Below, piece by piece: positions 1 to 64,000 of a stretch of DNA of 64,000 nucleotides (its first letter is position 1; each line of letters begins with the position of its first letter). This stretch comes from an uncultured virus (IMG/VR IMGVR_UViG_3300001589_005208). Lineage: Duplodnaviria; Heunggongvirae; Uroviricota; Caudoviricetes. The notes under the pieces are model-generated. The model worked only from the letters and a program-made list of their open reading frames with translations. It did not search any database and was not told the DNA's origin. A program made the translations under genes and the position numbers. The stretch lies in the IMG/VR virus record IMGVR_UViG_3300001589_005208; one strand, 5' to 3'.

Positions 1-25
1 TGTAGTGCTATGATAGTGGTGTGGT

Positions 26-328
26 TCATGTGTGCTCCAATAGTAAGTTTAATTCGTATAAGTCTGCTTCTGTTTGTATGGCAAAAGGTACGTTGTCTAC
101 TGTTATACTATAGGGTACTTCAACATTCTCTACATGTATTACAGTATCTCCTAAGTTGGTACAATCTGCAACAGTGTTTACTATCCATTTATGATCACAA
201 CCTATGTCTACAAATATGGCTGTAACATGATTGTACAACAGTGTAAAGGTTAAAAGGTTTGTGCCGCCTGCACCCAGTTGTTCTACTGGTACACCGTTAA
301 CCGTAGTGTTTGGGATATAAAGTTTCAT
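26..328 (-). CDS. Hypothetical protein (100 aa)
   Basis: ORF is co-oriented and overlaps its neighbour in the minus-strand operon; no motif recognised. Confidence 0.6.
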   Translation of the reverse strand: MKLYIPNTTVNGVPVEQLGAGGTNLLTFTLLYNHVTAIFVDIGCDHKWIVNTVADCTNLGDTVIHVENVEVPYSITVDNVPFAIQTEADLYELNLLLEHT

Positions 329-1028
329 AATAGTCTTTCACTGTGGTAGCCCACTCTCTGTGAGCTTCTTCAAGTGGATGTCCACCCTTTGCTAATTCAA
401 ATCCGTGTAGTCTAACATACTCTACAAAACTAATCTTTAACTGTTCAATGTTAGAGAACTGTTCTCGGTCTGGATCTAATGCCCATGTCTGTAACAGTTT
501 AACACCTAAACTCTTACAAGTCAACTCTAAATTTGCCATACGTTCTAGTTGTAGTGCAGTTCTTGATCGATCACCTATTGTAAGTGTGTATGGTGCATGT
601 AGTCTTTGTAAACTTTCTAATACACCAGTGTCGATGGTCATTCTGTTGCTCATAGTAGGCAAGTTGTAACAGTGCCAATGATAAGGAATATAGTATGGTA
701 CCTTTGTACCTTTATAGTCTGCATCAACAGGTGTTTCATCTCTTTCTAGTGTTGTCCATCCTACAACAACAGTTAAGTCTTGTGCTCGGTTATACTTTAA
801 CCACGTTCTAATAAATCGCATAGCACGACGATATATTCTACTACCGCTAGTGCCTCTTAAGCCATCATTAACACATACATCTATACCCAGTCTATTAGCC
901 AACAGTCTTGGCCAACTGTGTCCTTGCCTATACAGTGGCGTGTGTACAGGGTCATATGGTAAGCCTAGTTCATCACCTTCGCACCAGGAGTCTCCGCCTG
1001 CATACAAACATTTGTTAGGTGTTGTCAA
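297..1028 (-). CDS. SGNH/GDSL-like hydrolase-fold protein
   Basis: N-terminal YAGGDSW, SWP motif, GTSG..RI.R and C-terminal GGHP; paralogous to the genes at 4.5-7.8 kb. Confidence 0.65.
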   Translation of the reverse strand: MTTPNKCLYAGGDSWCEGDELGLPYDPVHTPLYRQGHSWPRLLANRLGIDVCVNDGLRGTSGSRIYRRAMRFIRTWLKYNRAQDLTVVVGWTTLERDETPVDADYKGTKVPYYIPYHWHCYNLPTMSNRMTIDTGVLESLQRLHAPYTLTIGDRSRTALQLERMANLELTCKSLGVKLLQTWALDPDREQFSNIEQLKISFVEYVRLHGFELAKGGHPLEEAHREWATTVKDYYETLYPKHYG

Positions 1029-2145
1029 TGGCCGCTCTTAGTTTCTTTGCACCTGCAGCCAAACCATCTGGGTGTTCATGTATAGCACCTCCAACGTTTG
1101 CCATATAGTCTACACCAAAGCGTCTAGTTACTTCTGGTATTAGTTCTGCAGTCATTCCACAACTTAGTGCTGGTACAGTATTGTTTGAACTCAGCATCTG
1201 CATAGTACGTCTTAATTCATTTTCATCATCACTGAGGTATCCACCCCACATGCCTGTGTGTATAGTATCCACTCCACTTATACTTGCAAGTTTACACAAC
1301 ACTGACCACGCAATACGATATGCATTCTTTGTACTACTTAATACTTTGTCACCTGATTTCTGATAGTGTATGTACAGTGGCAAGTTCATTTGATTAATTG
1401 ATTTGTATACTCCGTGTCCGCTCCAGAAGTTAATGTGTACTCCATTACCTCCGCCATCTGCTACTTGCTTTGCTCTGTCTAACACATGCAGTGGATCTGC
1501 ATTGATACAATAACAGTAAACAACCTTTGAACCCTTTAACACTTCTTGTGCTAGTTCAATACGTTGTGTTAGTGGCAAGCAACTAGGGTTGGCCATAATC
1601 TCATCTTCTTTGATAAAGTCTACACCGCCTTCTACAAATGCACTCACTATCTCTTGTAATGCTCTACCTGTTAAACCTGTCTTAGGTTTTACAATACTAC
1701 CTAGCAGTGGCTTGTTATAGTTGCCTGTTAATGCTCGCATACCACTTAGTCCATAACGTGGCTCTACTGCATCACATAATGCATAATCAATATCTAATTC
1801 TAATAGTTCACATCTGTGTATATAATCTATATCCATTTGTCCACCCATAACAACACATAAGAATTGTGCAATGCCATCTGTGGTCCAATCAATAAGTCTA
1901 TAAGGAAATGCAATCTTTACTGTGCCTGCACTCTTGCCTACAAGTTTACTTTTGTCTGCAACTATCTTTGCGGCATACTGATCTATCAGTTCAGGTGTTT
2001 CGTAATCATTACGCACACCAGGGTTGCCAACACTCTGTCCTACTGCCAATCCAAATGCAGCTCTATCTAAATCGTTACCTTCAAGGTAATATGTTACTGT
2101 AAAGTATTCCTTAGGGTCTACTTCTTTAACGTAAATGTCTAACAT
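1015..2145 (-). CDS. RuBisCO-like protein (form IV / RLP), probably non-carboxylating
   Basis: IVKPKTGL, GVDFIKEDE (equivalent of the KDDE motif), IHTG, LSCG and VGGAIHEHPDG..AGA, in RuBisCO large-chain order. Confidence 0.9.
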   Translation of the reverse strand: MLDIYVKEVDPKEYFTVTYYLEGNDLDRAAFGLAVGQSVGNPGVRNDYETPELIDQYAAKIVADKSKLVGKSAGTVKIAFPYRLIDWTTDGIAQFLCVVMGGQMDIDYIHRCELLELDIDYALCDAVEPRYGLSGMRALTGNYNKPLLGSIVKPKTGLTGRALQEIVSAFVEGGVDFIKEDEIMANPSCLPLTQRIELAQEVLKGSKVVYCYCINADPLHVLDRAKQVADGGGNGVHINFWSGHGVYKSINQMNLPLYIHYQKSGDKVLSSTKNAYRIAWSVLCKLASISGVDTIHTGMWGGYLSDDENELRRTMQMLSSNNTVPALSCGMTAELIPEVTRRFGVDYMANVGGAIHEHPDGLAAGAKKLRAAIDNT

Positions 2146-2487
2146 TTAACTTTGTTCTCCTAGCCTAGTCCAATCATCACCGTATGCTATAACACAAATA
2201 CTATTATAACTTGGATGGAATTCTAATATACTAAATGTTTTTGTTTTAAAGTTTACAAATATTTGTAATGGTGTATGTACTGGTATATCAGATAAACCAT
2301 CTTCACCATGTACCTTTGTACTTTGCACTGCGGTTATTAAAGGCGACTCACCTTTTGCTTTAACAACTCTAAGTGCTATTTCTTTTTGTTCGCACATAAC
2401 AGGCTTGTCATTCCAATCACCTCCTTTTGCTTGTGTCCAAAACACAAATACAAAAAGTGCAGTAATTAATATCCATACCTTTGTCAT
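2146..2487 (-). CDS. Exported hypothetical protein
   Basis: Hydrophobic N-terminal signal-peptide-like segment ending in QAKG; two Cys residues. Confidence 0.65.
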   Translation of the reverse strand: MTKVWILITALFVFVFWTQAKGGDWNDKPVMCEQKEIALRVVKAKGESPLITAVQSTKVHGEDGLSDIPVHTPLQIFVNFKTKTFSILEFHPSYNSICVIAYGDDWTRLGEQS

Positions 2488-2654
2488 TACTCTTTATCCT
2501 TTTCACTAAAGTCATCTTTGATTTTTCTATTCAATATCTCGTGTTCGTCTGGATTGTTACGACGCCATTCACGATCTTTGTGATAAGACCACAGTATAGA
2601 ATATACAATCGGTATTGCTATTAAGGCAATAGCAGTCCACCATATACTACTCAT
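2487..2654 (-). CDS. Small membrane protein (55 aa; not in the ORF track)
   Basis: Manual translation gives MSSIWWTAIALIAIPIVYSILWSYHKDREWRRNNPDEHEILNRKIKDDFSEKDKE; ATGA and TAATG overlaps with both neighbours. Confidence 0.65.
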   Translation of the reverse strand: MSSIWWTAIALIAIPIVYSILWSYHKDREWRRNNPDEHEILNRKIKDDFSEKDKE

Positions 2655-3010
2655 CGTGTTGCCATCATTGTTAATGTTAAACTACATATTCTTAATTTAA
2701 AATTAACATTGTCTGTTTGTTCGTAAATTGTTATCTTGGCTCTGTTGCCACTTGTCTTGTTATACTCTAATACAAATGCTTCGTGCAATACAACACCGCC
2801 ACTTGCAAATGTTCCCCACAAGTCATCCTCTAACATCTTTTCATATTCTTCATCGTGCCAAGCTCTTGCTAACACTTTGCCACATATATCTGGTAAATGT
2901 TTTTTAACATCTTTTCTAGTATTGTAAGATACGTCTTGCTTAACTAACTTGAAAGGTTCTACTTTAATTAGTGCAGTTGATTTCTTTACGAGTGCAGTAC
3001 TGGTATTCAT
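2651..3010 (-). CDS. Protein with an NHLP-leader / nitrile hydratase alpha N-terminal-like segment
   Basis: GKVLARAWHDEEYEKMLEDDLWGTFASGGVVL resembles the ARAW-D--F---L--DP motif. Confidence 0.5.
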   Translation of the reverse strand: MNTSTALVKKSTALIKVEPFKLVKQDVSYNTRKDVKKHLPDICGKVLARAWHDEEYEKMLEDDLWGTFASGGVVLHEAFVLEYNKTSGNRAKITIYEQTDNVNFKLRICSLTLTMMATR

Positions 3011-3462
3011 TTTACTACCTCATCATCTCTGAAGTATCGCCAGTCTGTACCATCGTAGTAGGCAGGTTTAAAGTTTTCATCTTCAATAGAAACTACACTA
3101 CCTGCATAGGCATGTGATAATTGTGGTAATAAATTTTTAGTATACCTTCTTAATATAATTGGTGTTTTTAATTCTATCGGTTCACTACTCAGTGTCCCAA
3201 TTCTATTCTGCTCTATAAAAATATCACCAATAGTATGATTATAGTAACTTACAACATTACCATTTGATTTTACTATAAACTTATTGTCATTATGTTTATC
3301 AGCAATACTTAGTATTGCATTACTTGAAATTGTAGTGTTTGTCTCAGGCGTTCCTGCTTTTATTCTTAATCCCATACCCGTGTTACAGTCATTGATTAAA
3401 GTAATTAAATAATCGTCTACATCTTCAGTTATAGATATTCTGTTTGTCATCTCGTTTGTCAT
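3007..3462 (-). CDS. Hypothetical protein with a fibre-like C-terminal motif
   Basis: C-terminal PAYYDGTDWRY is typical of phage fibre modules. Confidence 0.55.
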   Translation of the reverse strand: MTNEMTNRISITEDVDDYLITLINDCNTGMGLRIKAGTPETNTTISSNAILSIADKHNDNKFIVKSNGNVVSYYNHTIGDIFIEQNRIGTLSSEPIELKTPIILRRYTKNLLPQLSHAYAGSVVSIEDENFKPAYYDGTDWRYFRDDEVVK

Positions 3463-4181
3463 TGTGCATAATACCTATTGTGGTAAGTGTTAAGATCATT
3501 AGGTGTGCCTACTGGTGTAAAGTTAGTTGCTTGTACCGGGTATGGCTTTACTGTGTTTGCTTTAGCAGTATAGTTGTATATTGGTGCTAGGTAGTATTCT
3601 CCGTTGTGTGTATGTTCGTCTGCAATCATTTGTTCTGCACCATCACAAAATAGTTTTCCACTACTCCAGTGATACACTCCTACAGTTGCATCGTTACTGA
3701 TAGCAACTTTCTCTGCAGCCTCAACCACAAGTCCTTCTACTACTCTAACAAAACTATGTTTAATATGATCATGTGGATAAGTCATTACCCAACTTGTATC
3801 TGGTTCGTTAACACATGCTTCTGTAAAAAGTTCTGCGTCCCAGTTTAATACTTGATCACTGTTAATACTTATTAAAGGTTGGTCGTTGTATATAAATTCT
3901 CTTGCTTGTAATAAACTACAAGCGGCTCCGTCAGTTACACCGTTAAGTGCAACAATGTTTACTTCTGTTGCTAAGTTAGACAAGTGGTTCTCTAACCAAC
4001 TGTAGTTATCCAAGTGTTCTTGTTGTACAACAAATGTATGTGTACAGTCTTGCATGCCAAGACTTTCAACTGCCTTAGCAATCATTGTAGTACTGCCAGT
4101 TCGGCAAAGTGGTTTAGGTACAGAATATCCTGCACTACTAAATCTACTTCCTGCTCCTGCCATTCCTATTATAACTTGCAC
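3459..4181 (-). CDS. Sugar-phosphate nucleotidyltransferase-like protein (dTDP-glucose pyrophosphorylase fold)
   Basis: MAGAGSRF..GY..PKPL, TDGAA, NSDQ, AEKVAIS..ATVG.Y, NGEYYLAP.YN and GTP.DL; GTG start. Confidence 0.85.
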   Translation of the reverse strand: MQVIIGMAGAGSRFSSAGYSVPKPLCRTGSTTMIAKAVESLGMQDCTHTFVVQQEHLDNYSWLENHLSNLATEVNIVALNGVTDGAACSLLQAREFIYNDQPLISINSDQVLNWDAELFTEACVNEPDTSWVMTYPHDHIKHSFVRVVEGLVVEAAEKVAISNDATVGVYHWSSGKLFCDGAEQMIADEHTHNGEYYLAPIYNYTAKANTVKPYPVQATNFTPVGTPNDLNTYHNRYYAQ

Positions 4182-4408
4182 TAGTCTTGAAACTCCAAAA
4201 CTTCAATCATCTTTTGTAATTTATCTTTTGCTTGTCTTATATTCTGTGCAGGTACCCATGCTTGACCAACACCATGTGTGTCATCAACTTTGCGTATCTC
4301 AACTGCAATCTTTTCTCCACCGCTCTTTGTCATACGCAATGGACTAGGGCTAGTAAAGTTTAAAATGAATACTGTTTCTTTTGGTTTGAAATCTATAATG
4401 TCAGCCAT
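4181..4408 (-). CDS. Hypothetical protein (75 aa)
   Basis: GGAG SD upstream; operon position. Confidence 0.65.
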   Translation of the reverse strand: MADIIDFKPKETVFILNFTSPSPLRMTKSGGEKIAVEIRKVDDTHGVGQAWVPAQNIRQAKDKLQKMIEVLEFQD

Positions 4409-4421
4409 TTGCTGTACTCCA

Positions 4422-4538
4422 TTATTTGTAGATGAATGGATCTTTTTTCTTAATCTCTTTTAATTTTTTTCTGTATGCTATCTCAAGTTTAATTCTATAC
4501 TTAATATCGTTATACAATTTTTTAATACGATTAATCAT
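4422..4538 (-). CDS. Small basic protein (38 aa; not in the ORF track)
   Basis: Manual translation gives MINRIKKLYNDIKYRIKLEIAYRKKLKEIKKKDPFIYK; GAGG upstream; fills the gap between genes. Confidence 0.6.
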   Translation of the reverse strand: MINRIKKLYNDIKYRIKLEIAYRKKLKEIKKKDPFIYK

Positions 4539-5298
4539 ATTCGCCTCTAGTGTTTAGATAGTTTTCAATGGAAGGGTGCAGTGTCTCTGCAATGTATTTA
4601 TGACCAAGTTCATTAGGGTGTTTTAATGGACACCTGACTGTTTTAGGTTGTGGATGATAATATAACATTCTATTCATACTAGGTACAACTGCATTAATAT
4701 CTGCNACCCATTTTTCAATACCTTCAGCATCGCCTTTAACAAACTCGTTGTTGTCAAGTGCATATACTTGTATCAAGTGTATGCCTAAACTTTTACAAAT
4801 ATGTTTTAAACTATACTGCTGATTGTAAAAGTTTTGTGCATTGTGTTGATTGTTGTTTAGTATTGTAGCATTCCTATGCCAGTCTGTTATTGCAACATCT
4901 TGTAATACATCACCAGTGTCTACAGTTGGCTTTGTGTTTAATAATAAACTTACATAGTTAACATCTTGTTGTTGCCATTGTGTATAACCATCTGTATGAT
5001 CAACTGTGTTAGAATATGCTACTTCACGTCTTTCATATGTTGTCCATGCTGGGATAATCAATAGTTCGTCATAGTCACCTTTGTAATTTTGTATAAACTC
5101 AAGTGTACGTCTGTATATTCTATCATTACTAGTACCACCGAGTGCATCATTATGTAGTACAGGTATCTCTAAACTTTGACTAAGGTGCCAAGGCCATGTG
5201 TTGTAATACTTGTAAGTTAAATGATCAGGTGCACCATCGCGAAGCTCTTGTCCGAATGTCCAACTATCTCCGTTAACATACATTGTTGTTACCTGCAT
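4531..5298 (-). CDS. SGNH/GDSL-like hydrolase-fold protein
   Basis: YVNGDSWTFG.E, TWP, GGTSNDRIYR and C-terminal HPN..GH. Confidence 0.7.
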   Translation of the reverse strand: MQVTTMYVNGDSWTFGQELRDGAPDHLTYKYYNTWPWHLSQSLEIPVLHNDALGGTSNDRIYRRTLEFIQNYKGDYDELLIIPAWTTYERREVAYSNTVDHTDGYTQWQQQDVNYVSLLLNTKPTVDTGDVLQDVAITDWHRNATILNNNQHNAQNFYNQQYSLKHICKSLGIHLIQVYALDNNEFVKGDAEGIEKWXADINAVVPSMNRMLYYHPQPKTVRCPLKHPNELGHKYIAETLHPSIENYLNTRGEYD

Positions 5299-6017
5299 AT
5301 CTTTAACAACTCCTGTGTAGTTTGTCTATGGAACTCTGGACCATCATGTATGTTGTCTCTTGCTCCATTTGTATCTTGTACTTGTATTATAACATGAATC
5401 ATACTAGGAGTCAATGATGCAAACCAAGGGTAGATCTCCCATTGGAAATTTATTACTGGTACACCTTGACTTGCCCATGCATCATTAAATGCACAATACC
5501 AACTAACTGTATTAAGTCTTTGTAACCCTACATCAGTTATGTATTCTTTTTCCCACTTGTCGTTGCCTACTTCAATTTCTATAATTGGGTCTTTGTCTGT
5601 TGCACCCATACGTCTGTGTAACTGAGGCCACTCAGCAACTACTAAAGCAGGCTTTGGTAAGTTATGTTGTTTCCAAAGTTGTGCATTCAGTGTCATTACA
5701 TCAGGACCACTGCCGCCTTTACCTGCGTTGTAGTAATCAGTTCCTATTAGTGTTGCTAGTCTGTCAGGCCATGTTTGATTAAGATTTAATCCTACACCTT
5801 CTGTATAACTGCAACCAGTACACCATATATGCTTATTACTTAATACATTAGGCTCTACACTTCTGTACCCTAAACTGTTAAACTTGTATTCGATATCTAT
5901 GTCTTGCCATCTGTCAGTGTGTACAACAGTTTCGTTGTCAGCAGAGTAGTAGTCAAGTGTTAATCCACGTGTGGTCTTATCTACCAGTTGTACATTTTCT
6001 GTTGTGTACTCTAACAT
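5289..6017 (-). CDS. SGNH-like protein (GCS variant)
   Basis: FNSLGYRS, CTGCSYTEGVG, TWP, GKGGSG and a C-terminal DxxH (RDNIHDG). Confidence 0.65.
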   Translation of the reverse strand: MLEYTTENVQLVDKTTRGLTLDYYSADNETVVHTDRWQDIDIEYKFNSLGYRSVEPNVLSNKHIWCTGCSYTEGVGLNLNQTWPDRLATLIGTDYYNAGKGGSGPDVMTLNAQLWKQHNLPKPALVVAEWPQLHRRMGATDKDPIIEIEVGNDKWEKEYITDVGLQRLNTVSWYCAFNDAWASQGVPVINFQWEIYPWFASLTPSMIHVIIQVQDTNGARDNIHDGPEFHRQTTQELLKICR

Positions 6018-6790
6018 TGTAATTTTATCGCAGGAAGTATATGTTGGAATACTTGTCTATGTCCATGTTCATCACAATGACCTGTGCCTTGCGGGTCTGG
6101 GTAACGTTGACTGAACCAACCCCAATCAACACCTACATAGTTTTCTTTTGGTAGAAATGACTGTAAGTCAGGTTGCCAACCCATAAACACATGGGGTATT
6201 CCTGCTTGTTTAAGCAGGCAGTGTGCGTTTAATAGTATAGCGTTATCGTATTCTTGTTTTATTTCAAAGTTAAAGAAGTTTGCTACCCATTCTTTTAATA
6301 CTTTTAATCTTGCATTTGGTTCATGTTCCATTTGTGGCCATGTTGCTTTTATACTGCTATCAAAAAAACTATCTAAGTTCTGTAGTGTTTCGCTTTGCAT
6401 AATATTATCTGTATCAACTGGAATAGGTCTGCGATGTTCTTCTGGTGTATGTTTACTATAAGGTTCATAGTCTTGATAGTTCAAGTGTTTTATAGTTGGC
6501 TCTTCGCCTACACTAGGATCGCTAAAAGGTTTATACCAAGTTGTTCTGGCACTATTAGTAATACTTACTATAACAAATGGGTTGCCTTCGTTAGTCCATT
6601 CCTTTACAACATGTTTAACTTGCAACCATATTGCATAGTTGCAACAACCACTACGAGCAATAACACGTTGTGGTACTTGTAAATGGTTAGCAGTTAGGCC
6701 GCCAAAACTCTTTTCAAAGTTTTCATGCTTAGGCATTCCTGCACCACAGGCAAAACTATCTCCACAAGTTGCTACAAAGTCAATCTTCAT
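6011..6790 (-). CDS. SGNH-like protein
   Basis: TCGDSF, ARSGCCN and C-terminal GHCDEHGH. Confidence 0.65.
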   Translation of the reverse strand: MKIDFVATCGDSFACGAGMPKHENFEKSFGGLTANHLQVPQRVIARSGCCNYAIWLQVKHVVKEWTNEGNPFVIVSITNSARTTWYKPFSDPSVGEEPTIKHLNYQDYEPYSKHTPEEHRRPIPVDTDNIMQSETLQNLDSFFDSSIKATWPQMEHEPNARLKVLKEWVANFFNFEIKQEYDNAILLNAHCLLKQAGIPHVFMGWQPDLQSFLPKENYVGVDWGWFSQRYPDPQGTGHCDEHGHRQVFQHILPAIKLQC

Positions 6791-6938
6791 TTGGAGTTCC
6801 GTTAGTGTTCATTCTGTAAGTGCCATCTCTTTTAAAGTGGCGAGCATTAAAGTAAGCAGTCCAGATACTACTTACATATCCATACTTAGGCCCTTGTTGC
6901 TTATACCACCATTTATAATCTTCAAAGAAAGTTTTCAA
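6780..6938 (-). CDS. Small hypothetical protein (52 aa, TTG start; not in the ORF track)
   Basis: Open frame (M)KTFFEDYKWWYKQQGPKYGYVSSIWTAYFNARHFKRDG... fills the gap and overlaps the upstream stop. Confidence 0.45.
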   Translation of the reverse strand: MKTFFEDYKWWYKQQGPKYGYVSSIWTAYFNARHFKRDGTYRMNTNGTPNED

Positions 6939-7774
6939 CCTAAATCCTTTATGCATCTGTAAAGTTCATCGGCCCATAGTGCGTGACCCTGTGCGTTAGG
7001 ATGCATACCTGTAATTACTTTGTCGTGTCCTTGTTGTGTAATAAAACTATGACAAGTGTGTGGTGCTTGTTCTTTACCATAGAAGCGTTCACTGTCTACT
7101 TGATCCCATATCCAACCATCAGGTTGATTGTTATAGTGGAAGTGCCAGCGTGGATCACTTTCACCTACTGTCATCTTTTGTGTTTCACTGTTAATGTAAT
7201 TACTATCAACCCATTGTCTGATACCTGTATCGTCTACATTATAAAATGCTTGAAAGAAGTAATGCTTGATGCCATGTACAGTAAAAAAGTTTTGTAGTTG
7301 TGTTACTTGTTGTACATAACGATTTGTATATTCTTCTTCGTTCCACAAGTACATTCTATAGTTGTCAAAGAAAGCCTGCATACCACGTTGATGATATTCG
7401 TGATTAGTTTGGTTTGGCCATATAGTTGTCCAGCCGTGATTATTTTCAACCGGGTCTCTATAATAAAAATCTTTACGTTCAGGACTTGTAAAGCCAACAA
7501 TGACAAGCAAGTCACTTGTATCTTTTTTATTATGCAAGTAATGTTCTGTGATCCAACTGATAGTATGTCGTACAATACGATCGTTACTACTTGCCGGATA
7601 TGAAATGTTACTATGATCATCACAACCAAGTTTGTCTGCTAACAGGCTTGGCCATATACGAGGAATACGATAAGCATTATTTTCTGGATCCCAATCACTT
7701 ACACTCTGTGGTAAGTCTGGGTCTCTTACTTCGCTACCAAATGTCCAACTGTCGCCTGCGGTTAGTAAATGCAT
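6935..7774 (-). CDS. SGNH/GDSL-like hydrolase-fold protein
   Basis: TAGDSWTFGSE, IWP, SSNDRIVR, VGFTSPER and C-terminal MHPNAQGH. Confidence 0.7.
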   Translation of the reverse strand: MHLLTAGDSWTFGSEVRDPDLPQSVSDWDPENNAYRIPRIWPSLLADKLGCDDHSNISYPASSNDRIVRHTISWITEHYLHNKKDTSDLLVIVGFTSPERKDFYYRDPVENNHGWTTIWPNQTNHEYHQRGMQAFFDNYRMYLWNEEEYTNRYVQQVTQLQNFFTVHGIKHYFFQAFYNVDDTGIRQWVDSNYINSETQKMTVGESDPRWHFHYNNQPDGWIWDQVDSERFYGKEQAPHTCHSFITQQGHDKVITGMHPNAQGHALWADELYRCIKDLG

Positions 7775-8514
7775 CAGTATGCCTTTTTAATTTGTTGAAA
7801 GTCTGCAACTGGATCAAGATGCTCAACACTAGTACGCCACAACGTTTCTTGCAACTGTGGTTGTACTTGTTGTAACTTAACATTACGTTTCTCTGTTTGT
7901 TGATATATTAGTGTACCAGGACTTAACATACTATCAGCAGGGTCTAACATGTTACCTTGCATAAGTTGTAAGTATCTTGGAAAACATTTCCAGTTGTAGT
8001 GTCTGTATGTATCACAAGCAATGTCCATTGTAGAACTGTCACCCCAAAATATAATATCACTAAGTCCGTGTTTGCCAACATCAGTATGTACTAATCCTCT
8101 GTTGCCTAAACTGTAGTATAAAGTTCTTGCTTCAACTTGCTTCTGTGTCCACTTACTGTTAGGTGGCATCAACATATCGTATCTTGTTTTAATTACACAA
8201 TCATAATCAAAGTTGTTTTGTAATTCGTAATCACGTTTTAATCTATTAGCCGCTTGTATACTAAAAAGCATATTACCAAATGGACCTGCATGATTAATAC
8301 TAGGTTGCATCTTTGTAACTATTAAATTATGATTACTATTTTTTACAATAGCATTAAGATGAGCTTCTTCGAGATCACTGTGTTCATGATCACCTGTCTT
8401 GTTCCAAGTATGACAAAACACATCTGCTTGTATACCATTAAAGTATTCTAGTATTAATGGCATTGCTACATTGTATGTTCTTAACTCTCCGCTAAAACAA
8501 ATTGCAGTTCTCAT
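7774..8514 (-). CDS. Putative glycosyltransferase-like protein (AICFSG-LR family)
   Basis: MRTAICFSGELR, HTW, KRDYE, YD.VIKTRYD and SDIIFWG; paralogue of 8653-9390. Confidence 0.55.
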   Translation of the reverse strand: MRTAICFSGELRTYNVAMPLILEYFNGIQADVFCHTWNKTGDHEHSDLEEAHLNAIVKNSNHNLIVTKMQPSINHAGPFGNMLFSIQAANRLKRDYELQNNFDYDCVIKTRYDMLMPPNSKWTQKQVEARTLYYSLGNRGLVHTDVGKHGLSDIIFWGDSSTMDIACDTYRHYNWKCFPRYLQLMQGNMLDPADSMLSPGTLIYQQTEKRNVKLQQVQPQLQETLWRTSVEHLDPVADFQQIKKAY

Positions 8515-8666
8515 TGATTGCCTCCTATTGTTCCTGCTAGTCTACGTTCTAAGTATTCAATTACATTNGGAAGTATAGGATCATTTGTTTCNTGATGCAA
8601 TTCTTTTACTGCTTCTAATTCTTCTTCGAGTAACTGCTTAACAGTTAACAGTTCATAAGGTTTCAT
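8511..8666 (-). CDS. Small hypothetical protein (51 aa; not in the ORF track)
   Basis: Manual translation gives MKPYELLTVKQLLEEELEAVKELHXETNDPILPNVIEYLERRLAGTIGGNQ; both N bases fall at third codon positions. Confidence 0.6.
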   Translation of the reverse strand: MKPYELLTVKQLLEEELEAVKELHXETNDPILXNVIEYLERRLAGTIGGNQ

Positions 8667-9390
8667 AATCGCCACTTCCTACTACATGTTCTGGTTTAGG
8701 TCTTACAAGTTTAACGGGAGGATAAATTTGTTCTAAGTCTAAGTTACATTCTTTCAAGTAATAAGCAAACACATGTTCAGGTCCATAGTGCAACTCATTA
8801 TTCATATCAAAGTAATGCTTAGGATGTCTTGCAAAGTGTCTATAGAAGTCACACATAATATCAAAGTCAGCACTAGTGCCTTGCCAGTAAATATCTCCAA
8901 CTCTCATTCTATGACCGTCGTTATCAAAACCTAAATGTATAACTTGAGCAGTACCGTCACTAGGTGTAGGTACAGTCCAATCCTCGTCAAACATTGTGTC
9001 CCATCTTAATCTAATACATAGATCAAATTCACTGCCGTTGGTAATTTCATGCACACGTTTCATGTTTGCACTGTGCATGACTCCATAGAACTGACTTTGA
9101 TAATTAACGTCATGTAGTGCTTGATCCAATCCAGGAGTAAACTCTACTTGCTCGTCAATCTTAAGTTCTAATCCAGGTAGTTCACGTTTTAGTTCTTGAA
9201 ACTCGTTGTTGCCAATAGTTTCAATATCGTGTTCTCCTGTTGTTACTTTAATAAAGTTTGGAGCACTTCGTGTTGTCCATGTGTGTCCAAAATAATATAC
9301 TTCATGTTGTTTAAATGTTTGCTTCCAACTATCAAGACATTTCTTCCAACTGCCTCGCAGTTGTCCACTAAAACAAATTGCTATCTTCAT
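8653..9390 (-). CDS. Putative glycosyltransferase-like protein (AICFSG-LR family)
   Basis: MKIAICFSGQLR, HTW, FD..IRLRWD and GDIYW. Start placed at 9390 (ATGA overlap, GAGG upstream) rather than 9426. Confidence 0.55.
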   Translation of the reverse strand: MKIAICFSGQLRGSWKKCLDSWKQTFKQHEVYYFGHTWTTRSAPNFIKVTTGEHDIETIGNNEFQELKRELPGLELKIDEQVEFTPGLDQALHDVNYQSQFYGVMHSANMKRVHEITNGSEFDLCIRLRWDTMFDEDWTVPTPSDGTAQVIHLGFDNDGHRMRVGDIYWQGTSADFDIMCDFYRHFARHPKHYFDMNNELHYGPEHVFAYYLKECNLDLEQIYPPVKLVRPKPEHVVGSGDYETL

Positions 9391-9848
9391 GTGCCTATCC
9401 TCATTATGTTGTACTTGCTTACCCAATCAGAACAAATGCCATAACAGTTTGCTGGTATGNCATCATCTTCATTNACTAAACAAATAACACTTATACTTGT
9501 AACTTCTTTGTTAGGGTATGTCCAAATAAATCCATCACTGGTTAATGTTCGTTCATCGCCTTCGTGCCAGAAGCAACGTATGTTATGCTCTAACATATAT
9601 GCTAATGCATTTAAGTTTTTAGCATGATTCCAAAATCCTGGATTGCTAATAAATTCTTTTGTAACTTTATATTGTGGTTCATCGTGTCCTAGCCAAACGT
9701 TTCCGTTTATATCAACTCGTACGTCAACTTCACAATCGTATCCATTGTCAACTGCTTGTAGCAAGTACTCAGGATCATTTTCTTTATCCAGTCTTGCTCC
9801 GTTTGTGTTTCCTCTATGTGCTATTAGTTTCACTTTGGTGTTACCCAT
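9387..9848 (-). CDS. Short glycerophosphodiester phosphodiesterase-like (PLC-like) protein
   Basis: LIAHRGN, END, CEVDV, LGHD.P, W.HAKN and GICSD; the true start may be the GTG at 9833. Confidence 0.75.
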   Translation of the reverse strand: MGNTKVKLIAHRGNTNGARLDKENDPEYLLQAVDNGYDCEVDVRVDINGNVWLGHDEPQYKVTKEFISNPGFWNHAKNLNALAYMLEHNIRCFWHEGDERTLTSDGFIWTYPNKEVTSISVICLXNEDDXIPANCYGICSDWVSKYNIMRIGT

Positions 9849-10078
9849 TCTATATCTTGCTTAGGTCTTGGTTTTGGTAAAGACATTTTAGGTTTTGGTA
9901 GTACTATATCAATTGCATGTTCTGTTACACTTTTACCTGTTGTCTCTTCAACTGCTAGTCCGGCGGCACCAGTAGCAACGCCAACTGTGTTTCCGGTTAC
10001 TACACTGTGTACAAAACTACTTACACCTACCAATGGATTGCAGGCAGTTAGTAAAAATAATAAAAGTATAAATCTCAT
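9830..10078 (-). CDS. Putative lipoprotein
   Basis: Signal peptide with lipobox LTAC, followed by a glycine-zipper-like segment. Confidence 0.6.
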   Translation of the reverse strand: MRFILLLFLLTACNPLVGVSSFVHSVVTGNTVGVATGAAGLAVEETTGKSVTEHAIDIVLPKPKMSLPKPRPKQDIEWVTPK

Positions 10079-10344
10079 GATGCTCCGTGTACTAAACTAA
10101 AAAATACTGCGTCAGTTTCTTTTTGAAAATTAATTACTGCACCAGTATCATTAAACGTCCAACCCCATTTGCCATCACAGTTTTCAATCATCCAACTTAC
10201 AGTAGTTCCATTAACATTATCTTGTCTAGTTTGTATTTTATTTTTATACTGATTATTATATCCATAACCTGTTCTTGTAAGGTATGAACTCATTACCATA
10301 TCTAAAGATGGTTGCACATATGATGCTTCACTTAGTGTTTTCAT
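10075..10344 (-). CDS. Hypothetical protein (89 aa)
   Basis: ATGA overlaps on both sides. Confidence 0.6.
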   Translation of the reverse strand: MKTLSEASYVQPSLDMVMSSYLTRTGYGYNNQYKNKIQTRQDNVNGTTVSWMIENCDGKWGWTFNDTGAVINFQKETDAVFFSLVHGAS

Positions 10345-11279
10345 TTTTTCTTTTTATCTGCTTCTTGTTCTGTAATCATTATACCAAAACGCTTAGGGTT
10401 TTGATATACGCTTTTAAACCAATGACTTGCACCTGCATCTAAGTTTGCAACTCTAAAGTGTAATTCATTTTGCAATCTATCTCCAAAACTTTTTATAGCA
10501 TTAAGTCTTTTAGTTTTGTGTTTATATTCTTTTAGTTTATCTTTTACAAACGGTTGCATAAAATCATAGTCAGCAATCCTAGTGTGATCCCATTCATCTA
10601 AGTTAGTTAAGCATACGGCTTCTCTTGCTCCTAGTACTGCCCAATCGCCATACTGAATATCAAGACCAACACTACACCACACACTTAATCGTTGTAAATT
10701 CTTTACATGATTCTGTTCTAAAAATTTATGCTTAGGAGGTAATACGCCTCTATCTAAACTCATCTTAACACCTTCACGAAAGCCTGCTCTGTATGCCTGT
10801 TCGGGTGTAGCAGTAACAACAACGTCACTCCATGTGTCAGCCATTTGAAAGTATGTAAACATCCAACAGAAGTCAACACTATGAGCACCATCTTCGCTTA
10901 CATCATTTTCGTGACTGTTCATGTTTTCAATAATGTGTTTAGGCCAAAGTTTTAATCCGCCATTGCCATATGCTAAACTATTAATAACATTATGTCCGCA
11001 CCAACTGAACACAAAGTCTCCTTGTGTTTCTTCATCAATTTCAATAGTTTGTTTAAAGAAGTCTGCGTGTACTACATTGTCTCCGTCTACTGTAACTAGT
11101 CTATGTGTCTCACTAATTTCACCTGCCTTGTTATGAGCCGCATCAAATCCTTTAACACCTTGTACACGTTTTGCCCAAGGACATTTACTTACTAAGTCTG
11201 CCCAATTCTTTTCTGCATTAGGTTCATCGTAACTAATATAAATTATATCAAAGTCGCTAATATTATAAATCTGTTTCAT
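10341..11279 (-). CDS. Glycosyltransferase-like protein (GT-A fold candidate)
   Basis: DIIYISYDEPNAE, GVKGFDAAH, a DxD-like VDGDN, YGNGGLKLW and AYRAGFREGVKM. Confidence 0.6.
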   Translation of the reverse strand: MKQIYNISDFDIIYISYDEPNAEKNWADLVSKCPWAKRVQGVKGFDAAHNKAGEISETHRLVTVDGDNVVHADFFKQTIEIDEETQGDFVFSWCGHNVINSLAYGNGGLKLWPKHIIENMNSHENDVSEDGAHSVDFCWMFTYFQMADTWSDVVVTATPEQAYRAGFREGVKMSLDRGVLPPKHKFLEQNHVKNLQRLSVWCSVGLDIQYGDWAVLGAREAVCLTNLDEWDHTRIADYDFMQPFVKDKLKEYKHKTKRLNAIKSFGDRLQNELHFRVANLDAGASHWFKSVYQNPKRFGIMITEQEADKKKK

Positions 11280-11835
11280 TGTCTACTTCTCTATACGAAG
11301 CAAATGCTTCAATGTTTGTGTCTGTTAGTAACTGACAACTATTACTTTTATTAAAAGTAGGAACATCAATAAATGTTTCTTGTTGTGCTTGTAACTCTAC
11401 AGTTAGTAATGGAATCATGTAGTTGGCTTTGGGTACGAGCCATACTGTTCTCTTTGTGGGTAGTTGTGTTCTTACGTTTATGTGTAGTTGTCTTGTGCTT
11501 TTTATAAATGTAAGTTTTGCTATGCTTGTATCAAGCCATTCAGTTAACTGTGATAAGTCTCTATTCTTTTCAACTTGATTAGTTGCAATATCAACAATAG
11601 TATTGTTTTCAACATCAACAACATAATTGCTAACTGTATTATTACTTAGCTCATCAAACAGATCACGTTTTACAACAATATGTTTTGCATCGTCATCTTT
11701 NCGTTCTAGTTTACCAAAGCCGAGTATCTTATTCATTGCATTGTAAGAAACATAAAACATTTGTTCTTCGGGTGCTTGAGTCTGGGCACCAAATATGTCA
11801 GCCATAATTTTATCTAAGTCAACGTCTTCAGACAC
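11263..11835 (-). CDS. Hypothetical protein (190 aa)
   Basis: Operon position with overlapping starts and stops. Confidence 0.6.
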   Translation of the reverse strand: MSEDVDLDKIMADIFGAQTQAPEEQMFYVSYNAMNKILGFGKLEXKDDDAKHIVVKRDLFDELSNNTVSNYVVDVENNTIVDIATNQVEKNRDLSQLTEWLDTSIAKLTFIKSTRQLHINVRTQLPTKRTVWLVPKANYMIPLLTVELQAQQETFIDVPTFNKSNSCQLLTDTNIEAFASYREVDNETDL

Positions 11836-12694
11836 CTGCTTGCCTTTCTAAACTAGATATTAATTCATCAGTACACCATTCCTTAACAACGTAGTGAACT
11901 GGTTTAGTTTGTAAGTAATTATTAATGTACATATCACCTGTATCACTGAGTGCGGTGTCTAAGTAATCTGTGAAGTTACTATCTGTAACTTGCCAATCAA
12001 GTAATCCTTGGCATTTACTTTTTAAATGTACAAAGCCAAAGTTACTAGGAGGTCTAACCTTATCGTCCCAGTTAAGTGTTTTAACGGCCATGCCATATAC
12101 TTCATCAGTGTATGCTACATCATTTGTTTTGTGTCGCATAAACTCATGTGCATACTTTTCCCAATAATGGTATATGTCTTCAACTTGTAAATAAAATTCT
12201 TGTGCTTGATTACTTTTGCGAAAATATGTTAATGCACTATAGGCATTGTAAAAATTATTTTGTATAAATGCTTTGCGATAGTAAGTGTCATCTGCTACTT
12301 GATTACGAAACGTATAAACAGTATTTGTAATTGCAACAGGAAAGTTTCTAGCACTACATACGTCCCACATATGATTTACATCTGTAGTAAACAACATGTC
12401 AGCGTCTAGTTTAATAGTTTCATCATACGGAGTCATATGATATACTTTCCATTCGTTCTGAAGTTTCCAGTTGTGCATAACTGCTTCATCAGTCCATGGA
12501 ATAATTTCTACGTTGAATATATCTAAGTAGTGTTTAGGAAGACGTTCTCTGTCTTTCTCTGTCATGCCTACAGTTAAATCAGTTGGGCCTTTTGTTTGGC
12601 TTACTTTAAGACTTAGTGCTAGTGCATAAGCCATACGTGGGTAGTCGCCAAACTTTTCACTATACTGTGCAAACGTAAAGTAACCTTTACTCAT
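11828..12694 (-). CDS. Glycosyltransferase-like protein (GT8-like DxD)
   Basis: AYALALSLK, TPYDETIKLDADML, YFRKS and FVHLK. Confidence 0.7.
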   Translation of the reverse strand: MSKGYFTFAQYSEKFGDYPRMAYALALSLKVSQTKGPTDLTVGMTEKDRERLPKHYLDIFNVEIIPWTDEAVMHNWKLQNEWKVYHMTPYDETIKLDADMLFTTDVNHMWDVCSARNFPVAITNTVYTFRNQVADDTYYRKAFIQNNFYNAYSALTYFRKSNQAQEFYLQVEDIYHYWEKYAHEFMRHKTNDVAYTDEVYGMAVKTLNWDDKVRPPSNFGFVHLKSKCQGLLDWQVTDSNFTDYLDTALSDTGDMYINNYLQTKPVHYVVKEWCTDELISSLERQAGV

Positions 12695-13524
12695 GAATAC
12701 AACTCCATAAAGCGATCATAATGTTTTTCAACTTCACCTTTGTTTATTAAGTGTACATTTGTATCTTTTAGTAACACAGGATAATCATCAGTTTCCAAAA
12801 CTATCTTGCCGTAATCAAGTTGCAGTATCTGTTCAGGAGGGTAACTGTTAATTTGTCTTACAGGCAAAGGCTTCATGTATCCATCTTCAAAGCCTCCAAT
12901 GATGTGACTTGCTATTGCTGCCGTAACATCATTGCGATAGTAATGGTAAGGGGAACGAAATGTCTTTTTATAAAATGAATGATTCTCTTTTACAAACTTT
13001 GCAAATTCAAACCACTGTTCAGTTTCTTCACACTTTTTAAAATACATTACTGTAAACCAATGTACTCTTGGAAAGCCATCAGCAACAACATTTTCAGTAA
13101 CATGCAGTTGCGGCTTTGCAGGAAGTTTAGTACTAGTATTCATAAGCATAGGATTATTATTTCCCCACACTTGCCCTAGTACATCATTTTGTATAATGTA
13201 GTCAGAGTCTAATAATAGTGTTTCATCAAACGGAGAAAGATCGTAAGCCATTAATCGATCAATGTTATGCCATTGAATCTTCTTAGGTTTACCATCTATA
13301 TGAAAGGGTCGGATGTTTGCTTCTGCTGTAGACTTGTAGTCAACTATGTGATCAAAAACACTAACGTCGTCAGTTAGTTCATCTTTGTTTGTTATTAGTG
13401 CTACTGGAACATTTAAGTAATGCTTTGCCAGTGTTGCACATACTACTGCTTGTTTAACGTAATTAAAGTCTAAGTTATTATTTGCAAAAAGCAGAACACC
13501 TTTAGTTCTGTTCTGGGAAGTCAT
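12691..13524 (-). CDS. Glycosyltransferase-like protein, paralogue of 11828-12694
   Basis: GVLLFA, SPFDETLLLDSDY, YFKK, YRND and VHLINK. Confidence 0.7.
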   Translation of the reverse strand: MTSQNRTKGVLLFANNNLDFNYVKQAVVCATLAKHYLNVPVALITNKDELTDDVSVFDHIVDYKSTAEANIRPFHIDGKPKKIQWHNIDRLMAYDLSPFDETLLLDSDYIIQNDVLGQVWGNNNPMLMNTSTKLPAKPQLHVTENVVADGFPRVHWFTVMYFKKCEETEQWFEFAKFVKENHSFYKKTFRSPYHYYRNDVTAAIASHIIGGFEDGYMKPLPVRQINSYPPEQILQLDYGKIVLETDDYPVLLKDTNVHLINKGEVEKHYDRFMELYS

Positions 13525-13864
13525 AATCTACTAATTCTTTGACCGTTCTTGCTTTGCGTATTCTATTTACTTCTGCTAATGCTTGATTCATTTCTTGTGC
13601 AAACTTTTCCATACACGTTGCTTTGAATTCTTTTACATTATCAATTTGTGAAGGTATGCCGTTCATATCTGGGATTACTGCGGAATCGTAACCAGAACGT
13701 TCTAGGAGATCTAAAAAAGATAAAAGCTCACTATCGATCTGATATAGTCCGCCAAGATGACCGATTGTGAGCTTTTCATTGATTAACTCTTTTAATAGAG
13801 TCAGTTGATTTCTTTGAACAGTATTATATTTCGACTTATCGAAGACTGCTTCTAATTTATTCAT
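13502..13864 (-). CDS. Hypothetical protein (120 aa)
   Basis: AGGA SD upstream; first gene after a sigma70-like promoter. Confidence 0.7.
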   Translation of the reverse strand: MNKLEAVFDKSKYNTVQRNQLTLLKELINEKLTIGHLGGLYQIDSELLSFLDLLERSGYDSAVIPDMNGIPSQIDNVKEFKATCMEKFAQEMNQALAEVNRIRKARTVKELVDYDFPEQN

Positions 13865-13881
13865 AATTTTGTCCTGGTATA

Positions 13882-13920
13882 ATATTATAGTAAGGGCGAC
13901 TAGGCCCTTACTATTAATAT
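13882..13920. promoter_or_regulatory. Inverted repeat (terminator or operator candidate)
   Basis: Perfect 11-bp arms ATAGTAAGGGC (13887-13897) and GCCCTTACTAT (13904-13914), extendable by ATATT/AATAT. Confidence 0.6.
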
Positions 13921-13944
13921 ACTATATAGGAGATATTAAGTCAA
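13916..13944 (-). promoter_or_regulatory. Sigma70-like promoter for the accessory operon
   Basis: Minus strand TTGACT-N17-TATATT. Confidence 0.6.
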
Positions 13945-13952
13945 CCTAAATA

Positions 13953-14861
13953 TTATAGGCCTTCACTACTTGTTACACTTGGTGTTGCAATAGTATAAGT
14001 AGATGACTTTCTGAATCCAACTTCGATTGTTGAGCCTGCTGATACTTCGTCAACTGTACTCGGAGCAACCGGTACGTGGGAGTCAGTTAGTGTAGTGTTA
14101 AAGTACACTCTATGGTTTGATGTGTCTAGTTTTGCGTTGATAACCATATCGTTACCTGCATACTGACCACTACCAATGTTTGTACCTGTGAAGATTGCTT
14201 GGTATGAACTGTTTAAACTTGTATAAGCGTTACCACTTATTGTTCCACCTGAACCACTTCTAGTTAGTGTACTTAGGCCCATTTTAATTGTGCCAATTTT
14301 AGTTGTAAAAATATCTCTCCAGTTATTATCCTGGTCACTTGAACCATTTGGATGTGTAAAGGAAAGATGGATTTCACCACCTGTGTTAAAGAATGCATCA
14401 GCAGCAGCCTGTGAAGCAAACTGGATGTACCATTCTGCACCAATTGTTGAATCCCACACTGCACTTCTTGTGTCGGCAGTTGCGGCAGCAACAGTTGTCT
14501 GTTCCGCTGTGTCTACGTTATTCTTGTTTGCACTGATGTCTGAAACTGCTGAACTCAAGTTAAATGTACCTGAACCTGCAGTTGAACCATCCAACGCTTC
14601 GATTGTGTCACCAGCCGATAATGCGGCTCCTGGTAAATTAATAGTTGTACCTTGGTGTGTTGCGGCCAACTTAACCGCTGCAATTAAACTTGCCCAACTT
14701 GCTGCTGTAACTGTACCGGATGCACTCACACTTGCTAAAGACGATTGGCCGTAACCACTTGTACTTTGATATGATGCTGAGTTCCCGATGACTGTGTTAA
14801 CAGTACCAATGAAGGTATTGTAGTCTGTTGCAAGTATAGTATTACCTGAACTATATGTCAT
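13953..14861 (-). CDS. Virion structural / fibre-associated protein
   Basis: MTYSSGNTILATDYN start, FFNTGGEI motif and S/T/G-rich composition; lies within the tail module. Confidence 0.65.
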   Translation of the reverse strand: MTYSSGNTILATDYNTFIGTVNTVIGNSASYQSTSGYGQSSLASVSASGTVTAASWASLIAAVKLAATHQGTTINLPGAALSAGDTIEALDGSTAGSGTFNLSSAVSDISANKNNVDTAEQTTVAAATADTRSAVWDSTIGAEWYIQFASQAAADAFFNTGGEIHLSFTHPNGSSDQDNNWRDIFTTKIGTIKMGLSTLTRSGSGGTISGNAYTSLNSSYQAIFTGTNIGSGQYAGNDMVINAKLDTSNHRVYFNTTLTDSHVPVAPSTVDEVSAGSTIEVGFRKSSTYTIATPSVTSSEGL

Positions 14862-14891
14862 TTATATATCCCCTAATTAAGATCTTATTAG

Positions 14892-16370
14892 TTAGTTTAT
14901 TTTTACAAAGGCTTCAATGGATCCTTGGCCTTCATTATATTTATTTTCAAGAGCTCTACCTATAACATTAAAGGCCGTAATTTCATCACTACTGGCTGCT
15001 CTAGCAATACCGTTTCCGGCACTTATTAGTCGCTCACCTTTTTTGATTTTTCCTGTTACTAGAACTGGAATACGTCCTGCCATTGCTACTGGTGGATGTG
15101 TTTCATTACTACCAACACTTGCATTCATTAAGTATGCTGGTCTAGTACTAATAACTCCAAAAACACTCTCGCTACCTTCTTCGGCCACTCTGGTTATCTC
15201 TTCTGCTCCGCCTAGAGCAACAACTGTGCCCGGAGCATATGCGGTATCAGCCGCAAATCTTTCTGCCAAGTCAGCATATTCAGCCGTACTTGCCTTTCCA
15301 CTAAATGTTGTGGCATGTATCGTTGCAAATTTTAACGAAGTACTTCCAAAGTCTCTAGTGTTATTTACATCAGGTGTAATTACACCTTGAATTGTGTTTC
15401 CACCTGTGTTTAATAAAACACCGGCGCCACCGCCTCCACTTAATGCATCATCAACATAACTCTTTGTTGCTGCCCCTAATGCACTTGTTGGTTTTGCGTT
15501 TAGTAATAGTTCACTTGTTGCACCATCGATTGTCATAACCGTTGTTGCTGCTCCACCGTCATTAATACGGAAAAGCATGTCACCATCACTTGTTTGGTTT
15601 TTCATAATTACGTTATCGCCGACTACTTCAACCGCAAAGTCATTATCAGCACCAACTGTTAATCCACTATCGTTTGCAATTCGCATACTGGTGTTAACAA
15701 CAGGAGCACTATCTCCACGTAAATAATTGGCAGCTGCTACTCCCCCAAGTTTATCTGAATCTTCAGCAGTTCCATGAAACTTAGCAGCCGCTAAACTACT
15801 ATTCATTGTATAACCTTGTTTGATTGTTGTAAAGCCAGTTATACCAGTTTGTGGTGTAAAGTCTGCGTCTTTACTAATAATAGCAACAATAGTATCTGCA
15901 CTGAACATTTGTACTACTACATGATTTACTGCACCGCTATCGGCAATGGTTGCAATAACAGGACCACTTTGTCCAGCACCAGAACTAAACGCAGGACCTA
16001 CTAGTGTCCATGAAGTTCCGTTGTAAACTTTAAGTTGGTTGTTACTGGTATCCCACCATAAATCACCAACAACACCTGTTGCTGGCTGTGATGCACTTGC
16101 AGTAGAAGAACTAACAGTTTTAAAAGTACTACCTGTGTAAACTTTTAATAATGCATTGCTAGAATCCCACCATAGTTGGCCAGCCAGTGGTGATGTTGGA
16201 GCTGTGCTATTTGAAAAGTTTTCCAGTAGTGCTACATAATTTTCATTAAATGCTTCACCGTATCCTGAATAGTTCTTTCCTATAAGCGTTAAGTCTGTGG
16301 TTGTATCAATAGTACCATCTGCAATAGTTGCCAGTACCGCACCACTTGTTTTGTTAATTGTATAGGCCAT
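14892..16370 (-). CDS. Tail fibre / baseplate-associated protein with a C-terminal intramolecular-chaperone (peptidase G2-like) domain
   Basis: LIGKNYSGYGE..NEN...LLENF, two G.LWWD...LKVY.G repeats, AATKSYVD and YADLAE...GVIST.PAYLMN...GRIPV.V.G. Confidence 0.75.
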   Translation of the reverse strand: MAYTINKTSGAVLATIADGTIDTTTDLTLIGKNYSGYGEAFNENYVALLENFSNSTAPTSPLAGQLWWDSSNALLKVYTGSTFKTVSSSTASASQPATGVVGDLWWDTSNNQLKVYNGTSWTLVGPAFSSGAGQSGPVIATIADSGAVNHVVVQMFSADTIVAIISKDADFTPQTGITGFTTIKQGYTMNSSLAAAKFHGTAEDSDKLGGVAAANYLRGDSAPVVNTSMRIANDSGLTVGADNDFAVEVVGDNVIMKNQTSDGDMLFRINDGGAATTVMTIDGATSELLLNAKPTSALGAATKSYVDDALSGGGGAGVLLNTGGNTIQGVITPDVNNTRDFGSTSLKFATIHATTFSGKASTAEYADLAERFAADTAYAPGTVVALGGAEEITRVAEEGSESVFGVISTRPAYLMNASVGSNETHPPVAMAGRIPVLVTGKIKKGERLISAGNGIARAASSDEITAFNVIGRALENKYNEGQGSIEAFVKIN

Positions 16371-16395
16371 TTATTTTTGCTCCAATATATAAATG

Positions 16396-16402
16396 TATTT
16401 AT
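16396..16402 (-). promoter_or_regulatory. T4-like late promoter (ATAAATA)
   Basis: Intergenic ATAAATA upstream of the SD and ATG at 16370; the motif recurs before structural genes. Confidence 0.6.
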
Positions 16403-16425
16403 TCGATTTTAATATATCCACTTTA

Positions 16426-17079
16426 TTAGCTCACTGAGCTTAGGTTAGTTAACGTTTGTATTCTAACTGTGTAATCAATTTGAATCAATCTGTTTAAACT
16501 TTTTTGTACTGGGTGGAACACCACGTGGGTCAACAGTTTACCTGTTCCTACTGTTCCGTTCCAGCTCTTTAATCCTAGTTCGTCAAATACATAAGTATCA
16601 TCAAAGTTACTAGCATTATCGAATGCCGCTTGTCCACTTGGCTCACCGTAGTCAAGTAAACAGCTAACAATAATATCTGTGTAAACAAGACTTGTAGTAT
16701 GACTAACTGTAATCTTGTTTCGTACCGGGTCGTTGTTCAAACTACTTGTATCATCAACAACTTTATAGTAAGTTGGATTATACAAATCTGCACTTTGTCC
16801 TGTACTGTTTGCTGGCAAGTAAGTTATAACTCCTGTTGGGTCAACACTTGTGCCGCCGTTCCCAAAATGCATTTCGTGAACGTATCCTGTTGTTTTATTA
16901 GCCAAACTGTTTGCTAATGCTTCACTCATATTCTCATAATGAATTGCATTGCGTTTGTTTACAAACACTTCGCCTGATTCAGGGTCAAAGATCTTAATGT
17001 GACCTTGCACTTGTACCCCACTTTTCTCGTCTGGCTTTTTTATCATTTCATTTTTCTCTTTATTAGTATTGTTTTCCAT
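16426..17079 (-). CDS. Baseplate/tail-associated structural protein
   Basis: GHIKIFD...NAIH, FGNGG, FDELGL and HVVFHPVQKSLNR.I.IDYTVR; tail module context. Confidence 0.65.
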   Translation of the reverse strand: MENNTNKEKNEMIKKPDEKSGVQVQGHIKIFDPESGEVFVNKRNAIHYENMSEALANSLANKTTGYVHEMHFGNGGTSVDPTGVITYLPANSTGQSADLYNPTYYKVVDDTSSLNNDPVRNKITVSHTTSLVYTDIIVSCLLDYGEPSGQAAFDNASNFDDTYVFDELGLKSWNGTVGTGKLLTHVVFHPVQKSLNRLIQIDYTVRIQTLTNLSSVS

Positions 17080-17080
17080 A

Positions 17081-19345
17081 TTAAACTTTCAACATGCATT
17101 CAACTAATTTCTCATCAGCATCTGTGTTTGTTTCAATTGCAATACCTACTAACGGACCTGCTCCATCGCTACTCGCACAACCATCTGCGTGTGCAAACAC
17201 GGCTTGTCCTTTATTTATGGCACCTATAACACGCACTGGAACCCGTCCACATAGTGCTATGGCGACACCTTCTAGTTCGCTATTCATTAAGTATGCTGGG
17301 TTTGTACTAATAACTCCTGCTACATATGGACTTCCTGCCCATGCAGTTGTTTCAGCATCACTATACACACCATCTACTTCCATAACAGTTCCTGGCGCAT
17401 ATTCTTTATCAGCAGTATATTTTTCTGCCAAGTCAGCATATTGTGCCGAACTAGATACAGTAGTTGTATTTGTTACTGCTAATGTTTCTGTACTTGGCAC
17501 ATAAGTTAACACTGCCGAGTCAGTCATTACACCATCTGATCCTGTGTTTTGATTTCCAAAGTGTAAGTAGTGTGTATCAGTACTTGCACTTTCTTCTGTA
17601 ATTGTTACAGTAGATGCACTAGTTGCCGTTGCCGCATTTTGACCTGCGCCATTAAATGCAATAGTTACTGTGTCTCCAGTAATGCTTGTATCAACACCAG
17701 CACCACCTGTAAACGTTAATGTATCAGCACCTGTTGTAATAACATCACTACCGCTATCAGAAGCAATATTAAATGAACTTCCAAATGACGCAACCTTTGT
17801 ATCGACGTATGCTTTAGTTGCCGCTTCTTGGTTTGAAGTTGGATCTACTAGACCTTTAATTTTGTTTGTGTTTGCATCAATATCACCAGTTGCACTTAAT
17901 ACTATATCACCTGATGCACTTGCAATAGTATTTGCAGTTACACTCAAGTTACCTGCTTTAAGTGTGCCTGCATTAAATGTTCCTGCAGTAATACTCAAGT
18001 TACCTGTTGATGAACCTGTGAATGTTCCAGTACCAACTGTGAACTCATCTGCACTTTCATCGTATCCGATAAATGCGTTTGCATCATCACCACGTTCAAT
18101 AACAATACCTGCGTCATTGGCAGCCGATCCAGTTGTACCAGTTGCTAGTTCAAGTATGCTATCACTAATAGTTGTATTAGTTGTTGCTACTGTAGTTGTT
18201 GTTCCGTTAACTGTTAAGTTACCACTTAGTGTTAAATTTGTAAATGTTGGACTAGCACCCGAGTCAAGTGATATACTTGGAGTTGTGCCTTCACCAGCAC
18301 CTCCACCAGTTACAGTAACTCCTGTACCGCCTGCCAGAGTTGCTACATAACTACCTGTTGTATCTGTTCCTAAAGTAATAGTACCGGCTAACGTTGTTGC
18401 AATACTAAGATTTGCACTGCCATCAAAATTACCTGTTCCGGTTACTGCACCTGTTAGTGTAAGATCTCTTGATGTTGCAAGTGCGGTTGCTGTTGCACTG
18501 TTTACGTTTATACTACTTGGTAAACCAAGTGTTACTGTCTGTCCTGTTGCAGTTGAAGTAATTTGGTTTGCAGTTCCAGTTAATGTTAAGTTCTGTGTGC
18601 TAAGATCAACTGTAATAGTGTCCGCGGCATCATCAATAATATTAAGCGTTCCACTACCTGCTAACCCATCAACATATGTTTTGTTTGCCGCATCAGCACC
18701 GGCAGTAGGAGCCGCTACATTTACAATTTTGTTTGTTAGCATATCAACATCGGCACTTGGTATAAACGACAAGTCAACTGTGTTATTACCAGTGTTCTGT
18801 GCAACAACGATTGGTTGTGCAACAGATCTAATACTATTGAATTCTAAACTAGTACCTGTTTTCTGTTTAAAAACATTAATACCTGTACCAACGTTAGCAC
18901 CAGTGTTTGCTTCACCGCCACTTGCTCCTGGAGGTGCACTTGGCTTAAAGTTTGTTCCGTCCCAAGTTAACACATCACTAATAGTAGGTGCATCTGAACC
19001 TGTTGTACTTACATCACTAAGAGCGTCAACACTGAGGGAGTTTACTGCTGTTCCTACTCTTGCATCTGTATAGTACAAGTTCGGTGACCCGCCGCTACCT
19101 TCTGTCAAGTCATTTGTACTTTTGTTTCCAAAACTTGTATTAAATCTTGCTTCGGTATAGTACAAGTTTGTACTACCTTCCGATATGTTATCACTACCTA
19201 ATGTAACTGCATCTTTGAAACCATTTACACTTTTAACATAGTTAAGTTCAACGACTGTGACGCGATTGTTTACATCATCAAAGTTACCATCTAACTCTTC
19301 AAATGTTAGTGGTACACTCTTATTTCTTCTAAATGTAATTGCCAT
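17081..19345 (-). CDS. Tail fibre-like protein with a C-terminal intramolecular-chaperone (peptidase G2-like) domain
   Basis: PLTFEELDGNF start, two EG..NLYYT.AR repeats, two AA.K.YVD motifs, T/G/S-rich composition and YADLAEKY...GRVPVRV.G. Confidence 0.75.
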   Translation of the reverse strand: MAITFRRNKSVPLTFEELDGNFDDVNNRVTVVELNYVKSVNGFKDAVTLGSDNISEGSTNLYYTEARFNTSFGNKSTNDLTEGSGGSPNLYYTDARVGTAVNSLSVDALSDVSTTGSDAPTISDVLTWDGTNFKPSAPPGASGGEANTGANVGTGINVFKQKTGTSLEFNSIRSVAQPIVVAQNTGNNTVDLSFIPSADVDMLTNKIVNVAAPTAGADAANKTYVDGLAGSGTLNIIDDAADTITVDLSTQNLTLTGTANQITSTATGQTVTLGLPSSINVNSATATALATSRDLTLTGAVTGTGNFDGSANLSIATTLAGTITLGTDTTGSYVATLAGGTGVTVTGGGAGEGTTPSISLDSGASPTFTNLTLSGNLTVNGTTTTVATTNTTISDSILELATGTTGSAANDAGIVIERGDDANAFIGYDESADEFTVGTGTFTGSSTGNLSITAGTFNAGTLKAGNLSVTANTIASASGDIVLSATGDIDANTNKIKGLVDPTSNQEAATKAYVDTKVASFGSSFNIASDSGSDVITTGADTLTFTGGAGVDTSITGDTVTIAFNGAGQNAATATSASTVTITEESASTDTHYLHFGNQNTGSDGVMTDSAVLTYVPSTETLAVTNTTTVSSSAQYADLAEKYTADKEYAPGTVMEVDGVYSDAETTAWAGSPYVAGVISTNPAYLMNSELEGVAIALCGRVPVRVIGAINKGQAVFAHADGCASSDGAGPLVGIAIETNTDADEKLVECMLKV

Positions 19346-19387
19346 TTTATTTCCTTCTTACCCCTCAGTAAAATACTATATGTTTAT

Positions 19388-22300
19388 TTATTCATTAATT
19401 TGAACGTAATTTTCAACAACATATTTTGTTTGCAAATATCTTCCATTTTGGTTATATGCAATGTTAATAACAGGTATTGTTCCAGCATATTCAGTTAAGA
19501 ACTTTGCTTGTTGTGTTGTGTGATACTGTAAACTATCTGTTGTACTATTAACATCATACCATACACTATCATATGGATTAGGTACTTCTTGTCTTAGACT
19601 TGAGTCAATTACTAAGTCTCCAACATAGTGTCTAAATGCAATAGCAGTTCCCATTGTACCTCTACGTAGGTTACTAAGCACATTGCCATCTTTCTTCCAG
19701 TAAGTAATACGTTCGTTGTCAATAAACACTACACCAGGAATATTACTTGCTAAATCTGGGTCTGCTAATTTACTACCGTTTGTTACTGTAATTGTAGTAT
19801 CTGCTCTATTTAATGCTACTGCTACTGTTGTTGTAGCATCTTCAATCATTCTAGTAAAACGTGTTGCACCAAGTACGTCTTTCCACATTCTCCATGCAAT
19901 CTGCTTTTTAATTGTTTTATCACTAAACTGGTTAACAACAATAATATCATTGCTTGTGATTGATTTTTTAATTATTAAGTCACCTGCACTACTAACTTCA
20001 TAGTCTGTACCGACACTTAATTTAATTCCGTTTAGTGTAACCCAAATATAATTAATATCGGTTATTGTTCTGTACAAGTCAAATAGTGGACTATTAATAA
20101 CTGCTATACTGTCACTATCAAAATTTGATGCATCATAATTGTCACCGTCATACCCTATTGTAATGGTTACTTCACTTGCTGTCAACCCCTTAAATGTCTG
20201 TGCAGTAATTTCTAATGTATCGTGATTACTAAATGTAGTTGTATTAAGTTTAGTACCAGTAGTAACTGGTAAACTACTATCTAACGTAAGTTGATTTCCA
20301 ACTACAGTATATTCAGCATTTGTATTGTCACCTATTGCAATCTTTGAGCCACTTGTTGGAGCAGTAGTAAATGTAACTGTTCTTGGATCAGTTCCAACTT
20401 GTGCATCTAATGTCCAGTCTGTGTTAGCCGCTCCGTTAACAAATATGCTAATGTCCGAAGCAGTAATAGTTGTATGATTAATGTCTGCATTATTTGTCAG
20501 TGTAAAAGTAGTTGTGCCACCATCACCTGTGAAGTATGTGTATACTGCTGGACGTAATCTATTTTCATTTAGTTCAACAAATAGTTTTGCATCTGTTGGG
20601 CCATCATAGAATGGTCGATTAGTCATTGTAAATGTTCTTAAAGAGCCATTCATAATAATTGTATCTTGTGCCACATGACTGTATGCAATTTCAATACCCG
20701 GATCTAAGTTAAACACAAATACATGTATGTGTGCACCACTTACCGGCGCAGTTGAAAAAGTTAATACTCCACGCTCGCTCTCATCACTAATAGTATGATC
20801 TGTTTTAACACCGTTCACTAATACCAATGATTGCTTTGCTAATGACTGCTTAACAGGAAGTGTAATTTTTAAATCTGTTCCGTTGCTTATGTACACAACA
20901 TCAAGTATCATATTTTGTCCAGTAGTACCAATGTTAATAACATCAATTATATCATTATTACTAGGAGCAGTATTAAATACAACTTCAAATGTCGTAAAGT
21001 CTAATGTAAACTCATCTGGTTGTACTTTACCTTGTTGTGCAGTGTAAATCATAATGTTGTCGCCAATGATATTATCTAACGGCATAAAACTAAATCTAAC
21101 ATCAGTTCCATTTGCTCTGTGCTTAACAACATCAATTTTTGGACTTAGTGCAGTTCCATTTTCAAGTGTACTAGGTGTTTGATATATTTCCATATCTAAA
21201 CTATCAAATACTCTACCCGGTATAAACTCTTCAGGTGAATGTGCGTTATACTGATCAACAAACTTACCACCAATAATATCAATGTCTTCTGGTCTTGTTC
21301 CAAGTAAACTATCACCAAATCTATTTTGGAGTACTTGTGCTACTGTCAATCCTTCTGTTAGTACAGTTTGATTTTCTGAGTATCCAGAATCAACAAAGTC
21401 GAAGTTTACAAATGCACCTGCTTCCATTTCAGCACCGGTAATAGCAATATTACTTGCAGTAATATTTGTATCAGCGACACCTGAAATCATTTTAATGCCT
21501 TCAGAACCTACTTCAAAGTTATCAAAAGGTACTGCGTCAAAACCGCCTCTTGAGTAACCAGGCTCTTGATCAAACGTTGGTCCAACTATTTTATTACGTG
21601 GATATTCGATTCCATAGAATAAGTTTTCTAATTGTTTTGCTGGTTGTGTACTTGTTGGTTGGTAGTATGCAATAGATCTATCCATTGCATTTGTAAATGT
21701 TTCATCTGCAATAACTGTTAAACTATCACTTGTAAATGTTACTCCACTAGTAAAGTCTGCATTGGCAGTATATGCTTCACCTAAGTATGTAATCTTATCA
21801 CCTGAGCTATATGCGGTTTCTGCCACCCACTCTTTAACTTCAGTTGTGTACTTTATTCTATCAAACTTTAAAGTACTTTCAAATGTTCTTATTTGTTCGT
21901 TACTAAGTCTTGCATAAGCACTTGCAGTTGTTCCTGCACTACCACTAAATGTTACTGTCGGTGTTGAAGTATAACCGCTACCAGGATTAGTTATTATAAT
22001 ACTAGTTACAACGCCTGTGTCAATAACTGCTGTTGCAGTAGCACCAGTACCACCACCGCCACTAATTGTAATTACTGGTGGAACAGTATATGCAGTTCCT
22101 CCATTTTCAATTACTAATTCTTTTACAATAAATGCTTTGTTTGAGTTGTATTGACTATTTGTTCCTGCTTTTAATCTTGCAACATCATCTGCACTACTTG
22201 TGTTTGGCTTACGATAGTATCCAAGTGTTGAGTCATAATAACTTGCAACATCAAAGTCTGTAACGTCACCGTCCCATGGCTCAGTGTTATCATAGTTTAG

Positions 22301-25300
22301 TACATACTCACGTATCTTTGTATGATAAGGTTTTGCTTCGCTAATGAAATCGTTAACGTAAGATTGATTATCTCTTCTGTAATATGGCAAGGCATCAAGT
22401 GCTCTAATGTTATGATTAACACTTACGAAACTTGTTTTGAATAACCAATCTACATATGGTTGCTCATCAAGTACATGATATATTATTGCCATAATTAAAT
22501 TGTTATACTGAATTTTTAAATCTTCAACAAGTATATTGTTTAGTACACAATTAATAATTTTTCTAGTTTCAACTTGTGGCTCTTGATCAAACAGTTGGAA
22601 GTCAAATACTTCACTGTCAAAACCATAACGGTTCTTTGTGTAATCGTATAAACTTGTTCCTAGTTGTAGTGTACCGTTTGCAATACCAACAGTTGCATAA
22701 TCTACACCGTTATAATATAATAATTCCCAAGCACCACCGTTGTCAACTTTAACAATCTCGCCACTAACTACTCCAGTTAAGTTAACTAAATCTTTCTTTA
22801 ATTCTATTAAATGATTTATGTATGTTGTTGCACTATATCCAGTTGCATACCAGTCTGCATAAGCCCATTGTGTTTTTACATCATAACTTTGTAACTTTAC
22901 AAGTGTCCAAGTATTATTTTCTAGTTTAGAATATATACTCCATAAGTTTTGTACATTCTCATCACTTGCAACAAGAACTCTCCAACCAGTCGGACGCTCT
23001 AAGAGTCTTACATATCCTAACTGTGTTTGGTTCTCGACACGTTGATTCCACTCGCCACTGTTTACTGTTGGCTCTGTATCTTCTGCAAGTAAGCCACTAA
23101 TGTCTCTACTAATTGCAATAGGGTTTGCAAGTAATATAGGATTCACAACATCAACAAATGTTTTTAATGCAGTAAATCTATTAACAAACATACTCTGTCT
23201 TGGACGGAATTGTACGCCATGTTGTTGTGTAATATTTAAATTATTGTCAGGTACTTGATTACCTATTGTATCAGCACCGACTAAACTATCTACAAGTTTA
23301 CGTTCTATGTTAGTAGGTAATGTTTGTTCTGCATAACCTTCTTTAATAATACTCCACTCAGTATGCAATACTTGATCGTTTTTCTTAATATCAAAATCAA
23401 CTGCAAGAATAGTATTATTATCAATAATGTCACCATTCATATTATAACTAGCAATGTCACTTGGACTTGTAAATGCTACATACTTAATTCCGTATGTTGT
23501 TGGATCTACAATAATTTGTGCAACGTTATATGGACTTACTGTATGATTATCAGTAATGTCTCTAAGTCCTCTAACCCAGAAATAATACTTTGTTGTGGAA
23601 CTTTGATTAGTGTAAGTTGTATTTGTTACATATAAGTTTGCATTGTAAACTTCGCCACCGCCTGTGTATGCACTTGGTAACACACTACTTTCAACCCAAC
23701 TGTAAACATTAATAGCGGATCCTGGAAATACTGTGCTCCAGAATGTGCTACGGTATGCCCAGTCACCTTGTTCTGCATAGTTATATTTTACAGTTGCAAG
23801 ATCCCACCAAATTTTACCAACTTGTTTTGAACTCCATGTACTTGCACCTTCGGCGGCATATACTGCTGGATCCCATAATGTTTTATAATCAATGTTTTCA
23901 TCTGCTAGTCCTGGTATCTTTCCTTTAATAGGATCAATCCAGTCATAGTAATTAATAATTTTATTTGTTACTTTGTTGTAACTGAATACTCTGTTAATGC
24001 GTTTTGGATCAACTAATTTTGATTCCTGCTCACTGATGTTAAACACACTACCGTTAAGTTTATATTCAAACACACGACCTGCGTTAGTATTAACATTATC
24101 ATCATATGGGGTTCCAACAAATATTGTTGTGCCTACTACTGCAATGTCATAACCAAATTCGTCATTGTCAGAAACAGTTGTGTTTGATAATGTTTGTGTT
24201 TGTATGTAACTATCATTTATTGATTGGTATACATAAACATTACCACCACGTTTTCTTCTGTCAACAAATGCAGTTGCTTTACTATCAACTACTAATTCAC
24301 TATTGTCAAATGTACATGATGAATCAAATATACTAGTTGGTGCAGCTATGCTTAATGCACTTCCATCATTGTTAATTGCAAGTGCCTTACCAAATTGTTG
24401 TAAGTCTGTTTGTGCATCTTGTGTAATATTATGAACTAGTGTCCAATCATTGGATGCATACTTGTGTACACTTACTAATCCACTTTCACTTTCAAATCTA
24501 TCTAAACCCGGGCTACTTGCAAATACTTTTAAGCCATCGTGTGTCATTGCAACATCTGTACCGTAAAAACTAAAGTCACCTGTGACTGATGCAATTAATG
24601 TCTTTTGTAATGTCCAACCAGGGCGTCCACTGTCTGCTAAAGTTGTACTATCGTCTGCTTTTAGTAATTCACTGTCTGCAGTTTTGAATGTTTCAGTATT
24701 AGCAACGTAAATGTAAATTGCACCACGTTGTTGTCCTGCTCCGTTTTCCTTAGGTGCACCAACAACAAACTTGTCGCCTGCTAAGTTTGTATCAATACTT
24801 GTACCAAAGTCTGAGCCACCGTTACCAGTAACTACTTTTCTTTGTATTACATTTAAGCCTGTGTTAACTCTTACAATACTTGATAATGCCGGAGTAACAG
24901 CAAATGTCATTAACCCGTTTACAAGTGTATAGTCTACACCTTCGATTTGTACTACACCTTCCAGTGTAACATTTCTACCAGGAAACATCGGTACAAGCGA
25001 AGTAACTTTGTTAGTTCCATCTGTAAATATTGTATCTTCAACTTTATTGATTTCAGTAACACCGTCTGCTTGTTCAATGTCTAAAATATAAACTGAAACA
25101 TTTCCGGGTGACCCAACAAATAAACGTTTACCATCTTTACTAAACTTTACACTTTGTCCTAAGCGAGTAGCACTTGTATCACTCCATGCAAGTCTTAATT
25201 CATATTCGTACAGTTTTTTGTTTAACTTGTAAACAAATACTGCACCTTGTCCTGCGTTTGTGCCAGGTGCTCCAATAACAACAGTTTCCTCAAATACATC

Positions 25301-28300
25301 TACACTATGTCCAAACTCTCTAACTGATACATTTGTTGGAGCAAGTTGTTCACTTTCACTTAACTTACCTTCAATGTTTGGTGTGTACATTGATACTGCA
25401 CCGTATGTTAAAGCAGTTGGCATACCAAATGCAGCCAAGCTCTCATCACCGTTTACTGCAATGCTATGTCCAAAGCGTCCATCTGTATAGTTGTAAATGC
25501 CAGGAGTAAATGTATAATTGTTTGCGTATTCTTTTGTCTTTTCAAATACTGCCCACTTGCCGTTGTAGTCATCAATGAATACTTTGTCATTTAACTTCCA
25601 ACCACGTGTTGGATTGAAAGAACTAAGTGTAAGTTCATCTGCAAAACGAATGCTAGTAAACTTTAATACTACTGCTTCACCAGTTTGATCAAGTCCTTCA
25701 ACCTTTTCATCTGTTTCAAAACTTTTTAATCCTGTTGTTCTTAATATTCTATGTACGCCACTACCTTCACCAAAGCCTTTAATAACAATAAAATCATCTG
25801 GTTGAAGTGTATGTTGTTCATCAGTTGTCCACAATATTGTATTGTTGCTACTTGCTTGTGCAGTTGTAACTACTACTTTTGTAACATCTAAGTAATACAT
25901 ATTCCAATCAAGTGTAAGATCGTTAGCAACGTATAAAACGTAACCAGTGTCCATTGTAGAAATATTTGAATCTAAGTTTTGATATGAAGTAATGTTAAAC
26001 AGTGTAGCATCGGCATCAGTTAATTTTGCATAACCGGCATATGGTAATGCATCACTAATAATTCCGTAGTCGTCACTGGTTGGTATCCACTTGTCAGTTA
26101 TAGTAGGAGGTGCCTCGTAAAAATTATTTACAAGTAAGTTATTAACACCTTCTTCTTTTTCTTCTATACTAGGAATAGTATGAATTACTGAAGGGTTACC
26201 TTGTGTATCAATTTCTCTAAGTTGTATTTCAACTCTACTGTTTACTTCTGTTCCGCCATACTCGCCACTGCGTATTGCCCACTCTTCAAACATATTAATG
26301 TCTGAGGTTGTGTTATCTAACTTAGCACGGAGTAGTTTGTCAATTGAATTCTTAGTACCCTTCTCACGTATCATACCTTGATAAAACTTTATCTGTGATG
26401 TATCGTTAAGTCCTAAGTTCTCTAAGTAACTTCTTGATTGATAACCAATAACACTTTTACCAAATCTATCAGCATCACTTTGTAAGTTGGCTTCGTCTAA
26501 ATCATAAAATGATTCAAAGTTTCCACCTAGTGTGTCCCAGTTAGGAAGTAATCCTAATTTAAAACTATCTGTTGGTGCCCATTGATTATAATCAAATGCA
26601 CTACCGCTTGTATGTTTTTGTACGGCAGTATATAAGTTATCATTATATTTTACAATAGTACCTTTAGAGTAATCTGTATTTTGTACAAACAGATCTACAG
26701 TACCACGATTTAAAATAAATCCTTGTGCCGTTAAACTACCGTCCCAACCTTGTGTTCTCCAACCTACTAAGCGTAATCTGTTTTGTCTGTTACCTAGTTC
26801 TGGTTGATATACAATATCGTTAAACACCGTTGTATTATTTAAAACTAGTACATGCTCATATTGTACTACTTTAAGATCTGCATAATAAATTCCGCCGGCG
26901 TCTGGTGCTGGCTCTAATTCAAATCTGCCGTCTTCTCTTTTTGTTTTAAAATTGTCTATTGTTAAACTGTCAAAGTTTTGATTTAGTACTGCCTTGCTAC
27001 TTCCTAAGTCACTAACAAGACTGTCGATCATTCCATCTTCACGATTGAACTGTAAGAAGTTAGCACTAGGACTTATACTAATAACTGCACCTACACCCCA
27101 GTTTTGCTTATTCCAATATGCAAACTCTTTACCACTCATTGCCCAGTTGGCAGTTGTTGTTCCGTTGGCTACTTCTTCTGTACTGTTATCAAAGTCGTAA
27201 CCTATTAATGTCAAGTAACGTCCGTAACTAATTAAGAAATCAAATACTTGTTGCGGAGAACTTAGTTCAGTACCGTACGCAACTTGTTGTGTAAAGTCTT
27301 GTGAGTCTTTGTACTCGTAATAACGATCTTCTAAAACTGTGTGTGTTTGTACGTTATTACTTTGTACACTTGGTATAACTGTAAAGAAAGGATTTGTATG
27401 ATCGTAACCATATAATAAGTATCCTGTGTCACTTCTTTGTACAATTACTCCACTGTATGGAGCATTGATAATAGGACCAGTTTTTTGTACATGTAAACTG
27501 TAATCTTCATCTGGTATAATAACGTTTTCACTAATTGCGTTAGGACTTACTTGTTCAGCAAGTACTTTTAAAAATTTCTTATCTGTGTAACTACTTAACT
27601 TACATGCTAAGTTGATATCTAACTTATCAACTGTGTCTTCGAGTATAGTTGTTGACAATCCTAAGAATTGCATATAGTTACCGATGTATGTTGAATAGCC
27701 ATTTACAATGTTACTATCTATAAACGGAATACTAAAGTCAGGTCTTTGTAATTGCTTATTAGTATTAACGTTAACAATATTATTTGTTAGTGTACTTCTA
27801 CTAATAATATCTGTATCATATGTTAATCCAAAATACTTTGCAGGCTTCATTAAGCCCATTGCAATTTGGCATATAAACGGCCAGTCACTACTTTTCATCC
27901 AGGCTGACTGTGCAGGTCCAAAATCATTTAGTGTCCACGAACTATCGTTGTCGAATACAGTTGAACCTTTAGCAAGTGTCTTCCAAGGTGAACGTAATGT
28001 TCCATGTGTATCAACTGGAATCATATCTAGTAAATCAGGACGAGCATAATTTGTGTTTAGTGTATGTGTTTCACTAATTCCGTCACTGTAAATTTTACCG
28101 TCACGTAAGTCTTCCCATAGTACTAAGTTTCCACTTGCATACGGAGCCGGACCATAACGTGATTCCCACCAACTTGGCTTTTCACTAAAGCCTAACATCT
28201 CCCACGGATGAGTATCTGGTCTATCAGTATCAAAGTAAAAGTTATAAATGCCTCTCCAGAAACCTGGAAGTAGCTCATCAGTTAGTTTGTCGTTTAATTT

Positions 28301-31300
28301 ATTATAGTTCCAACTAAACTCGTTGTTAGTTGTATACTCTTGATTGGTAGTCCAATTAACTCTGTTTTGTATTGCCCACTTTAAGAAAAACTTTGCAATG
28401 ATATTGTTTTTCTCTATAAGCGAATAACTTGTATCTCTCCAACGTCCAGGCATAACATCATTGATGTCTAATACTTCTGGTTTGTACGTTGCTTTGATAT
28501 TGTTATAAATTCTGTTTTCTAGTTCAATTAAAATGTCATCTAAGTATCCGCCAAATGCACGAGTCTTACTTCCATCATGTCCTTGGATCATTTCTACATC
28601 AGTAAAATAACTTGTATCGATATATTTTACAGGCTGGTACTTTGGGTATAAGCCTAACTTACTTGGTGTAGGTGGAATATAATTTCCTGCAGTATTAGAA
28701 TAGTCAACAATTTTAATAACATCAGTTAGTGCTAATAAGTCTTTCTTAAACTCAACTGCGGCTCTGATACTACTAAATGTATAATCAGTTCCATGTTGTA
28801 GTTGTACATTATTACGATATACTAATACACTTCTATTACCATTTGTTCCTATTACAAATAAGTTTTCAAATTGATAACTGGTTTGTCTATCATCAGTAAT
28901 AGTGTATTTTCTAATCTTTTTATTAGTACCGTGTCCAACCATATCACTATGATAAAACGGAAACGTACTACTTTTTGTATTGTTAATACTTGCAAGTATC
29001 ACATCAACTGCGGCAGGAATATCACTAAAATCTAAGTCCAGTGTGTTAGACGCTTGTATAAACTTCTGTTTAAACTTGGTATATTCACTTGCATTATACT
29101 CAACTGACTTAACAAAGTTTAAGTTGTTGTCTTGTAAGAATACACTTGGAAAAACCATTCCAGCACTATGATGTAAGATATTACCAGCATGTTCACTACT
29201 GTTAACAATGTCTCTTAGGTTACTACTTCCAGGATATGTTCCATCAAAGTCAGTAGCAGTTTTTAACGTACTACCTACGTGGTTACGCATCTGCCCAAGC
29301 GTGATAGTATCAAACTTAGCGTTAAAGGCATTGTTGCTTAGATTAACCGGTACTTGGTAATTGCCGTATTGTGTTGCAGTATTACTTAATACTTCAATAA
29401 TAATTTGTGTTTTTGCAGTTGGTGCCGTTGTAAATTCAACAATGTTTCTGCCACCAAATGTTGTTGCAGTCCAACCTGTTGTTATTTCTACGTTATCTTT
29501 GTAAACTATTACACTAGGACGACTTGCAGTAGATGTAATAGGCTCGGCTCCTATATCAAACTGTTTTGCATCACCAGAGGCAATATACATAACTTCTTGA
29601 TATTGTGTACTTGGGTTAATTACTTTTATCCAACCGTCTGTATACTTTTGTGTTCCTGTACTATCTGTACTTTGAATAAATCCAGTGTTGATGTTTTTAG
29701 TTGTACTGCCTGTTGTTGTAGTGTATACAAATGTATCAGTGCTGTAATCATTGCTAAAAATAATATCGCCAATGTTACTAAAGTTTCTGTACTTTAATGC
29801 AAATCCTAATTCTGTATCACTTGCACCTGTACCAGTAGCATATGAAAATAATTTACTTCCTGTAAAGTTGTTTCCAACATATGAAGTTGCATTATTTAAA
29901 CTTACTCCAGTTGAATCAAAGATATCAAATAGCGGTGCTTGGTTTATAAAAGTCTTTAACTGACATAAACTCCATGCAGTTCCATTCCACTTATAACTTT
30001 TTCCTTTTTGCGTTGTACCTTGTTTAACAGAAAATCCAGTGTTAACTGCAACTATGTCTGTAGTACTTTCAACTAATCTAATTTCTGTATCGCCTGTACT
30101 CTGAAAGTTTACAATGTTAACTGTATAAACTTTACTTCTTACATCTGCGTTTGTATCTGCGGCAAAAATAACTCGCATGCCTTCAGTCAGTAGTACTCCG
30201 TCAATTCTAAAATTGTTTGTGTTTTGTACAATACTAAGTGCATCAGTAGTATAGTTGTCAATTAAATCAACCGGTGCTATACCAAGTGTGCCGTGATTAA
30301 AAAGATTTAAGTTTCTATTGAATTCAATAATTGGTCTATTTGCTCTACTAGTTTGATCTAGTGTTGGAATAGTTTTATTGTATGTTGCAATAGTATTAAC
30401 AACTTCTTTATGGTACCAGTGGTTACTTCTGCTCCATGCATTTCTATCTACACTACCACGTCTAATTGTAACATAATCTTTTGTGTCAGTATTTGCTAGT
30501 TCATAACTCACATGCTCGGCTTTGTCAATTAAGAAGATACCTTCTCCTACACCGTCAACAATAAATGTCTTATTTTGTTTTGTAGTAGGTAATACAGTTG
30601 TATCAAAACTAATATGTAATCCGTTTGTAAACTGTACACCGTTTGGACTTGTGTATGCAGATTTGCCAACAACTTCGTTATCAATATCTATTGTTCTATA
30701 GTCAGGATCAATTAATTTAATAACTCCATAACGTGTTGCATCTGTACTATCCTGATAGTATAGTGTACTCATTGGTGCAGTGATTGCCGGCACTACTTGT
30801 AAATTATCAACACTTGGATTTCTATAATATTCTTTTGTGCTATGAAGTGTACCTTCATTAATTTGTACTTTTTTATCTATGCCTATTGCTTGTATAGGTA
30901 ATAATGTAATCTTACTACTGCCGCCAACTTGTATTTGGAAAACACTAAAACGGTTTGCTTTTGGCAATACAGTTGTGGCATCCCAATTAGCATCATCTTC
31001 AGTTGAATGTGTAAAGATAATAGTTTTATTTTCAAGGAACAACTGTCCATCAACACCGCCAAGTTCTTGTATCTGGCTAACTGTCTTACCATTAATTTGT
31101 TTATGTGTTAAATCACTTGCTAAGTCAACTGACGCAACATTAACTAATGTTTGTGTAAAAAATTGTTGATCTCTTGATTTAGGAACATTAAATGTTACAC
31201 TACCGTTACTTTGTCCGTTGTTAGTTACACCAAAGATATCACGTGTGCTACGATTAAAACTTATTAAACTTTTGCCTGTAGTACCCGGCTCTGACTGAAT

Positions 31301-31891
31301 CCAAAACTGACTTGTCTGGTTAACAGCAAATGTATAACTGCCTCCACGCACCAAGTAGATAGTTGGATTTTTAGTATCACCATATGTAGGACTTAGTGTG
31401 TATTCTGATAAGCCTGTATGTGTAACTGTAAAGTCTGTGTTAATAGGAACGTCGTTTGCACTAACGGCAACAGTACCAGGACCACTTGGTAACCAGTAGT
31501 ACTCTCCAAAGTTGATTAACTTGTCGTAATCACTGAACCCACCCCAGTTATAATATTCTTGTTCAAATAATCTATCGTGTCTTGTTGCATCACCACCGTT
31601 AGCAGAAATGTTATTAATTAAATCATCATACGTTACAACAAATTCAATCTCGTTATTTTTTTTGTAAACTGTACTAGGCTCTAGTTGAAAGTTTTGTCTG
31701 TTAGCACCTACTGTACTAATATATGGATCATCAATACTATAACTAGGTCCTCGTCTTTTACCGACAAAGCCGTCAATGCGTTCTAGGTTCTTACTATTAA
31801 GTAACTGATCTAGTGTAGCATGTAAGAATTTTTCGTTCTTAACTGTTTGTAAAAACTTAGGTAAGAACGAACTGGATTTACGTTTAGCCAT
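19388..31891 (-). CDS. Giant baseplate wedge / virion structural protein (4167 aa)
   Basis: Uninterrupted ORF directly downstream of the gp6-like gene. Contains FG-GAP-like repeats (FG.SV...GAP...G.V.VY), KPYHTKIREY, a GG.GYT..PT.TFSG segment and F.TAP repeat units. Confidence 0.8.
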   Translation of the reverse strand: MAKRKSSSFLPKFLQTVKNEKFLHATLDQLLNSKNLERIDGFVGKRRGPSYSIDDPYISTVGANRQNFQLEPSTVYKKNNEIEFVVTYDDLINNISANGGDATRHDRLFEQEYYNWGGFSDYDKLINFGEYYWLPSGPGTVAVSANDVPINTDFTVTHTGLSEYTLSPTYGDTKNPTIYLVRGGSYTFAVNQTSQFWIQSEPGTTGKSLISFNRSTRDIFGVTNNGQSNGSVTFNVPKSRDQQFFTQTLVNVASVDLASDLTHKQINGKTVSQIQELGGVDGQLFLENKTIIFTHSTEDDANWDATTVLPKANRFSVFQIQVGGSSKITLLPIQAIGIDKKVQINEGTLHSTKEYYRNPSVDNLQVVPAITAPMSTLYYQDSTDATRYGVIKLIDPDYRTIDIDNEVVGKSAYTSPNGVQFTNGLHISFDTTVLPTTKQNKTFIVDGVGEGIFLIDKAEHVSYELANTDTKDYVTIRRGSVDRNAWSRSNHWYHKEVVNTIATYNKTIPTLDQTSRANRPIIEFNRNLNLFNHGTLGIAPVDLIDNYTTDALSIVQNTNNFRIDGVLLTEGMRVIFAADTNADVRSKVYTVNIVNFQSTGDTEIRLVESTTDIVAVNTGFSVKQGTTQKGKSYKWNGTAWSLCQLKTFINQAPLFDIFDSTGVSLNNATSYVGNNFTGSKLFSYATGTGASDTELGFALKYRNFSNIGDIIFSNDYSTDTFVYTTTTGSTTKNINTGFIQSTDSTGTQKYTDGWIKVINPSTQYQEVMYIASGDAKQFDIGAEPITSTASRPSVIVYKDNVEITTGWTATTFGGRNIVEFTTAPTAKTQIIIEVLSNTATQYGNYQVPVNLSNNAFNAKFDTITLGQMRNHVGSTLKTATDFDGTYPGSSNLRDIVNSSEHAGNILHHSAGMVFPSVFLQDNNLNFVKSVEYNASEYTKFKQKFIQASNTLDLDFSDIPAAVDVILASINNTKSSTFPFYHSDMVGHGTNKKIRKYTITDDRQTSYQFENLFVIGTNGNRSVLVYRNNVQLQHGTDYTFSSIRAAVEFKKDLLALTDVIKIVDYSNTAGNYIPPTPSKLGLYPKYQPVKYIDTSYFTDVEMIQGHDGSKTRAFGGYLDDILIELENRIYNNIKATYKPEVLDINDVMPGRWRDTSYSLIEKNNIIAKFFLKWAIQNRVNWTTNQEYTTNNEFSWNYNKLNDKLTDELLPGFWRGIYNFYFDTDRPDTHPWEMLGFSEKPSWWESRYGPAPYASGNLVLWEDLRDGKIYSDGISETHTLNTNYARPDLLDMIPVDTHGTLRSPWKTLAKGSTVFDNDSSWTLNDFGPAQSAWMKSSDWPFICQIAMGLMKPAKYFGLTYDTDIISRSTLTNNIVNVNTNKQLQRPDFSIPFIDSNIVNGYSTYIGNYMQFLGLSTTILEDTVDKLDINLACKLSSYTDKKFLKVLAEQVSPNAISENVIIPDEDYSLHVQKTGPIINAPYSGVIVQRSDTGYLLYGYDHTNPFFTVIPSVQSNNVQTHTVLEDRYYEYKDSQDFTQQVAYGTELSSPQQVFDFLISYGRYLTLIGYDFDNSTEEVANGTTTANWAMSGKEFAYWNKQNWGVGAVISISPSANFLQFNREDGMIDSLVSDLGSSKAVLNQNFDSLTIDNFKTKREDGRFELEPAPDAGGIYYADLKVVQYEHVLVLNNTTVFNDIVYQPELGNRQNRLRLVGWRTQGWDGSLTAQGFILNRGTVDLFVQNTDYSKGTIVKYNDNLYTAVQKHTSGSAFDYNQWAPTDSFKLGLLPNWDTLGGNFESFYDLDEANLQSDADRFGKSVIGYQSRSYLENLGLNDTSQIKFYQGMIREKGTKNSIDKLLRAKLDNTTSDINMFEEWAIRSGEYGGTEVNSRVEIQLREIDTQGNPSVIHTIPSIEEKEEGVNNLLVNNFYEAPPTITDKWIPTSDDYGIISDALPYAGYAKLTDADATLFNITSYQNLDSNISTMDTGYVLYVANDLTLDWNMYYLDVTKVVVTTAQASSNNTILWTTDEQHTLQPDDFIVIKGFGEGSGVHRILRTTGLKSFETDEKVEGLDQTGEAVVLKFTSIRFADELTLSSFNPTRGWKLNDKVFIDDYNGKWAVFEKTKEYANNYTFTPGIYNYTDGRFGHSIAVNGDESLAAFGMPTALTYGAVSMYTPNIEGKLSESEQLAPTNVSVREFGHSVDVFEETVVIGAPGTNAGQGAVFVYKLNKKLYEYELRLAWSDTSATRLGQSVKFSKDGKRLFVGSPGNVSVYILDIEQADGVTEINKVEDTIFTDGTNKVTSLVPMFPGRNVTLEGVVQIEGVDYTLVNGLMTFAVTPALSSIVRVNTGLNVIQRKVVTGNGGSDFGTSIDTNLAGDKFVVGAPKENGAGQQRGAIYIYVANTETFKTADSELLKADDSTTLADSGRPGWTLQKTLIASVTGDFSFYGTDVAMTHDGLKVFASSPGLDRFESESGLVSVHKYASNDWTLVHNITQDAQTDLQQFGKALAINNDGSALSIAAPTSIFDSSCTFDNSELVVDSKATAFVDRRKRGGNVYVYQSINDSYIQTQTLSNTTVSDNDEFGYDIAVVGTTIFVGTPYDDNVNTNAGRVFEYKLNGSVFNISEQESKLVDPKRINRVFSYNKVTNKIINYYDWIDPIKGKIPGLADENIDYKTLWDPAVYAAEGASTWSSKQVGKIWWDLATVKYNYAEQGDWAYRSTFWSTVFPGSAINVYSWVESSVLPSAYTGGGEVYNANLYVTNTTYTNQSSTTKYYFWVRGLRDITDNHTVSPYNVAQIIVDPTTYGIKYVAFTSPSDIASYNMNGDIIDNNTILAVDFDIKKNDQVLHTEWSIIKEGYAEQTLPTNIERKLVDSLVGADTIGNQVPDNNLNITQQHGVQFRPRQSMFVNRFTALKTFVDVVNPILLANPIAISRDISGLLAEDTEPTVNSGEWNQRVENQTQLGYVRLLERPTGWRVLVASDENVQNLWSIYSKLENNTWTLVKLQSYDVKTQWAYADWYATGYSATTYINHLIELKKDLVNLTGVVSGEIVKVDNGGAWELLYYNGVDYATVGIANGTLQLGTSLYDYTKNRYGFDSEVFDFQLFDQEPQVETRKIINCVLNNILVEDLKIQYNNLIMAIIYHVLDEQPYVDWLFKTSFVSVNHNIRALDALPYYRRDNQSYVNDFISEAKPYHTKIREYVLNYDNTEPWDGDVTDFDVASYYDSTLGYYRKPNTSSADDVARLKAGTNSQYNSNKAFIVKELVIENGGTAYTVPPVITISGGGGTGATATAVIDTGVVTSIIITNPGSGYTSTPTVTFSGSAGTTASAYARLSNEQIRTFESTLKFDRIKYTTEVKEWVAETAYSSGDKITYLGEAYTANADFTSGVTFTSDSLTVIADETFTNAMDRSIAYYQPTSTQPAKQLENLFYGIEYPRNKIVGPTFDQEPGYSRGGFDAVPFDNFEVGSEGIKMISGVADTNITASNIAITGAEMEAGAFVNFDFVDSGYSENQTVLTEGLTVAQVLQNRFGDSLLGTRPEDIDIIGGKFVDQYNAHSPEEFIPGRVFDSLDMEIYQTPSTLENGTALSPKIDVVKHRANGTDVRFSFMPLDNIIGDNIMIYTAQQGKVQPDEFTLDFTTFEVVFNTAPSNNDIIDVINIGTTGQNMILDVVYISNGTDLKITLPVKQSLAKQSLVLVNGVKTDHTISDESERGVLTFSTAPVSGAHIHVFVFNLDPGIEIAYSHVAQDTIIMNGSLRTFTMTNRPFYDGPTDAKLFVELNENRLRPAVYTYFTGDGGTTTFTLTNNADINHTTITASDISIFVNGAANTDWTLDAQVGTDPRTVTFTTAPTSGSKIAIGDNTNAEYTVVGNQLTLDSSLPVTTGTKLNTTTFSNHDTLEITAQTFKGLTASEVTITIGYDGDNYDASNFDSDSIAVINSPLFDLYRTITDINYIWVTLNGIKLSVGTDYEVSSAGDLIIKKSITSNDIIVVNQFSDKTIKKQIAWRMWKDVLGATRFTRMIEDATTTVAVALNRADTTITVTNGSKLADPDLASNIPGVVFIDNERITYWKKDGNVLSNLRRGTMGTAIAFRHYVGDLVIDSSLRQEVPNPYDSVWYDVNSTTDSLQYHTTQQAKFLTEYAGTIPVINIAYNQNGRYLQTKYVVENYVQINE

Positions 31892-34800
31892 TAGTAGCCC
31901 CCACCGCCACCACCACCGCTACCGGATGATGTTGTTATAATAGATGATGTTCCGCTTGTTGTTGCTGAACCTGTGTATACTTCGCCTGTTGCTTTAATGT
32001 TAGAAGCCGTAATAGCGTCTATTACTGCTACGTCATTAACTGTTGCGGCATTAACAAATATTTCATCATGTTCGCAACTGATTTGATATAAACTACCAAA
32101 CGCTTGTGTTCCACTTGTTGGAACAATAACAACACTATTTAAATAAGGTGTAAGAGTAGTATGTAAGTAAGCACTTAGCTCACTAAAGAAAAATGTTTCA
32201 CCAAAGTCCCAGTTTTCAACTGCAAAGTATTGATTAAGTGCTACAACTAGTTTTGATTTAATTTCACTGTCACTAATATTATAGCCTGGATTTTTAACTA
32301 CTTTGAAACTTGCACGTAGGTTAGAATCTGCTTTTAAACCAAACAGTGGCTTAAATTTTGCACTATGCATTACAAGTGCATCACTTAAACTCTTGTAGCC
32401 TTCTAGTGTATTGAACTGACTTCTTAAACTGTTTACTGTTGGCTCTGCTGGCAAAACAACAGTTGAACTTGTATCTTGTACATACTCAACATACGCATCA
32501 CTATAGTTTTGTGTTAGTAAGTATATGTCAATGATGTTACCTGGACTTGGATCAATACGTCTATCGTTTGGTGCATGGTGTGAGTAATGAAACTTAATTG
32601 CATCACGTCCTACACGCACTTGATAATCAAGACTTTCAATTGCTACTTTTGTTCCGGTTGCATTGCTTATTACATAAAATTTATTATCAGTCACTGCGTA
32701 CAATACTTGATTAGTTAACAAGTTAGTAAGTTGTGCATCTATGGCTGCCTTTGTTTCATATGTATGATTTACTGTACCGGCTGGCATTGCAACATACTTG
32801 TCAAAGTTATCGTAGTCTGCTTGTCTCTTTAAGAATACAAACTTTCTATCAGCGCCTGCTCCAGTTGGTACATCAATGCCAACTGCCATATCAAATATAT
32901 CTGGATTGTCAATTATACCATCGTCATCTTGATCTGCAAACGTTACTAATATTTTTGTATTGTCGTTATAACCATCTGACTCAGTTACAACATTATAAAC
33001 ATTCCACTCAAGGTTTCTTACAAGTGGTGCAGCCGTTACCGGGTCTGCGTTTACACCTAGCACACTAATTGTATCTTTCTTTGTGAGTCCAGTAACTGGA
33101 TCATAAACCTTACTAGTCTTATCATGATAGAAACGTGTTTCTTGCTCACTAGTAAAGAAGTATTCAAGACCTCTATATGTAACTGTGTAAGTACTTCCAT
33201 CAGTTGTAAATTTAATTAACCAACTACCATCTTTATTTGTAGTCGATGTATCTTCTGCAAAGTCTCTACTAAAAGTATTGCCTGTGCTAATATCTCTGTT
33301 TTCAACCACATACCAAACATTGTCTAAGTAGTCAAAACCTATTGCAAAGTTTTTATACTGTTTGATATTTGTAAAAAGTGTACTTTCAAATGCACCTGGT
33401 AAGTCTGACTTAAAGCCAGGTAGTACAGTTTGTGCTATTGCAGTTGATGGAATGTTTTCATTTAATCTAATTGCACCAGTTTGTGCAGTTACTTTACCAT
33501 CAGCAACACCTGTGCCATTATTGTTAATACTAACAATGCCACTATATACATTTTTCATACTTCCTGGATGATTTGGATCACCGGACATCAGTGTTCCGTT
33601 TTCCATAAAGTGATTACCTGTTGGTGCAGCAAACTTTAACATGCCGCCTACTTTAACAAAACTTCTGTTGTTACCTGATGCAGTTCCTATTTCTAGTACT
33701 TCCCCGGCATCGTTAGTAAAGTATCCAGTACTATAATTACTGCCAAAACTTACACGGTTCCAATTAACATTGCTTCCTGTTAATGCTTTACGTTCATAGT
33801 TTGCAAAGTAAAAATGTTCCATTTCGTTACTACGAAGTAAAGGCTCAACAGTATTTTTAAGTACGTTAAAAATATCATTGTCTGTAATCCATGTAAATGT
33901 TACATTGTTTAAAAATTCGTTTCTGTATAACGCACCGTCGTTAGCATATATGTTTGTACTAGAATATCTTCCAGTTACATCTTTAACATCTAAGTATCTA
34001 CTAATTCCACTACTTGTTCTGTTAATTGCTTTACTTTTAATAACGTTATTAAAATTAGTTAATGGAAAAATATTATAGTCTTCGCCATTGATCATTCTGT
34101 TTTGTGTGTAGTACTGTTGTGGTGCTTTTGATTTAATATCTGCAATACTATCTCTACCACTTGCATTGTCAACTGTGTACTGTAAACTTAATCCTACACT
34201 TAGTTCTTCAATTGAACCAGTCTTACTAACATAACTTATATTAAGTTTCATTCCATTAATATCATTTGGCTTAATACGATATGATCTTCCGTTGCTTGTA
34301 CGATAGAATGTACGGAAACTACCATTTGGAATATCTGAAAATACTCCATCGCCAAATACTAAATCAATTTGATCATCTGTTCTACTGTTAACTGCAAACA
34401 AAGAACGTACATTTTCACTTAAACTATTATAGATAACATTGTTACCAGTTATAGCAGGAACTTTAGTCCACTCTGTGCCAGCATCTGCGTTTGCATCAAG
34501 GTTGAATAACCATACGTCATCATTGTTAATTCCATTAACATCAATGCTAACAACACGATTTGACAATGCAGTATTCAACTGAAACTCTGAAGTTTCTAGT
34601 GTTCCTTGCTTAAAGTAAAAGAAGAAGCCAGTATTACTTGATCCTGCTCCTTTACCATCTTGTCTGTAAAATGTGTTAAACGTATCACCGGGTCTAGGTG
34701 CTGCTTCATAAACATAATCCTTACCCTGGAATGTACCATTAACAACTTCAAACGTCATACTCTGTCCGGCAACATCTGCAACAAACGGTACAACAGGAAT

Positions 34801-35385
34801 TGTATCTGGTATTAAATTAATTTGATATATTTCAGTACTGATTCCACTTAGTGTTCCTTTTAAGCCAGGATTACCAAAACTCTGTGAGTTTGTCATAGCG
34901 GCATTCATTATTACTGCATAATGTTCTAAGTAGTCTGGATTTGTACTATCGTTCCAAACAATAAATGCATCTGCTAAGTTACGTCCAGTACTATCAAACA
35001 CGCTTTCAGTAGTTTGTATACTTGTAATTTTTAACATGCCTCTTGCAGGCTGGTTACGTTTTGGATGATAACTTAATAACTTTGCTAAACGTAATACACT
35101 ATCACGACGTTGTGCAGTTTCTAAAAAGTTTTCTCTTGCATTAAGATCTTGTCTAAAAGCAAGACTTTGTCCAAAGTATGCAATAAGATCCATAAGTGCA
35201 ATAAATTCACTACTTTCAATGTAATCATTGAAGTCTTCTGGATAGTTGTTACGCAAGTATTGTACCATAGTAGTACGAAGTGTTTCAAAGTCATAACTTT
35301 GAAAATCTGCGTCTTTGAATGTTTGATAAATCTTTGTCCAGTCTTCTGAAACAAATAAACTATTTTGACGTTCACTAGTGCTCAT
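31891..35385 (-). CDS. gp6: Baseplate wedge subunit (gp6-like)
   Basis: SYDFETLR..M..YL...YPEDFNDYIESS, DLNARENFLETA.RRDSVLRLA..L.Y, FGDGVF..IP and QNRMINGEDY. Confidence 0.8.
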   Translation of the reverse strand: MSTSERQNSLFVSEDWTKIYQTFKDADFQSYDFETLRTTMVQYLRNNYPEDFNDYIESSEFIALMDLIAYFGQSLAFRQDLNARENFLETAQRRDSVLRLAKLLSYHPKRNQPARGMLKITSIQTTESVFDSTGRNLADAFIVWNDSTNPDYLEHYAVIMNAAMTNSQSFGNPGLKGTLSGISTEIYQINLIPDTIPVVPFVADVAGQSMTFEVVNGTFQGKDYVYEAAPRPGDTFNTFYRQDGKGAGSSNTGFFFYFKQGTLETSEFQLNTALSNRVVSIDVNGINNDDVWLFNLDANADAGTEWTKVPAITGNNVIYNSLSENVRSLFAVNSRTDDQIDLVFGDGVFSDIPNGSFRTFYRTSNGRSYRIKPNDINGMKLNISYVSKTGSIEELSVGLSLQYTVDNASGRDSIADIKSKAPQQYYTQNRMINGEDYNIFPLTNFNNVIKSKAINRTSSGISRYLDVKDVTGRYSSTNIYANDGALYRNEFLNNVTFTWITDNDIFNVLKNTVEPLLRSNEMEHFYFANYERKALTGSNVNWNRVSFGSNYSTGYFTNDAGEVLEIGTASGNNRSFVKVGGMLKFAAPTGNHFMENGTLMSGDPNHPGSMKNVYSGIVSINNNGTGVADGKVTAQTGAIRLNENIPSTAIAQTVLPGFKSDLPGAFESTLFTNIKQYKNFAIGFDYLDNVWYVVENRDISTGNTFSRDFAEDTSTTNKDGSWLIKFTTDGSTYTVTYRGLEYFFTSEQETRFYHDKTSKVYDPVTGLTKKDTISVLGVNADPVTAAPLVRNLEWNVYNVVTESDGYNDNTKILVTFADQDDDGIIDNPDIFDMAVGIDVPTGAGADRKFVFLKRQADYDNFDKYVAMPAGTVNHTYETKAAIDAQLTNLLTNQVLYAVTDNKFYVISNATGTKVAIESLDYQVRVGRDAIKFHYSHHAPNDRRIDPSPGNIIDIYLLTQNYSDAYVEYVQDTSSTVVLPAEPTVNSLRSQFNTLEGYKSLSDALVMHSAKFKPLFGLKADSNLRASFKVVKNPGYNISDSEIKSKLVVALNQYFAVENWDFGETFFFSELSAYLHTTLTPYLNSVVIVPTSGTQAFGSLYQISCEHDEIFVNAATVNDVAVIDAITASNIKATGEVYTGSATTSGTSSIITTSSGSGGGGGGGY

Positions 35386-35414
35386 TTAAATATACCCAGT
35401 CCCTTATATTGTAG

Positions 35415-35421
35415 TATTTAT
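35415..35421 (-). promoter_or_regulatory. T4-like late promoter (ATAAATA)
   Basis: Intergenic, about 30 nt upstream of the gp6-like start. Confidence 0.6.
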
Positions 35422-35445
35422 GCGTTTTATAAAGTGCGTATATTA

Positions 35446-35820
35446 TTAAGCAGTTGCTTTGCCACTTTGACTATCAAACGTAATTACCATATCTTCGCTA
35501 TAGTCACCATCAGCGTATGCTATTGCTAACTCTACTTGCAGCCCATGTTCATACTCTGCAACGTCTAATGACCTTAATATTATTCTCGGATCTGAATCAA
35601 TGATGCCTTGCAAGTTTTCAATAACTGCATATCTTACTTCATCAGTAAAAGGATCAAAAATATAATCCCATATTATACAACCAAACTCAGGATTCATTAA
35701 TCGTTCGCCTAATCTTGTATTAAAATGATTAATTAGATCAGCACGAATTAATACTTGGTCTGTTGCCGCAGTATCTACAAAATCTCTTCCAATGCTTGTG
35801 TAACCGTAATAGTTTGCCAT
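35446..35820 (-). CDS. gp25: Baseplate wedge subunit, gp25/GPW family
   Basis: DLINHFNTRLGERLMNPEFGCIIWDYIFDP...DPR. Confidence 0.85.
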   Translation of the reverse strand: MANYYGYTSIGRDFVDTAATDQVLIRADLINHFNTRLGERLMNPEFGCIIWDYIFDPFTDEVRYAVIENLQGIIDSDPRIILRSLDVAEYEHGLQVELAIAYADGDYSEDMVITFDSQSGKATA

Positions 35821-35825
35821 ATCAA

Positions 35826-35832
35826 TATTTAC
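35826..35832 (-). promoter_or_regulatory. Late promoter candidate (GTAAATA), 5 nt before the gp25-like ATG
   Basis: Minus strand GTAAATA-ttgat-ATG. Confidence 0.5.
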
Positions 35833-35842
35833 CTATGCTTTT

Positions 35843-36154
35843 TTACTCTTCTGCAAGTCTATCAGGACTAGCAGTTACTATTTCTGCAACGTAAGGTGCC
35901 TTGTTTGCTATTTTATCACCTAGTCTTGCAACTGGTTTATCATTAGCAAGTACGTTAGGACTGCCTGTAATAATCTCACCGTGATGTCCACAGTCAGTTA
36001 AAACTAAGTCACCTAATCTAGCAGTACCTTTATTGTTTGTTATATCGTCGGGACTAGCAGTAATAATTGTTCCGCCTATTTGTTGTGGAATATGACTTGG
36101 GTGACTGCATGTTCCGAATGTTCTATCACCTAGTCTTGCTACCGGTCTTCCCAT
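35843..36154 (-). CDS. PAAR-repeat spike tip protein (gp5.4-like)
   Basis: Three PVARLGD/TARLGD repeats with Cys/His metal ligands. Confidence 0.9.
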   Translation of the reverse strand: MGRPVARLGDRTFGTCSHPSHIPQQIGGTIITASPDDITNNKGTARLGDLVLTDCGHHGEIITGSPNVLANDKPVARLGDKIANKAPYVAEIVTASPDRLAEE

Positions 36155-37122
36155 TATGCTGCTCCTGTATCAGTCCATTTTTTTGATACACCATTCCATT
36201 CTTTTCTAGCAATAGATAACTTATTACTCGGGCGAGGTGCTTCTATTACTGACCTGCGAGCTGATACATTGGCAAAGTCATCGACTCCAAACGCACTATT
36301 TAAATCTGTTTCAGTTCCGTATACTCTTGTTGTTCTTGCCATCTTTGAAAATGACTCAACTGTTTCCGTTATACTATTAGCAACATCACTAAACGATCCT
36401 ATATCTGAAAGACTTGTAATTTTTACATCAACGTTTTCTACAATGTCTCTAAAACCTTGCAACTTGTTAACTCCTTCAAAGCTCAAGGCTCCTGTTGAAC
36501 TAACTGCTTTTGAAATAGACGGAAGTGATAATCCTTTAGTTGCCGCCATTGCTCCATCAATACCAGCAAACTTACCAATAGAACCACTAGGGTCTCCCAT
36601 GCTAAGTGCATCACCTAGATTTCCAGGTGTTTTAATTCCAGCAGCCTTTATCGCATCAGTTTCTAATCCCATACTTAACTTGTCTTTGTTACCTACTGAT
36701 ATTTCTCCAAGTTCTGCTTGTGCTTCGAGTATAGCCGCATCAAGTTTTGCAAGTGCTATCATTTCAGCAACACTTCCATCCTTTAATGATTCAAGCCCGC
36801 TAGCCATACTGTTTACACTGCTTAGTGCAACACCGGCTACTGCTTTCATATTCTTAGTTGCTTTGCCTACTGCCGCACTAAGACTGATTGGAATAAGAGG
36901 ACCGCCAAACACAGGAATGTCTGCACTTGGATCTGGTGATCCTGTTTTAGCCTCAACTACTTTTTCTTTACCATTTGGAAAACGTTTGTCAATGTCAGCA
37001 GTTCTGCCATACATCATTACTTGCGTTTTATTATACTCAACCTCTTTGCTTGGTAACTTATAATCAATATTGAAGTTAACAACTTTAAGATTAGGCTTTA
37101 TCATGTAATTTTTTAATGCCAT
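36154..37122 (-). CDS. Hypothetical protein between the gp5-like and PAAR genes (322 aa)
   Basis: TAATG-coupled ORF; shares VNFNID and RVYGTE motifs with 37122-38087. Confidence 0.65.
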   Translation of the reverse strand: MALKNYMIKPNLKVVNFNIDYKLPSKEVEYNKTQVMMYGRTADIDKRFPNGKEKVVEAKTGSPDPSADIPVFGGPLIPISLSAAVGKATKNMKAVAGVALSSVNSMASGLESLKDGSVAEMIALAKLDAAILEAQAELGEISVGNKDKLSMGLETDAIKAAGIKTPGNLGDALSMGDPSGSIGKFAGIDGAMAATKGLSLPSISKAVSSTGALSFEGVNKLQGFRDIVENVDVKITSLSDIGSFSDVANSITETVESFSKMARTTRVYGTETDLNSAFGVDDFANVSARRSVIEAPRPSNKLSIARKEWNGVSKKWTDTGAA

Positions 37123-38087
37123 TATAACGCTATCTGCTCCACTTCTTCTTCAGGTATCTCTTCAACTTTTGCACCATAACGTTTGTTTAACTGTGCTTCA
37201 GTTCCGTACACTCTAATTAATGTTGTTTTTTCTTCAAACGGACTTTCGCCTGCTTCTTCATTTGCACTTAGGTTTCTTACTTGCAGTGTTTCAGTAACAT
37301 CTCTAAAAGGCTTTTTACGATCGATGTTAAAGTTAACTAGTGCTCCGTTATCTTGTATACGTCTGGTGTGTCTCGGCACTTTACTTTTAACTTCTTTAGT
37401 TGCTTCGCCTACTGTCCCACTTGCTTCAAACTTACTGTTGAGCATTGCTTCTTGTATTCCTTTACAACTTAATCCGCCTGTAACACTAACCATGTCACCT
37501 AGTTTTTCAACGCACACATTAAGTTTTTCTTCTGCTTTTGTCATAGCGTCTGCAATAGCATCACCTGGTGATTTTAATTCTGTTATCGGATCGCCAAATG
37601 CATCATATGTAGGGTGTCCATCTGCATCCATTACTGGTACTGGAATTTGTATACCAGTTCCTGCTGATGCATTTACTTTAGTTGCTTTACCGTCAACTGC
37701 ATCCATATAATCAATAAATGCTTGTTCAAGTTTTGATTTCATTTCTGTCTTACCGGCATTAGTTAGTTTTGTTAGTAATGCATTTACTTGATCAATCTTG
37801 CTAGTTGCAGTTTCTTTAGAAGCAATTATACTACTCATTGCTTCAGTTAACTGTCCTGCGGCATCTTGTGTCTTTGTTAACATTTCTGCAGTTTTTACTT
37901 CTGTTTCAGCAGCCGTAATTGCAGTTTTAATGTCTGGTGTAATTGCGCCAATAGTTCCCATAATGTTACAGGAATCTCCGCCTAGTTTAAGTGTTTTGTT
38001 TGCACCCTCTGTTAGTTTTGTTAAGTTGGTTGCTACATCACCATCTAGGTCAAAGTTAAAGGCTCGTCCGGCAAAATTAAAAGCCAT
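37122..38087 (-). CDS. Hypothetical helical protein between the gp5-like and PAAR genes (321 aa)
   Basis: GGAG SD; coiled-coil-like middle; C-terminal VNFNID...RVYGTEAQLNKRYG. Confidence 0.65.
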   Translation of the reverse strand: MAFNFAGRAFNFDLDGDVATNLTKLTEGANKTLKLGGDSCNIMGTIGAITPDIKTAITAAETEVKTAEMLTKTQDAAGQLTEAMSSIIASKETATSKIDQVNALLTKLTNAGKTEMKSKLEQAFIDYMDAVDGKATKVNASAGTGIQIPVPVMDADGHPTYDAFGDPITELKSPGDAIADAMTKAEEKLNVCVEKLGDMVSVTGGLSCKGIQEAMLNSKFEASGTVGEATKEVKSKVPRHTRRIQDNGALVNFNIDRKKPFRDVTETLQVRNLSANEEAGESPFEEKTTLIRVYGTEAQLNKRYGAKVEEIPEEEVEQIAL

Positions 38088-38089
38088 TG

Positions 38090-39424
38090 TTAGTCTCCTC
38101 TACTCCACGGTTCGTGTTCTGGTACCACGTTGGCAATACTGCTTAGTACATCTTTGTTATTATTAGATGTTACCAAGTCATTTGTTGTTGGTGTTGATGC
38201 AACTGTTGCCTCTGGTCCATTATGATGTATGTCACTATCTAATGCAGTGAACTTTTGATCTTCAGCAGTTCTAACATGTAAAGGTCCTTCACTTTGTATG
38301 TAGGTTCCTTTTTCACTTACTGCATCTATTGTTCCATCTTCGGCATGTATTTTTACTGCCGCTTTTTTTGATTTTATATTTACGTTCATGTCTGCTTCTA
38401 AATTAATATTGCCACCTGCTTGTACATTAAATGTTCCTTCACAATGTACACTAAAGTTTCCTGCACTATAGGCATTTGTATTTCCAGTGTTGTCCATTTC
38501 AATCCAAGCATTACCACTTGCAGTTGCAACGTATAGAATACCTTTCTTATCGTCCATTAATATTTGATGTCCAGTACTTGTTCTTAAACGAATCAAGTTA
38601 CTATCACCTTCAACATCTCCATCATCCATAATAAACATATGGCCTGGTAAACGTTGCTTAACTTTTAAATCTTCTTCAGTTGCAGTACCTTCTTCCATTC
38701 TTGCTTTTAATGTAATATTTGTAGCAGGATCAGTGTTTACTGATCTTCCTGGAGTGCTTATACCGTAAACTGCACTATTGTTTTCTCTTTGGCTACTGCT
38801 AAAACTTTGTCCACGTACTGTGTCGTTTAGTAGCCCTTGTTGTTTAAATATTTTTAACAACGGAATATTAACTGGTCTTTGTATTACACCTAGTGTGCTT
38901 CTATTTTCATCTTTAAATTTTACATTTCTTTCAATGACTGGTAGAATGTCTTTTCCAGTTTCCGCGGCTGGTAAAATATCAAATACTTTTGGATCCTCGA
39001 GCCAATGCTTACTACTAGGAATACCCGGAGTCATATGATTACTCATATCATCAATCAAGCAACCTATACAAACACCTTTGTCTTTAACACCTTCAAGAAA
39101 AGTTACAACAACTCTAACTCCTGGATCAGGAGGTGACATCCACATTCCGTAACTGTATATGCCCTCAAGTTGATCTTTACCTATGTTGTCTTTATCTGTT
39201 TTGCCGTAGTATGGTGTACTCCATTGTACTGGTATCCAACTATTTGTTGCTTGTTCAGGACCGCCAAATGCTGGAATGTATACTTCAATACGTCCTGTTC
39301 TCAACACGTCACTGTTGTTTTTAATAATACCTTCATAAGGACCTGGATCAACAATTTGACGTTTTTTAGTTACGTCAAGATCTGGATCAATCCTATTTAG
39401 ATACTGTTGTGCAGTTGTACTCAT
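38090..39424 (-). CDS. gp5: Baseplate central spike (gp5/VgrG-like: OB-fold plus beta-helix, no lysozyme domain seen)
   Basis: D.LRTGRI.VYIP, SYGMW..PPD.G..V.V.F, GH.FIMDDG...IRLRT.TGHQILMDD and VPEHEPW. Confidence 0.75.
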   Translation of the reverse strand: MSTTAQQYLNRIDPDLDVTKKRQIVDPGPYEGIIKNNSDVLRTGRIEVYIPAFGGPEQATNSWIPVQWSTPYYGKTDKDNIGKDQLEGIYSYGMWMSPPDPGVRVVVTFLEGVKDKGVCIGCLIDDMSNHMTPGIPSSKHWLEDPKVFDILPAAETGKDILPVIERNVKFKDENRSTLGVIQRPVNIPLLKIFKQQGLLNDTVRGQSFSSSQRENNSAVYGISTPGRSVNTDPATNITLKARMEEGTATEEDLKVKQRLPGHMFIMDDGDVEGDSNLIRLRTSTGHQILMDDKKGILYVATASGNAWIEMDNTGNTNAYSAGNFSVHCEGTFNVQAGGNINLEADMNVNIKSKKAAVKIHAEDGTIDAVSEKGTYIQSEGPLHVRTAEDQKFTALDSDIHHNGPEATVASTPTTNDLVTSNNNKDVLSSIANVVPEHEPWSRGD

Positions 39425-42162
39425 GTTGCTATTTTCCTAGCATTGTTTAGTAACGCATTACTGGCTTTCTTTGCCTTAGTAAGTGCTGACGCCGGTGGTT
39501 CCCATCCACCTGTAATTGCTTCTACGCCTTCGCCTATGCTATTAACATCACCTGAAGGAAATCCTTTTGCTAAACTACCTGCTTTGTTTATTGCATTTTG
39601 AATTCCATTGGATCCTGTTATTGTTTTATCAAAATTATCTGGTAATGGTATTCCGGGAACTTTCCCACCTAACGCACCAGGACTAAATCTTTGTGCCGCA
39701 GTTGGTGTTTGTTTAATTTTTAAATCAACACGCTGATTAATTTCTTTTACAGTTTCAACACGCTTTTGACTTTCAGATGCTTCAACAAAATCAGACAACT
39801 GCTTGCCTCTTTCTCTAATTGCTTTTATACTTTGTGTAAACTTACCACCTGTAAATTTGCTATCAACTTCAACGGCTTTGTATATGCCATTCATAGTAGG
39901 TGCAGTAACTTCTGCAAGTCCTTCTTTGTCGTGTCCAAATCCACTGTACAACCCTGTTTCTGTATTAATGTCTTCTGGGTTTCTAAATGATAGTGATAAA
40001 TGCCACTCTCTGTCTGGATTCAACGTTTTATCATCTGGAAGATAAGACGGTGCTTCTGATGTAACATTGCTTACTGCTCGTAAGTCCTGTGATTGTATAA
40101 AAGCAGGATCTCCTATAATTTCAAGAGAGACTTCAATTAAATCTGCACCAGTTGAAAAAACATCTTGCATAAAGTTATCAACAATCATTGCACGAGGATC
40201 ACTTCTAGGATCACTTATACCTTTTGAAGTTCCAGTATCTATAACAGCCTCTTTATTAAATGGTGCAATAACACTAACTGAGTTAGCATCTGACTTAGCC
40301 AAGTTACCTGCGGCAAAATCTGATGGGTCGTACTGTGCTTTTGATGATGACGATTTTTTTGCCTTTTCCGCAATTTGGTATAAGTTCTTTTGATAGTACG
40401 CACTATTAAACTGAATGTCAAAGTTTAGTATGTCGTTGTTCTGTCCTGTGTATAGATATTTATAGTCTTTAACAACGTCCTTAATAGGTGCCTGACCAAA
40501 GTTTTCATAGTCTTTACCATGCATGTTATACTTCTTAATTGTGTATGTTATTTTTCTTGCAAAGCAATTTCTCTTTGTGTCCCACTTGTCTAATAGTGTA
40601 ATTTTAGGAACAATTCTGTAAAAGTTAATTGGTGTGTCTTGGTTTTCTTTATATTCTGAAAATTGCTTATCAGGTACTAACTGCAAGTTATCGTTCTTAA
40701 CTTGGTTAGTCATGTATGTACTTGTTCTCATTATGCTGTGAATACACTGAATAACGTTTGTTCCTGCTCGTATTGAATAAGACTGTTTTGACTCGTTGTA
40801 ATTAAAATTTTGTAGAAATTGCCCTTGTGCCTTTTTAGCAGGATCGTTTTCATTTTTAATTTTTCTATATTCAACAACATCTTGCAACGTAATAGTTGAT
40901 GTAGAAATATCAGGATCTACTACAAATTCATATTCATCAGCAAATAGTTTAGTTCCTTGTTTTACTTGTTCTTTTTCAATTAAGTTAAAATATCCTGCAA
41001 GTCCGCCTTGTACAACATCTGATCTAAGTGCATCTACTATATCCTCTGGATCGCCCATTGGGTTTGTTATCTTTTTCCTGTACTTGGTAAATGTTGTAAT
41101 GTCACTAGTTAGAAACTCTCCAATAGTAGTTGCATCAACCTTAACATCAGTTTTGATTGTTGCTTTAGTATTCTCTAATGCTAAACTGTGGTAAGGAACA
41201 CATTCAACATTATAAACTGTGCCTGCCTCAGTTGCTCCAAATGTAAACTTTTTTATTTTTACAGGAATATACCTTGTTGATTCAGGAGATCCATTTTCAA
41301 CTAATACACCGTCCTTGTCAAAGCCTTTAAAACTTATTTTTAACAAGTATGGTTGATTAGTATAATTATAACCACCCATCTCTTTGCATGCCATTACAAG
41401 TCCATTAAGTAATGTCATTCCATATGGTTCTGTAACTGTAAAACTAACCTCTGTGTTTACACTTCCAGCATTGCCGGCAGACGGTGCAATTTTACTAGCA
41501 ATCTCAACATCATCAATAAAGTAATCTAACTTAAAAAACTTGTTTCTATTCTTTTGATTTCCGCCACCTGATTTAATTAACAAACGTCCGGGCAAGTCTT
41601 CTATTGCAAACTTAGGATCGTCTACAAAACTATTAAAATCATTTACTCCTAAAACAAAAAACTCAAAATGATATGTGTAACTTGCATATTCATGTAATAC
41701 GTTTTTCTTAAACAGTGCTGGGATTTCAGTTGTATCTTTTGTTTGTGATCTTACTATTGTTCTGCCTGAACCTCCAAACGGTTCTAGTGCGTCTGCCTGA
41801 CTAAGACGTACATCCTTAGTTGCAACATCTTTAGCAGTTTTATTATATTCTGGATGCCCTGGAGGTGGTCCTGAGGTTTTATTGTCAATATTATCATCTG
41901 TGTTATTCTTATCAACAGGTGCCGTGTTTTTATTTTCAGGATGTCCTGGAGGTGGTTTTGAGAAACTTGTCTTAGTTACCGGTGTTCCTATTTTTTCTTT
42001 ACCACCTGAACTAGCACCAGTAATACCTTCTGACTTGCCACCAGGCCCACCTGTAAGTTTGTTCATAACATCCATTGCAGCCGCAGCATCTTTATTGTAT
42101 TCTGCTTTTTGGCTTTCTGGTACTAATTTACCTAAACCATTTATTAAGTTTTGAAGTGCCAC
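39421..42162 (-). CDS. Baseplate hub protein (gp27-like position)
   Basis: NVLHEYASYTY, FTVTEPYG, Y.Y.YTG.N.DILNFDI.FN, LEIIGDP and G.Y....V.S.F.GG.FTQ; lies between the gp53-like and gp5-like genes; GTG start. Confidence 0.6.
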   Translation of the reverse strand: MALQNLINGLGKLVPESQKAEYNKDAAAAMDVMNKLTGGPGGKSEGITGASSGGKEKIGTPVTKTSFSKPPPGHPENKNTAPVDKNNTDDNIDNKTSGPPPGHPEYNKTAKDVATKDVRLSQADALEPFGGSGRTIVRSQTKDTTEIPALFKKNVLHEYASYTYHFEFFVLGVNDFNSFVDDPKFAIEDLPGRLLIKSGGGNQKNRNKFFKLDYFIDDVEIASKIAPSAGNAGSVNTEVSFTVTEPYGMTLLNGLVMACKEMGGYNYTNQPYLLKISFKGFDKDGVLVENGSPESTRYIPVKIKKFTFGATEAGTVYNVECVPYHSLALENTKATIKTDVKVDATTIGEFLTSDITTFTKYRKKITNPMGDPEDIVDALRSDVVQGGLAGYFNLIEKEQVKQGTKLFADEYEFVVDPDISTSTITLQDVVEYRKIKNENDPAKKAQGQFLQNFNYNESKQSYSIRAGTNVIQCIHSIMRTSTYMTNQVKNDNLQLVPDKQFSEYKENQDTPINFYRIVPKITLLDKWDTKRNCFARKITYTIKKYNMHGKDYENFGQAPIKDVVKDYKYLYTGQNNDILNFDIQFNSAYYQKNLYQIAEKAKKSSSSKAQYDPSDFAAGNLAKSDANSVSVIAPFNKEAVIDTGTSKGISDPRSDPRAMIVDNFMQDVFSTGADLIEVSLEIIGDPAFIQSQDLRAVSNVTSEAPSYLPDDKTLNPDREWHLSLSFRNPEDINTETGLYSGFGHDKEGLAEVTAPTMNGIYKAVEVDSKFTGGKFTQSIKAIRERGKQLSDFVEASESQKRVETVKEINQRVDLKIKQTPTAAQRFSPGALGGKVPGIPLPDNFDKTITGSNGIQNAINKAGSLAKGFPSGDVNSIGEGVEAITGGWEPPASALTKAKKASNALLNNARKIAT

Positions 42163-42163
42163 G

Positions 42164-42463
42164 TTATATTCCTAAATCATTAAATAGTCGTTCTTGCTCG
42201 GGTAAGAATATATTAACTCCTTGTTTCATATCCCATATTGGGTCATGAATTATATTTGGATTACGTTGTGCAAACACCCACCATAACTTTGGGTTATCAT
42301 ATAAGTCGTTCGCAAGTAAGTCTGGACGATATTCATATGTGGTATTGATTGTTAATATTTGGTCACCTGCTGAAGCACTGATTGGTCTAGGTGTTAATGT
42401 TTCTAGTTGTCTATTAACGTTTGTTCCAGTTCTATAATAAGGGCTGGTATTACTGTACGCCAT
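42164..42463 (-). CDS. gp53: Baseplate wedge protein, gp53/LysM-like
   Basis: YEYRPDLLANDLYDNPKLWWVFAQRN. Confidence 0.75.
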   Translation of the reverse strand: MAYSNTSPYYRTGTNVNRQLETLTPRPISASAGDQILTINTTYEYRPDLLANDLYDNPKLWWVFAQRNPNIIHDPIWDMKQGVNIFLPEQERLFNDLGI

Positions 42464-42472
42464 AATGTTTCC

Positions 42473-42622
42473 TTACTTTATGTATTTCTTTAATAACAAG
42501 TAAATTGTATAACAAGCAAACAAATATACAGTTGCTACGCCTACATCTGGTAAATGTTCACGCATGTGATATATAAATTCTATGCCTGCTTGTACATCAC
42601 CTTCAGTTACTTTTTCTTCCAT
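42473..42622 (-). CDS. Small membrane protein (49 aa; not in the ORF track)
   Basis: Manual translation gives MEEKVTEGDVQAGIEFIYHMREHLPDVGVATVYLFACYTIYLLLKKYIK; TAATG coupling. Confidence 0.6.
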   Translation of the reverse strand: MEEKVTEGDVQAGIEFIYHMREHLPDVGVATVYLFACYTIYLLLKKYIK

Positions 42623-43557
42623 TAGATGAATCCTTTTGAACTACCGGCTCCACTTGCAAGTGTATCTAAACCAAATTCTCTTAATTGATTTCTACTGTAA
42701 ACCGGTGTAACGCCTACACTTATTTCAGTTTGTCTTGGTACACGAGTTGTTCCTGGTGAACTTTCAAAACCTCCTGCTGACAGACCTGGTATTGCCATAT
42801 AGTCTACTTCTGCGGGTAGTGTAATCGATACGTTGTTAACAACACAAGGAATGTTTGGCATTAAGTGTTGTCCGTGTCCACTTAATCTCATAATTGGAGG
42901 CGGGTTACCTGCAAGAGCTCCGTCCGCTTCTCCAAACATTTTTGTAATTGTTCTTAAAAATTGTATTACTGCCATTACATAGATTGCATCAGGCCCTGAA
43001 TCAACAGTAAATGTTCCAGTTACTAATATGTCTTGTACTGAACTATTACTGTAAAAATTAAAGGGATAATTACTATGTGTAGGACTTGTTCTTGAATAAT
43101 CAACTTGATGTTGAAATGTAATAGCAGGAGTATATGGAAATACAACTCCATTTGTCTCGGCTAACGGTGAAATTAAACCGCCAGTACTGCCATTATATAA
43201 AATTTTACTTTTAGGAGGTAAACTAAGTCTTACTCTATGGTCTGCGTTTTTATTACCAACAACTGGGTAACTAGTACTCATTGCAGCACCTTTTTTATTA
43301 GCACTAGCGCCTTTACTAATACCGGCACCAAATAGTCTACCAATATCAGGAGCACCACCACCTGCTAAGTTTTTCATGCCAGGCATAAATCCACCTACAA
43401 TATTAGCCGCCATTGGATTTTTGTCTGCAAACTCTCCAAAACTTGCATAAGATGGAACAGTTGATGTTGTTACACCTTTGTTTTTTGCTAATTGTGAAAC
43501 CGGTGCACCTTTACTATTGTATTGTACATCGCCCTTACTATTTAAAATTCTACCCAT
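42622..43557 (-). CDS. Tail tube initiator / baseplate tube-cap-like protein (gp48/gp54-like)
   Basis: GVVFPYTP.I, P.HSNY, FLRT.TKMF, GNPPPI..LSG.G and PCVV. Confidence 0.6.
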   Translation of the reverse strand: MGRILNSKGDVQYNSKGAPVSQLAKNKGVTTSTVPSYASFGEFADKNPMAANIVGGFMPGMKNLAGGGAPDIGRLFGAGISKGASANKKGAAMSTSYPVVGNKNADHRVRLSLPPKSKILYNGSTGGLISPLAETNGVVFPYTPAITFQHQVDYSRTSPTHSNYPFNFYSNSSVQDILVTGTFTVDSGPDAIYVMAVIQFLRTITKMFGEADGALAGNPPPIMRLSGHGQHLMPNIPCVVNNVSITLPAEVDYMAIPGLSAGGFESSPGTTRVPRQTEISVGVTPVYSRNQLREFGLDTLASGAGSSKGFI

Positions 43558-43571
43558 TATTAAAATACCTC

Positions 43572-43600
43572 TTGCTCTATGTATTTATTTACGTTATAAT
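43572..43600 (+). promoter_or_regulatory. Sigma70-like promoter for the late sigma gene
   Basis: TTGCTC-N17-TATAAT, 30 nt upstream of the ATG at 43631. Confidence 0.7.
43582..43588 (-). promoter_or_regulatory. Late promoter (ATAAATA) for the baseplate operon
   Basis: Minus strand GTAAATAAATA upstream of the GAGG SD and ATG at 43557. Confidence 0.6.
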
Positions 43601-43630
43601 GTACATATATAATTATAAGGAAACCCTTAA

Positions 43631-44464
43631 ATGGCCACCAGAAACTATCTCAACAACAGAGATTTATTAAAAGAAATACACAAAAGTAAAACAAGTTACG
43701 GATCATATATTGATATCGAATCAAAAGATGTTGATTGTATTGTATTAAGCGTAGCCGCTATTGACAAGTCCTCAATTAAAGAAGCTCGTAAAGCACGGGC
43801 TGACCGAATACAACGTGCGGCGTTTGAGAAAAACGATAACAAAAAACTAAAGATGGCAGACTTTGCAGTTGACCCTGAAAGTTTTCAGTTAAGTGAACTA
43901 GTGTTCCGTGTAATGACATTTGAACATATTCCATTAGAACCAGGACGTAAGAAAACTCCTAAAACAGTTGCAGACCATCATACCAAGTGTTTGTTTCCTC
44001 CATACCAGCATTATAGACATGATGATGACGGAGAACTACAGCTAGTGGCTAAAAGTCATTGGGTTGGTGGAATGGAAAATGGTTACTTTAGTCAGGATCA
44101 TGGAAAAACATCAAACAAACTTGCAAACATGTACATGAAACTATGTGAACGTTACAGTCACAGATATAACTGGCGTGGTTATACATATGTTGATGAAATG
44201 CGTGGACAAGCACTTGTACAACTTGCACAAATTGGTTTACAATTTGATGAATCAAAGAGTCAAAACCCATTTGCTTATTATACTGCCGCTATTACAAATA
44301 GTTTTACAAGAGTACTAAACATCGAAAAACGTAATCAAAACATACGTGATGATATACTTGAAATGAATGATTTAACACCAAGTTATACCAGACAACACAA
44401 CAGTGAATGGAATACTAGAATTGCTGAAGAATCTAAAGTAGTAGCACCTGCAGACAAGAAATAG
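43631..44464 (+). CDS. gp55: Late-transcription sigma factor (gp55-like)
   Basis: NYLNNRDLL, NWRGYTYVDEM and FDESKSQNPFAYYT....NSF.R.L..EK.NQ; upstream of gp47/gp46 as in T4-like phages. Confidence 0.85.
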   Translation: MATRNYLNNRDLLKEIHKSKTSYGSYIDIESKDVDCIVLSVAAIDKSSIKEARKARADRIQRAAFEKNDNKKLKMADFAVDPESFQLSELVFRVMTFEHIPLEPGRKKTPKTVADHHTKCLFPPYQHYRHDDDGELQLVAKSHWVGGMENGYFSQDHGKTSNKLANMYMKLCERYSHRYNWRGYTYVDEMRGQALVQLAQIGLQFDESKSQNPFAYYTAAITNSFTRVLNIEKRNQNIRDDILEMNDLTPSYTRQHNSEWNTRIAEESKVVAPADKK

Positions 44465-44465
44465 G

Positions 44466-44494
44466 TTGCTCTTTGCTTAAAAAACCTATACAAT
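44466..44494 (+). promoter_or_regulatory. Sigma70-like promoter for gp47/gp46
   Basis: TTGCTC-N17-TACAAT, with the same -35 hexamer as at 43572. Confidence 0.65.
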
Positions 44495-44526
44495 AACGTA
44501 TATATTAGAAACATGTTAGGACTTGT

Positions 44527-45540
44527 ATGAGTAACTTATTCAAGAAGGCAGTAGTCTTTACGGATATACACTTTGGCAACAAGAGTAATGCATATGCACA
44601 TAACGAAGATGGTGTGGCATTTGTTGAATGGGCTATTAAACTAGGAAAAGAACAAGGAGCAGAAACTTGTTTATTTCTTGGTGATTGGCACCACCACAGA
44701 GCAAGTATAAACGTTGCTACACTGAATTACAGTATTATGGCTATGACTAAACTTAGCGATGCGTTTGATCAGGTAATATTTTTGCCTGGTAACCACGATG
44801 AGTATTATAGAGATAAACGTGACTTCAATAGTGTAGCATGGATTAAGCATTTACCTAATGTAAGATTGTTTAACGATATTACAGTTGAAGGTGATGTTGC
44901 TATTGTTCCATGGCTTGTTGGCGATGAATGGAAACAAATTAAAAAAATTGAAGCAAAGTATATGCTAGGACATTTTGAACTTCCTAGTTTTTATATGAAT
45001 GCAATGGTACAAATGCCCGACCACGGAGAACTAAAGAACAATCACTTCAAAGGTGTTGAACGTATGTTTACCGGGCACTTTCACAAAAGACAAGAAGTAG
45101 GAAACATAAGTTACATTGGTAATGCTTTTCCACATAACTATTCAGATGCGTGGGACGATGACAGAGGTGCAATGATACTTGAATGGGATAAGCCACATGT
45201 ATATCATGCATGGCCTGATGCACCTAAGTACCGTGTACTAAAACTTAGTGACCTGCTTGATAATCCAGATAAGTTATTGTTGCCTAAAACATATGCAAGA
45301 ATTAATTTAGATATTGATATCAGTTATGAAGAAGCGAACTTTATAAAAGAAACATTCTATGAACAGTATGATGTAAGAGAACTTGCACTATTGCCACAAA
45401 AGAATGTTGAGACTGAATTTGACGAACAAGTAGAAATTAACTTTGAAAGTGTTGATAGTATTGTTTACAGTCAACTTACGGCAGTACAAAGTGAGTTATA
45501 CGACAGTAACCTATTAATGGAAATATACAGGAATCTATAA
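44527..45540 (+). CDS. gp47: Recombination endonuclease subunit, Mre11/SbcD-like
   Basis: Metallophosphoesterase motifs DIHFG, GDWHH, GNHD, GHFE and GHFH. Confidence 0.92.
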   Translation: MSNLFKKAVVFTDIHFGNKSNAYAHNEDGVAFVEWAIKLGKEQGAETCLFLGDWHHHRASINVATLNYSIMAMTKLSDAFDQVIFLPGNHDEYYRDKRDFNSVAWIKHLPNVRLFNDITVEGDVAIVPWLVGDEWKQIKKIEAKYMLGHFELPSFYMNAMVQMPDHGELKNNHFKGVERMFTGHFHKRQEVGNISYIGNAFPHNYSDAWDDDRGAMILEWDKPHVYHAWPDAPKYRVLKLSDLLDNPDKLLLPKTYARINLDIDISYEEANFIKETFYEQYDVRELALLPQKNVETEFDEQVEINFESVDSIVYSQLTAVQSELYDSNLLMEIYRNL

Positions 45541-47310
45541 TTGTTTAAAATAAACAATCTTACAGCAAAAAACTTTATGAGTGTGGGTAATAGTACCCAG
45601 GCAGTTGATTTTAATCGTGATGACTTAACACTTGTGCTAGGTGAAAACTTAGATACTGGTGGTGGTGACAATGGTTCAAGAAACGGTACAGGTAAAACAA
45701 CTATAATTAATGCATTAAGTTATGCACTATATGGTCTGGCTTTAACTAACATTCGTAGAGATAATTTGGTAAACAAAACTAACGGTAAAAATATGTTAGT
45801 TACTTGTGAATTTGAACTTTCAGGAATGCAGTATAGGATTGAACGTGGACGTAAGCCAAATGTACTAAAGTTTTATATTAATAACCACGAACAAGAAGCA
45901 AGTGATTCTGCACAAGGTGATAGTCGAGAAACACAAGCAGAGATAGAACGTTTACTTGGTATGCAACACAACATGTTTAAACATATTGTTGCACTAAACA
46001 CATACACTGAACCTTTCCTTAGTATGAAAGCAAACGATCAACGTGCTATTATCGAACAGTTACTAGGTATTACATTGCTCAGTGAAAAAGCAGATGTACT
46101 TAAAGAACAACTAAAAGTTAGTAAGGAACTAGCAACTACAGAAGAGTTTAGTATCAAGAGTCAAATTGATGCTAATGGTCGTATTGAAGAACAAGTTGAA
46201 GCACTTAAACGCAGACAAACATTGTGGAAGAATAAACACGATGAAGATGCTAGACAACTTGACAGTGGGCTTGATGCATTATCGCATGTTGATATTGAAG
46301 CAGAATTAGAAGCACACAGTAAACGTAAAGATTACAAAACTAAAAAGAGACAGATTAAAGAAACAAACGATTTACTAGATAGAATAACTGCTGAAACAAA
46401 ACGTAACAATAAAAGTATACAAAAACTTGAAAAAGAATTAGCACTACTAAGCGAACACAAATGTTATGCATGTGGGCAAGAAATACACGATAACAAACAA
46501 GAAGATACAATTAACACTAAAAAAGAATCTCTACAAGAAGCAATAGATGTTGTAGAAAAAAATAGTGTTGAAGAAAATACATTAAATATTGCACTAGGCG
46601 AACTAGGCGATCTTGGAGATGAACCTAATGTATTTTATGAGTCTCTTGATGATGCTTATGATCACAGAGGTAGTTTAGATAAACTAAAAGCAGAACTAGA
46701 TGGTTTACTAGCACAAGTAGATCCATACGCAGAACAAATACAAGAGATGCAGGAAACTGCAATACAAGAAGTAGATTATACTACACTTAACGAAATTGTA
46801 AGAGTCAAAGACCATCAGGAGTTTTTACAACGATTACTAACTAGTAAAGATAGTTTTATAAGAAAAAGAATTATTGATCAAAACTTAGCATTCTTAAACA
46901 AGCGATTAGCATACTATTTAGAACGTATAGGATTACCACATAGTGTTGTATTCTTAAACGATTTAACAGTAGAAATACAAGAGCTTGGAAGAGATTTAGA
47001 TTTTGACAATTTAAGTCGTGGAGAACGTAACAGACTTATATTAAGTTTAAGTTGGGCTTTCCGTGATGTATGGGAAAATCTATACCAGCCAATTAATTTG
47101 TTATTCATTGATGAATTAGTTGACAGTGGAATGGATTCAAGTGGAGTTGAAAACTCGCTTGCCATACTAAAGAAGATTAGCAGAGAACGTAAAAAGAGTG
47201 TGTGGCTTGTGTCGCACAAAGACGAACTTGCTGGTCGTGTAAACAACATACTTACAGTTACAAAAGAAAATGGGTTTACAAGTTATAATACAGATATCGA
47301 AGTCATATAG
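45541..47310 (+). CDS. gp46: Recombination ATPase subunit, Rad50/SbcC-like
   Basis: Walker A NGTGKTT, zinc hook CYACG, signature LSRGE, Walker B LFIDE and VSH; TTG start. Confidence 0.93.
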   Translation: MFKINNLTAKNFMSVGNSTQAVDFNRDDLTLVLGENLDTGGGDNGSRNGTGKTTIINALSYALYGLALTNIRRDNLVNKTNGKNMLVTCEFELSGMQYRIERGRKPNVLKFYINNHEQEASDSAQGDSRETQAEIERLLGMQHNMFKHIVALNTYTEPFLSMKANDQRAIIEQLLGITLLSEKADVLKEQLKVSKELATTEEFSIKSQIDANGRIEEQVEALKRRQTLWKNKHDEDARQLDSGLDALSHVDIEAELEAHSKRKDYKTKKRQIKETNDLLDRITAETKRNNKSIQKLEKELALLSEHKCYACGQEIHDNKQEDTINTKKESLQEAIDVVEKNSVEENTLNIALGELGDLGDEPNVFYESLDDAYDHRGSLDKLKAELDGLLAQVDPYAEQIQEMQETAIQEVDYTTLNEIVRVKDHQEFLQRLLTSKDSFIRKRIIDQNLAFLNKRLAYYLERIGLPHSVVFLNDLTVEIQELGRDLDFDNLSRGERNRLILSLSWAFRDVWENLYQPINLLFIDELVDSGMDSSGVENSLAILKKISRERKKSVWLVSHKDELAGRVNNILTVTKENGFTSYNTDIEVI

Positions 47311-47319
47311 GAGAACAAC

Positions 47320-47502
47320 ATGGCAAATCAAATTCACGAACAAATCGTAGCAGCCTATGAAGCATACTTAAAAGAGCATGCCGCTTGGGAAGACAAAGGT
47401 GTTAAAGCCGCAGCCGCTCGAGCAAGAAAGTCACTAGGCGACATTGGTAAACTTACCAAATCAAGACGTGCTGAGATCCAAGAAAAGAAAAACAGTATGT
47501 AA
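47320..47502 (+). CDS. Histone H1-like / Hc1-like small basic protein
   Basis: KGVKAAAARARKSLGDIGKLTKSRRAEIQEKKN; strong AGGAG SD. Confidence 0.7.
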   Translation: MANQIHEQIVAAYEAYLKEHAAWEDKGVKAAAARARKSLGDIGKLTKSRRAEIQEKKNSM

Positions 47503-48830
47503 TGATTTCAATATCGAGATTACAAAACGATATTGAAATACATGATTGCACTAACGAACGTATCTACAGTAAAGATGAGCTAACTTGTCTTGCTGGAGGA
47601 TATCAGTGTTTCTTTGAGAGTCAAAAACTTAAAAGAGGCGATCGTATTTCATTGTGTCTGCAAGAAGACATACATCATTTAGCAGTAGTGTTTGCTTCTA
47701 TTGACTACGGACTTGTTCCTGTTATTAGCGGCGATCACTACATTGATGACGAGTACTGTGCAAGGAGCAATATTAAAATTGTTTTAACTCGTGGAATACA
47801 ACCTGTAATTGTAGAAACTGTTAATGTTCCTCATATTGAATTAGATGGCAATATTAAACCATCAAAACTTTATCGTGTTAACCACAATGATATTATACTA
47901 GAATCGTTTACTAGTGGTACAACAGGGCATTCTAAAACAGTAAAACATACACACGAAAGTATTACTTGTGCTTCAAACGATAGTATCAAGCACTACTGGA
48001 AAGAAGCAAAAGTAAGTTGGTTTTATCATAATATTGTACACTTAGGTGTTAGTACTGTGTATTTCTTTCCTGCGTTATTTTCTAGTAAAAAGGTCGTTTT
48101 GCCTCAGTTATGGGACACATATGACGTTGATACATTTAATAAACACAAGCCTGATACAATGCTATTGTTTCCGTCAAATTACGAGCAGTATGAAAATTTA
48201 AGCAAGTTAGATTTAAGTCATGTTAAGTATGTACTTACTGGCGGCTCAACGATTCCAAAAACATTTTGTGAAAAACTAATTAAACAAGGTGTTAGTGACG
48301 TTGTTGTAATATACGGGCTAACAGAATGTTTGCCTCCTATTATGCACAAGTTTATAAACAAACAAAATATTGCTGACTACAATCAACAAGATATGGGCGT
48401 AAACTGTGATGATACTGCCGAGTATAAAATTGATAGGCACGGTGAATTAGTGATTGTTAAAAGTAAACATTTAGCAACCCAAATCAATGATTCTAATGTG
48501 GATACATTAAATACAGGTGACCGTGTAAACACGGTTGGAAACAATTATTATTTTGAAAAACGTAATAAAGATTTTATAAGGATTAACGGAGAGTTAGTTA
48601 ATCCACAACAACTTGTTGACGAAAGTCAAGCAACAAAACTTGTGTTGTTTGGTACTTCTCAGACACATGTTGTAGTCTGTGTGAATGATGATTCAGTGAA
48701 TACTGATAGTTTGATCCAGAAATTAACAGGCCAGGGTATCAGTTATGATAAACTAATAGTACCCATAGAGCTTAATGTATTAGGAAAACCTGATATAGGA
48801 AAATTAAGGCACAAGTATGTTTCAAATTAA
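47502..48830 (+). CDS. Adenylate-forming (AMP-binding, ANL superfamily) enzyme
   Basis: FTSGTTGHSK (A3), TGGS, YGLTE (A5), NTGD (A7), R.KD.I.INGE.V.P (A8) and N.LGK.D (A10). Confidence 0.85.
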   Translation: MISISRLQNDIEIHDCTNERIYSKDELTCLAGGYQCFFESQKLKRGDRISLCLQEDIHHLAVVFASIDYGLVPVISGDHYIDDEYCARSNIKIVLTRGIQPVIVETVNVPHIELDGNIKPSKLYRVNHNDIILESFTSGTTGHSKTVKHTHESITCASNDSIKHYWKEAKVSWFYHNIVHLGVSTVYFFPALFSSKKVVLPQLWDTYDVDTFNKHKPDTMLLFPSNYEQYENLSKLDLSHVKYVLTGGSTIPKTFCEKLIKQGVSDVVVIYGLTECLPPIMHKFINKQNIADYNQQDMGVNCDDTAEYKIDRHGELVIVKSKHLATQINDSNVDTLNTGDRVNTVGNNYYFEKRNKDFIRINGELVNPQQLVDESQATKLVLFGTSQTHVVVCVNDDSVNTDSLIQKLTGQGISYDKLIVPIELNVLGKPDIGKLRHKYVSN

Positions 48831-49035
48831 AGCTCATCTTAACGAAGCTCGTAAAGGATACTTCCAGCATGGTAAGTTTGCTGTTGTGGCAGGCTTCGAT
48901 CTTATACTCACAGGTATAGTTAGTATTATACATGGTATACTTCCTAACGTTTTACCATTTTATGCAGAGAAAAAGGTTGACTATTACCACAAGAAGGCAT
49001 TACAATTACAGCAGTTAAGAAAACAAAAGAAATGA
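48817..49035 (+). CDS. Small hydrophobic hypothetical protein
   Basis: HL......YFQH..FA ... IIHG.LP pattern; operon position. Confidence 0.6.
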   Translation: MFQIKAHLNEARKGYFQHGKFAVVAGFDLILTGIVSIIHGILPNVLPFYAEKKVDYYHKKALQLQQLRKQKK

Positions 49036-49472
49036 GTTGGACTTACAAGGGTGATCCTATTGAGCAGTTACCAAGTGACATTGAAGGATTTGTTTACTTA
49101 ATAACCAACTTAAAAAGCAACAAAAAATACATTGGCAAAAAATTAGCAAAATTTAAAAAAACAAAACCACCTCTTAAAGGTAAGAAAAACAAAAGACGAA
49201 CCACAGTAGAAAGTGATTGGAGAGAATATTATGGATCTTCAGATCACTTACAGGCAGATGTAGCAGAGCTAGGCAGCAAGAACTTCACACGTGAAATACT
49301 TTATCTTTGTTCAAGTAGGGGCTTAATGAGTTACCTTGAAGCAAAGGAGCAGTTTGAAAGAGAAGTTCTTTTATCAGATGATTACTATAATGGCATTATA
49401 AACGTTCGCGTAGGCAGTAGCAAAATTCTCCACGAAGGCATTCAACAGTTCAAGAACAATCAACAATTATAG
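49032..49472 (+). CDS. Minimal GIY-YIG family nuclease-like protein (Seg-like)
   Basis: GFVYLITN....KYIGKK, ESDWREYYGSS, F.REIL, YLE..EQ and YYN. Confidence 0.8.
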   Translation: MSWTYKGDPIEQLPSDIEGFVYLITNLKSNKKYIGKKLAKFKKTKPPLKGKKNKRRTTVESDWREYYGSSDHLQADVAELGSKNFTREILYLCSSRGLMSYLEAKEQFEREVLLSDDYYNGIINVRVGSSKILHEGIQQFKNNQQL

Positions 49473-49489
49473 TTACAGTACTTAAGGTT

Positions 49490-49850
49490 AGCGGGCCAGT
49501 TTAAATTACCGCTGTGGAAAAAGTTTCCGTATAGGAACACACGCAACATACAGATCAACACACCAGAGTGTGGAAGCCATCAAACAAATTGGGCTCACCG
49601 GTTAGTATAGATTGAATTACTGTCAATCAAAAAACACAATATAGTTTGTAAAAACCCATGGCAACAGGAACGAAGCGTGGGGTAACATAGCAATATGTAT
49701 GTCGACGTAGGTTGGGTAAGGTCAGAGCCCATCAAACTTGTGTATAAAGAATACCTACTTCCAAGTCTCGGCTGGGTAATACTCGCATGAAGTCAAGATT
49801 AGATGGAACCCTTAAACAGGTTCCGTCTGACTGAAACGATCTGCATGAAG
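49490..49850 (+). ncRNA. Candidate large structured non-coding RNA (about 360 nt, pseudoknotted), family unassigned
   Basis: Lies in the longest ORF-free gap (49473-49956). At least eight complementary helices, including two crossing long-range ones, a GCAA tetraloop, and G-U pairs that favour the plus strand. Confidence 0.65.
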
Positions 49851-49852
49851 AC

Positions 49853-49880
49853 TTTAGTTATATAATCATTTAGTTATATA
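49853..49880. repeat. 12-bp direct repeat TTTAGTTATATA x2
   Basis: Copies at 49853-49864 and 49869-49880, followed by an AT-only run. Confidence 0.6.
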
Positions 49881-49897
49881 TTATTAATTAAGAAAAA

Positions 49898-49943
49898 AGC
49901 AATGAGTTTGAAAAACGAAATTGCTGATGAACTTTAGTTCATC
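49898..49943. terminator. Hairpins between convergent transcription units (terminator candidates)
   Basis: AGCAAT/ATTGCT (49898-49925) and GATGAAC-ttta-GTTCATC (49926-49943). Confidence 0.4.
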
Positions 49944-49956
49944 TTATAGTGTGATG

Positions 49957-50145
49957 CTATAGTAATGGCATTCCGCTTTTCTCTGTGTTCTTGATGTTTT
50001 CCGCAACGATATCGTAGACAATCTTCTGCTCTTTCTGATTGAGCATGAATGCCTGGTCCAGATTAATGCCACCACGCATATACCAAACTATCTTAAATAT
50101 ATTTTCTCTAATAGTGTCGGCTTCTGTGTCAAACTGCTTTAGCAT
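49957..50145 (-). CDS. gp51-like / tail-assembly-chaperone second ORF, probably reached by a -1 frameshift
   Basis: WYMRGG motif; the frame is open upstream to the slippery site at 50187-50193; no SD before the ATG. Confidence 0.65.
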   Translation of the reverse strand: MLKQFDTEADTIRENIFKIVWYMRGGINLDQAFMLNQKEQKIVYDIVAENIKNTEKSGMPLL

Positions 50146-50180
50146 CGATTCGATATCTTCGTTGCTAAGACTCAGAAGCC

Positions 50181-51044
50181 TTATGCGAAAAAATTTGAAT
50201 TGTCAAATACTATAGGTGTTTTATACTTTGTGTCACAACCTTCATTTTCGCAAGTTAATTCAAACTCTGCAAAACTGTTATTGATTCTTTCATTATCAAG
50301 ATGTTTTTGAATATTGTCAAACATCTTTCTATCAACTCCATGTACGAACTCATTGATGTGTGTAGGATTTGTTACTTCGGTACCATCAGCAGTAGTAATT
50401 TTATAAATTGTTTTAGCAATTAAGTCAACAGTGTGTACTGTGAGTTTTAAGAACGTATCGTTAAATAAATCTTGTTTTTGCTCATCAGTTGTTGTTTCAT
50501 CATTGACAATTCTCATAATTTTTGCTTCTTCAAATTGTCTTAGATTTTCAGTGTTCAAGTCTTTATATGATAACGGTTTAAATGTAATTGTTAAATCATT
50601 AATTTTTAACGTATTATTGAACACCCATTTGCCACTTTGATCAATTAAGTTTGCTAAGTCAATACCAAACTCATTTTGTGATTGACAAGTAGGGCAAGTA
50701 GCGGTAATATCCATTTGATTACCGTATGTTGCAATACGAATAGCAATTAATATAACATCCATATCTAAACTTGGTATGGACCACGGGTCTTTAATAGAAG
50801 GTACACAACTCTTAATAACTTCAACGGTACTGCTTCCGTTAAGTAGTGCATCTGGAGTTTTAAAGACTAACTCGTCTTTTGCAGTCATTGGAAATACACC
50901 TATCTCGCCATTTTGTGGAAGATCTAAGGCACCATGTGCATAGTAGTTTCCTTTGCTGGGTAGAGATACATATACTTCGGGTTTACGAAAATACCCGGTT
51001 AAGGGATTTTGATCCTGTTTTAAAGGATTCGCGTTTTCATCCAT
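50181..51044 (-). CDS. gp26: Baseplate hub assembly chaperone (gp26-like)
   Basis: LPSKG..Y, PMTAKDE, D.D.ILIAIR.ATYG, CPTC and C....C; ends NFFA; adjacent to the tape measure gene. Confidence 0.7.
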   Translation of the reverse strand: MDENANPLKQDQNPLTGYFRKPEVYVSLPSKGNYYAHGALDLPQNGEIGVFPMTAKDELVFKTPDALLNGSSTVEVIKSCVPSIKDPWSIPSLDMDVILIAIRIATYGNQMDITATCPTCQSQNEFGIDLANLIDQSGKWVFNNTLKINDLTITFKPLSYKDLNTENLRQFEEAKIMRIVNDETTTDEQKQDLFNDTFLKLTVHTVDLIAKTIYKITTADGTEVTNPTHINEFVHGVDRKMFDNIQKHLDNERINNSFAEFELTCENEGCDTKYKTPIVFDNSNFFA

Positions 51045-51055
51045 GTTTTGCTCCG

Positions 51056-51093
51056 ATAAATAAACATATGTACATTAGTACAATAGTATTTAT
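51056..51093. promoter_or_regulatory. Pair of late promoters (ATAAATA) on opposite strands
   Basis: Plus strand ATAAATA at 51056-51062; minus strand ATAAATA at 51087-51093. Confidence 0.55.
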
Positions 51094-51104
51094 CTGGGTA
51101 GATT

Positions 51105-53435
51105 ATGGCAGTTACAGTAGACATAGACGGTGGTAGAGTAGAAATCAGTGACGTAGCAACTGAGAAAACACTTGAACGATTAGTTAACTTAATGGAAAAA
51201 AGTGCAACTAACAAAGATCCTAGCAAAGCTGCAGAATTAAAAGCTCGTGTGGCAACCACACAACAATTGACAAAAGGAGTAGTCAAGTTAAAAGGACTAG
51301 CAAGTGCTGGTTCAGATGCCACTGATGCATTAGAAGATGCAGCCAAAAGTGCAAACACATTTGCAGCCAGAGGCAAAAAAATGCTGGACGCAGTACTTGG
51401 TGCTGGTAAAGGATTAATACAGTTTGGTGGAGAAGTTGCCGGAACTGGCATGAATATGAAGTCACTAGGTGACGCAGTAGACAAAAATGCTAGTCACTTT
51501 GGTGCTTTAGGTGCCGTTTTTGGTGCAGCCGCAGGTGCTATAGTAGGACACAGTGCAAACTTAATTGACACATTTGATGGATTAAGTTCAACCGGTGCAA
51601 CATTTACAAATAACTTATTTGATCTTGAAAGAGTAGCGGCTAACAGTTATTTGTCATTAGAACAAATGACAGGTATGTTACGACAAAACAGTGAAAGTTT
51701 AGCAGTATTTGGTGGTAGTGCAAGATTAGGTGCAAAACGTTTTACTGAAATGAATCGTGTTGTACAAGACACTTATCGTACAGACTTTGCTATGTTGGGT
51801 ATTAAGGCTAGTGAAAGTGCAGAACTGTTAGCACAGTTCACTGCAATGCAAGCCAGAAACACACAGTTTGCAACAATGGGTGTGCAACAACAAGCACAAG
51901 CCGGAGCCAATTTTGTAAAAGAAATACAAATGATGGCAAACTTAACTGGACAAGATCGTAAACAACTTGCTAGTAAAATGGCAAACGATAAACGTAGAGC
52001 AGATGTTGAACTACAATTGAGTCGTATGACTGGTGAAGCATCCAAAGGTGCCAGAGCTGCATTTGCAACAATGGGTACACAGTTTGGTGAAAGCTCGCCA
52101 ATAATGGACGCACTAAGAACTAGTTTCTTAGGATTACCGGCAGCGGCAACTACTGCTGGAAACATGTTACTACAAGACGGTAATATGGGTCCTGTTATTG
52201 CAAAGATTACTGCCGGGTTAAAAGATGGCACAGTGAGTATGACTGACATCCAAAAAGAATTAGCCGGAGTTAGTACTAAGTTTATCGATGCAAATAAAGG
52301 AATGGAAGGCATTGCACAATATAGTGAAATTGCAATGGCGTTTACAGAAGTATCGGCTGCATTATTAAATGCACAAAAGCAAAGATTAGTAGTTGAAAAA
52401 GATTTTAACGGAGACTATGACAAGTTTGTTGCAGCTCAAAAAACACAACTAGACGAAAATAGTAAGAACATGAAGAATGTTGACTTNCTATCACAAGAAA
52501 TTGGTAAAACTGTAAGATTAGGTTTTAATAGTGTAACAGAGTCAGCAGTAGGCGTTATGTCAGATGGTGTTAAAGCCTTAAAAACTCTTGTTGCTGGTAT
52601 GCCAACATCAATGGACGAATTTAGTACTGCACTTGGAGATGCTAGTAAGCCAGCATCAGCAACAGGTGCCGCTATGGGATTGCAAAAAGGACTTGCGTCA
52701 GCAAAAAATCAGTTGGGTTTTTTTAAAAAAGCATTAGAAAGTATAGGAATTGGTGGTGGTGCTTCAGCAACTACTAAAGGAACAAGTTCTATTGCAGAAG
52801 GTGTAATAAAAGGAGCCACAGAATCAGACAAGGTAGCAAAAGCAGCCGGCCAATCAACTACTATGCTTAGTAAAGCATCTGGATTGTTAGGCAAGATTCT
52901 TCCAAGAATTCCTATTATAGGTTCAGCACTTTCGGGTGGTGTAACATATGCAACAAGTGAGCAAGAAACACAAGTTGGTAAACTCAGTGAAGGTATTGGT
53001 TCAGGACTTGGATCATTTGGCGGTGCAGCCGGCGGAGCGGCAACAGGTGCATTAATAGGAAGTGCAGTTCCAATTATTGGAACTTTAATTGGTGGAATAA
53101 TAGGCGGTATTGCTGGCGGTATTGGCGGAGATATGCTTGGTAAATCTGTAGGAGGTAAGTTAGCAAACTTCTTTGGATTTGCAGATGGCGGAATTGTTAC
53201 ACAACCAGTTTACAATGCTGCAATCGGTGAAAAACCAGGAACACAAGAAGGTGTTTTTCCTTTACCTGCAAACTTTGACAAAGAGACAGCCTTTGACAGA
53301 AGCGGTGAGAAAGCAATGGCTCAAGCGGCACAACAGATAGCAAAAGCAGTAACTAACTTTGATAACTCTGAAATGTTACAAGAGATGAGAAAATTTAATA
53401 AAAATATTAAAGTAGTCGGAGATAGACTAGCATAA
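51105..53435 (+). CDS. Tape-measure-like protein
   Basis: 776 aa, A/G-rich and helical, with C-terminal glycine zippers and FADGGIVT.P....IGE.PG.QE.V.PL. Confidence 0.7.
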   Translation: MAVTVDIDGGRVEISDVATEKTLERLVNLMEKSATNKDPSKAAELKARVATTQQLTKGVVKLKGLASAGSDATDALEDAAKSANTFAARGKKMLDAVLGAGKGLIQFGGEVAGTGMNMKSLGDAVDKNASHFGALGAVFGAAAGAIVGHSANLIDTFDGLSSTGATFTNNLFDLERVAANSYLSLEQMTGMLRQNSESLAVFGGSARLGAKRFTEMNRVVQDTYRTDFAMLGIKASESAELLAQFTAMQARNTQFATMGVQQQAQAGANFVKEIQMMANLTGQDRKQLASKMANDKRRADVELQLSRMTGEASKGARAAFATMGTQFGESSPIMDALRTSFLGLPAAATTAGNMLLQDGNMGPVIAKITAGLKDGTVSMTDIQKELAGVSTKFIDANKGMEGIAQYSEIAMAFTEVSAALLNAQKQRLVVEKDFNGDYDKFVAAQKTQLDENSKNMKNVDXLSQEIGKTVRLGFNSVTESAVGVMSDGVKALKTLVAGMPTSMDEFSTALGDASKPASATGAAMGLQKGLASAKNQLGFFKKALESIGIGGGASATTKGTSSIAEGVIKGATESDKVAKAAGQSTTMLSKASGLLGKILPRIPIIGSALSGGVTYATSEQETQVGKLSEGIGSGLGSFGGAAGGAATGALIGSAVPIIGTLIGGIIGGIAGGIGGDMLGKSVGGKLANFFGFADGGIVTQPVYNAAIGEKPGTQEGVFPLPANFDKETAFDRSGEKAMAQAAQQIAKAVTNFDNSEMLQEMRKFNKNIKVVGDRLA

Positions 53436-53438
53436 CGG

Positions 53439-53467
53439 TTGCAATAAATACAATAGTATGCTATTAT
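53439..53467 (+). promoter_or_regulatory. Overlapping sigma70-like and late promoter candidates for the portal gene
   Basis: TTGCAA-N17-TATTAT with a TGn extension; TAAATA at 53445-53450 lies in the spacer. Confidence 0.45.
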
Positions 53468-53501
53468 AATAGTTACAACCCACGTATTGGAAGAAATATA
53501 A

Positions 53502-55205
53502 ATGAGCTGGAAAAAGTATTTTAAAGTAGTAAATGCAGACAACATGACAGGTTCTGTTACTGCTCCTATAGGCACTCAGCCTGATGTAGGATTTAAAAAT
53601 TATCAAAGTGTACTACCAGAAGTGTACACAGGACATCCTAATCGTATTGATAGGTACAATCAGTATGAAACAATGGATAGCGACAGTGAAATCAATGCCG
53701 CATTAGATATATTAAGTGAATTTAGTACACAATCAAATGTAGAGAATCATACACCGTTTGATATATTTTTTAAAAGTCAACCGAGTGATACTGAAACGCA
53801 GGTATTAAGAGAAGCATTATATAACTGGATTAGTTTAAATGACTTTGACAGACGTATTTTTAAAGTATTTCGTAATACTATTAAGTATGGAGATCAAGTG
53901 TTTATTCGTGATCCACAAACCTTTCAATGGTTTTGGGTAGACAACGCAGACGTTGTAAAAGTTATTGTAAACGAAAGTGCTGGAAAGAAACCAGAGCAGT
54001 ACATACTAAAAAACATCAATGTTAACTTTCAAAACTTAACAACTACACAACCGCAACATTCAGATCAAATGACTGGAAAAATGAGCGGAGATCAAAGTGC
54101 AGGCAATGTTTATGATTTAGGACAACATCAAGGATCATCAAGTAGTGGTTCACGTTTTAGTAATAGTACAAATGAATTGGCTATTGATGCAAAACACGTT
54201 GTACATATTAGTTTAACAGAAGGATTAGATCCTAACTGGCCTTTTGGACTTAGTGTTTTAGAAAGTGTATTTAAAGTATACAAACAAAAAGAATTATTAG
54301 AAGATGCGATTATTATTTACAGAGTACAACGTGCTCCTGAAAGACGTGTTTTTTATATTGACGTAGGTAACATGCCAGCACACATGGCAATGGGCTATGT
54401 TAACAGAGTTAAGAATGAAATACATCAAAGACGTATTCCAAGTCAAAGCGGTGGTGCTAATACAATGGATGCAACATATAATCCATTAAGTATTAACGAA
54501 GACTACTTCTTTCCACAAACTGCTGAAGGACGTGGATCAAAAGTTGATACATTACCAGGTGGTACAGGACTTGGTGAAATTGATGACTTAAAATATTTTA
54601 CTAATAAGTTATTTAGAGGATTAAGAATTCCAAGTAGTTATTTGCCAACTGGTGCAGATGACGGAAGTTCAACAGTAGTTGACGGTAGAGTTGGAACTGC
54701 ATTAATTCAAGAATACAGATTTAATCAATATTGTAAAAGATTGCAACATAGTGTAGCAAGTACGTTTGATTTTGAATTTAAGATGTTCCTTAATTGGAAA
54801 GGTTACAATATAGATAGTAGCATGTTTGAGCTTAGAATGAATGAGCCTCAAAACTTTGCCGCTTATAGACAAGCAGAAATTGATAGTCAACGTGCTTCGT
54901 TGTTTACAAGTCTATCACAGACCGAGTATCTAAGTAAACGTTTCTTACTTAAACGTTTCTTAGGATTAAGTGAAGAAGAGATAACTGACAACGATAGAAT
55001 GTGGGCTGAAGAAAATGGTGCATCTAATATAGGTAGCACTTCTGGACAAGAACTTAGAAGTGTAGGTGTCACACCAGGTGATATTAACACTGATTTTGAT
55101 TCACTTGAAACAGGTGATGATGCAGACATCGGCGGCGACGATGTAGACTTAGACTTAGATGTAGGTGGAGACGCTCTACCGGCAGATGATGCTGCAGATG
55201 AGTAA
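53502..55205 (+). CDS. gp20: Portal vertex protein
   Basis: LLEDAIIIYRVQRAPERRVFYIDVGNMP, EDYFFP, TLPGG..LGEIDD..YF..KL.RGLRIP.S. Confidence 0.95.
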   Translation: MSWKKYFKVVNADNMTGSVTAPIGTQPDVGFKNYQSVLPEVYTGHPNRIDRYNQYETMDSDSEINAALDILSEFSTQSNVENHTPFDIFFKSQPSDTETQVLREALYNWISLNDFDRRIFKVFRNTIKYGDQVFIRDPQTFQWFWVDNADVVKVIVNESAGKKPEQYILKNINVNFQNLTTTQPQHSDQMTGKMSGDQSAGNVYDLGQHQGSSSSGSRFSNSTNELAIDAKHVVHISLTEGLDPNWPFGLSVLESVFKVYKQKELLEDAIIIYRVQRAPERRVFYIDVGNMPAHMAMGYVNRVKNEIHQRRIPSQSGGANTMDATYNPLSINEDYFFPQTAEGRGSKVDTLPGGTGLGEIDDLKYFTNKLFRGLRIPSSYLPTGADDGSSTVVDGRVGTALIQEYRFNQYCKRLQHSVASTFDFEFKMFLNWKGYNIDSSMFELRMNEPQNFAAYRQAEIDSQRASLFTSLSQTEYLSKRFLLKRFLGLSEEEITDNDRMWAEENGASNIGSTSGQELRSVGVTPGDINTDFDSLETGDDADIGGDDVDLDLDVGGDALPADDAADE

Positions 55206-55208
55206 AGG

Positions 55209-55214
55209 TAAATA
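55209..55214 (+). promoter_or_regulatory. Late promoter candidate (TAAATA), 5 nt before the ATG at 55220
   Basis: GTAAATA-ctaac-ATG. Confidence 0.5.
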
Positions 55215-55219
55215 CTAAC

Positions 55220-55426
55220 ATGGAACTAGATGATCTTTTTAAAAAGAATAGACAAGACGGCGAAAGCGATAATAGTACACTACAACTAAGTGATACTCGT
55301 AAATCCCGTTTGACCTTAGAGCAAATCAATAAAATGCGTCGTATTCGCGAAGCAAAGAAAATTGAAGAATACGAGAAGCTCAAACGTATAAAATTACAAT
55401 ATGGCGGCAGTGGCGGGTCAGAATAG
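55220..55426 (+). CDS. Small head-module protein (68 aa)
   Basis: DTRK.RLTLEQINKMR..RE motif; lies between the portal and core genes. Confidence 0.65.
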   Translation: MELDDLFKKNRQDGESDNSTLQLSDTRKSRLTLEQINKMRRIREAKKIEEYEKLKRIKLQYGGSGGSE

Positions 55427-55564
55427 TTTAGTTTTAGTTCAAGTTATAGTTATCCCGATATAAATGTCAAAAAGTGCTACTTTTTTGCCTTTATACCTAC
55501 CTTTATTGAAAACATAAGTAAATATTACTACCATAATAAAACATATCCTAATAGGAGTCTGAAA

Positions 55565-56293
55565 ATGAGCGATAAATGGAAACAATTAATTGACCTAGTG
55601 GTCAATGAAGAAGAAGATAAAGCCTCCGAGCTTTTCCACGAGATTGTAATTGAAAATTCTCGTGAAATTTATGGAAACTTAATCAACAGTGAAGAAGCAG
55701 TTGAAGAAGAGTCTGTAGACGAAGTAAGCAGTGATGAAGTTGATAATTTTATTGATGATATCAAAGCAGACGAAGAAGGCGTAAGAGAAGAGGACGACGA
55801 AGAAGACGAAGACCTCGAAGGCGCTGAAGACGAAGTTAATGATGCAATGGATATTCCAAGTGATGAAGACCATGCAGAAGGCGAAATTGAAAATCGTGTA
55901 GTTGATACCGAAAATAAGGTTGATGAATTAGGCGACGAAATTGAAGCACTTAAGGCAGAATTCGCTGAGTTAATGAATGACGGTGAGCCAGAAGAAACAG
56001 AAGAGCCAGAAATGGAATCTGTTGAAGAAGCAACTGAAGAAGAGTCAGAAGCAGTAGAAGAAGCAACTGAAGAAGATGCAGACGCTGTAGAAGAGTCAGA
56101 AGAAGTTGTAGTTGAGTACACAGAAAAAGCACCAGCACCAAAAGGTGGTGATGATGATAATGCAACATCAACTGTAGCAAAATCTGGTAAAGGCGGAATC
56201 AAAAATTCTAGTTCAGCAGAAGAAAAAGGTGGAGCAACACCTAAATCACAAAGCATGGGTGGAACAACAAAGCCAGACATGAAAAAAGTCTAA
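55565..56293 (+). CDS. Acidic prohead core / scaffold-like protein
   Basis: Very E/D-rich; AGGAG SD; GTAAATA at 55518-55524; positioned between portal and protease. Confidence 0.65.
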   Translation: MSDKWKQLIDLVVNEEEDKASELFHEIVIENSREIYGNLINSEEAVEEESVDEVSSDEVDNFIDDIKADEEGVREEDDEEDEDLEGAEDEVNDAMDIPSDEDHAEGEIENRVVDTENKVDELGDEIEALKAEFAELMNDGEPEETEEPEMESVEEATEEESEAVEEATEEDADAVEESEEVVVEYTEKAPAPKGGDDDNATSTVAKSGKGGIKNSSSAEEKGGATPKSQSMGGTTKPDMKKV

Positions 56294-56304
56294 GGAGTAC
56301 TTAG

Positions 56305-56940
56305 ATGACTTCAGTATACTTAAAAGAGAATTTGACATTTGCTCAAGCTCGCTTGATAACAGAAAGTTCAGATGATGGCAAGGATTTATTCCTTAAAGGC
56401 ATTTGCATTCAAGGTGGCGTTACTAACGCCAACGGACGTAACTATCCGGTAAGTGAAATTACCAAGGCAGTTTCGGCACTAAATGAACAAATTACTGAAG
56501 GCAGCTCGGTATTAGGAGAAGTCGATCATCCAGATGACTTAAAGATCAACTTAGATCGAGTATGTCATATGATAACCGATGCATGGATGGATGGTCCAAA
56601 CGGTTATGGTAAATTAAAAATACTTCCTACGCCAATGGGGAGTCTAGTACGAACAATGCTAGACAGTGGCGTCAAGTTGGGAGTATCAAGCCGCGGTAGT
56701 GGCAATGTCAATGAGGCTTCGGGAGAAGTAAGCGACTTCGAAATCGTCACAGTCGACGTAGTTGCACAACCATCGGCGCCAAACGCATACCCAACAGCTA
56801 TATACGAAGGCTTAATGAACATGAAATTTGGTCATAAAGCATTAGATGTGGCGCGAGAGGCACAAGAAGATAGTCGTGTACAAAAATACTTAAGAGATGA
56901 GGCTTTACGCCTAATCAAAGAACTTAAACTAAGGAGTTAA
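56305..56940 (+). CDS. gp21: Prohead core protease
   Basis: NANGR.Y, LGEVDHP, TPMG, GVSSRGSG and DVVAQPSAPNA. Confidence 0.93.
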   Translation: MTSVYLKENLTFAQARLITESSDDGKDLFLKGICIQGGVTNANGRNYPVSEITKAVSALNEQITEGSSVLGEVDHPDDLKINLDRVCHMITDAWMDGPNGYGKLKILPTPMGSLVRTMLDSGVKLGVSSRGSGNVNEASGEVSDFEIVTVDVVAQPSAPNAYPTAIYEGLMNMKFGHKALDVAREAQEDSRVQKYLRDEALRLIKELKLRS

Positions 56941-56945
56941 CCAAT

Positions 56946-58028
56946 ATGTTTGACGCACTCAAACCATTGCTTGACAGCGGTATTGTAAATGAAGAAACTA
57001 AGACCGAGATTCAGGAAGCCTGGGAATCCAAGTTAACTGAGACTCGTGAAGAGATTCGCTCTGAATTAAGAGAAGAATTTTCAAGACGTTACGAGCATGA
57101 TAAAAACACAATGGTTGAGGCTCTAGACAAAATGGTTACTGAAGGACTACAGTCTGAAATCGAACAAGTCGTTGCAGAACGCACAAAGCTCGAAGAAGAC
57201 CGTGTCAACTTTAATGCTAAGATGACTACAAAGTCAGAAAAATTTGAAGGCTTTATGGCTACCAAATTAGCAGAAGAGTTAGCAGAACTAAACGAAGACC
57301 GTAAAGCACAGGCTAGTACACTTGATAAGTTACAAAAGTTTGTTGTTAATGCTTTAGCAGAAGAAATTAGCGAGTTCCACAAGGACAAGCAATCTGTTGT
57401 TGAAACAAAGGTCAAGTTAGTTGCAGAAGGCAAGAAACAAATTGAGTCATTAAAGACTAAATTTATTGATCGTGCTTCTACACTAGTTCAGAAAACAGTA
57501 ACTGAGAACCTCAATAACGAATTAACTCAACTAAAAGAAGACATCGAACAAGCACGTCAGAATAACTTCGGACGTAAACTATTTGAAACTTTTGCGGCAG
57601 AGTTTGCAACTTCGCATTTAAATGAAAATGCGGATATCAAAGATTTGCAAAAGCAAGTTGAAGAAGTAAAAGCAAAATTGGCAGAATCTACAAAGACTAC
57701 TGATGAGAAATCAGCACTAGTTGAAAGTAAAGAAGCCGAAATTCGTAGAATTAAAGATCGTATTGCCCGCGATTCAATGTTATCACAGATGATGGCACCT
57801 TTGAACAAAGATCAAAAAGAAGTAATGAGTTCATTACTTGAATCAATTACAACTGATCGTTTAGACGCATCATTTAACAAGTATTTGCCAGCAGTTCTTA
57901 AGAATGACACTAAAACAACTAATAAAGTTTTAGCAGAAACTAAAGAAGTAACTGGGAATAAAAAAGAAACCAAGCAGGATTCAGATGAGGGCAAAATCAT
58001 CGAAATCAAGCGTTTAGCAGGTTTATAA
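56946..58028 (+). CDS. gp22: Prohead core scaffolding protein
   Basis: Coiled-coil, E/K-rich protein between the protease and the capsid gene; FGRKLFE.FA.EF. Confidence 0.8.
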   Translation: MFDALKPLLDSGIVNEETKTEIQEAWESKLTETREEIRSELREEFSRRYEHDKNTMVEALDKMVTEGLQSEIEQVVAERTKLEEDRVNFNAKMTTKSEKFEGFMATKLAEELAELNEDRKAQASTLDKLQKFVVNALAEEISEFHKDKQSVVETKVKLVAEGKKQIESLKTKFIDRASTLVQKTVTENLNNELTQLKEDIEQARQNNFGRKLFETFAAEFATSHLNENADIKDLQKQVEEVKAKLAESTKTTDEKSALVESKEAEIRRIKDRIARDSMLSQMMAPLNKDQKEVMSSLLESITTDRLDASFNKYLPAVLKNDTKTTNKVLAETKEVTGNKKETKQDSDEGKIIEIKRLAGL

Positions 58029-58054
58029 TACATTTTAACTAGGAGACGATAAAA

Positions 58055-59278
58055 ATGTCTAACTTAATCGAAAGTCGCTGGGACGAAACAAAAGATGCCC
58101 TTTTAGAAGGCCTCGCAGGTTCTAAGCGAAAAAATATGGGTGTTGTTTTAGAAAACACCAAAAGATATATCAGTGAAGCAGCAACAGCAGGTGCAACTGC
58201 AGCCGGCGACATTGGTGTACTAAACAAGGTAATTTTACCTGTAATCAGACGTGTAATGCCAACTGTTATTGCTAACGAAATCGTTGGTGTTCAGCCAATG
58301 GCAGGACCTGTTTCACAGATCCACACACTAAGAGTTAAGTACAATGCAGCGACTGACCATGCCGCTACACAGTTACAAGATTCAACTGGTTCTAACTTAG
58401 CCGCAGGTGACGAAGCATTATCACCAGCTGCAATCGCAGCAGGTTATTCTGGTGTTGATAGTGGAACATCTGGTGCCCCTGATGCAACTGCTAACTTAGA
58501 AGGTAAAGCAGGAAACACAATGAGTATCGAAATTCTAAAAGAGACAGTAACTGCGAAAACTCGTAAGTTATCAGCTCGTTGGACTTTTGAATCAGCTCAA
58601 GACGCACAAAGCATCCACGGTATCGATGTAGAAGCAGAAATTATGGCTGCATTAGCACAAGAAATTACTGCTGAAATCGACCAAGAGATTCTTGTAAGTC
58701 TAAGAGCATTAGCAGCTGCTGGTACAGGTTCCGCATTTGGCGCCAACACAGCCGCATATGATCAGGCTGCAGTATCTGGTACAGCTACTTACGTAGGTGA
58801 TGAGCATGCCGCATTAGCAGTATTAATGAATCGTGTAGGTAACAAGATTGCACAAAGAACACGTAGAGGCGCAGGTAACTGGGCAGTTGTAAGTCCACAG
58901 GCACTTACAGTACTACAAAGTGCATCAACTTCAGCATTTGCTAGAACAACAGAAGGTACTTTTGAAGCACCAACAAACACTAAAATGGTTGGAACATTAA
59001 ACAGTAGCATGAGAATCTATGTAGACTCATATGCCTCTGATGCAACAGCAGTATTAGTTGGTTACAAAGGTTCAAGTGAAACAGATGCAGCAGCATTTTA
59101 CTGCCCATACGTTCCACTAATGAGTTCAGGTGTTGTGCTTGATCCAGCAAGTCTAGAGCCAGTAGTTGGTTTTATGACACGTTATGGTTATCAAACACTA
59201 ACAAACACATCAAACTCTCTTGGTAACGCCGCTGATTACCTAGGTAGCATTTCAGTTGCTAACCTATCATTCAGTTAA
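58055..59278 (+). CDS. gp23: Major capsid protein
   Basis: IRRVMP..IA.EIVGVQPM.GP, AKTRKL.ARWT.E.AQD, EI.AEIDQEI, FYCPYVPL and GFMTRYG. Confidence 0.96.
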   Translation: MSNLIESRWDETKDALLEGLAGSKRKNMGVVLENTKRYISEAATAGATAAGDIGVLNKVILPVIRRVMPTVIANEIVGVQPMAGPVSQIHTLRVKYNAATDHAATQLQDSTGSNLAAGDEALSPAAIAAGYSGVDSGTSGAPDATANLEGKAGNTMSIEILKETVTAKTRKLSARWTFESAQDAQSIHGIDVEAEIMAALAQEITAEIDQEILVSLRALAAAGTGSAFGANTAAYDQAAVSGTATYVGDEHAALAVLMNRVGNKIAQRTRRGAGNWAVVSPQALTVLQSASTSAFARTTEGTFEAPTNTKMVGTLNSSMRIYVDSYASDATAVLVGYKGSSETDAAAFYCPYVPLMSSGVVLDPASLEPVVGFMTRYGYQTLTNTSNSLGNAADYLGSISVANLSFS

Positions 59279-59302
59279 TAACTAAGATATGTTAAACATA
59301 AA

Positions 59303-59326
59303 GCAGGGCTTAGGCCCTGCTTTTTT
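59303..59326 (+). terminator. Rho-independent terminator after gp23
   Basis: GCAGGGC-ttag-GCCCTGC followed by TTTTTT. Confidence 0.9.
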
Positions 59327-59331
59327 GTGAC

Positions 59332-59398
59332 TAAATATACTTGTAGATGCATAAGCATTTACTTATGGGGCACCAACCCCGTATTACATAGAACGTAA
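59332..59398 (+). promoter_or_regulatory. Late promoter (TAAATA) followed by a structured 5' leader
   Basis: TAAATA at 59332-59337; hairpins GTAGATGC/GCATTTAC and TATGGGG/CCCCGTA precede the AAGGAG SD. Confidence 0.55.
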
Positions 59399-59412
59399 CT
59401 AAGGAGAAACAA

Positions 59413-59871
59413 ATGGGACGTCCACTAAACAAGAGACTTTTTACAGGTGCAGTTGCAGGTGCTACTGCTGGTAAGAGCGAAATTAAAGTAAACTTTCACA
59501 ATGGTACTGCTGTGGTTGAAGGTACAATTATTAAGCAAAAAGGTTCAAAGAAATTTGTATGTGCTGAAACAGGTACTGCTGATACAACACACACTTGCAC
59601 ACTAACAACTGGTAAATTATCATCTGCTCTAGCAGCCGGTGAAATGTCAATTTCAGTTGACGGTAGCGACAGTGAAACTTATGGCGTAAGTAAAATTACT
59701 GCTCGTAAAATAACAGCCGCACAACCAAGTGCAACAGGTTCAAATGCACTAAATGGTTTATCATTAAAGTGGGATTTTGCAGCCGCATCATCAGGTAAAG
59801 TACAACTTGAAGAAGCAGGTGACGATGACGTTGCTAACACAGATGATGACGACTTTACAGAAGACGCTTAA
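59413..59871 (+). CDS. Virion structural protein (head-associated candidate)
   Basis: MGRPLNKR start and IIKQKGSKKF; directly after gp23 with its own promoter and terminator. Confidence 0.65.
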   Translation: MGRPLNKRLFTGAVAGATAGKSEIKVNFHNGTAVVEGTIIKQKGSKKFVCAETGTADTTHTCTLTTGKLSSALAAGEMSISVDGSDSETYGVSKITARKITAAQPSATGSNALNGLSLKWDFAAASSGKVQLEEAGDDDVANTDDDDFTEDA

Positions 59872-59890
59872 TCTGTCATAGATAACTTAG

Positions 59891-59919
59891 AGTTGCCTCT
59901 TCGGGGGCAACTTTATTTT
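59891..59919 (+). terminator. Rho-independent terminator with a C(UUCG)G loop
   Basis: AGTTGCCTC-ttcg-GGGGCAACT followed by TTATTTT. Confidence 0.85.
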
Positions 59920-59980
59920 AGCATAAGTAATATAGATAACGTTTCATAAGATGCTAAATAGCATATAGGACTGAATTACA

Positions 59981-60778
59981 ATGGCAAAAACGACTAAAAG
60001 AATTAATGGTGATTATGATTTAATCACAAATGATGGCACTACCGGAACAGTATTAATTGATTCTGGAACAGTAACTATCAATGGAAATTTGAATGTAACT
60101 GGTACACAAACTACAGTATCAACAACAGATACTGCTGTTACAGATAACACACTTATACTAAACAGTGGAGAATCAGGTGCAGTTGTTACATCAGGAACTG
60201 CAGGTATTGAAATTGACAGAGGAACATCTGACAATGCAACTTGGCAGTTTAACGAAACAGGCGACACATTCGATGCTAAACTTGGAAGTGCGTATATAAA
60301 CATACAAGCACTAGATCCAACTGCGGCTGCTCACGTGGCAACAAAAAGTTATGTTGATACACAAGTAGGTGGTGGCGGAGCAATAGTTGATAGAATTACT
60401 GAAGGTGACAGTAAACTAGAAATTATTGATGCAGGCGCTGATATAAAGCTCTTTCTTGAACTAGATGCAACACAAATAATGGAAGTTACATCAACTACAC
60501 TTTCATATGCAAACGTATCTATATCTGGAAACACTATTAGTAATAGTGCAACAGGTGAGGATTTAATTCTAGCAACAACTGGAACTGGTGAAGTAAAAAC
60601 TGCTGAAGTACTAACATTAACTGAACAGAGTGTAAATCCAACTGCACAATCAGGTGAAACAAGATTATATGCTAAAACACCAGGAGATGGTGGAAGTGGC
60701 ATGTTTGTTGCCAATCAGGATACAACAGACGAACTAGTAACGAAATCAAAAGCGATTGCTTTTGGATTAATATTTTAA
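59981..60778 (+). CDS. Virion structural / fibre-like protein
   Basis: GNLNVTGT.TTV...DN.L.LN.G...AGIEIDRG module shared with 17081-19345; ATKSYVD; TAAATA at 59955-59960. Confidence 0.7.
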   Translation: MAKTTKRINGDYDLITNDGTTGTVLIDSGTVTINGNLNVTGTQTTVSTTDTAVTDNTLILNSGESGAVVTSGTAGIEIDRGTSDNATWQFNETGDTFDAKLGSAYINIQALDPTAAAHVATKSYVDTQVGGGGAIVDRITEGDSKLEIIDAGADIKLFLELDATQIMEVTSTTLSYANVSISGNTISNSATGEDLILATTGTGEVKTAEVLTLTEQSVNPTAQSGETRLYAKTPGDGGSGMFVANQDTTDELVTKSKAIAFGLIF

Positions 60779-60790
60779 AAGGTAACAATA

Positions 60791-61099
60791 ATGGCATTAG
60801 CACAAGCTCAATTAACAACAAGTACTGCCGCAATTTACACCAGTACCGGAAACACTGCAACAACTGTAATATTCTTTTGCAATACAAGTGCATCAGCAGT
60901 AACAGTTGATGTTTATGCAGTCCCAAATGCAGGAGCGGCATCGGCTACTACACAACTTATTTCAGAAATATCAATCAATGCTAAAGACACATATATGTTA
61001 AACTTAGAAAAGATTGTATTAGCAAATGGTGACAGTATTCATGCAAAAGCAAGTGCGGGTACTGCCGTAACTGCAACTGTAAGTTATGTAGGTATATAA
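60791..61099 (+). CDS. Small virion structural protein (102 aa)
   Basis: Beta-rich, with I.FCN and EKIVL.NGD.I; structural operon context. Confidence 0.65.
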   Translation: MALAQAQLTTSTAAIYTSTGNTATTVIFFCNTSASAVTVDVYAVPNAGAASATTQLISEISINAKDTYMLNLEKIVLANGDSIHAKASAGTAVTATVSYVGI

Positions 61100-61100
61100 A

Positions 61101-61544
61101 ATGGCAAACTTTGTAAAGCAGTTTTCAATTCCATCATCTAATTTAATTAAAGGACCTTTGGATGCAGGTACACAACTTGCAGTTGGTACATCGGCAGAAA
61201 GAAGTTCAGATCCTTTAATTGGAGAAATTAGATATAATACCGATAATACTGTATTAGAAGTTTATGACGGAACGCAATACACTAACGTAGCCGGCGCAGG
61301 AAATGCCGCAATTACAAAAACATCAGTAGCAACAGGCGACGGAACTACAACAGCATTTACAAGTTTCTTTGCAACTGCACCTATTAGTGATCAAGCCGTT
61401 GTTATAGTAGTTGGAAACGTAGTACAAGAGCCAGGACAAGCATATACAACTTCCGGCACAACAACACTTACATTTACAAGTCCACCACCAAATGGACATA
61501 GAATCTACGGTATTGTAGGTTTTGATAGTGTAACTGCTATATAA
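61101..61544 (+). CDS. Virion structural protein (147 aa)
   Basis: GTSAER...GEIRYNTD...EVYDG and GDG.TT.F...V.QEPG..Y....LTFTSPP modules. Confidence 0.65.
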   Translation: MANFVKQFSIPSSNLIKGPLDAGTQLAVGTSAERSSDPLIGEIRYNTDNTVLEVYDGTQYTNVAGAGNAAITKTSVATGDGTTTAFTSFFATAPISDQAVVIVVGNVVQEPGQAYTTSGTTTLTFTSPPPNGHRIYGIVGFDSVTAI

Positions 61545-61564
61545 ATTTCTTTTTGTTTTCTAAG

Positions 61565-61572
61565 TATAAATA
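61565..61572 (+). promoter_or_regulatory. Canonical T4 late promoter TATAAATA
   Basis: Exact match upstream of the ORF starting at 61626. Confidence 0.7.
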
Positions 61573-61625
61573 ACATTATACCCAGGCACACCCGGGAATG
61601 AACAGTGGTGTAGGAAGAGAATAAA

Positions 61626-64000
61626 ATGGCAATAGGAAGAATTTCTGGTGCTATGCTCAAGAATAATCTTGAGAGATTAGGCACAGATCTATCATTTGAA
61701 ACAGATTTATTATACCTCGACGTAGCAAACAGTCGAATAGGTATAGGAACATCAACCCCCACAACAACATTACAAGCAGATAATGTAACGATTAGCGGAT
61801 CTGCAATTAGAAGTGTAGCCGGTGACTTAGACTTAGGTACAGACGCAACTAATATTACTATTGGCGGCGGAAGTGCAGACTATGTTTTAACCACCGATGG
61901 CTCGGGTAATTTAACTTGGAATTCGTTAGGTAATTTAGCATCAGGCGGTGGTGGCGGTCTGACAGGAATGGATGTTAGTTTATCTACACCCTCAGATTCA
62001 AGTTTAACACAATACGGTGCAATTAATAGTTGGACTACGGCAACTAAAGTTACTAATTCAATTGACGATTTAAATGAACTATCTCGTAACGTTATTAATA
62101 ATACAGCAGTAATAGACGCAGACTTTACAGGAAGTCCTTTAACTGGTGGTGCTGGTATGAACGTTACTCTTAGTATTAGTTCAGATGGTAACGCCAATCA
62201 GTATGTAATTGATTGGGGAGATGGAACATCTAATACAACAACTTCGTCTACTACTCCTAGTCACGTTTATGCAACTAACACCGGAAGCCCTTTTACAGTT
62301 ACGGTTACGGCAAGTAACACCAGCGGTGAAGGTGCAGGAAGTTCATCACAAAAGGCAAGAACAAGTTATGTTACAATCTATACTGCTGACCCAGTAGTTA
62401 GTTTTGCAGCCTATGCCGCGGTAAGTGGCGGAAGTCCAATTACATATTGGGACGATGGTGCTACAGTATATTTTCAAAACAATACAACAAATACAACTGG
62501 AGCAACTGTTCAGTATACATACGCATGGGGCGACGGTTCAAGCGATAACGTTGTTACATCAGACAGTGATGCAGGTGGCGTAACAGGAACACGATTAGCA
62601 CATACATTTGCTACAAGCACAGAAACAGAAGTAAGTAGAACAGTTGAATTAACACTTGATTCTCATAGTACTGCGTTACCGAGTGCAGTACCGACTGACG
62701 ATTCAGAAGTTGTAAAAATATATGATGATCACACACCAACAGTAGGATTAAGCGTCACAACAGGAATTAACGAAAGTGCAACCAGTGGCTTACCGGTTAC
62801 GTTTACAAACAATACAGAAAATACAATAGGCAACTATAGTACATACGGAATTCAATATGTGTATACATGGGGCGATGGCACAACACAAACAGTAAACACA
62901 GGAAATAATGGTAGTGGCGATACAGGGCAAACAATAAGTCACACTTATATACTAAGTGGTTCAGATCAAGCAAGTGGAACACCGCAAGATTATACAGGTA
63001 ACTTGCGTGTTACTAGTAACCATACAAGTAGTCCGTTTATAAGCACAAACTTTACAGTACATGTTGAGCCTGATGTAAGAGCAAACATCAGCGGAACTGC
63101 TAACAGAATTAGTGACAGAAGCGGTGACAATCAATATGACGTATATGATGGTGTAACTTATGACGGTGTAAATCATGCATTGGTTACAGTTACTAATACA
63201 ACACAAAATGCAGATGACTATGTTTATAACTGGAATGATGGCAGTTCAAACGATACAGTGACTGAAGACGGTTCAAGTGCTGGATCAATTGGGGCAACAT
63301 TAGGACACGATTTTACTGGAGTAAGCACAGGAAACAAAACATTAAACTTTACTGCAAACGGAACACCAGATATTTCAGCACAAACAGATACTGATAGTTT
63401 AGTATTTCAAGTTAATGCAGTACCGTCTGCTCCAAACGGATTAAGTGCAGAAAGTTTAACATTACAAGATAGTTATCAAGGAACAAGTCCAAAACTAGCA
63501 CACGGCTTTACGGATAATAGTGCAACCAATCCACTAAGTGCAGGAGCAAGTCTAACAACAACTACTGCTAGAAGGTATACAAGTGGAACAATAGATACTA
63601 ACAATGTTACTAACGTATATGATGGAACTGCAGGTACACTTACTGCAACTATAAACGGTGCAGATGCTGGTAATAGAACATTTAGTACCGCACTTAATCA
63701 GACAGGTACAACAGGTGCTCTTATAGTTTCAGATCAAAGAGATGCACACGATACAATTAGTAGTTCAACATACCCAACAGGTTTTTATCAAACATTTGAT
63801 GCAAAGATTACACAAGCAACAGGTAGTTATAGTGCCGGTGTAAACGATCAAAGACTTGAACACACAACAACAGGAAACACAAATTATGTATCTGTTATTA
63901 TTGATAGTGTAACTAGTACACCAACAGTTGATTTAAGTGGAGCAACACTTACAGAAGGATCAGTTACATATAATTATATTTCGGGTATTCCTTATTACAG
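61626..64000 (+). CDS. Large virion protein with PKD-like repeats (truncated by the window end; not in the ORF track)
   Basis: Starts MAIGRISGAMLKNNLER...RIGIGTSTP. In-frame WGDG/WDDG/WNDG motifs at 62214, 62448, 62526, 62868 and 63231; no stop seen. Confidence 0.8.
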   Translation, partial: MAIGRISGAMLKNNLERLGTDLSFETDLLYLDVANSRIGIGTSTPTTTLQADNVTISGSAIRSVAGDLDLGTDATNITIGGGSADYVLTTDGSGNLTWNSLGNLASGGGGGLTGMDVSLSTPSDSSLTQYGAINSWTTATKVTNSIDDLNELSRNVINNTAVIDADFTGSPLTGGAGMNVTLSISSDGNANQYVIDWGDGTSNTTTSSTTPSHVYATNTGSPFTVTVTASNTSGEGAGSSSQKARTSYVTIYTADPVVSFAAYAAVSGGSPITYWDDGATVYFQNNTTNTTGATVQYTYAWGDGSSDNVVTSDSDAGGVTGTRLAHTFATSTETEVSRTVELTLDSHSTALPSAVPTDDSEVVKIYDDHTPTVGLSVTTGINESATSGLPVTFTNNTENTIGNYSTYGIQYVYTWGDGTTQTVNTGNNGSGDTGQTISHTYILSGSDQASGTPQDYTGNLRVTSNHTSSPFISTNFTVHVEPDVRANISGTANRISDRSGDNQYDVYDGVTYDGVNHALVTVTNTTQNADDYVYNWNDGSSNDTVTEDGSSAGSIGATLGHDFTGVSTGNKTLNFTANGTPDISAQTDTDSLVFQVNAVPSAPNGLSAESLTLQDSYQGTSPKLAHGFTDNSATNPLSAGASLTTTTARRYTSGTIDTNNVTNVYDGTAGTLTATINGADAGNRTFSTALNQTGTTGALIVSDQRDAHDTISSSTYPTGFYQTFDAKITQATGSYSAGVNDQRLEHTTTGNTNYVSVIIDSVTSTPTVDLSGATLTEGSVTYNYISGIPYY

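Follow-up and report, generated by a model that had tools for sequence, protein, structure and literature searches.

A multi-pseudoknot RNA with an exact twin repeat lies beside a minimal GIY-YIG nuclease gene and is a candidate replication initiator in T4-like phages and small siphoviruses

Results

The nuclease gene and its neighborhood

The sequence analyzed here (the window) is a 64,000-nt stretch of DNA from an uncultured virus, which gene content and profile searches place within a large T4-like phage. Its nearest record (G001) is a 43-kb fragment, and the largest relative (G009) spans 331,570 bp at 93% completeness. Reading toward the region of interest on the + strand, the window encodes a late sigma factor, gp47- and gp46-like nuclease subunits, a histone-H1-like protein, an AMP-binding enzyme, a DUF6356 protein (PF19883 by Pfam, 48817..49035), and a GIY-YIG protein, the gene for which is followed by a structured RNA. 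To the right of the RNA, two convergent baseplate genes on the − strand (a 62-aa ORF plus a T4 baseplate hub gene; PF12322, phrog_150; 49957..51044) form the boundary of the locus, and beyond them lie portal, protease, and major capsid genes. The histone-H1-like (PF07432, 47320-47502) and AMP-binding enzyme (PF00501, 47502-48830) genes are situated between gp46 and the nuclease gene. A TAAATA motif on the + strand (48508..48513), which resembles the consensus of a T4-type late promoter, is a possible start of a DUF6356-nuclease-RNA transcript. Metatranscriptome contigs X4 (48612-49728) and X8 (48663-49581) both lie downstream of this motif, a contig that spans several genes being weak evidence for a single transcript rather than a demonstration of one. 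DUF6356 is not kept beside the nuclease in relatives, where other neighbors are found. Elsewhere in the window, Rfam identified a freshwater-2 RNA motif (RF02980, 54.4 bits, 59345-59415) after the major capsid gene; beyond this, the scan returned two chance matches at the locus.

The GIY-YIG gene (49032..49472, + strand) encodes a minimal SegE-type nuclease of 146 aa, as judged from PF19835, phrog_447, and a fold match. PF19835 (SegE_GIY-YIG) covers residues 3-123 with an E-value of 4e-36 and 124.3 bits against the Pfam cut-off of 25. The original prediction described the protein as essentially a GIY-YIG catalytic domain (with GFVY, YIG, YLE, and YYN motifs) that carries a Lys/Arg-rich insert and lacks an appended DNA-recognition domain, and this description is borne out throughout. 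The insert (KFKKTKPPLKGKKNKRRT; residues 40-60, 49149..49211, + strand) is predicted to form a beta-hairpin, and the lack of an appended DNA-binding domain can be read from the predicted model, which comprises a single GIY-YIG domain, the insert hairpin, and one C-terminal helix (residues 131-144) as its last element. The model has a pLDDT of 93.7 when built from 91 aligned sequences and 46 when built without an alignment. Its fold matches the I-TevI catalytic domain (Z 8.1, rmsd 2.8, 83 aligned), UvrC (5.6), and T4 EndoII (5.2); a Foldseek search with the model had no match at E 0.001, and sequence searches of the PDB with the nuclease likewise matched nothing. Given that these matches include T4 EndoII, a stand-alone enzyme with a chain of 134 residues, the idea that a minimal GIY-YIG protein needs an RNA is a weak one.

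The GIY-YIG fold is accompanied by its catalytic Tyr, Tyr, Glu, and Asn (Y22, Y33, E103, and N120), and these four residues, together with G35 and K36, are invariant in 167 sequences of the RNA-linked family as well as in 12 RNA-less ones. Since the catalytic residues are invariant in both sets, the nuclease is probably an active enzyme. The usual GIY-YIG Arg position is Asp in this family, and the invariant K36 may substitute for it. The basic insert averages 23 aa and 9.8 K/R in the 12 RNA-less proteins and 25.4 aa and 10.6 K/R in 164 others; it is family-wide and therefore no mark of RNA linkage. Indeed, RNA-linked and RNA-less proteins differ at only three positions, none of which is in the active site. 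Relatives of the nuclease occur in 453 phage records, mostly cyanophages, and the protein itself is an unremarkable representative of an established family. The corresponding phrog_447 is labelled 'NAD synthetase' in PHROGs and in many phage records, yet it is a GIY-YIG nuclease.

A structured RNA that is visible by comparison

The non-coding RNA downstream of the nuclease gene extends from ~49475 to 49852 on the + strand (about 380 nt) and has no Rfam match. It had been proposed that a structured region follows the nuclease stop on the same strand, separated from it by about 18 nt without a terminator. The strand is correct and no terminator-like site, including any U-tract terminator, is present within 48700-50300, but the gap is much shorter, as the first pairing strand (49475-49480) begins ~3 nt after the stop. 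In the relatives L007 and L073, the stop codon is even located inside the 5' end of the RNA. Folding the sequence by itself gave nothing significant on either strand, the fold of the RNA being no better than those of shuffled sequences (z -1.13, with 14 of 100 shuffles as good). One pairing taken from the single-sequence fold, 49590-49596 with 49725-49731, was rejected due to its absence from the alignment. A blastn search with the RNA against 50,697 phage records likewise had no match.

The evidence for structure comes from homologues. We know of 55 distinct members of the RNA class found in the window, 34 of which were aligned and scored against a hand-built structure of 73 pairs. Among these 34 homologues, 96.6% of the cells were paired, compared with 31-40% in slid controls, and both sides of a pair had changed in a compensatory manner in 34 of the 73 pairs, compared with 18.6 +/- 2.1 in shuffles (none of 500 shuffles reached 34); since the structure was derived from the same 34 sequences, it is favored over its controls in both comparisons. 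One-sided changes go to G-U on the + strand. Three crossing helices have compensatory changes of their own. The first is a 5' pseudoknot in which the 5' end (49475-49480) pairs with a loop (49618-49623), with both-side changes in 4/6 pairs and 96.6% of cells paired. The other two belong to a pseudoknotted core within 49644..49758, namely the helix 49644-49648/49733-49737 (both-side changes in 5/5 pairs) and a bulged helix, 49702-49706/49721-49726 (3/5). Two more core helices, 49707-49711/49754-49758 and 49713-49716/49728-49731, have both-side changes in 2/5 and 2/4 pairs, respectively. RNAalifold further predicts a closing helix (49485-49489/49838-49842) that includes a G-U pair, although covariation does not prove it because the 34 sequences contain zero compensatory changes there. 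Finally, folding and the alignment both support a terminal hairpin (49801..49828), in which the changes are mostly one-sided, to G-U. From these comparisons, the RNA downstream of the nuclease gene is a real structured element, and comparison is the only way in which it becomes visible.

An exact twin repeat at the closure of the fold

The terminal hairpin is flanked by two copies of the heptamer GCATGAA on the + strand. Box 1 (49785..49791) follows an invariant ACTC and was delimited by its position and by column covariation, while box 2 (49843..49849) is a direct repeat of it that follows an invariant ATCT, starts directly after the closing helix, and likely marks the 3' end of the RNA. The length of the repeat, 7 nt, is close to that of the hybrid formed during transcription. 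In a test whose only anchors were the flanks, the hairpin, and a downstream motif, and from which 3 cores without an anchor were set aside, the first six letters of the two boxes were identical in 123/123 cores (shuffle mean 55, maximum 67) and the seventh was identical in 119/123, whereas the eighth was at chance. Pattern scans that left both boxes free gave the same six-letter identity in 102/102 distinct cores (shuffle mean 46). Box diversity is understated in these sets, since the scans that supplied many of the loci limited the letters allowed in the box. The boxes of other RNA classes include AGGTAAT, TCGTGAT, GGTGAAG, AGCGAAAC, and AGCACATA, some of which are imperfect repeats. In alignment A1, box 2 is the strongest covariation partner of the variable columns of box 1, which covary with no column complementary to them. 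Pairing of the boxes with each other was considered by hand as the cause of their identity and was rejected, as it leaves positions 1 and 7 unexplained. Because the boxes change in step and have no complementary partner in the RNA, one copy would seem to be read via its complement, and the only complement at hand, judging from the sequences, is the template DNA strand. The guide-like variable segment that had been suggested to occur at an end of the RNA therefore exists as a 7-nt box, except that its matching copy is at the 3' end of the same RNA and not elsewhere.

The twin-box core is present once each in the window, in G009, and in two further genomes (G007 and G008), and it is absent from the Melnitz genome. 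The box heptamer is not depleted elsewhere (8 occurrences vs. 7.0 expected in the window and 27 vs. 28.0 in G009), which together with the single core copy fits an action in cis. Directly behind box 2, a fold with DNA parameters and a motif tally identified three palindromes within 49859..49943 (49859-49880, 49898-49925, and 49926-49943; the middle one has tandem GA mismatches and a loop of 3 nt), which are conserved in that they are also seen in relatives and are candidate single-strand DNA signals.

A twin repeat that is held in such a fold might also serve RNA chemistry, with both box sites docking in turn into one site for cleavage, circularization, or template jumping by a polymerase from box 2 to box 1. 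The four letters before each box are indeed similar and could base-pair with the 5' AGGU. Four of the helices in the fold cross, one helix has a bulged A, an invariant G-U lies beside box 2, and the many unchanging nucleotides packed into the junctions might just as well belong to a catalytic core. Template jumping, as in DRT2-type RNAs, likewise calls for direct repeats that vary in concert. Against this, models of group I and group II introns, RNase P, and small ribozymes did not match the RNA even at E up to 5, and the order of its helices does not map onto the P3-P7 core. No joint of box 2 to box 1 was present in the contigs of four metatranscriptomes (contigs drop rare forms), no tandem box-to-box units were seen by eye among the fetched loci, and the 33 ORFs of G007 include no reverse transcriptase match. 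Thus, we consider a ribozyme or template role unlikely, if still worth keeping in mind.

RNA-library contigs from four studies cover the locus and its neighboring genes. Among these, contig X3 (49155-49852) ends 3 nt after box 2, a weak hint from one study as to the 3' end. This end, which occurs without a U-tract terminator, would also suit a device in which box 2 is driven off the template by box 1, which terminates the transcript and releases a stable RNA to act in trans, such as upon a host or phage protein, with no role in replication. The 5' pseudoknot and the closing helix would then shield both ends of the RNA. Such an end-defining device leaves unexplained both the downstream palindromes and the exchange of the RNA for a polymerase-like gene (see below), and the RNA was not more abundant than the neighboring late genes in the four runs, a comparison in which contig depth cannot rank genes by abundance. 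We judge it to be slightly less likely again than an RNA with catalytic or template function.

RNA classes and Polynucleobacter-1

The RNA of the window is one of several classes that have the 3' core in common and differ in their 5' parts. One class starts with the Rfam motif Polynucleobacter-1 (RF01718), which scored 78-108 bits in 10/20 scanned loci, where it lies directly behind the nuclease gene and precedes the twin-box core. The Polynucleobacter-1 model is 141 nt long and ends before the core and the twin box; as it forms only the 5' part of one class, it corresponds to approximately one third of a larger RNA. The RNA of the window itself did not match RF01718 above the gathering threshold. 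Polynucleobacter-1 is tabled as a possible cis-regulator in Weinberg et al. 2010 (PMC2864571). A literature search, in which coverage of subscription journals was thin, found no account of the whole element.

The nuclease gene is tightly linked to the RNA but separable from it

The original prediction held that the protein and the RNA form a two-part module. As neighbors, the two are indeed strongly associated: 130 RNA loci were recovered with flanks, and among the 111 with 1,100 nt of upstream sequence, the nuclease gene is upstream of the RNA in 105, downstream in 2, and absent within 1.5 kb in 4. The nuclease is visible in 5 of the remaining 19 loci, which have shorter flanks. This adjacency is far more frequent than a dispensable neighbor requires. 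Three of the four nuclease-less loci are fragments of large phages (9-13% complete) that had no match over the cut-off. The large-phage fragments L152, L198, and L202 carry the RNA and palindromes among lysozyme-like and clpP-like genes, with no nuclease nearby. Starting instead from the nuclease, a loose detector called the RNA in 77/96 distinct loci of the gp46/baseplate context with sufficient room (18 loci were too short), some of these calls being spurious; the detector made calls in 4/494 control tiles, which included the true site, and also missed RNAs. Among its 19 negatives, 13 show twin boxes by other scans and 6 remain without assignment. In the nrdAB context, the RNA was called at 0/11 loci with room. 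Melnitz likewise has the nuclease with the same basic insert and no detectable RNA.

The protein tree, made with a quick method, separates the partners further. The RNA-less Melnitz group nests among RNA-linked proteins with a support of 94, and both boxes and RNA classes are scattered over the tree, such that close proteins go with different boxes or folds (L207/L176, L162/L194, and the siphoviruses L135/L271). Since near-identical proteins accompany different boxes and RNA classes, the protein does not seem to read the box. The core profile missed divergent classes: in L279-L317, L042-L046, L270, L271, and L274, the RNA lies on the opposite strand or belongs to a different class, and the tree label 'none' is accordingly wrong for these loci and for L028-L034. 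In one clade, the nuclease gene is inverted, facing away from the RNA in a head-to-head arrangement, which indicates that co-transcription is not needed. In a lineage of small siphoviruses, both the gene and the RNA are retained with their order reversed, and this holds for three RNA types. The border of the nuclease gene is also where one RNA class is exchanged for another.

This last feature, together with the ends of contigs, could be taken to indicate a packaging start or genome end, or else a selfish homing unit whose nuclease carries the adjacent RNA cassette from phage to phage. Among L001-L080, 17/80 contigs end ≤600 nt downstream of the nuclease gene, compared with 1/80 that ends ≤600 nt upstream, and nuclease genes at borders of exchange have been described in phages (PMC10055350). 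However, the contig ends can be accounted for just as well by assemblies that break in a highly conserved stretch as by physical ends, the gene is single-copy, strongly conserved, and without the DNA-binding modules of homing enzymes, and the RNA persists where there is no nuclease. We therefore regard packaging or homing as very improbable.

Small siphoviruses and the contents of the RNA slot

The RNA is also found in much smaller genomes. G007 (31,125 bp, complete; L256, L257) encodes head, tail, terminase, and methylase genes, and its 33 ORFs had no match to a polymerase, primase, helicase, initiator, sigma factor, or reverse transcriptase. Here, the order is RNA, palindromes, and then nuclease. 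TAAATA motifs in G007 are mostly situated before genes on the coding strand, including one 70 nt upstream of the RNA. A late sigma factor was found in 0/2 siphoviruses vs. 3/3 large phages. Siphovirus relatives were then collected via their terminase (80 kept of 596). Nine loci, several of them redundant, have both RNA and nuclease, while the RNA occurs without the nuclease in L413, L415, L434, L443, L458, and L462. With positive controls working, the nuclease was detected in 0/5 of the genomes G021-G025, of which the near-complete 29-kb siphoviruses G021 (complete) and G025 (98% complete) clearly carry the RNA. G022 has a weak RNA match, G023 has another element before the same palindromes, and none was detected in G024. 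This large siphovirus-like group of ~30 kb (G007, G008, and G021-G027), which has no recognized replication genes or late sigma factor and yet bears TAAATA motifs in front of genes, is possibly a group of satellites of large T4-like phages.

These distributions bear upon whether the RNA guides or scaffolds the nuclease. In that case, the protein would bind the 3' core and box 1 would be a 7-nt guide to the DNA of box 2, where a nick would set off either packaging or recombination-dependent replication; a siphovirus that lacks the gene would borrow the protein from a co-infecting large phage. The 105/111 loci with an upstream gene and the 2 with a downstream one are as expected from this, as are the invariant catalytic residues, the freely variable, guide-like box, and the swapped-order siphoviruses that keep both partners across three RNA types. 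The siphoviruses also lack a late sigma factor (0/2 vs. 3/3), so borrowing from a large phage is possible. On the other hand, the RNA is present without the gene in G021, G025, and weakly G022, as well as in L413, L434, L443, and L462, a close relative of the gene lacks the RNA in Melnitz-type phages nested among the RNA-linked proteins (support 94), the three positions that differ between the groups are outside of the active site, and RNA folds swap under near-identical proteins. A guided nuclease is thus a long shot, which we retain because satellites could borrow the protein. It would amount to a self-addressing RNA that folds as it is transcribed, invades its own template by means of a reprogrammable 7-nt box, and recruits a GIY-YIG enzyme through its 3' core to nick there, in very large, widespread T4-like phages and in 30-kb satellites that hijack it with or without the nuclease gene, and in this form it would be just as much of a long shot. 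Of the proposed module, then, the neighborhood and the strong linkage stand, whereas an obligate pairing does not, because the RNA occurs alone in G021 and G025 and the nuclease occurs alone in Melnitz and in nrdAB-linked loci. The nuclease is a frequent but dispensable neighbor of the RNA, tightly linked and yet separable.

In related siphoviruses, the position of the RNA is occupied by the RNA, by other structured elements, or by a protein of ~360 aa. L468 and L478 share the same upstream gene and a small hairpin, after which the slot of L468 contains a 362-aa gene and that of L478 a related RNA whose repeat is imperfect. The slot protein (L468:1640-2728, L447:7134-8192) belongs to a family with 589 representatives and has invariant R131, D158, and H331-D332 in 10 sequences. 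It had no Pfam, PHROG, or PDB match, and its feature-score lead to DNA_pol_A is only 0.75. TV-Pol and related superfamily-A primase-polymerases have a beta-hairpin Arg, two palm Asp, and an RxxxK in the fingers (PMC2579912); the Arg, Asp, and His-Asp of the slot protein are similar to this superfamily-A core, whereas a clean RxxxK is not established. Based upon these residues, it is a candidate primase-polymerase. It was found in 1/10 genomes searched and is absent from all five with the RNA; RNA profiles conversely matched 0/12 loci bearing the protein, nine of which have flanks of only 2.5 kb. In L447, the protein is encoded on the opposite strand and not precisely in the slot, and G024 has neither the RNA nor the protein. 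Other structured elements occupy the same siphovirus slot in L270, L410:1700-2140, L493:1323-1890, L455:7100-7650, L440, and L469; some slot-filling elements are situated before the same palindromes, and at least two types are unlike the window class. A second, small hairpin RNA-like element follows a TAAATA just upstream of the slot in L256:10978-10850 (− strand), L410, L455, L468, and L478.

Discussion

Our preferred interpretation is that the RNA is a single-copy, cis-acting initiator of phage DNA replication, which operates in the manner of ColE1 RNA II and has the nuclease as an optional accessory. We liken it to RNA II because of its single-copy fold, the box at the closure of this fold that matches its own template, the palindromes, its retention in small phages, and its exchange for a polymerase-like gene. 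The RNA would fold while being made and present box 1, which, having the same sequence as box 2, could hybridize at box 2 to the DNA template strand. Such an exchange of strands might either anchor a persistent R-loop or release the polymerase at box 2, leaving the 3' end of the RNA as a primer, while the displaced strand would expose the palindromes as loading signals for the lagging-strand machinery. The nuclease would most likely be a structure-selective DNA nuclease of the gp46/gp47 recombination-replication block, perhaps acting upon the R-loop, and it would neither read the box nor be needed in cis. Two observations from the siphoviruses support an origin in particular: G007 carries the RNA and palindromes with no replication gene match among its 33 ORFs, and the slot of related siphoviruses holds the RNA, other structured elements, or the ~360-aa protein. 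GC skew in the window follows transcription and turns near 43.5 kb rather than at the RNA, and the skews of G009, G007, and G008 have no clear turn at the RNA. As skew gives no support, priming is inferred, and the polymerase call is a lead, we hold the probability of RNA-primed initiation at about 0.5.

If this interpretation is true, then abundant aquatic T4-like phages and seemingly dependent siphoviruses would start replication by means of a structured RNA with a short, exact self-repeat, the orphan Polynucleobacter-1 motif would gain a function, and an initiator consisting only of RNA would be exchangeable for a primase-like protein. It would also indicate an undescribed helper-satellite pair. 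The exchange at the siphovirus slot and the clade with an inverted nuclease gene are new in the present analysis.

Several known systems invite comparison. The modular homing endonucleases I-TevI and Seg have a separate C-terminal DNA-binding module. The 146-aa protein has neither this nor the linker of I-TevI, and it carries a basic beta-hairpin. In P-SSM2, the gene behind the PF19835 member abuts its stop, so there is no room for an RNA. OMEGA systems (IscB with omegaRNA/HEARO, TnpB) also place a small nuclease beside a structured RNA, a short variable part of which matches DNA, just as the nuclease of the window adjoins a structured RNA with a short variable box, and the self-targeting covariation of the twin box resembles the donor loop of the IS110 bridge RNA. 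The present locus differs from both in its nuclease fold and in having neither transposon ends nor multiple copies; HEARO had no match in an Rfam scan of the RNA, and the RNA and protein do not co-vary, each occurring alone, unlike the obligate co-occurrence expected of an OMEGA-like system. Odn of ICP1 is another phage nuclease with a link to replication origins, in this case in the conflict of a helper with its satellite PLE, which swaps replication modules (PMC8263062). Odn targets the satellite and has a domain devoted to origin binding, whereas the GIY-YIG protein has no such domain and is carried by some small phages themselves.

The closest parallel is with ColE1. Masukata and Tomizawa reportedly found in 1990 that an upstream segment of RNA II pairs with the template further downstream, and hairpin signals are said to lie behind that origin, which has a primosome assembly site downstream. 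The RNA described here is not a member of the ColE1 RNA II family and has no sequence similarity to it. Its anchor is a variable 7-nt exact repeat rather than a G-rich tract and its hosts are a T4-like phage family and small siphoviruses; Rfam models of RNA II and RNA I had no match in this region of the window. In ColE1, RNA II provides an R-loop primer downstream of a G-rich stretch (PMC6317783). The likeness is that of a large folded RNA which would act upon its own locus, where it would similarly leave an R-loop to serve as the primer.

Follow-up and report, generated by a model that had tools for sequence, protein, structure and literature searches.

Few RNAs are both large and intricately folded, with pseudoknots and invariant loops, and past examples of such RNAs, among them ribozymes, guide RNAs and cage-forming RNAs, have led to new biochemistry. 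Group I introns are organized around a P3-P7 pseudoknot, with P4-P6 lying inside P3 and P8 placed between P3' and P7'. The omega-RNAs of HEARO/IscB and TnpB are structured RNAs of a few hundred nucleotides that lie next to a small nuclease gene and carry a variable short word at the RNA 3' end. Some regulatory RNAs, among them ones that stem from 3' untranslated regions, combine repeated seed motifs with a terminator, and the RNA II pre-primer of ColE1, a long transcript, is folded and has AT-rich DNA and conserved hairpins behind it. Ssn is a single-domain GIY-YIG nuclease that is reported to bind a hairpin adjoining its own gene and to cut a few nucleotides upstream, on single-stranded DNA only (PMC11893778). 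The same paper assigns Ssn to the cd10448 family and describes the NTS as a dispersed repeat of ~20-30 nt that acts as single-stranded DNA, with no Ssn activity on RNA (PMC11893778). Polynucleobacter-1 (RF01718), finally, is an orphan motif of 141 nt with 16 representatives, one of them in RefSeq (Weinberg et al., 2010, PMC2864571).

A conserved structured RNA behind a GIY-YIG gene

The stretch of phage DNA analysed here, called the window, is 64,000 nt long. Its gap at 49473-49956 (484 nt) is, as the preliminary description had stated, the longest internal stretch without ORFs of at least 50 aa on both strands; only 63207-64000, the cut window end, exceeds it in ORF-free length. We show here that 49475-49850 (+) is a conserved structured RNA of ~375 nt, large and pseudoknotted, which starts 2 nt after the stop codon of a GIY-YIG gene:

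49032..49472, + strand: GIY-YIG gene (SegE_GIY-YIG), 146 aa, single domain (Pfam PF19835, E 4.3e-36)
49475..49850, + strand: structured RNA, consisting of a body and a 3' twin-repeat module (nhmmer profile, covariation)

An nhmmer profile of 376 positions gave 157 matches in 199 fetched loci, and sequence conservation stops at ~49850. The RNA was found in at least 119 stretches and is widespread in uncultured marine T4-like phages; the window and G001 hold one copy each. The fold was examined in an alignment of 80 non-redundant homologues with 77 proposed pairs. There, 88.5% of the cells are paired, compared to 34-42% when the pairs are slid, and compensatory change is seen at 53 of the 77 pairs, a value reached by none of 500 shuffles. 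This covariation among homologous loci bears out the earlier proposal of a large, structured and pseudoknotted phage RNA. Single sequences fold only modestly better than their shuffled counterparts (z -2.34 for the + and -2.00 for the - strand). A conserved open frame is lacking in the RNA region: the longest stop-free runs on the + strand have a median of 45.5 codons, and those on the - strand are longer (median 77 codons), but their start and end columns and their frames vary among homologues. Three-base periodicity is not marked (entropy 0.62, 0.72, 0.68).

Rfam 15 gave no match in the gap, either at gathering over the window or, for 49300-50100, with E values of up to 10, and no family assignment for the window; weak snoRNA-like rows fall outside the element and are noise. 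ARAGORN found no tRNA or tmRNA gene in the window, and the Rfam tmRNA models were likewise without match. The gap and a consensus-like homologue had no blastn match in 50,697 GenBank phage records. When bacterial and archaeal genomes were scanned with the core pattern, one of 120 stretches contained a true element, in a T4-like contig that binning had placed in a Crocinitomicaceae MAG, and the remainder were chance matches. We found no account of this RNA in the literature, although pieces may stand anonymously in a published csRNA catalogue (Fremin et al., 2023, PMC10690425).

The PF19835 match spans residues 3-123 of the 146-aa protein, which is thus a bare catalytic domain. The gene also matches PHROG 447 and homing-endonuclease PHROGs, and at least 597 relatives of the nuclease were counted among the 600 IMG/VR stretches listed. 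Among 79 loci found by the RNA motif, the GIY-YIG gene lies directly upstream on the same strand in 73, while four of the remaining six are cut by contig ends and two belong to another phage type. In no T4-like contig was the RNA observed with the nuclease gene missing, which leaves room for a functional tie. The RNA also occurs without the gene: five contigs of the other phage type carry it, and the sequence around it, over up to 3 kb, has no GIY-YIG homologue. In L127, the one locus of this type read in detail, a sigma-70-like promoter lies upstream of the RNA and the downstream genes share its direction. Conversely, the gene can lack the RNA. Of 74 close gene homologues, about 60 carry an RNA with the twin-repeat module and 14 do not; in the cultured phage Melnitz the gene is present at the same length (72.5% identity) and the RNA is absent. 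The genes upstream differ between loci, and in relatives the RNA lies beside baseplate genes. The locus in the window is a convergent junction, at which a + strand unit ends facing - strand genes. Contig ends lie near the element at scattered positions; they are therefore not genome termini. A consensus scan of the window for promoters and terminators gave nothing distinctive.

Fold and twin heptamers

The following features make up the RNA and its downstream neighbourhood:

49475..49480, + strand: 5' strand of pseudoknot PK-A, pairing with 49618-49623 in the loop of hairpin H7 (6 pairs, 5 compensatory, 97.7% paired)
49489..49514, + strand: hairpin H2 (49489-94/49509-14, 99.6% paired) with a conserved GGCC-containing loop
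49515..49541, + strand: H3 (49515-16/49540-41, 98.1% paired, 2 of 2 pairs compensatory), enclosing H4
49523-28/49534-38, + strand: hairpin H4, with one bulge (5 of 5 pairs compensatory)
49548..49608, + strand: long-range helix H5 (49548-54/49602-08, 96.3% paired, 4 pairs compensatory)
49610..49628, + strand: hairpin H7 (49610-14/49624-28, 99% paired, 5 of 5 pairs compensatory), whose loop forms PK-A
49635..49648, + strand: 5' strands of H8b (49635-38 with 49739-42, 94% paired) and H8 (49643-48 with 49733-38, 89.8% paired, 6 of 6 pairs compensatory)
49655..49681, + strand: hairpin H9, with GGAACGAAGCG in its conserved loop (profile pairs 180:204 and 181:203 covary)
49685..49698, + strand: H10, a stem of variable length (expansion segment, 8-83 nt in homologues)
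49707..49758, + strand: H11 (49707-12/49753-58, 99.8% paired), enclosing H12 and the 3' strands of H8/H8b
49713-16/49728-31, + strand: hairpin H12 (TGGG/CCCA, 97.8% paired, 2 compensatory pairs), with an invariant loop
49785..49791, + strand: repeat R1, heptamer GCATGAA after CTC, same as R2 in 105 of 107 homologues
49801..49828, + strand: hairpin H13 between R1 and R2 (10 pairs, 96.4% paired, 3 compensatory)
49843..49849, + strand: repeat R2, heptamer GCATGAA after TCT, same as R1 in 105 of 107 homologues
49899..49924, no strand assigned: second conserved hairpin, with a GCAAT/ATTGC stem and a purine-rich loop

The local helices drawn in the preliminary description largely stand. AGCGG/CCGCT corresponds to H2 (four of six pairs compensatory), TTCC/GGAA to H4, which reads best with one bulged T, GATTGA/TCAATC to H7 and AGATGGAACC/GGTTCCGTCT to H13, and the long-range pairing GTAGGT/ACCTAC to H11 (one pair compensatory). 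CACAC/GTGTG (49559-63/49568-72) shows compensatory change as well; it is part of a peripheral domain enclosed by H5 that is replaced in many homologues and takes at least three alternative forms. CCCATG/CGTGGG (H9) covaries in the nhmmer alignment and folds in 78 of 78 homologues, while it is misaligned in A2 (62% paired). For ACATA-GCAA-TATGT (H10) a stem of at least 4 bp was found in 61 of 78, but the GNRA loop is not conserved. This loop and the G-U pairs had been used to place the fold on the + strand. The G-U pairs agree with this: they are frequent in the alignment (columns 18:44, UG in 79 sequences; 89:186, GU in 72; 488:512, UG in 51), hence the fold lies on the + strand.

A different fate met the proposed long-range helices TGGGCTC+ACC/GGT+GAGCCCA, TGGAA/TTCCA and AGCC/GGCT. 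All three were rejected for lack of covariation, their observed values being reached by 31-309 of 500 shuffles, and the first of them competes with the local hairpin H12, which has compensatory changes. The RNA is pseudoknotted as proposed, but the two supported pseudoknots are formed by helices other than those drawn, namely by PK-A and by H8/H8b (49635-48 with 49733-42), which cross H11. Two further pairings were dropped, that of AGATT with GATCT, which is not conserved, and that of the H12 loop with GUCUGAC, where changes are one-sided only. The ~300-nt body of the RNA packs into a compact core that contains two or more pseudoknots, and the 3' module follows.

The twin GCATGAAG repeat is the most unusual feature of this RNA. 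It had been noted before as a direct repeat, and the homologues confirm it, since both copies change together: R1 equals R2 in 78 of 80 non-redundant and in 105 of 107 unique homologues, with at least nine heptamer types, and divergent classes add more (AGATAAT, GGTGAAG, GCATGAT, TCGTGAT, ACAGAAA). Two heptamers that are held identical and yet change together are under an unusual constraint, which implies sequence-directed recognition. The changes include transversions that no fixed wobble partner could tolerate, and the heptamers lie outside every supported helix. Common to all classes seen is a 3' module of ACUC-heptamer, hairpin, UGAC, AAUCU and the same heptamer again. Within a few nucleotides after R2, 49 of 78 loci have a hairpin with a T-rich tail; the window itself has no such terminator hairpin directly after R2. 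Farther downstream, 38-95 nt past R2, a hairpin with a covarying stem and a GAGYG..ARCGA loop is present in 64 of 76 loci. The loop of the window's hairpin at 49899-49924 is a variant and stands outside the 64 loci counted. An AT-rich spacer and a purine-rich-loop hairpin downstream of R2 are also found in the other phage type.

The search for a partner of the heptamers covered the element, its flanks and whole contigs. Neither a reverse complement nor a third copy stands at a fixed place within 1-3 kb, no internal column covaries with the heptamers, and no internal complement exists in 11 representatives. Complements of a locus' own heptamer type show no enrichment within the element or on either side of it. 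Within the 64-kb window the complement of the repeat 8-mer is absent, the 8-mer itself occurs only at R1 and R2, and 7-mer and 8-mer counts are at chance level, with none at a gene start. Scanning the gene starts of six contigs of 39-145 kb (CheckV 11-40% complete) gave no shared complementary target. Pairing with a tRNA anticodon loop and a box C/D-like reading were dropped by inspection: 79 of 80 sequences have a C at the second heptamer position, and CUGA motifs are lacking in other classes.

Transcription of the RNA is plausible, as contigs from four metatranscriptomes of four studies span gene and RNA. Their depth is ~8 over the RNA compared to ~7 and ~3.5 over the neighbouring genes, figures that come from contigs only and may include DNA carry-over. 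One of these contigs ends at 49852, 2 nt after R2, and the next starts 11 nt earlier, with depth falling from 8.05 to 3.55 between the two. Contigs cannot give ends, strand or level, and the stop at 49852 is only a hint.

Relation to Polynucleobacter-1 and other described systems

The RF01718 5' domain was detected in four of the 26 related loci scanned (L056, L071, L080 and L037, 59-108 bits). In these loci the motif takes the place of the window's 5' domain directly after a homologous GIY-YIG gene, and it is followed by the same module of ACUC-heptamer, hairpin and AAUCU-heptamer as in the window RNA. The first RF01718 hairpin, whose loop begins with GGCC, resembles H2, by eye only, and the conserved core H8-H12 is absent from the RF01718 loci. 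This shows that the motif from 2010 covers just the 5' third of a larger RNA, one that is linked to the gene of a phage nuclease; Polynucleobacter-1 thereby gains a genomic context and a 3' partner module. For the window RNA itself RF01718 gave no match, be it at gathering (37 bits) or, over 49300-50100, with E values of up to 10. The earlier statement that the family cannot be assigned therefore stands for the window, but not for the relatives that share its 3' module.

With a group I core the locus shares a large RNA with crossing long-range helices, beside a GIY-YIG gene, in a T4-like phage. However, the P3/P7-like crossing order that had been pointed out is unsupported, because it was based on a long-range helix lacking covariation, and the supported topology differs: hairpin H12 sits between the H11 5' and H8 3' strands, and none is found between H8 3' and H11 3', the position of P8. 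No host gene is interrupted, as the RNA begins just past a stop codon and in relatives ends before a terminator, and Rfam Intron_gpI gave no match at E up to 10. The resemblance to omega-RNAs lies in the size of the structured RNA, its place next to a small nuclease gene and the variable short word at its 3' end. In contrast to these, the nuclease is of the GIY-YIG type, the variable word occurs twice and matches no flanking DNA, and the linkage is not obligate in either direction, with five contigs having the RNA without the gene and Melnitz and 14 of 74 loci the gene without the RNA. Rfam HEARO had no match in the window.

As in seed regulatory RNAs, a short single-stranded word occurs more than once and at an mRNA 3' end; in 49 of 78 loci a terminator-like hairpin comes directly after it, whereas the window has none directly after R2. 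The element differs from them in the ~300-nt pseudoknotted body that precedes the module, and no target was found in the flanks, the window or the six contigs. The ColE1 RNA II pre-primer is likewise a long folded transcript with AT-rich DNA and conserved hairpins behind it, but here no skew inflection and no hybrid-forming G-rich stretch was identified, and the pseudoknots and twin heptamers have no counterpart in RNA II. The likeness to the Ssn-NTS pair is a single-domain GIY-YIG protein beside a hairpin element with fixed flanking words. The window protein, however, is of the SegE type (PF19835), by annotation a different family from cd10448, and the window element is one copy of a 375-nt fold whose repeat 8-mer is confined to R1 and R2 in 64 kb.

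Possible functions of the RNA

We tentatively favour an autonomous non-coding RNA gene of marine phages whose twin heptamers would base-pair in trans, an explanation to which we give somewhat less than an even chance. The RNA would be transcribed on the + strand behind the small gene of homing-endonuclease type, and its single-stranded heptamers may serve as twin pairing sites, seeds or guides, for one complement elsewhere in phage or host. The role of the structured body would be to stabilise the RNA, to form a catalytic centre or to offer proteins a platform, and the nuclease gene may be a selfish neighbour that settled beside a conserved RNA gene. The compensatory changes at 53 of 77 pairs, the identity of the twin heptamers in 105 of 107 homologues and their accessibility outside helices are in line with this, as are the metatranscriptome contigs that span gene and RNA. 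Seed-plus-terminator regulatory RNAs have the same layout as R2 with the hairpin and T-rich tail in 49 of 78 loci. RNA without nuclease in five contigs, and nuclease without RNA in Melnitz and 14 of 74 loci, point to a gene of its own, although in T4-like contigs the RNA has only been seen with the nuclease gene or cut by contig ends. A complementary partner was not found in the 1-3 kb flanks, the 64-kb window or the six contigs, the ~300-nt pseudoknotted body far exceeds the needs of a seed carrier, and contig depth over the RNA is little above that of neighbouring genes.

A bolder proposal, unlikely but not to be neglected, is that marine phages have a new RNA machine in which the heptamers serve as programmable elements of recognition, either a two-site ribozyme or a targeting subunit for the GIY-YIG domain. 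If the latter were true, this would be the first RNA-guided GIY-YIG nuclease, and if the RNA-machine reading holds, the machine would have interchangeable bodies, of which Polynucleobacter-1 is one.

Rather unlikely, in our view, is a cis-acting origin or primer RNA similar to ColE1 RNA II, in which the transcript would hybridise with its own template DNA, the AT-rich spacer and downstream hairpins would serve unwinding or priming, and the twin heptamers would allow two annealing registers. It would account for the spacer and purine-rich-loop hairpin found behind R2 in 64 of 76 loci, as well as in the other phage type, and the T4 origin ori(uvsY) lies beside genes 25/26, just as the RNA adjoins baseplate genes in relatives. 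However, cumulative GC skew gives no origin signal at the RNA locus and turns at ~44 kb, transcription units converge at the locus, in 49 of 78 loci R2 is separated from the downstream motifs by a terminator-like hairpin, and hybrid formation needs no pseudoknots.

We give little credence to the RNA being a partner of the GIY-YIG nuclease, that is, a specificity guide, inhibitor or regulator in an RNA-protein complex. Five contigs with the RNA and no GIY-YIG gene within up to 3 kb, the gene without RNA in Melnitz and heptamers that match no flanking sequence speak against such a role. Still, the protein is a bare catalytic domain (residues 3-123 of 146) with the RNA 2 nt past its stop codon, the gene is directly upstream in 73 of 79 RNA loci, ~60 of 74 gene homologues have the twin-repeat module, and the module is retained even where RF01718 replaces the body. 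Equally doubtful is a self-processing ribozyme that would cut, or cut and rejoin, at the same position in both repeats and so free or remove a 58-nt hairpin segment. The pseudoknotted architecture with its invariant loops would suit catalysis, the two identical sites each follow a pyrimidine triplet (CUC, UCU), and the contig end 2 nt after R2, with the next contig starting 11 nt earlier and depth dropping from 8.05 to 3.55, could mark processing. Yet that contig passes R1 unbroken, the joint change of the heptamers needs an internal guide and none was found, and the Rfam ribozyme families gave no match.

Still less probable is a mere 3' untranslated structure with no function in trans, shielding the mRNA upstream of it and insulating the two convergent units. 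The position at the end of a + unit facing - strand genes, the hairpins that follow and a contig depth close to that of the upstream mRNA would fit; L127, in the other phage type, has its own promoter and co-directional downstream genes, and the strict heptamer identity and invariant loops would be left unexplained. That the element works at the level of single-stranded DNA, folding into a structure which the nuclease recognises or cuts, is very improbable: a hairpin with fixed flanking words beside a single-domain GIY-YIG gene recalls the account of Ssn (PMC11893778), but the protein is annotated as SegE type (PF19835) and Ssn as cd10448, the element is single-copy in 64 kb instead of dispersed, abundant G-U pairs and pseudoknots suit RNA better, and the RNA also occurs without the gene.

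One further hairpin lies at the convergent junction:

49926..49947, no strand assigned: hairpin GATGAAC/GTTCATC, then TTAT, between the convergent units

Judged by its sequence this is probably a two-way terminator. The consensus terminator scan did not call it, and similar hairpins are present in homologues.

Locus and conservation of the element

The window belongs to a T4-like marine phage; its genes include those for a gp46-type SMC/AAA nuclease subunit, a T4 baseplate protein and a gp29-like tail protein. Its GIY-YIG nuclease gene has its closest cultured relatives in the OM43 phages Melnitz, family Kyanoviridae (72.5% amino-acid identity). The 484-nt gap that follows this gene was correctly singled out as the longest internal ORF-free stretch in the window, and lies between convergent units because the genes downstream run on the minus strand.

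49032-49472, plus strand: GIY-YIG gene, 146 aa, essentially a bare SegE-type domain (PF19835, E 4.3e-36, residues 3-123)
49957-50145 and 50181-51044, minus strand: next genes past the gap

An accessory island (47320-49035) separates the gp46-like gene from the nuclease gene and encodes a 60-aa Hc1 histone-H1-like protein, a 442-aa AMP-binding enzyme and a DUF6356 protein; in L002, L010 and similar relatives the nuclease gene is found directly 3' of Hc1. The 776-aa tail-protein ORF (51105-53435, plus strand) has one X in its translation, hence the window contains an ambiguous base.

With the nuclease protein as query, at least 597 relatives were found among 600 IMG/VR stretches, and the best 80 of these at least 597 were retained. 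The DNA 3' of the stop codon is 70-98% conserved over query positions 1-377 (window 49473-49849) and divergent beyond, which agrees with the borders proposed in the preliminary description. A protein-independent scan with the core motif of the element added at least 119 further stretches, and a 376-position profile gave 157 matches in 199 loci. From these we see that the element is a real conserved feature. For the alignment used below (A2), 107 full-length copies were reduced to 80 (<96% identity) and aligned together with the window.

Rfam 15 has no family for the element; the sole Rfam family detected in the window is freshwater-2 RNA (RF02980; 59345-59415, plus strand; 54.4 bits vs a gathering score of 49.9). 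No copy occurs in 50,697 GenBank phage records, and we found no description of this RNA in the literature. Fragments may be present in a 2023 catalogue that lists 8,495 short IMG/VR candidate RNAs of 29-151 nt (PMC10690425). Neither the core nor the pseudoknots nor the twin-heptamer rule has been described before.

A conserved plus-strand fold with two pseudoknots

In A2, 77 pairs in 15 helices are paired in 88.5% of cells, and in 34-42% when the 3' partners are slid by 1-3 columns. Both sides change in 53 of the 77 pairs, and none of 500 column shuffles matches any of five measures. The same pairs emerged from an independent mutual-information scan of the nhmmer alignment.

49475-80/49618-23, plus strand: PK-A, supported helix
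49489-94/49509-14, plus strand: H2, supported helix
49515-16/49540-41, plus strand: H3, supported helix
49523-28/49534-38, plus strand: H4, supported helix
49548-54/49602-08, plus strand: H5, supported helix
49559-63/49568-72, plus strand: H6, supported helix
49610-14/49624-28, plus strand: H7, supported helix
49635-38/49739-42, plus strand: H8b, supported helix
49643-48/49733-38, plus strand: H8, supported helix
49655-60/49676-81, plus strand: H9, poorly aligned by MAFFT (62% paired), folds in 78/78 sequences
49685-89/49694-98, plus strand: H10, poorly aligned by MAFFT (35% paired)
49707-12/49753-58, plus strand: H11, supported helix
49713-16/49728-31, plus strand: H12, supported helix
49801-10/49819-28, plus strand: H13, supported helix

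PK-A crosses H7 and H8/H8b cross H11; therefore, the conserved fold contains two pseudoknots. Invariant or common G-U pairs place it on the plus strand. H10, a stem of 8-83 nt that forms at least 4 bp in 61/78 sequences, behaves as an expansion segment. Single-sequence folding against shuffles (z -2.34 on the plus strand, -2.00 on the minus strand) is weak evidence taken alone.

The preliminary description had proposed a pseudoknotted structured RNA, and covariation supports this with the two knots named here, although not with the long-range helices as drawn there. Its seven local hairpins and GTAGGT/ACCTAC are confirmed, with small register shifts. Its three long-range pairings show no covariation (31 to 309 of 500 shuffles are equal or better); they draw on a peripheral domain that is swapped for other sequence in many homologues, and one competes with the covariation-supported H12. 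Since these pairings are unsupported, the likeness to the group I P3/P7 knot is lost.

A protein-coding reading was rejected: stop-free runs are short on the plus strand and longer on the minus strand, where frame and extent are not conserved, and three-base periodicity is not clear.

Twin heptamers and modular classes

Outside the helices lie two heptamers that are part of a universal 3' module.

49785-91, plus strand: R1, identical to R2 in the window, CTC just before
49843-49, plus strand: R2, identical to R1 in the window, TCT just before

The direct repeat noticed earlier is confirmed well beyond the window, with R1 equal to R2 in 78/80 A2 rows and in 105/107 unique profile matches; the two exceptions carry a single mismatch each. 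The heptamers co-vary through ACATGAA, ACATGAT, ACATAAT, ACGTGAA, ACAGGAA, GCATGAA, GCATAAA, ACATAAA, GTATGAA and ACATGAG, while distant classes repeat AGATAAT, GGTGAAG, GCATGAT, GCATAAT, TCGTGAT, TCATGAT and ACAGAAA, and one locus (L119) repeats a 10-mer. The flanks differ in a fixed manner, which speaks against a recent duplication. That the two copies stay identical yet vary freely, transversions included, points to pairing of both copies with one common strand, or to one copy being made from the other. No partner was found inside the element, within 1-3 kb of it, in the 64-kb window, or at gene starts in six contigs (39-145 kb, only 11-40% complete by CheckV). For contigs G001-G006 (43-145 kb), CheckV completeness of only 11-40% would put genome size near 350 kb, well above that of the 141-kb Melnitz phages, and this size may be an estimation artefact.

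A hairpin with a T-rich tail follows R2 within a few nt in 49/78 relatives; the window itself has none directly after R2. AT-rich DNA comes next, then a second, conserved hairpin (co-varying stem of 5-6 bp; purine-rich loop, GAGYG..ARCGA), 38-95 nt past R2 in 64/76 loci. A similar purine-rich motif occurs 3' of the RNA in another (non-T4) phage type.

49899-49924: window version of the second hairpin, variant loop, not counted in the 64
49926-43, where minus and plus units converge: last hairpin, which probably ends both units

In the AT-rich spacer just past R2 (49853-49881), a 12-nt direct repeat, TTTAGTTATATA, has two copies 16 nt apart and was met only in the window and its closest relatives.

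The 5' half of the RNA is modular. A "short" class has everything before H8 replaced, and the domain enclosed by H5 takes at least three forms. One superfamily class carries a known orphan Rfam motif, Polynucleobacter-1 (RF01718), reported in 2010 as a candidate of 141 nt without known function; of its 16 representatives, one came from RefSeq (PMC2864571). Full-length matches (59-108 bits vs a gathering score of 37) stand directly after the nuclease gene in four of 26 loci scanned, the four being in marine viral contigs; the window itself has none.

L056:1465-1611; L071:3460-3602; L080:3447-3580; L037:3492-3636: RF01718 matches

These four loci miss the H8-H12 core of the window but retain the 3' module (ACTC-heptamer, hairpin, TGAC, AATCT-heptamer); thus, the twin-repeat module unites the superfamily. 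Because this module comes next, RF01718 would seem to cover the 5' part of a longer RNA. At 49728-49732, contigs of two metatranscriptomes stop, and one of these goes on into H8 and linker sequence from another class, which suggests that RNA modules are shuffled within natural populations.

Relation to the nuclease gene and possible roles

Among the matches listed, the GIY-YIG gene is directly upstream on the same strand in 73/79 motif-scan loci; four others are cut by contig ends and two (L119, L127) have another context. Conversely, among the listed close gene homologues with at least 450 nt downstream, 41/74 have the profiled RNA, 19/74 a diverged RNA whose membership is inferred from the twin-repeat signature, and 14/74 none. 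Melnitz has the gene just 3' of its ribonucleotide reductase genes and does not have the RNA. In five contigs of another phage type, the RNA is present and no homologue of the nuclease, or of the genes next to it in the window, lies within up to 3 kb; a small-terminase-like gene stands downstream in these contigs, and upstream of the RNA in L127 are a small ORF and a sigma-70-like promoter. T4-like phages therefore show tight linkage of RNA and gene, yet the two can be separated, and in one lineage the RNA is independent of the gene.

Our tentative preference, held at a little under even chances, is that the RNA would be a gene of its own, separate from the nuclease gene, that both heptamers would base-pair in trans with one complementary sequence, and that the nuclease gene would be a selfish neighbour. 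We consider it unlikely that the RNA works in cis on the DNA that encodes it, as an origin or primer RNA would. Partnership with the nuclease seems quite improbable. The same low standing is given to self-processing at both repeats; in one run, one contig reaches 49852, its successor begins at 49841 and depth falls from 8.05 to 3.55, but contigs are blind to strand, ends and level, with DNA carry-over possible. A passive 3' structure is very unlikely, and an element that works as folded single-stranded DNA, as in Ssn/NTS (PMC11893778), is highly improbable.

Part of the stretch is found in 18 runs recorded as RNA, from several studies. Contigs from four metatranscriptomes (four studies) span nuclease gene and RNA at word depth 5-8, and they do not resolve strand, ends or level. 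A different, GC-richer non-coding stretch of ~300 nt 3' of a homologous GIY-YIG gene (L017:3427-3730), with neither twin-repeat signature nor Rfam match, may be another RNA.
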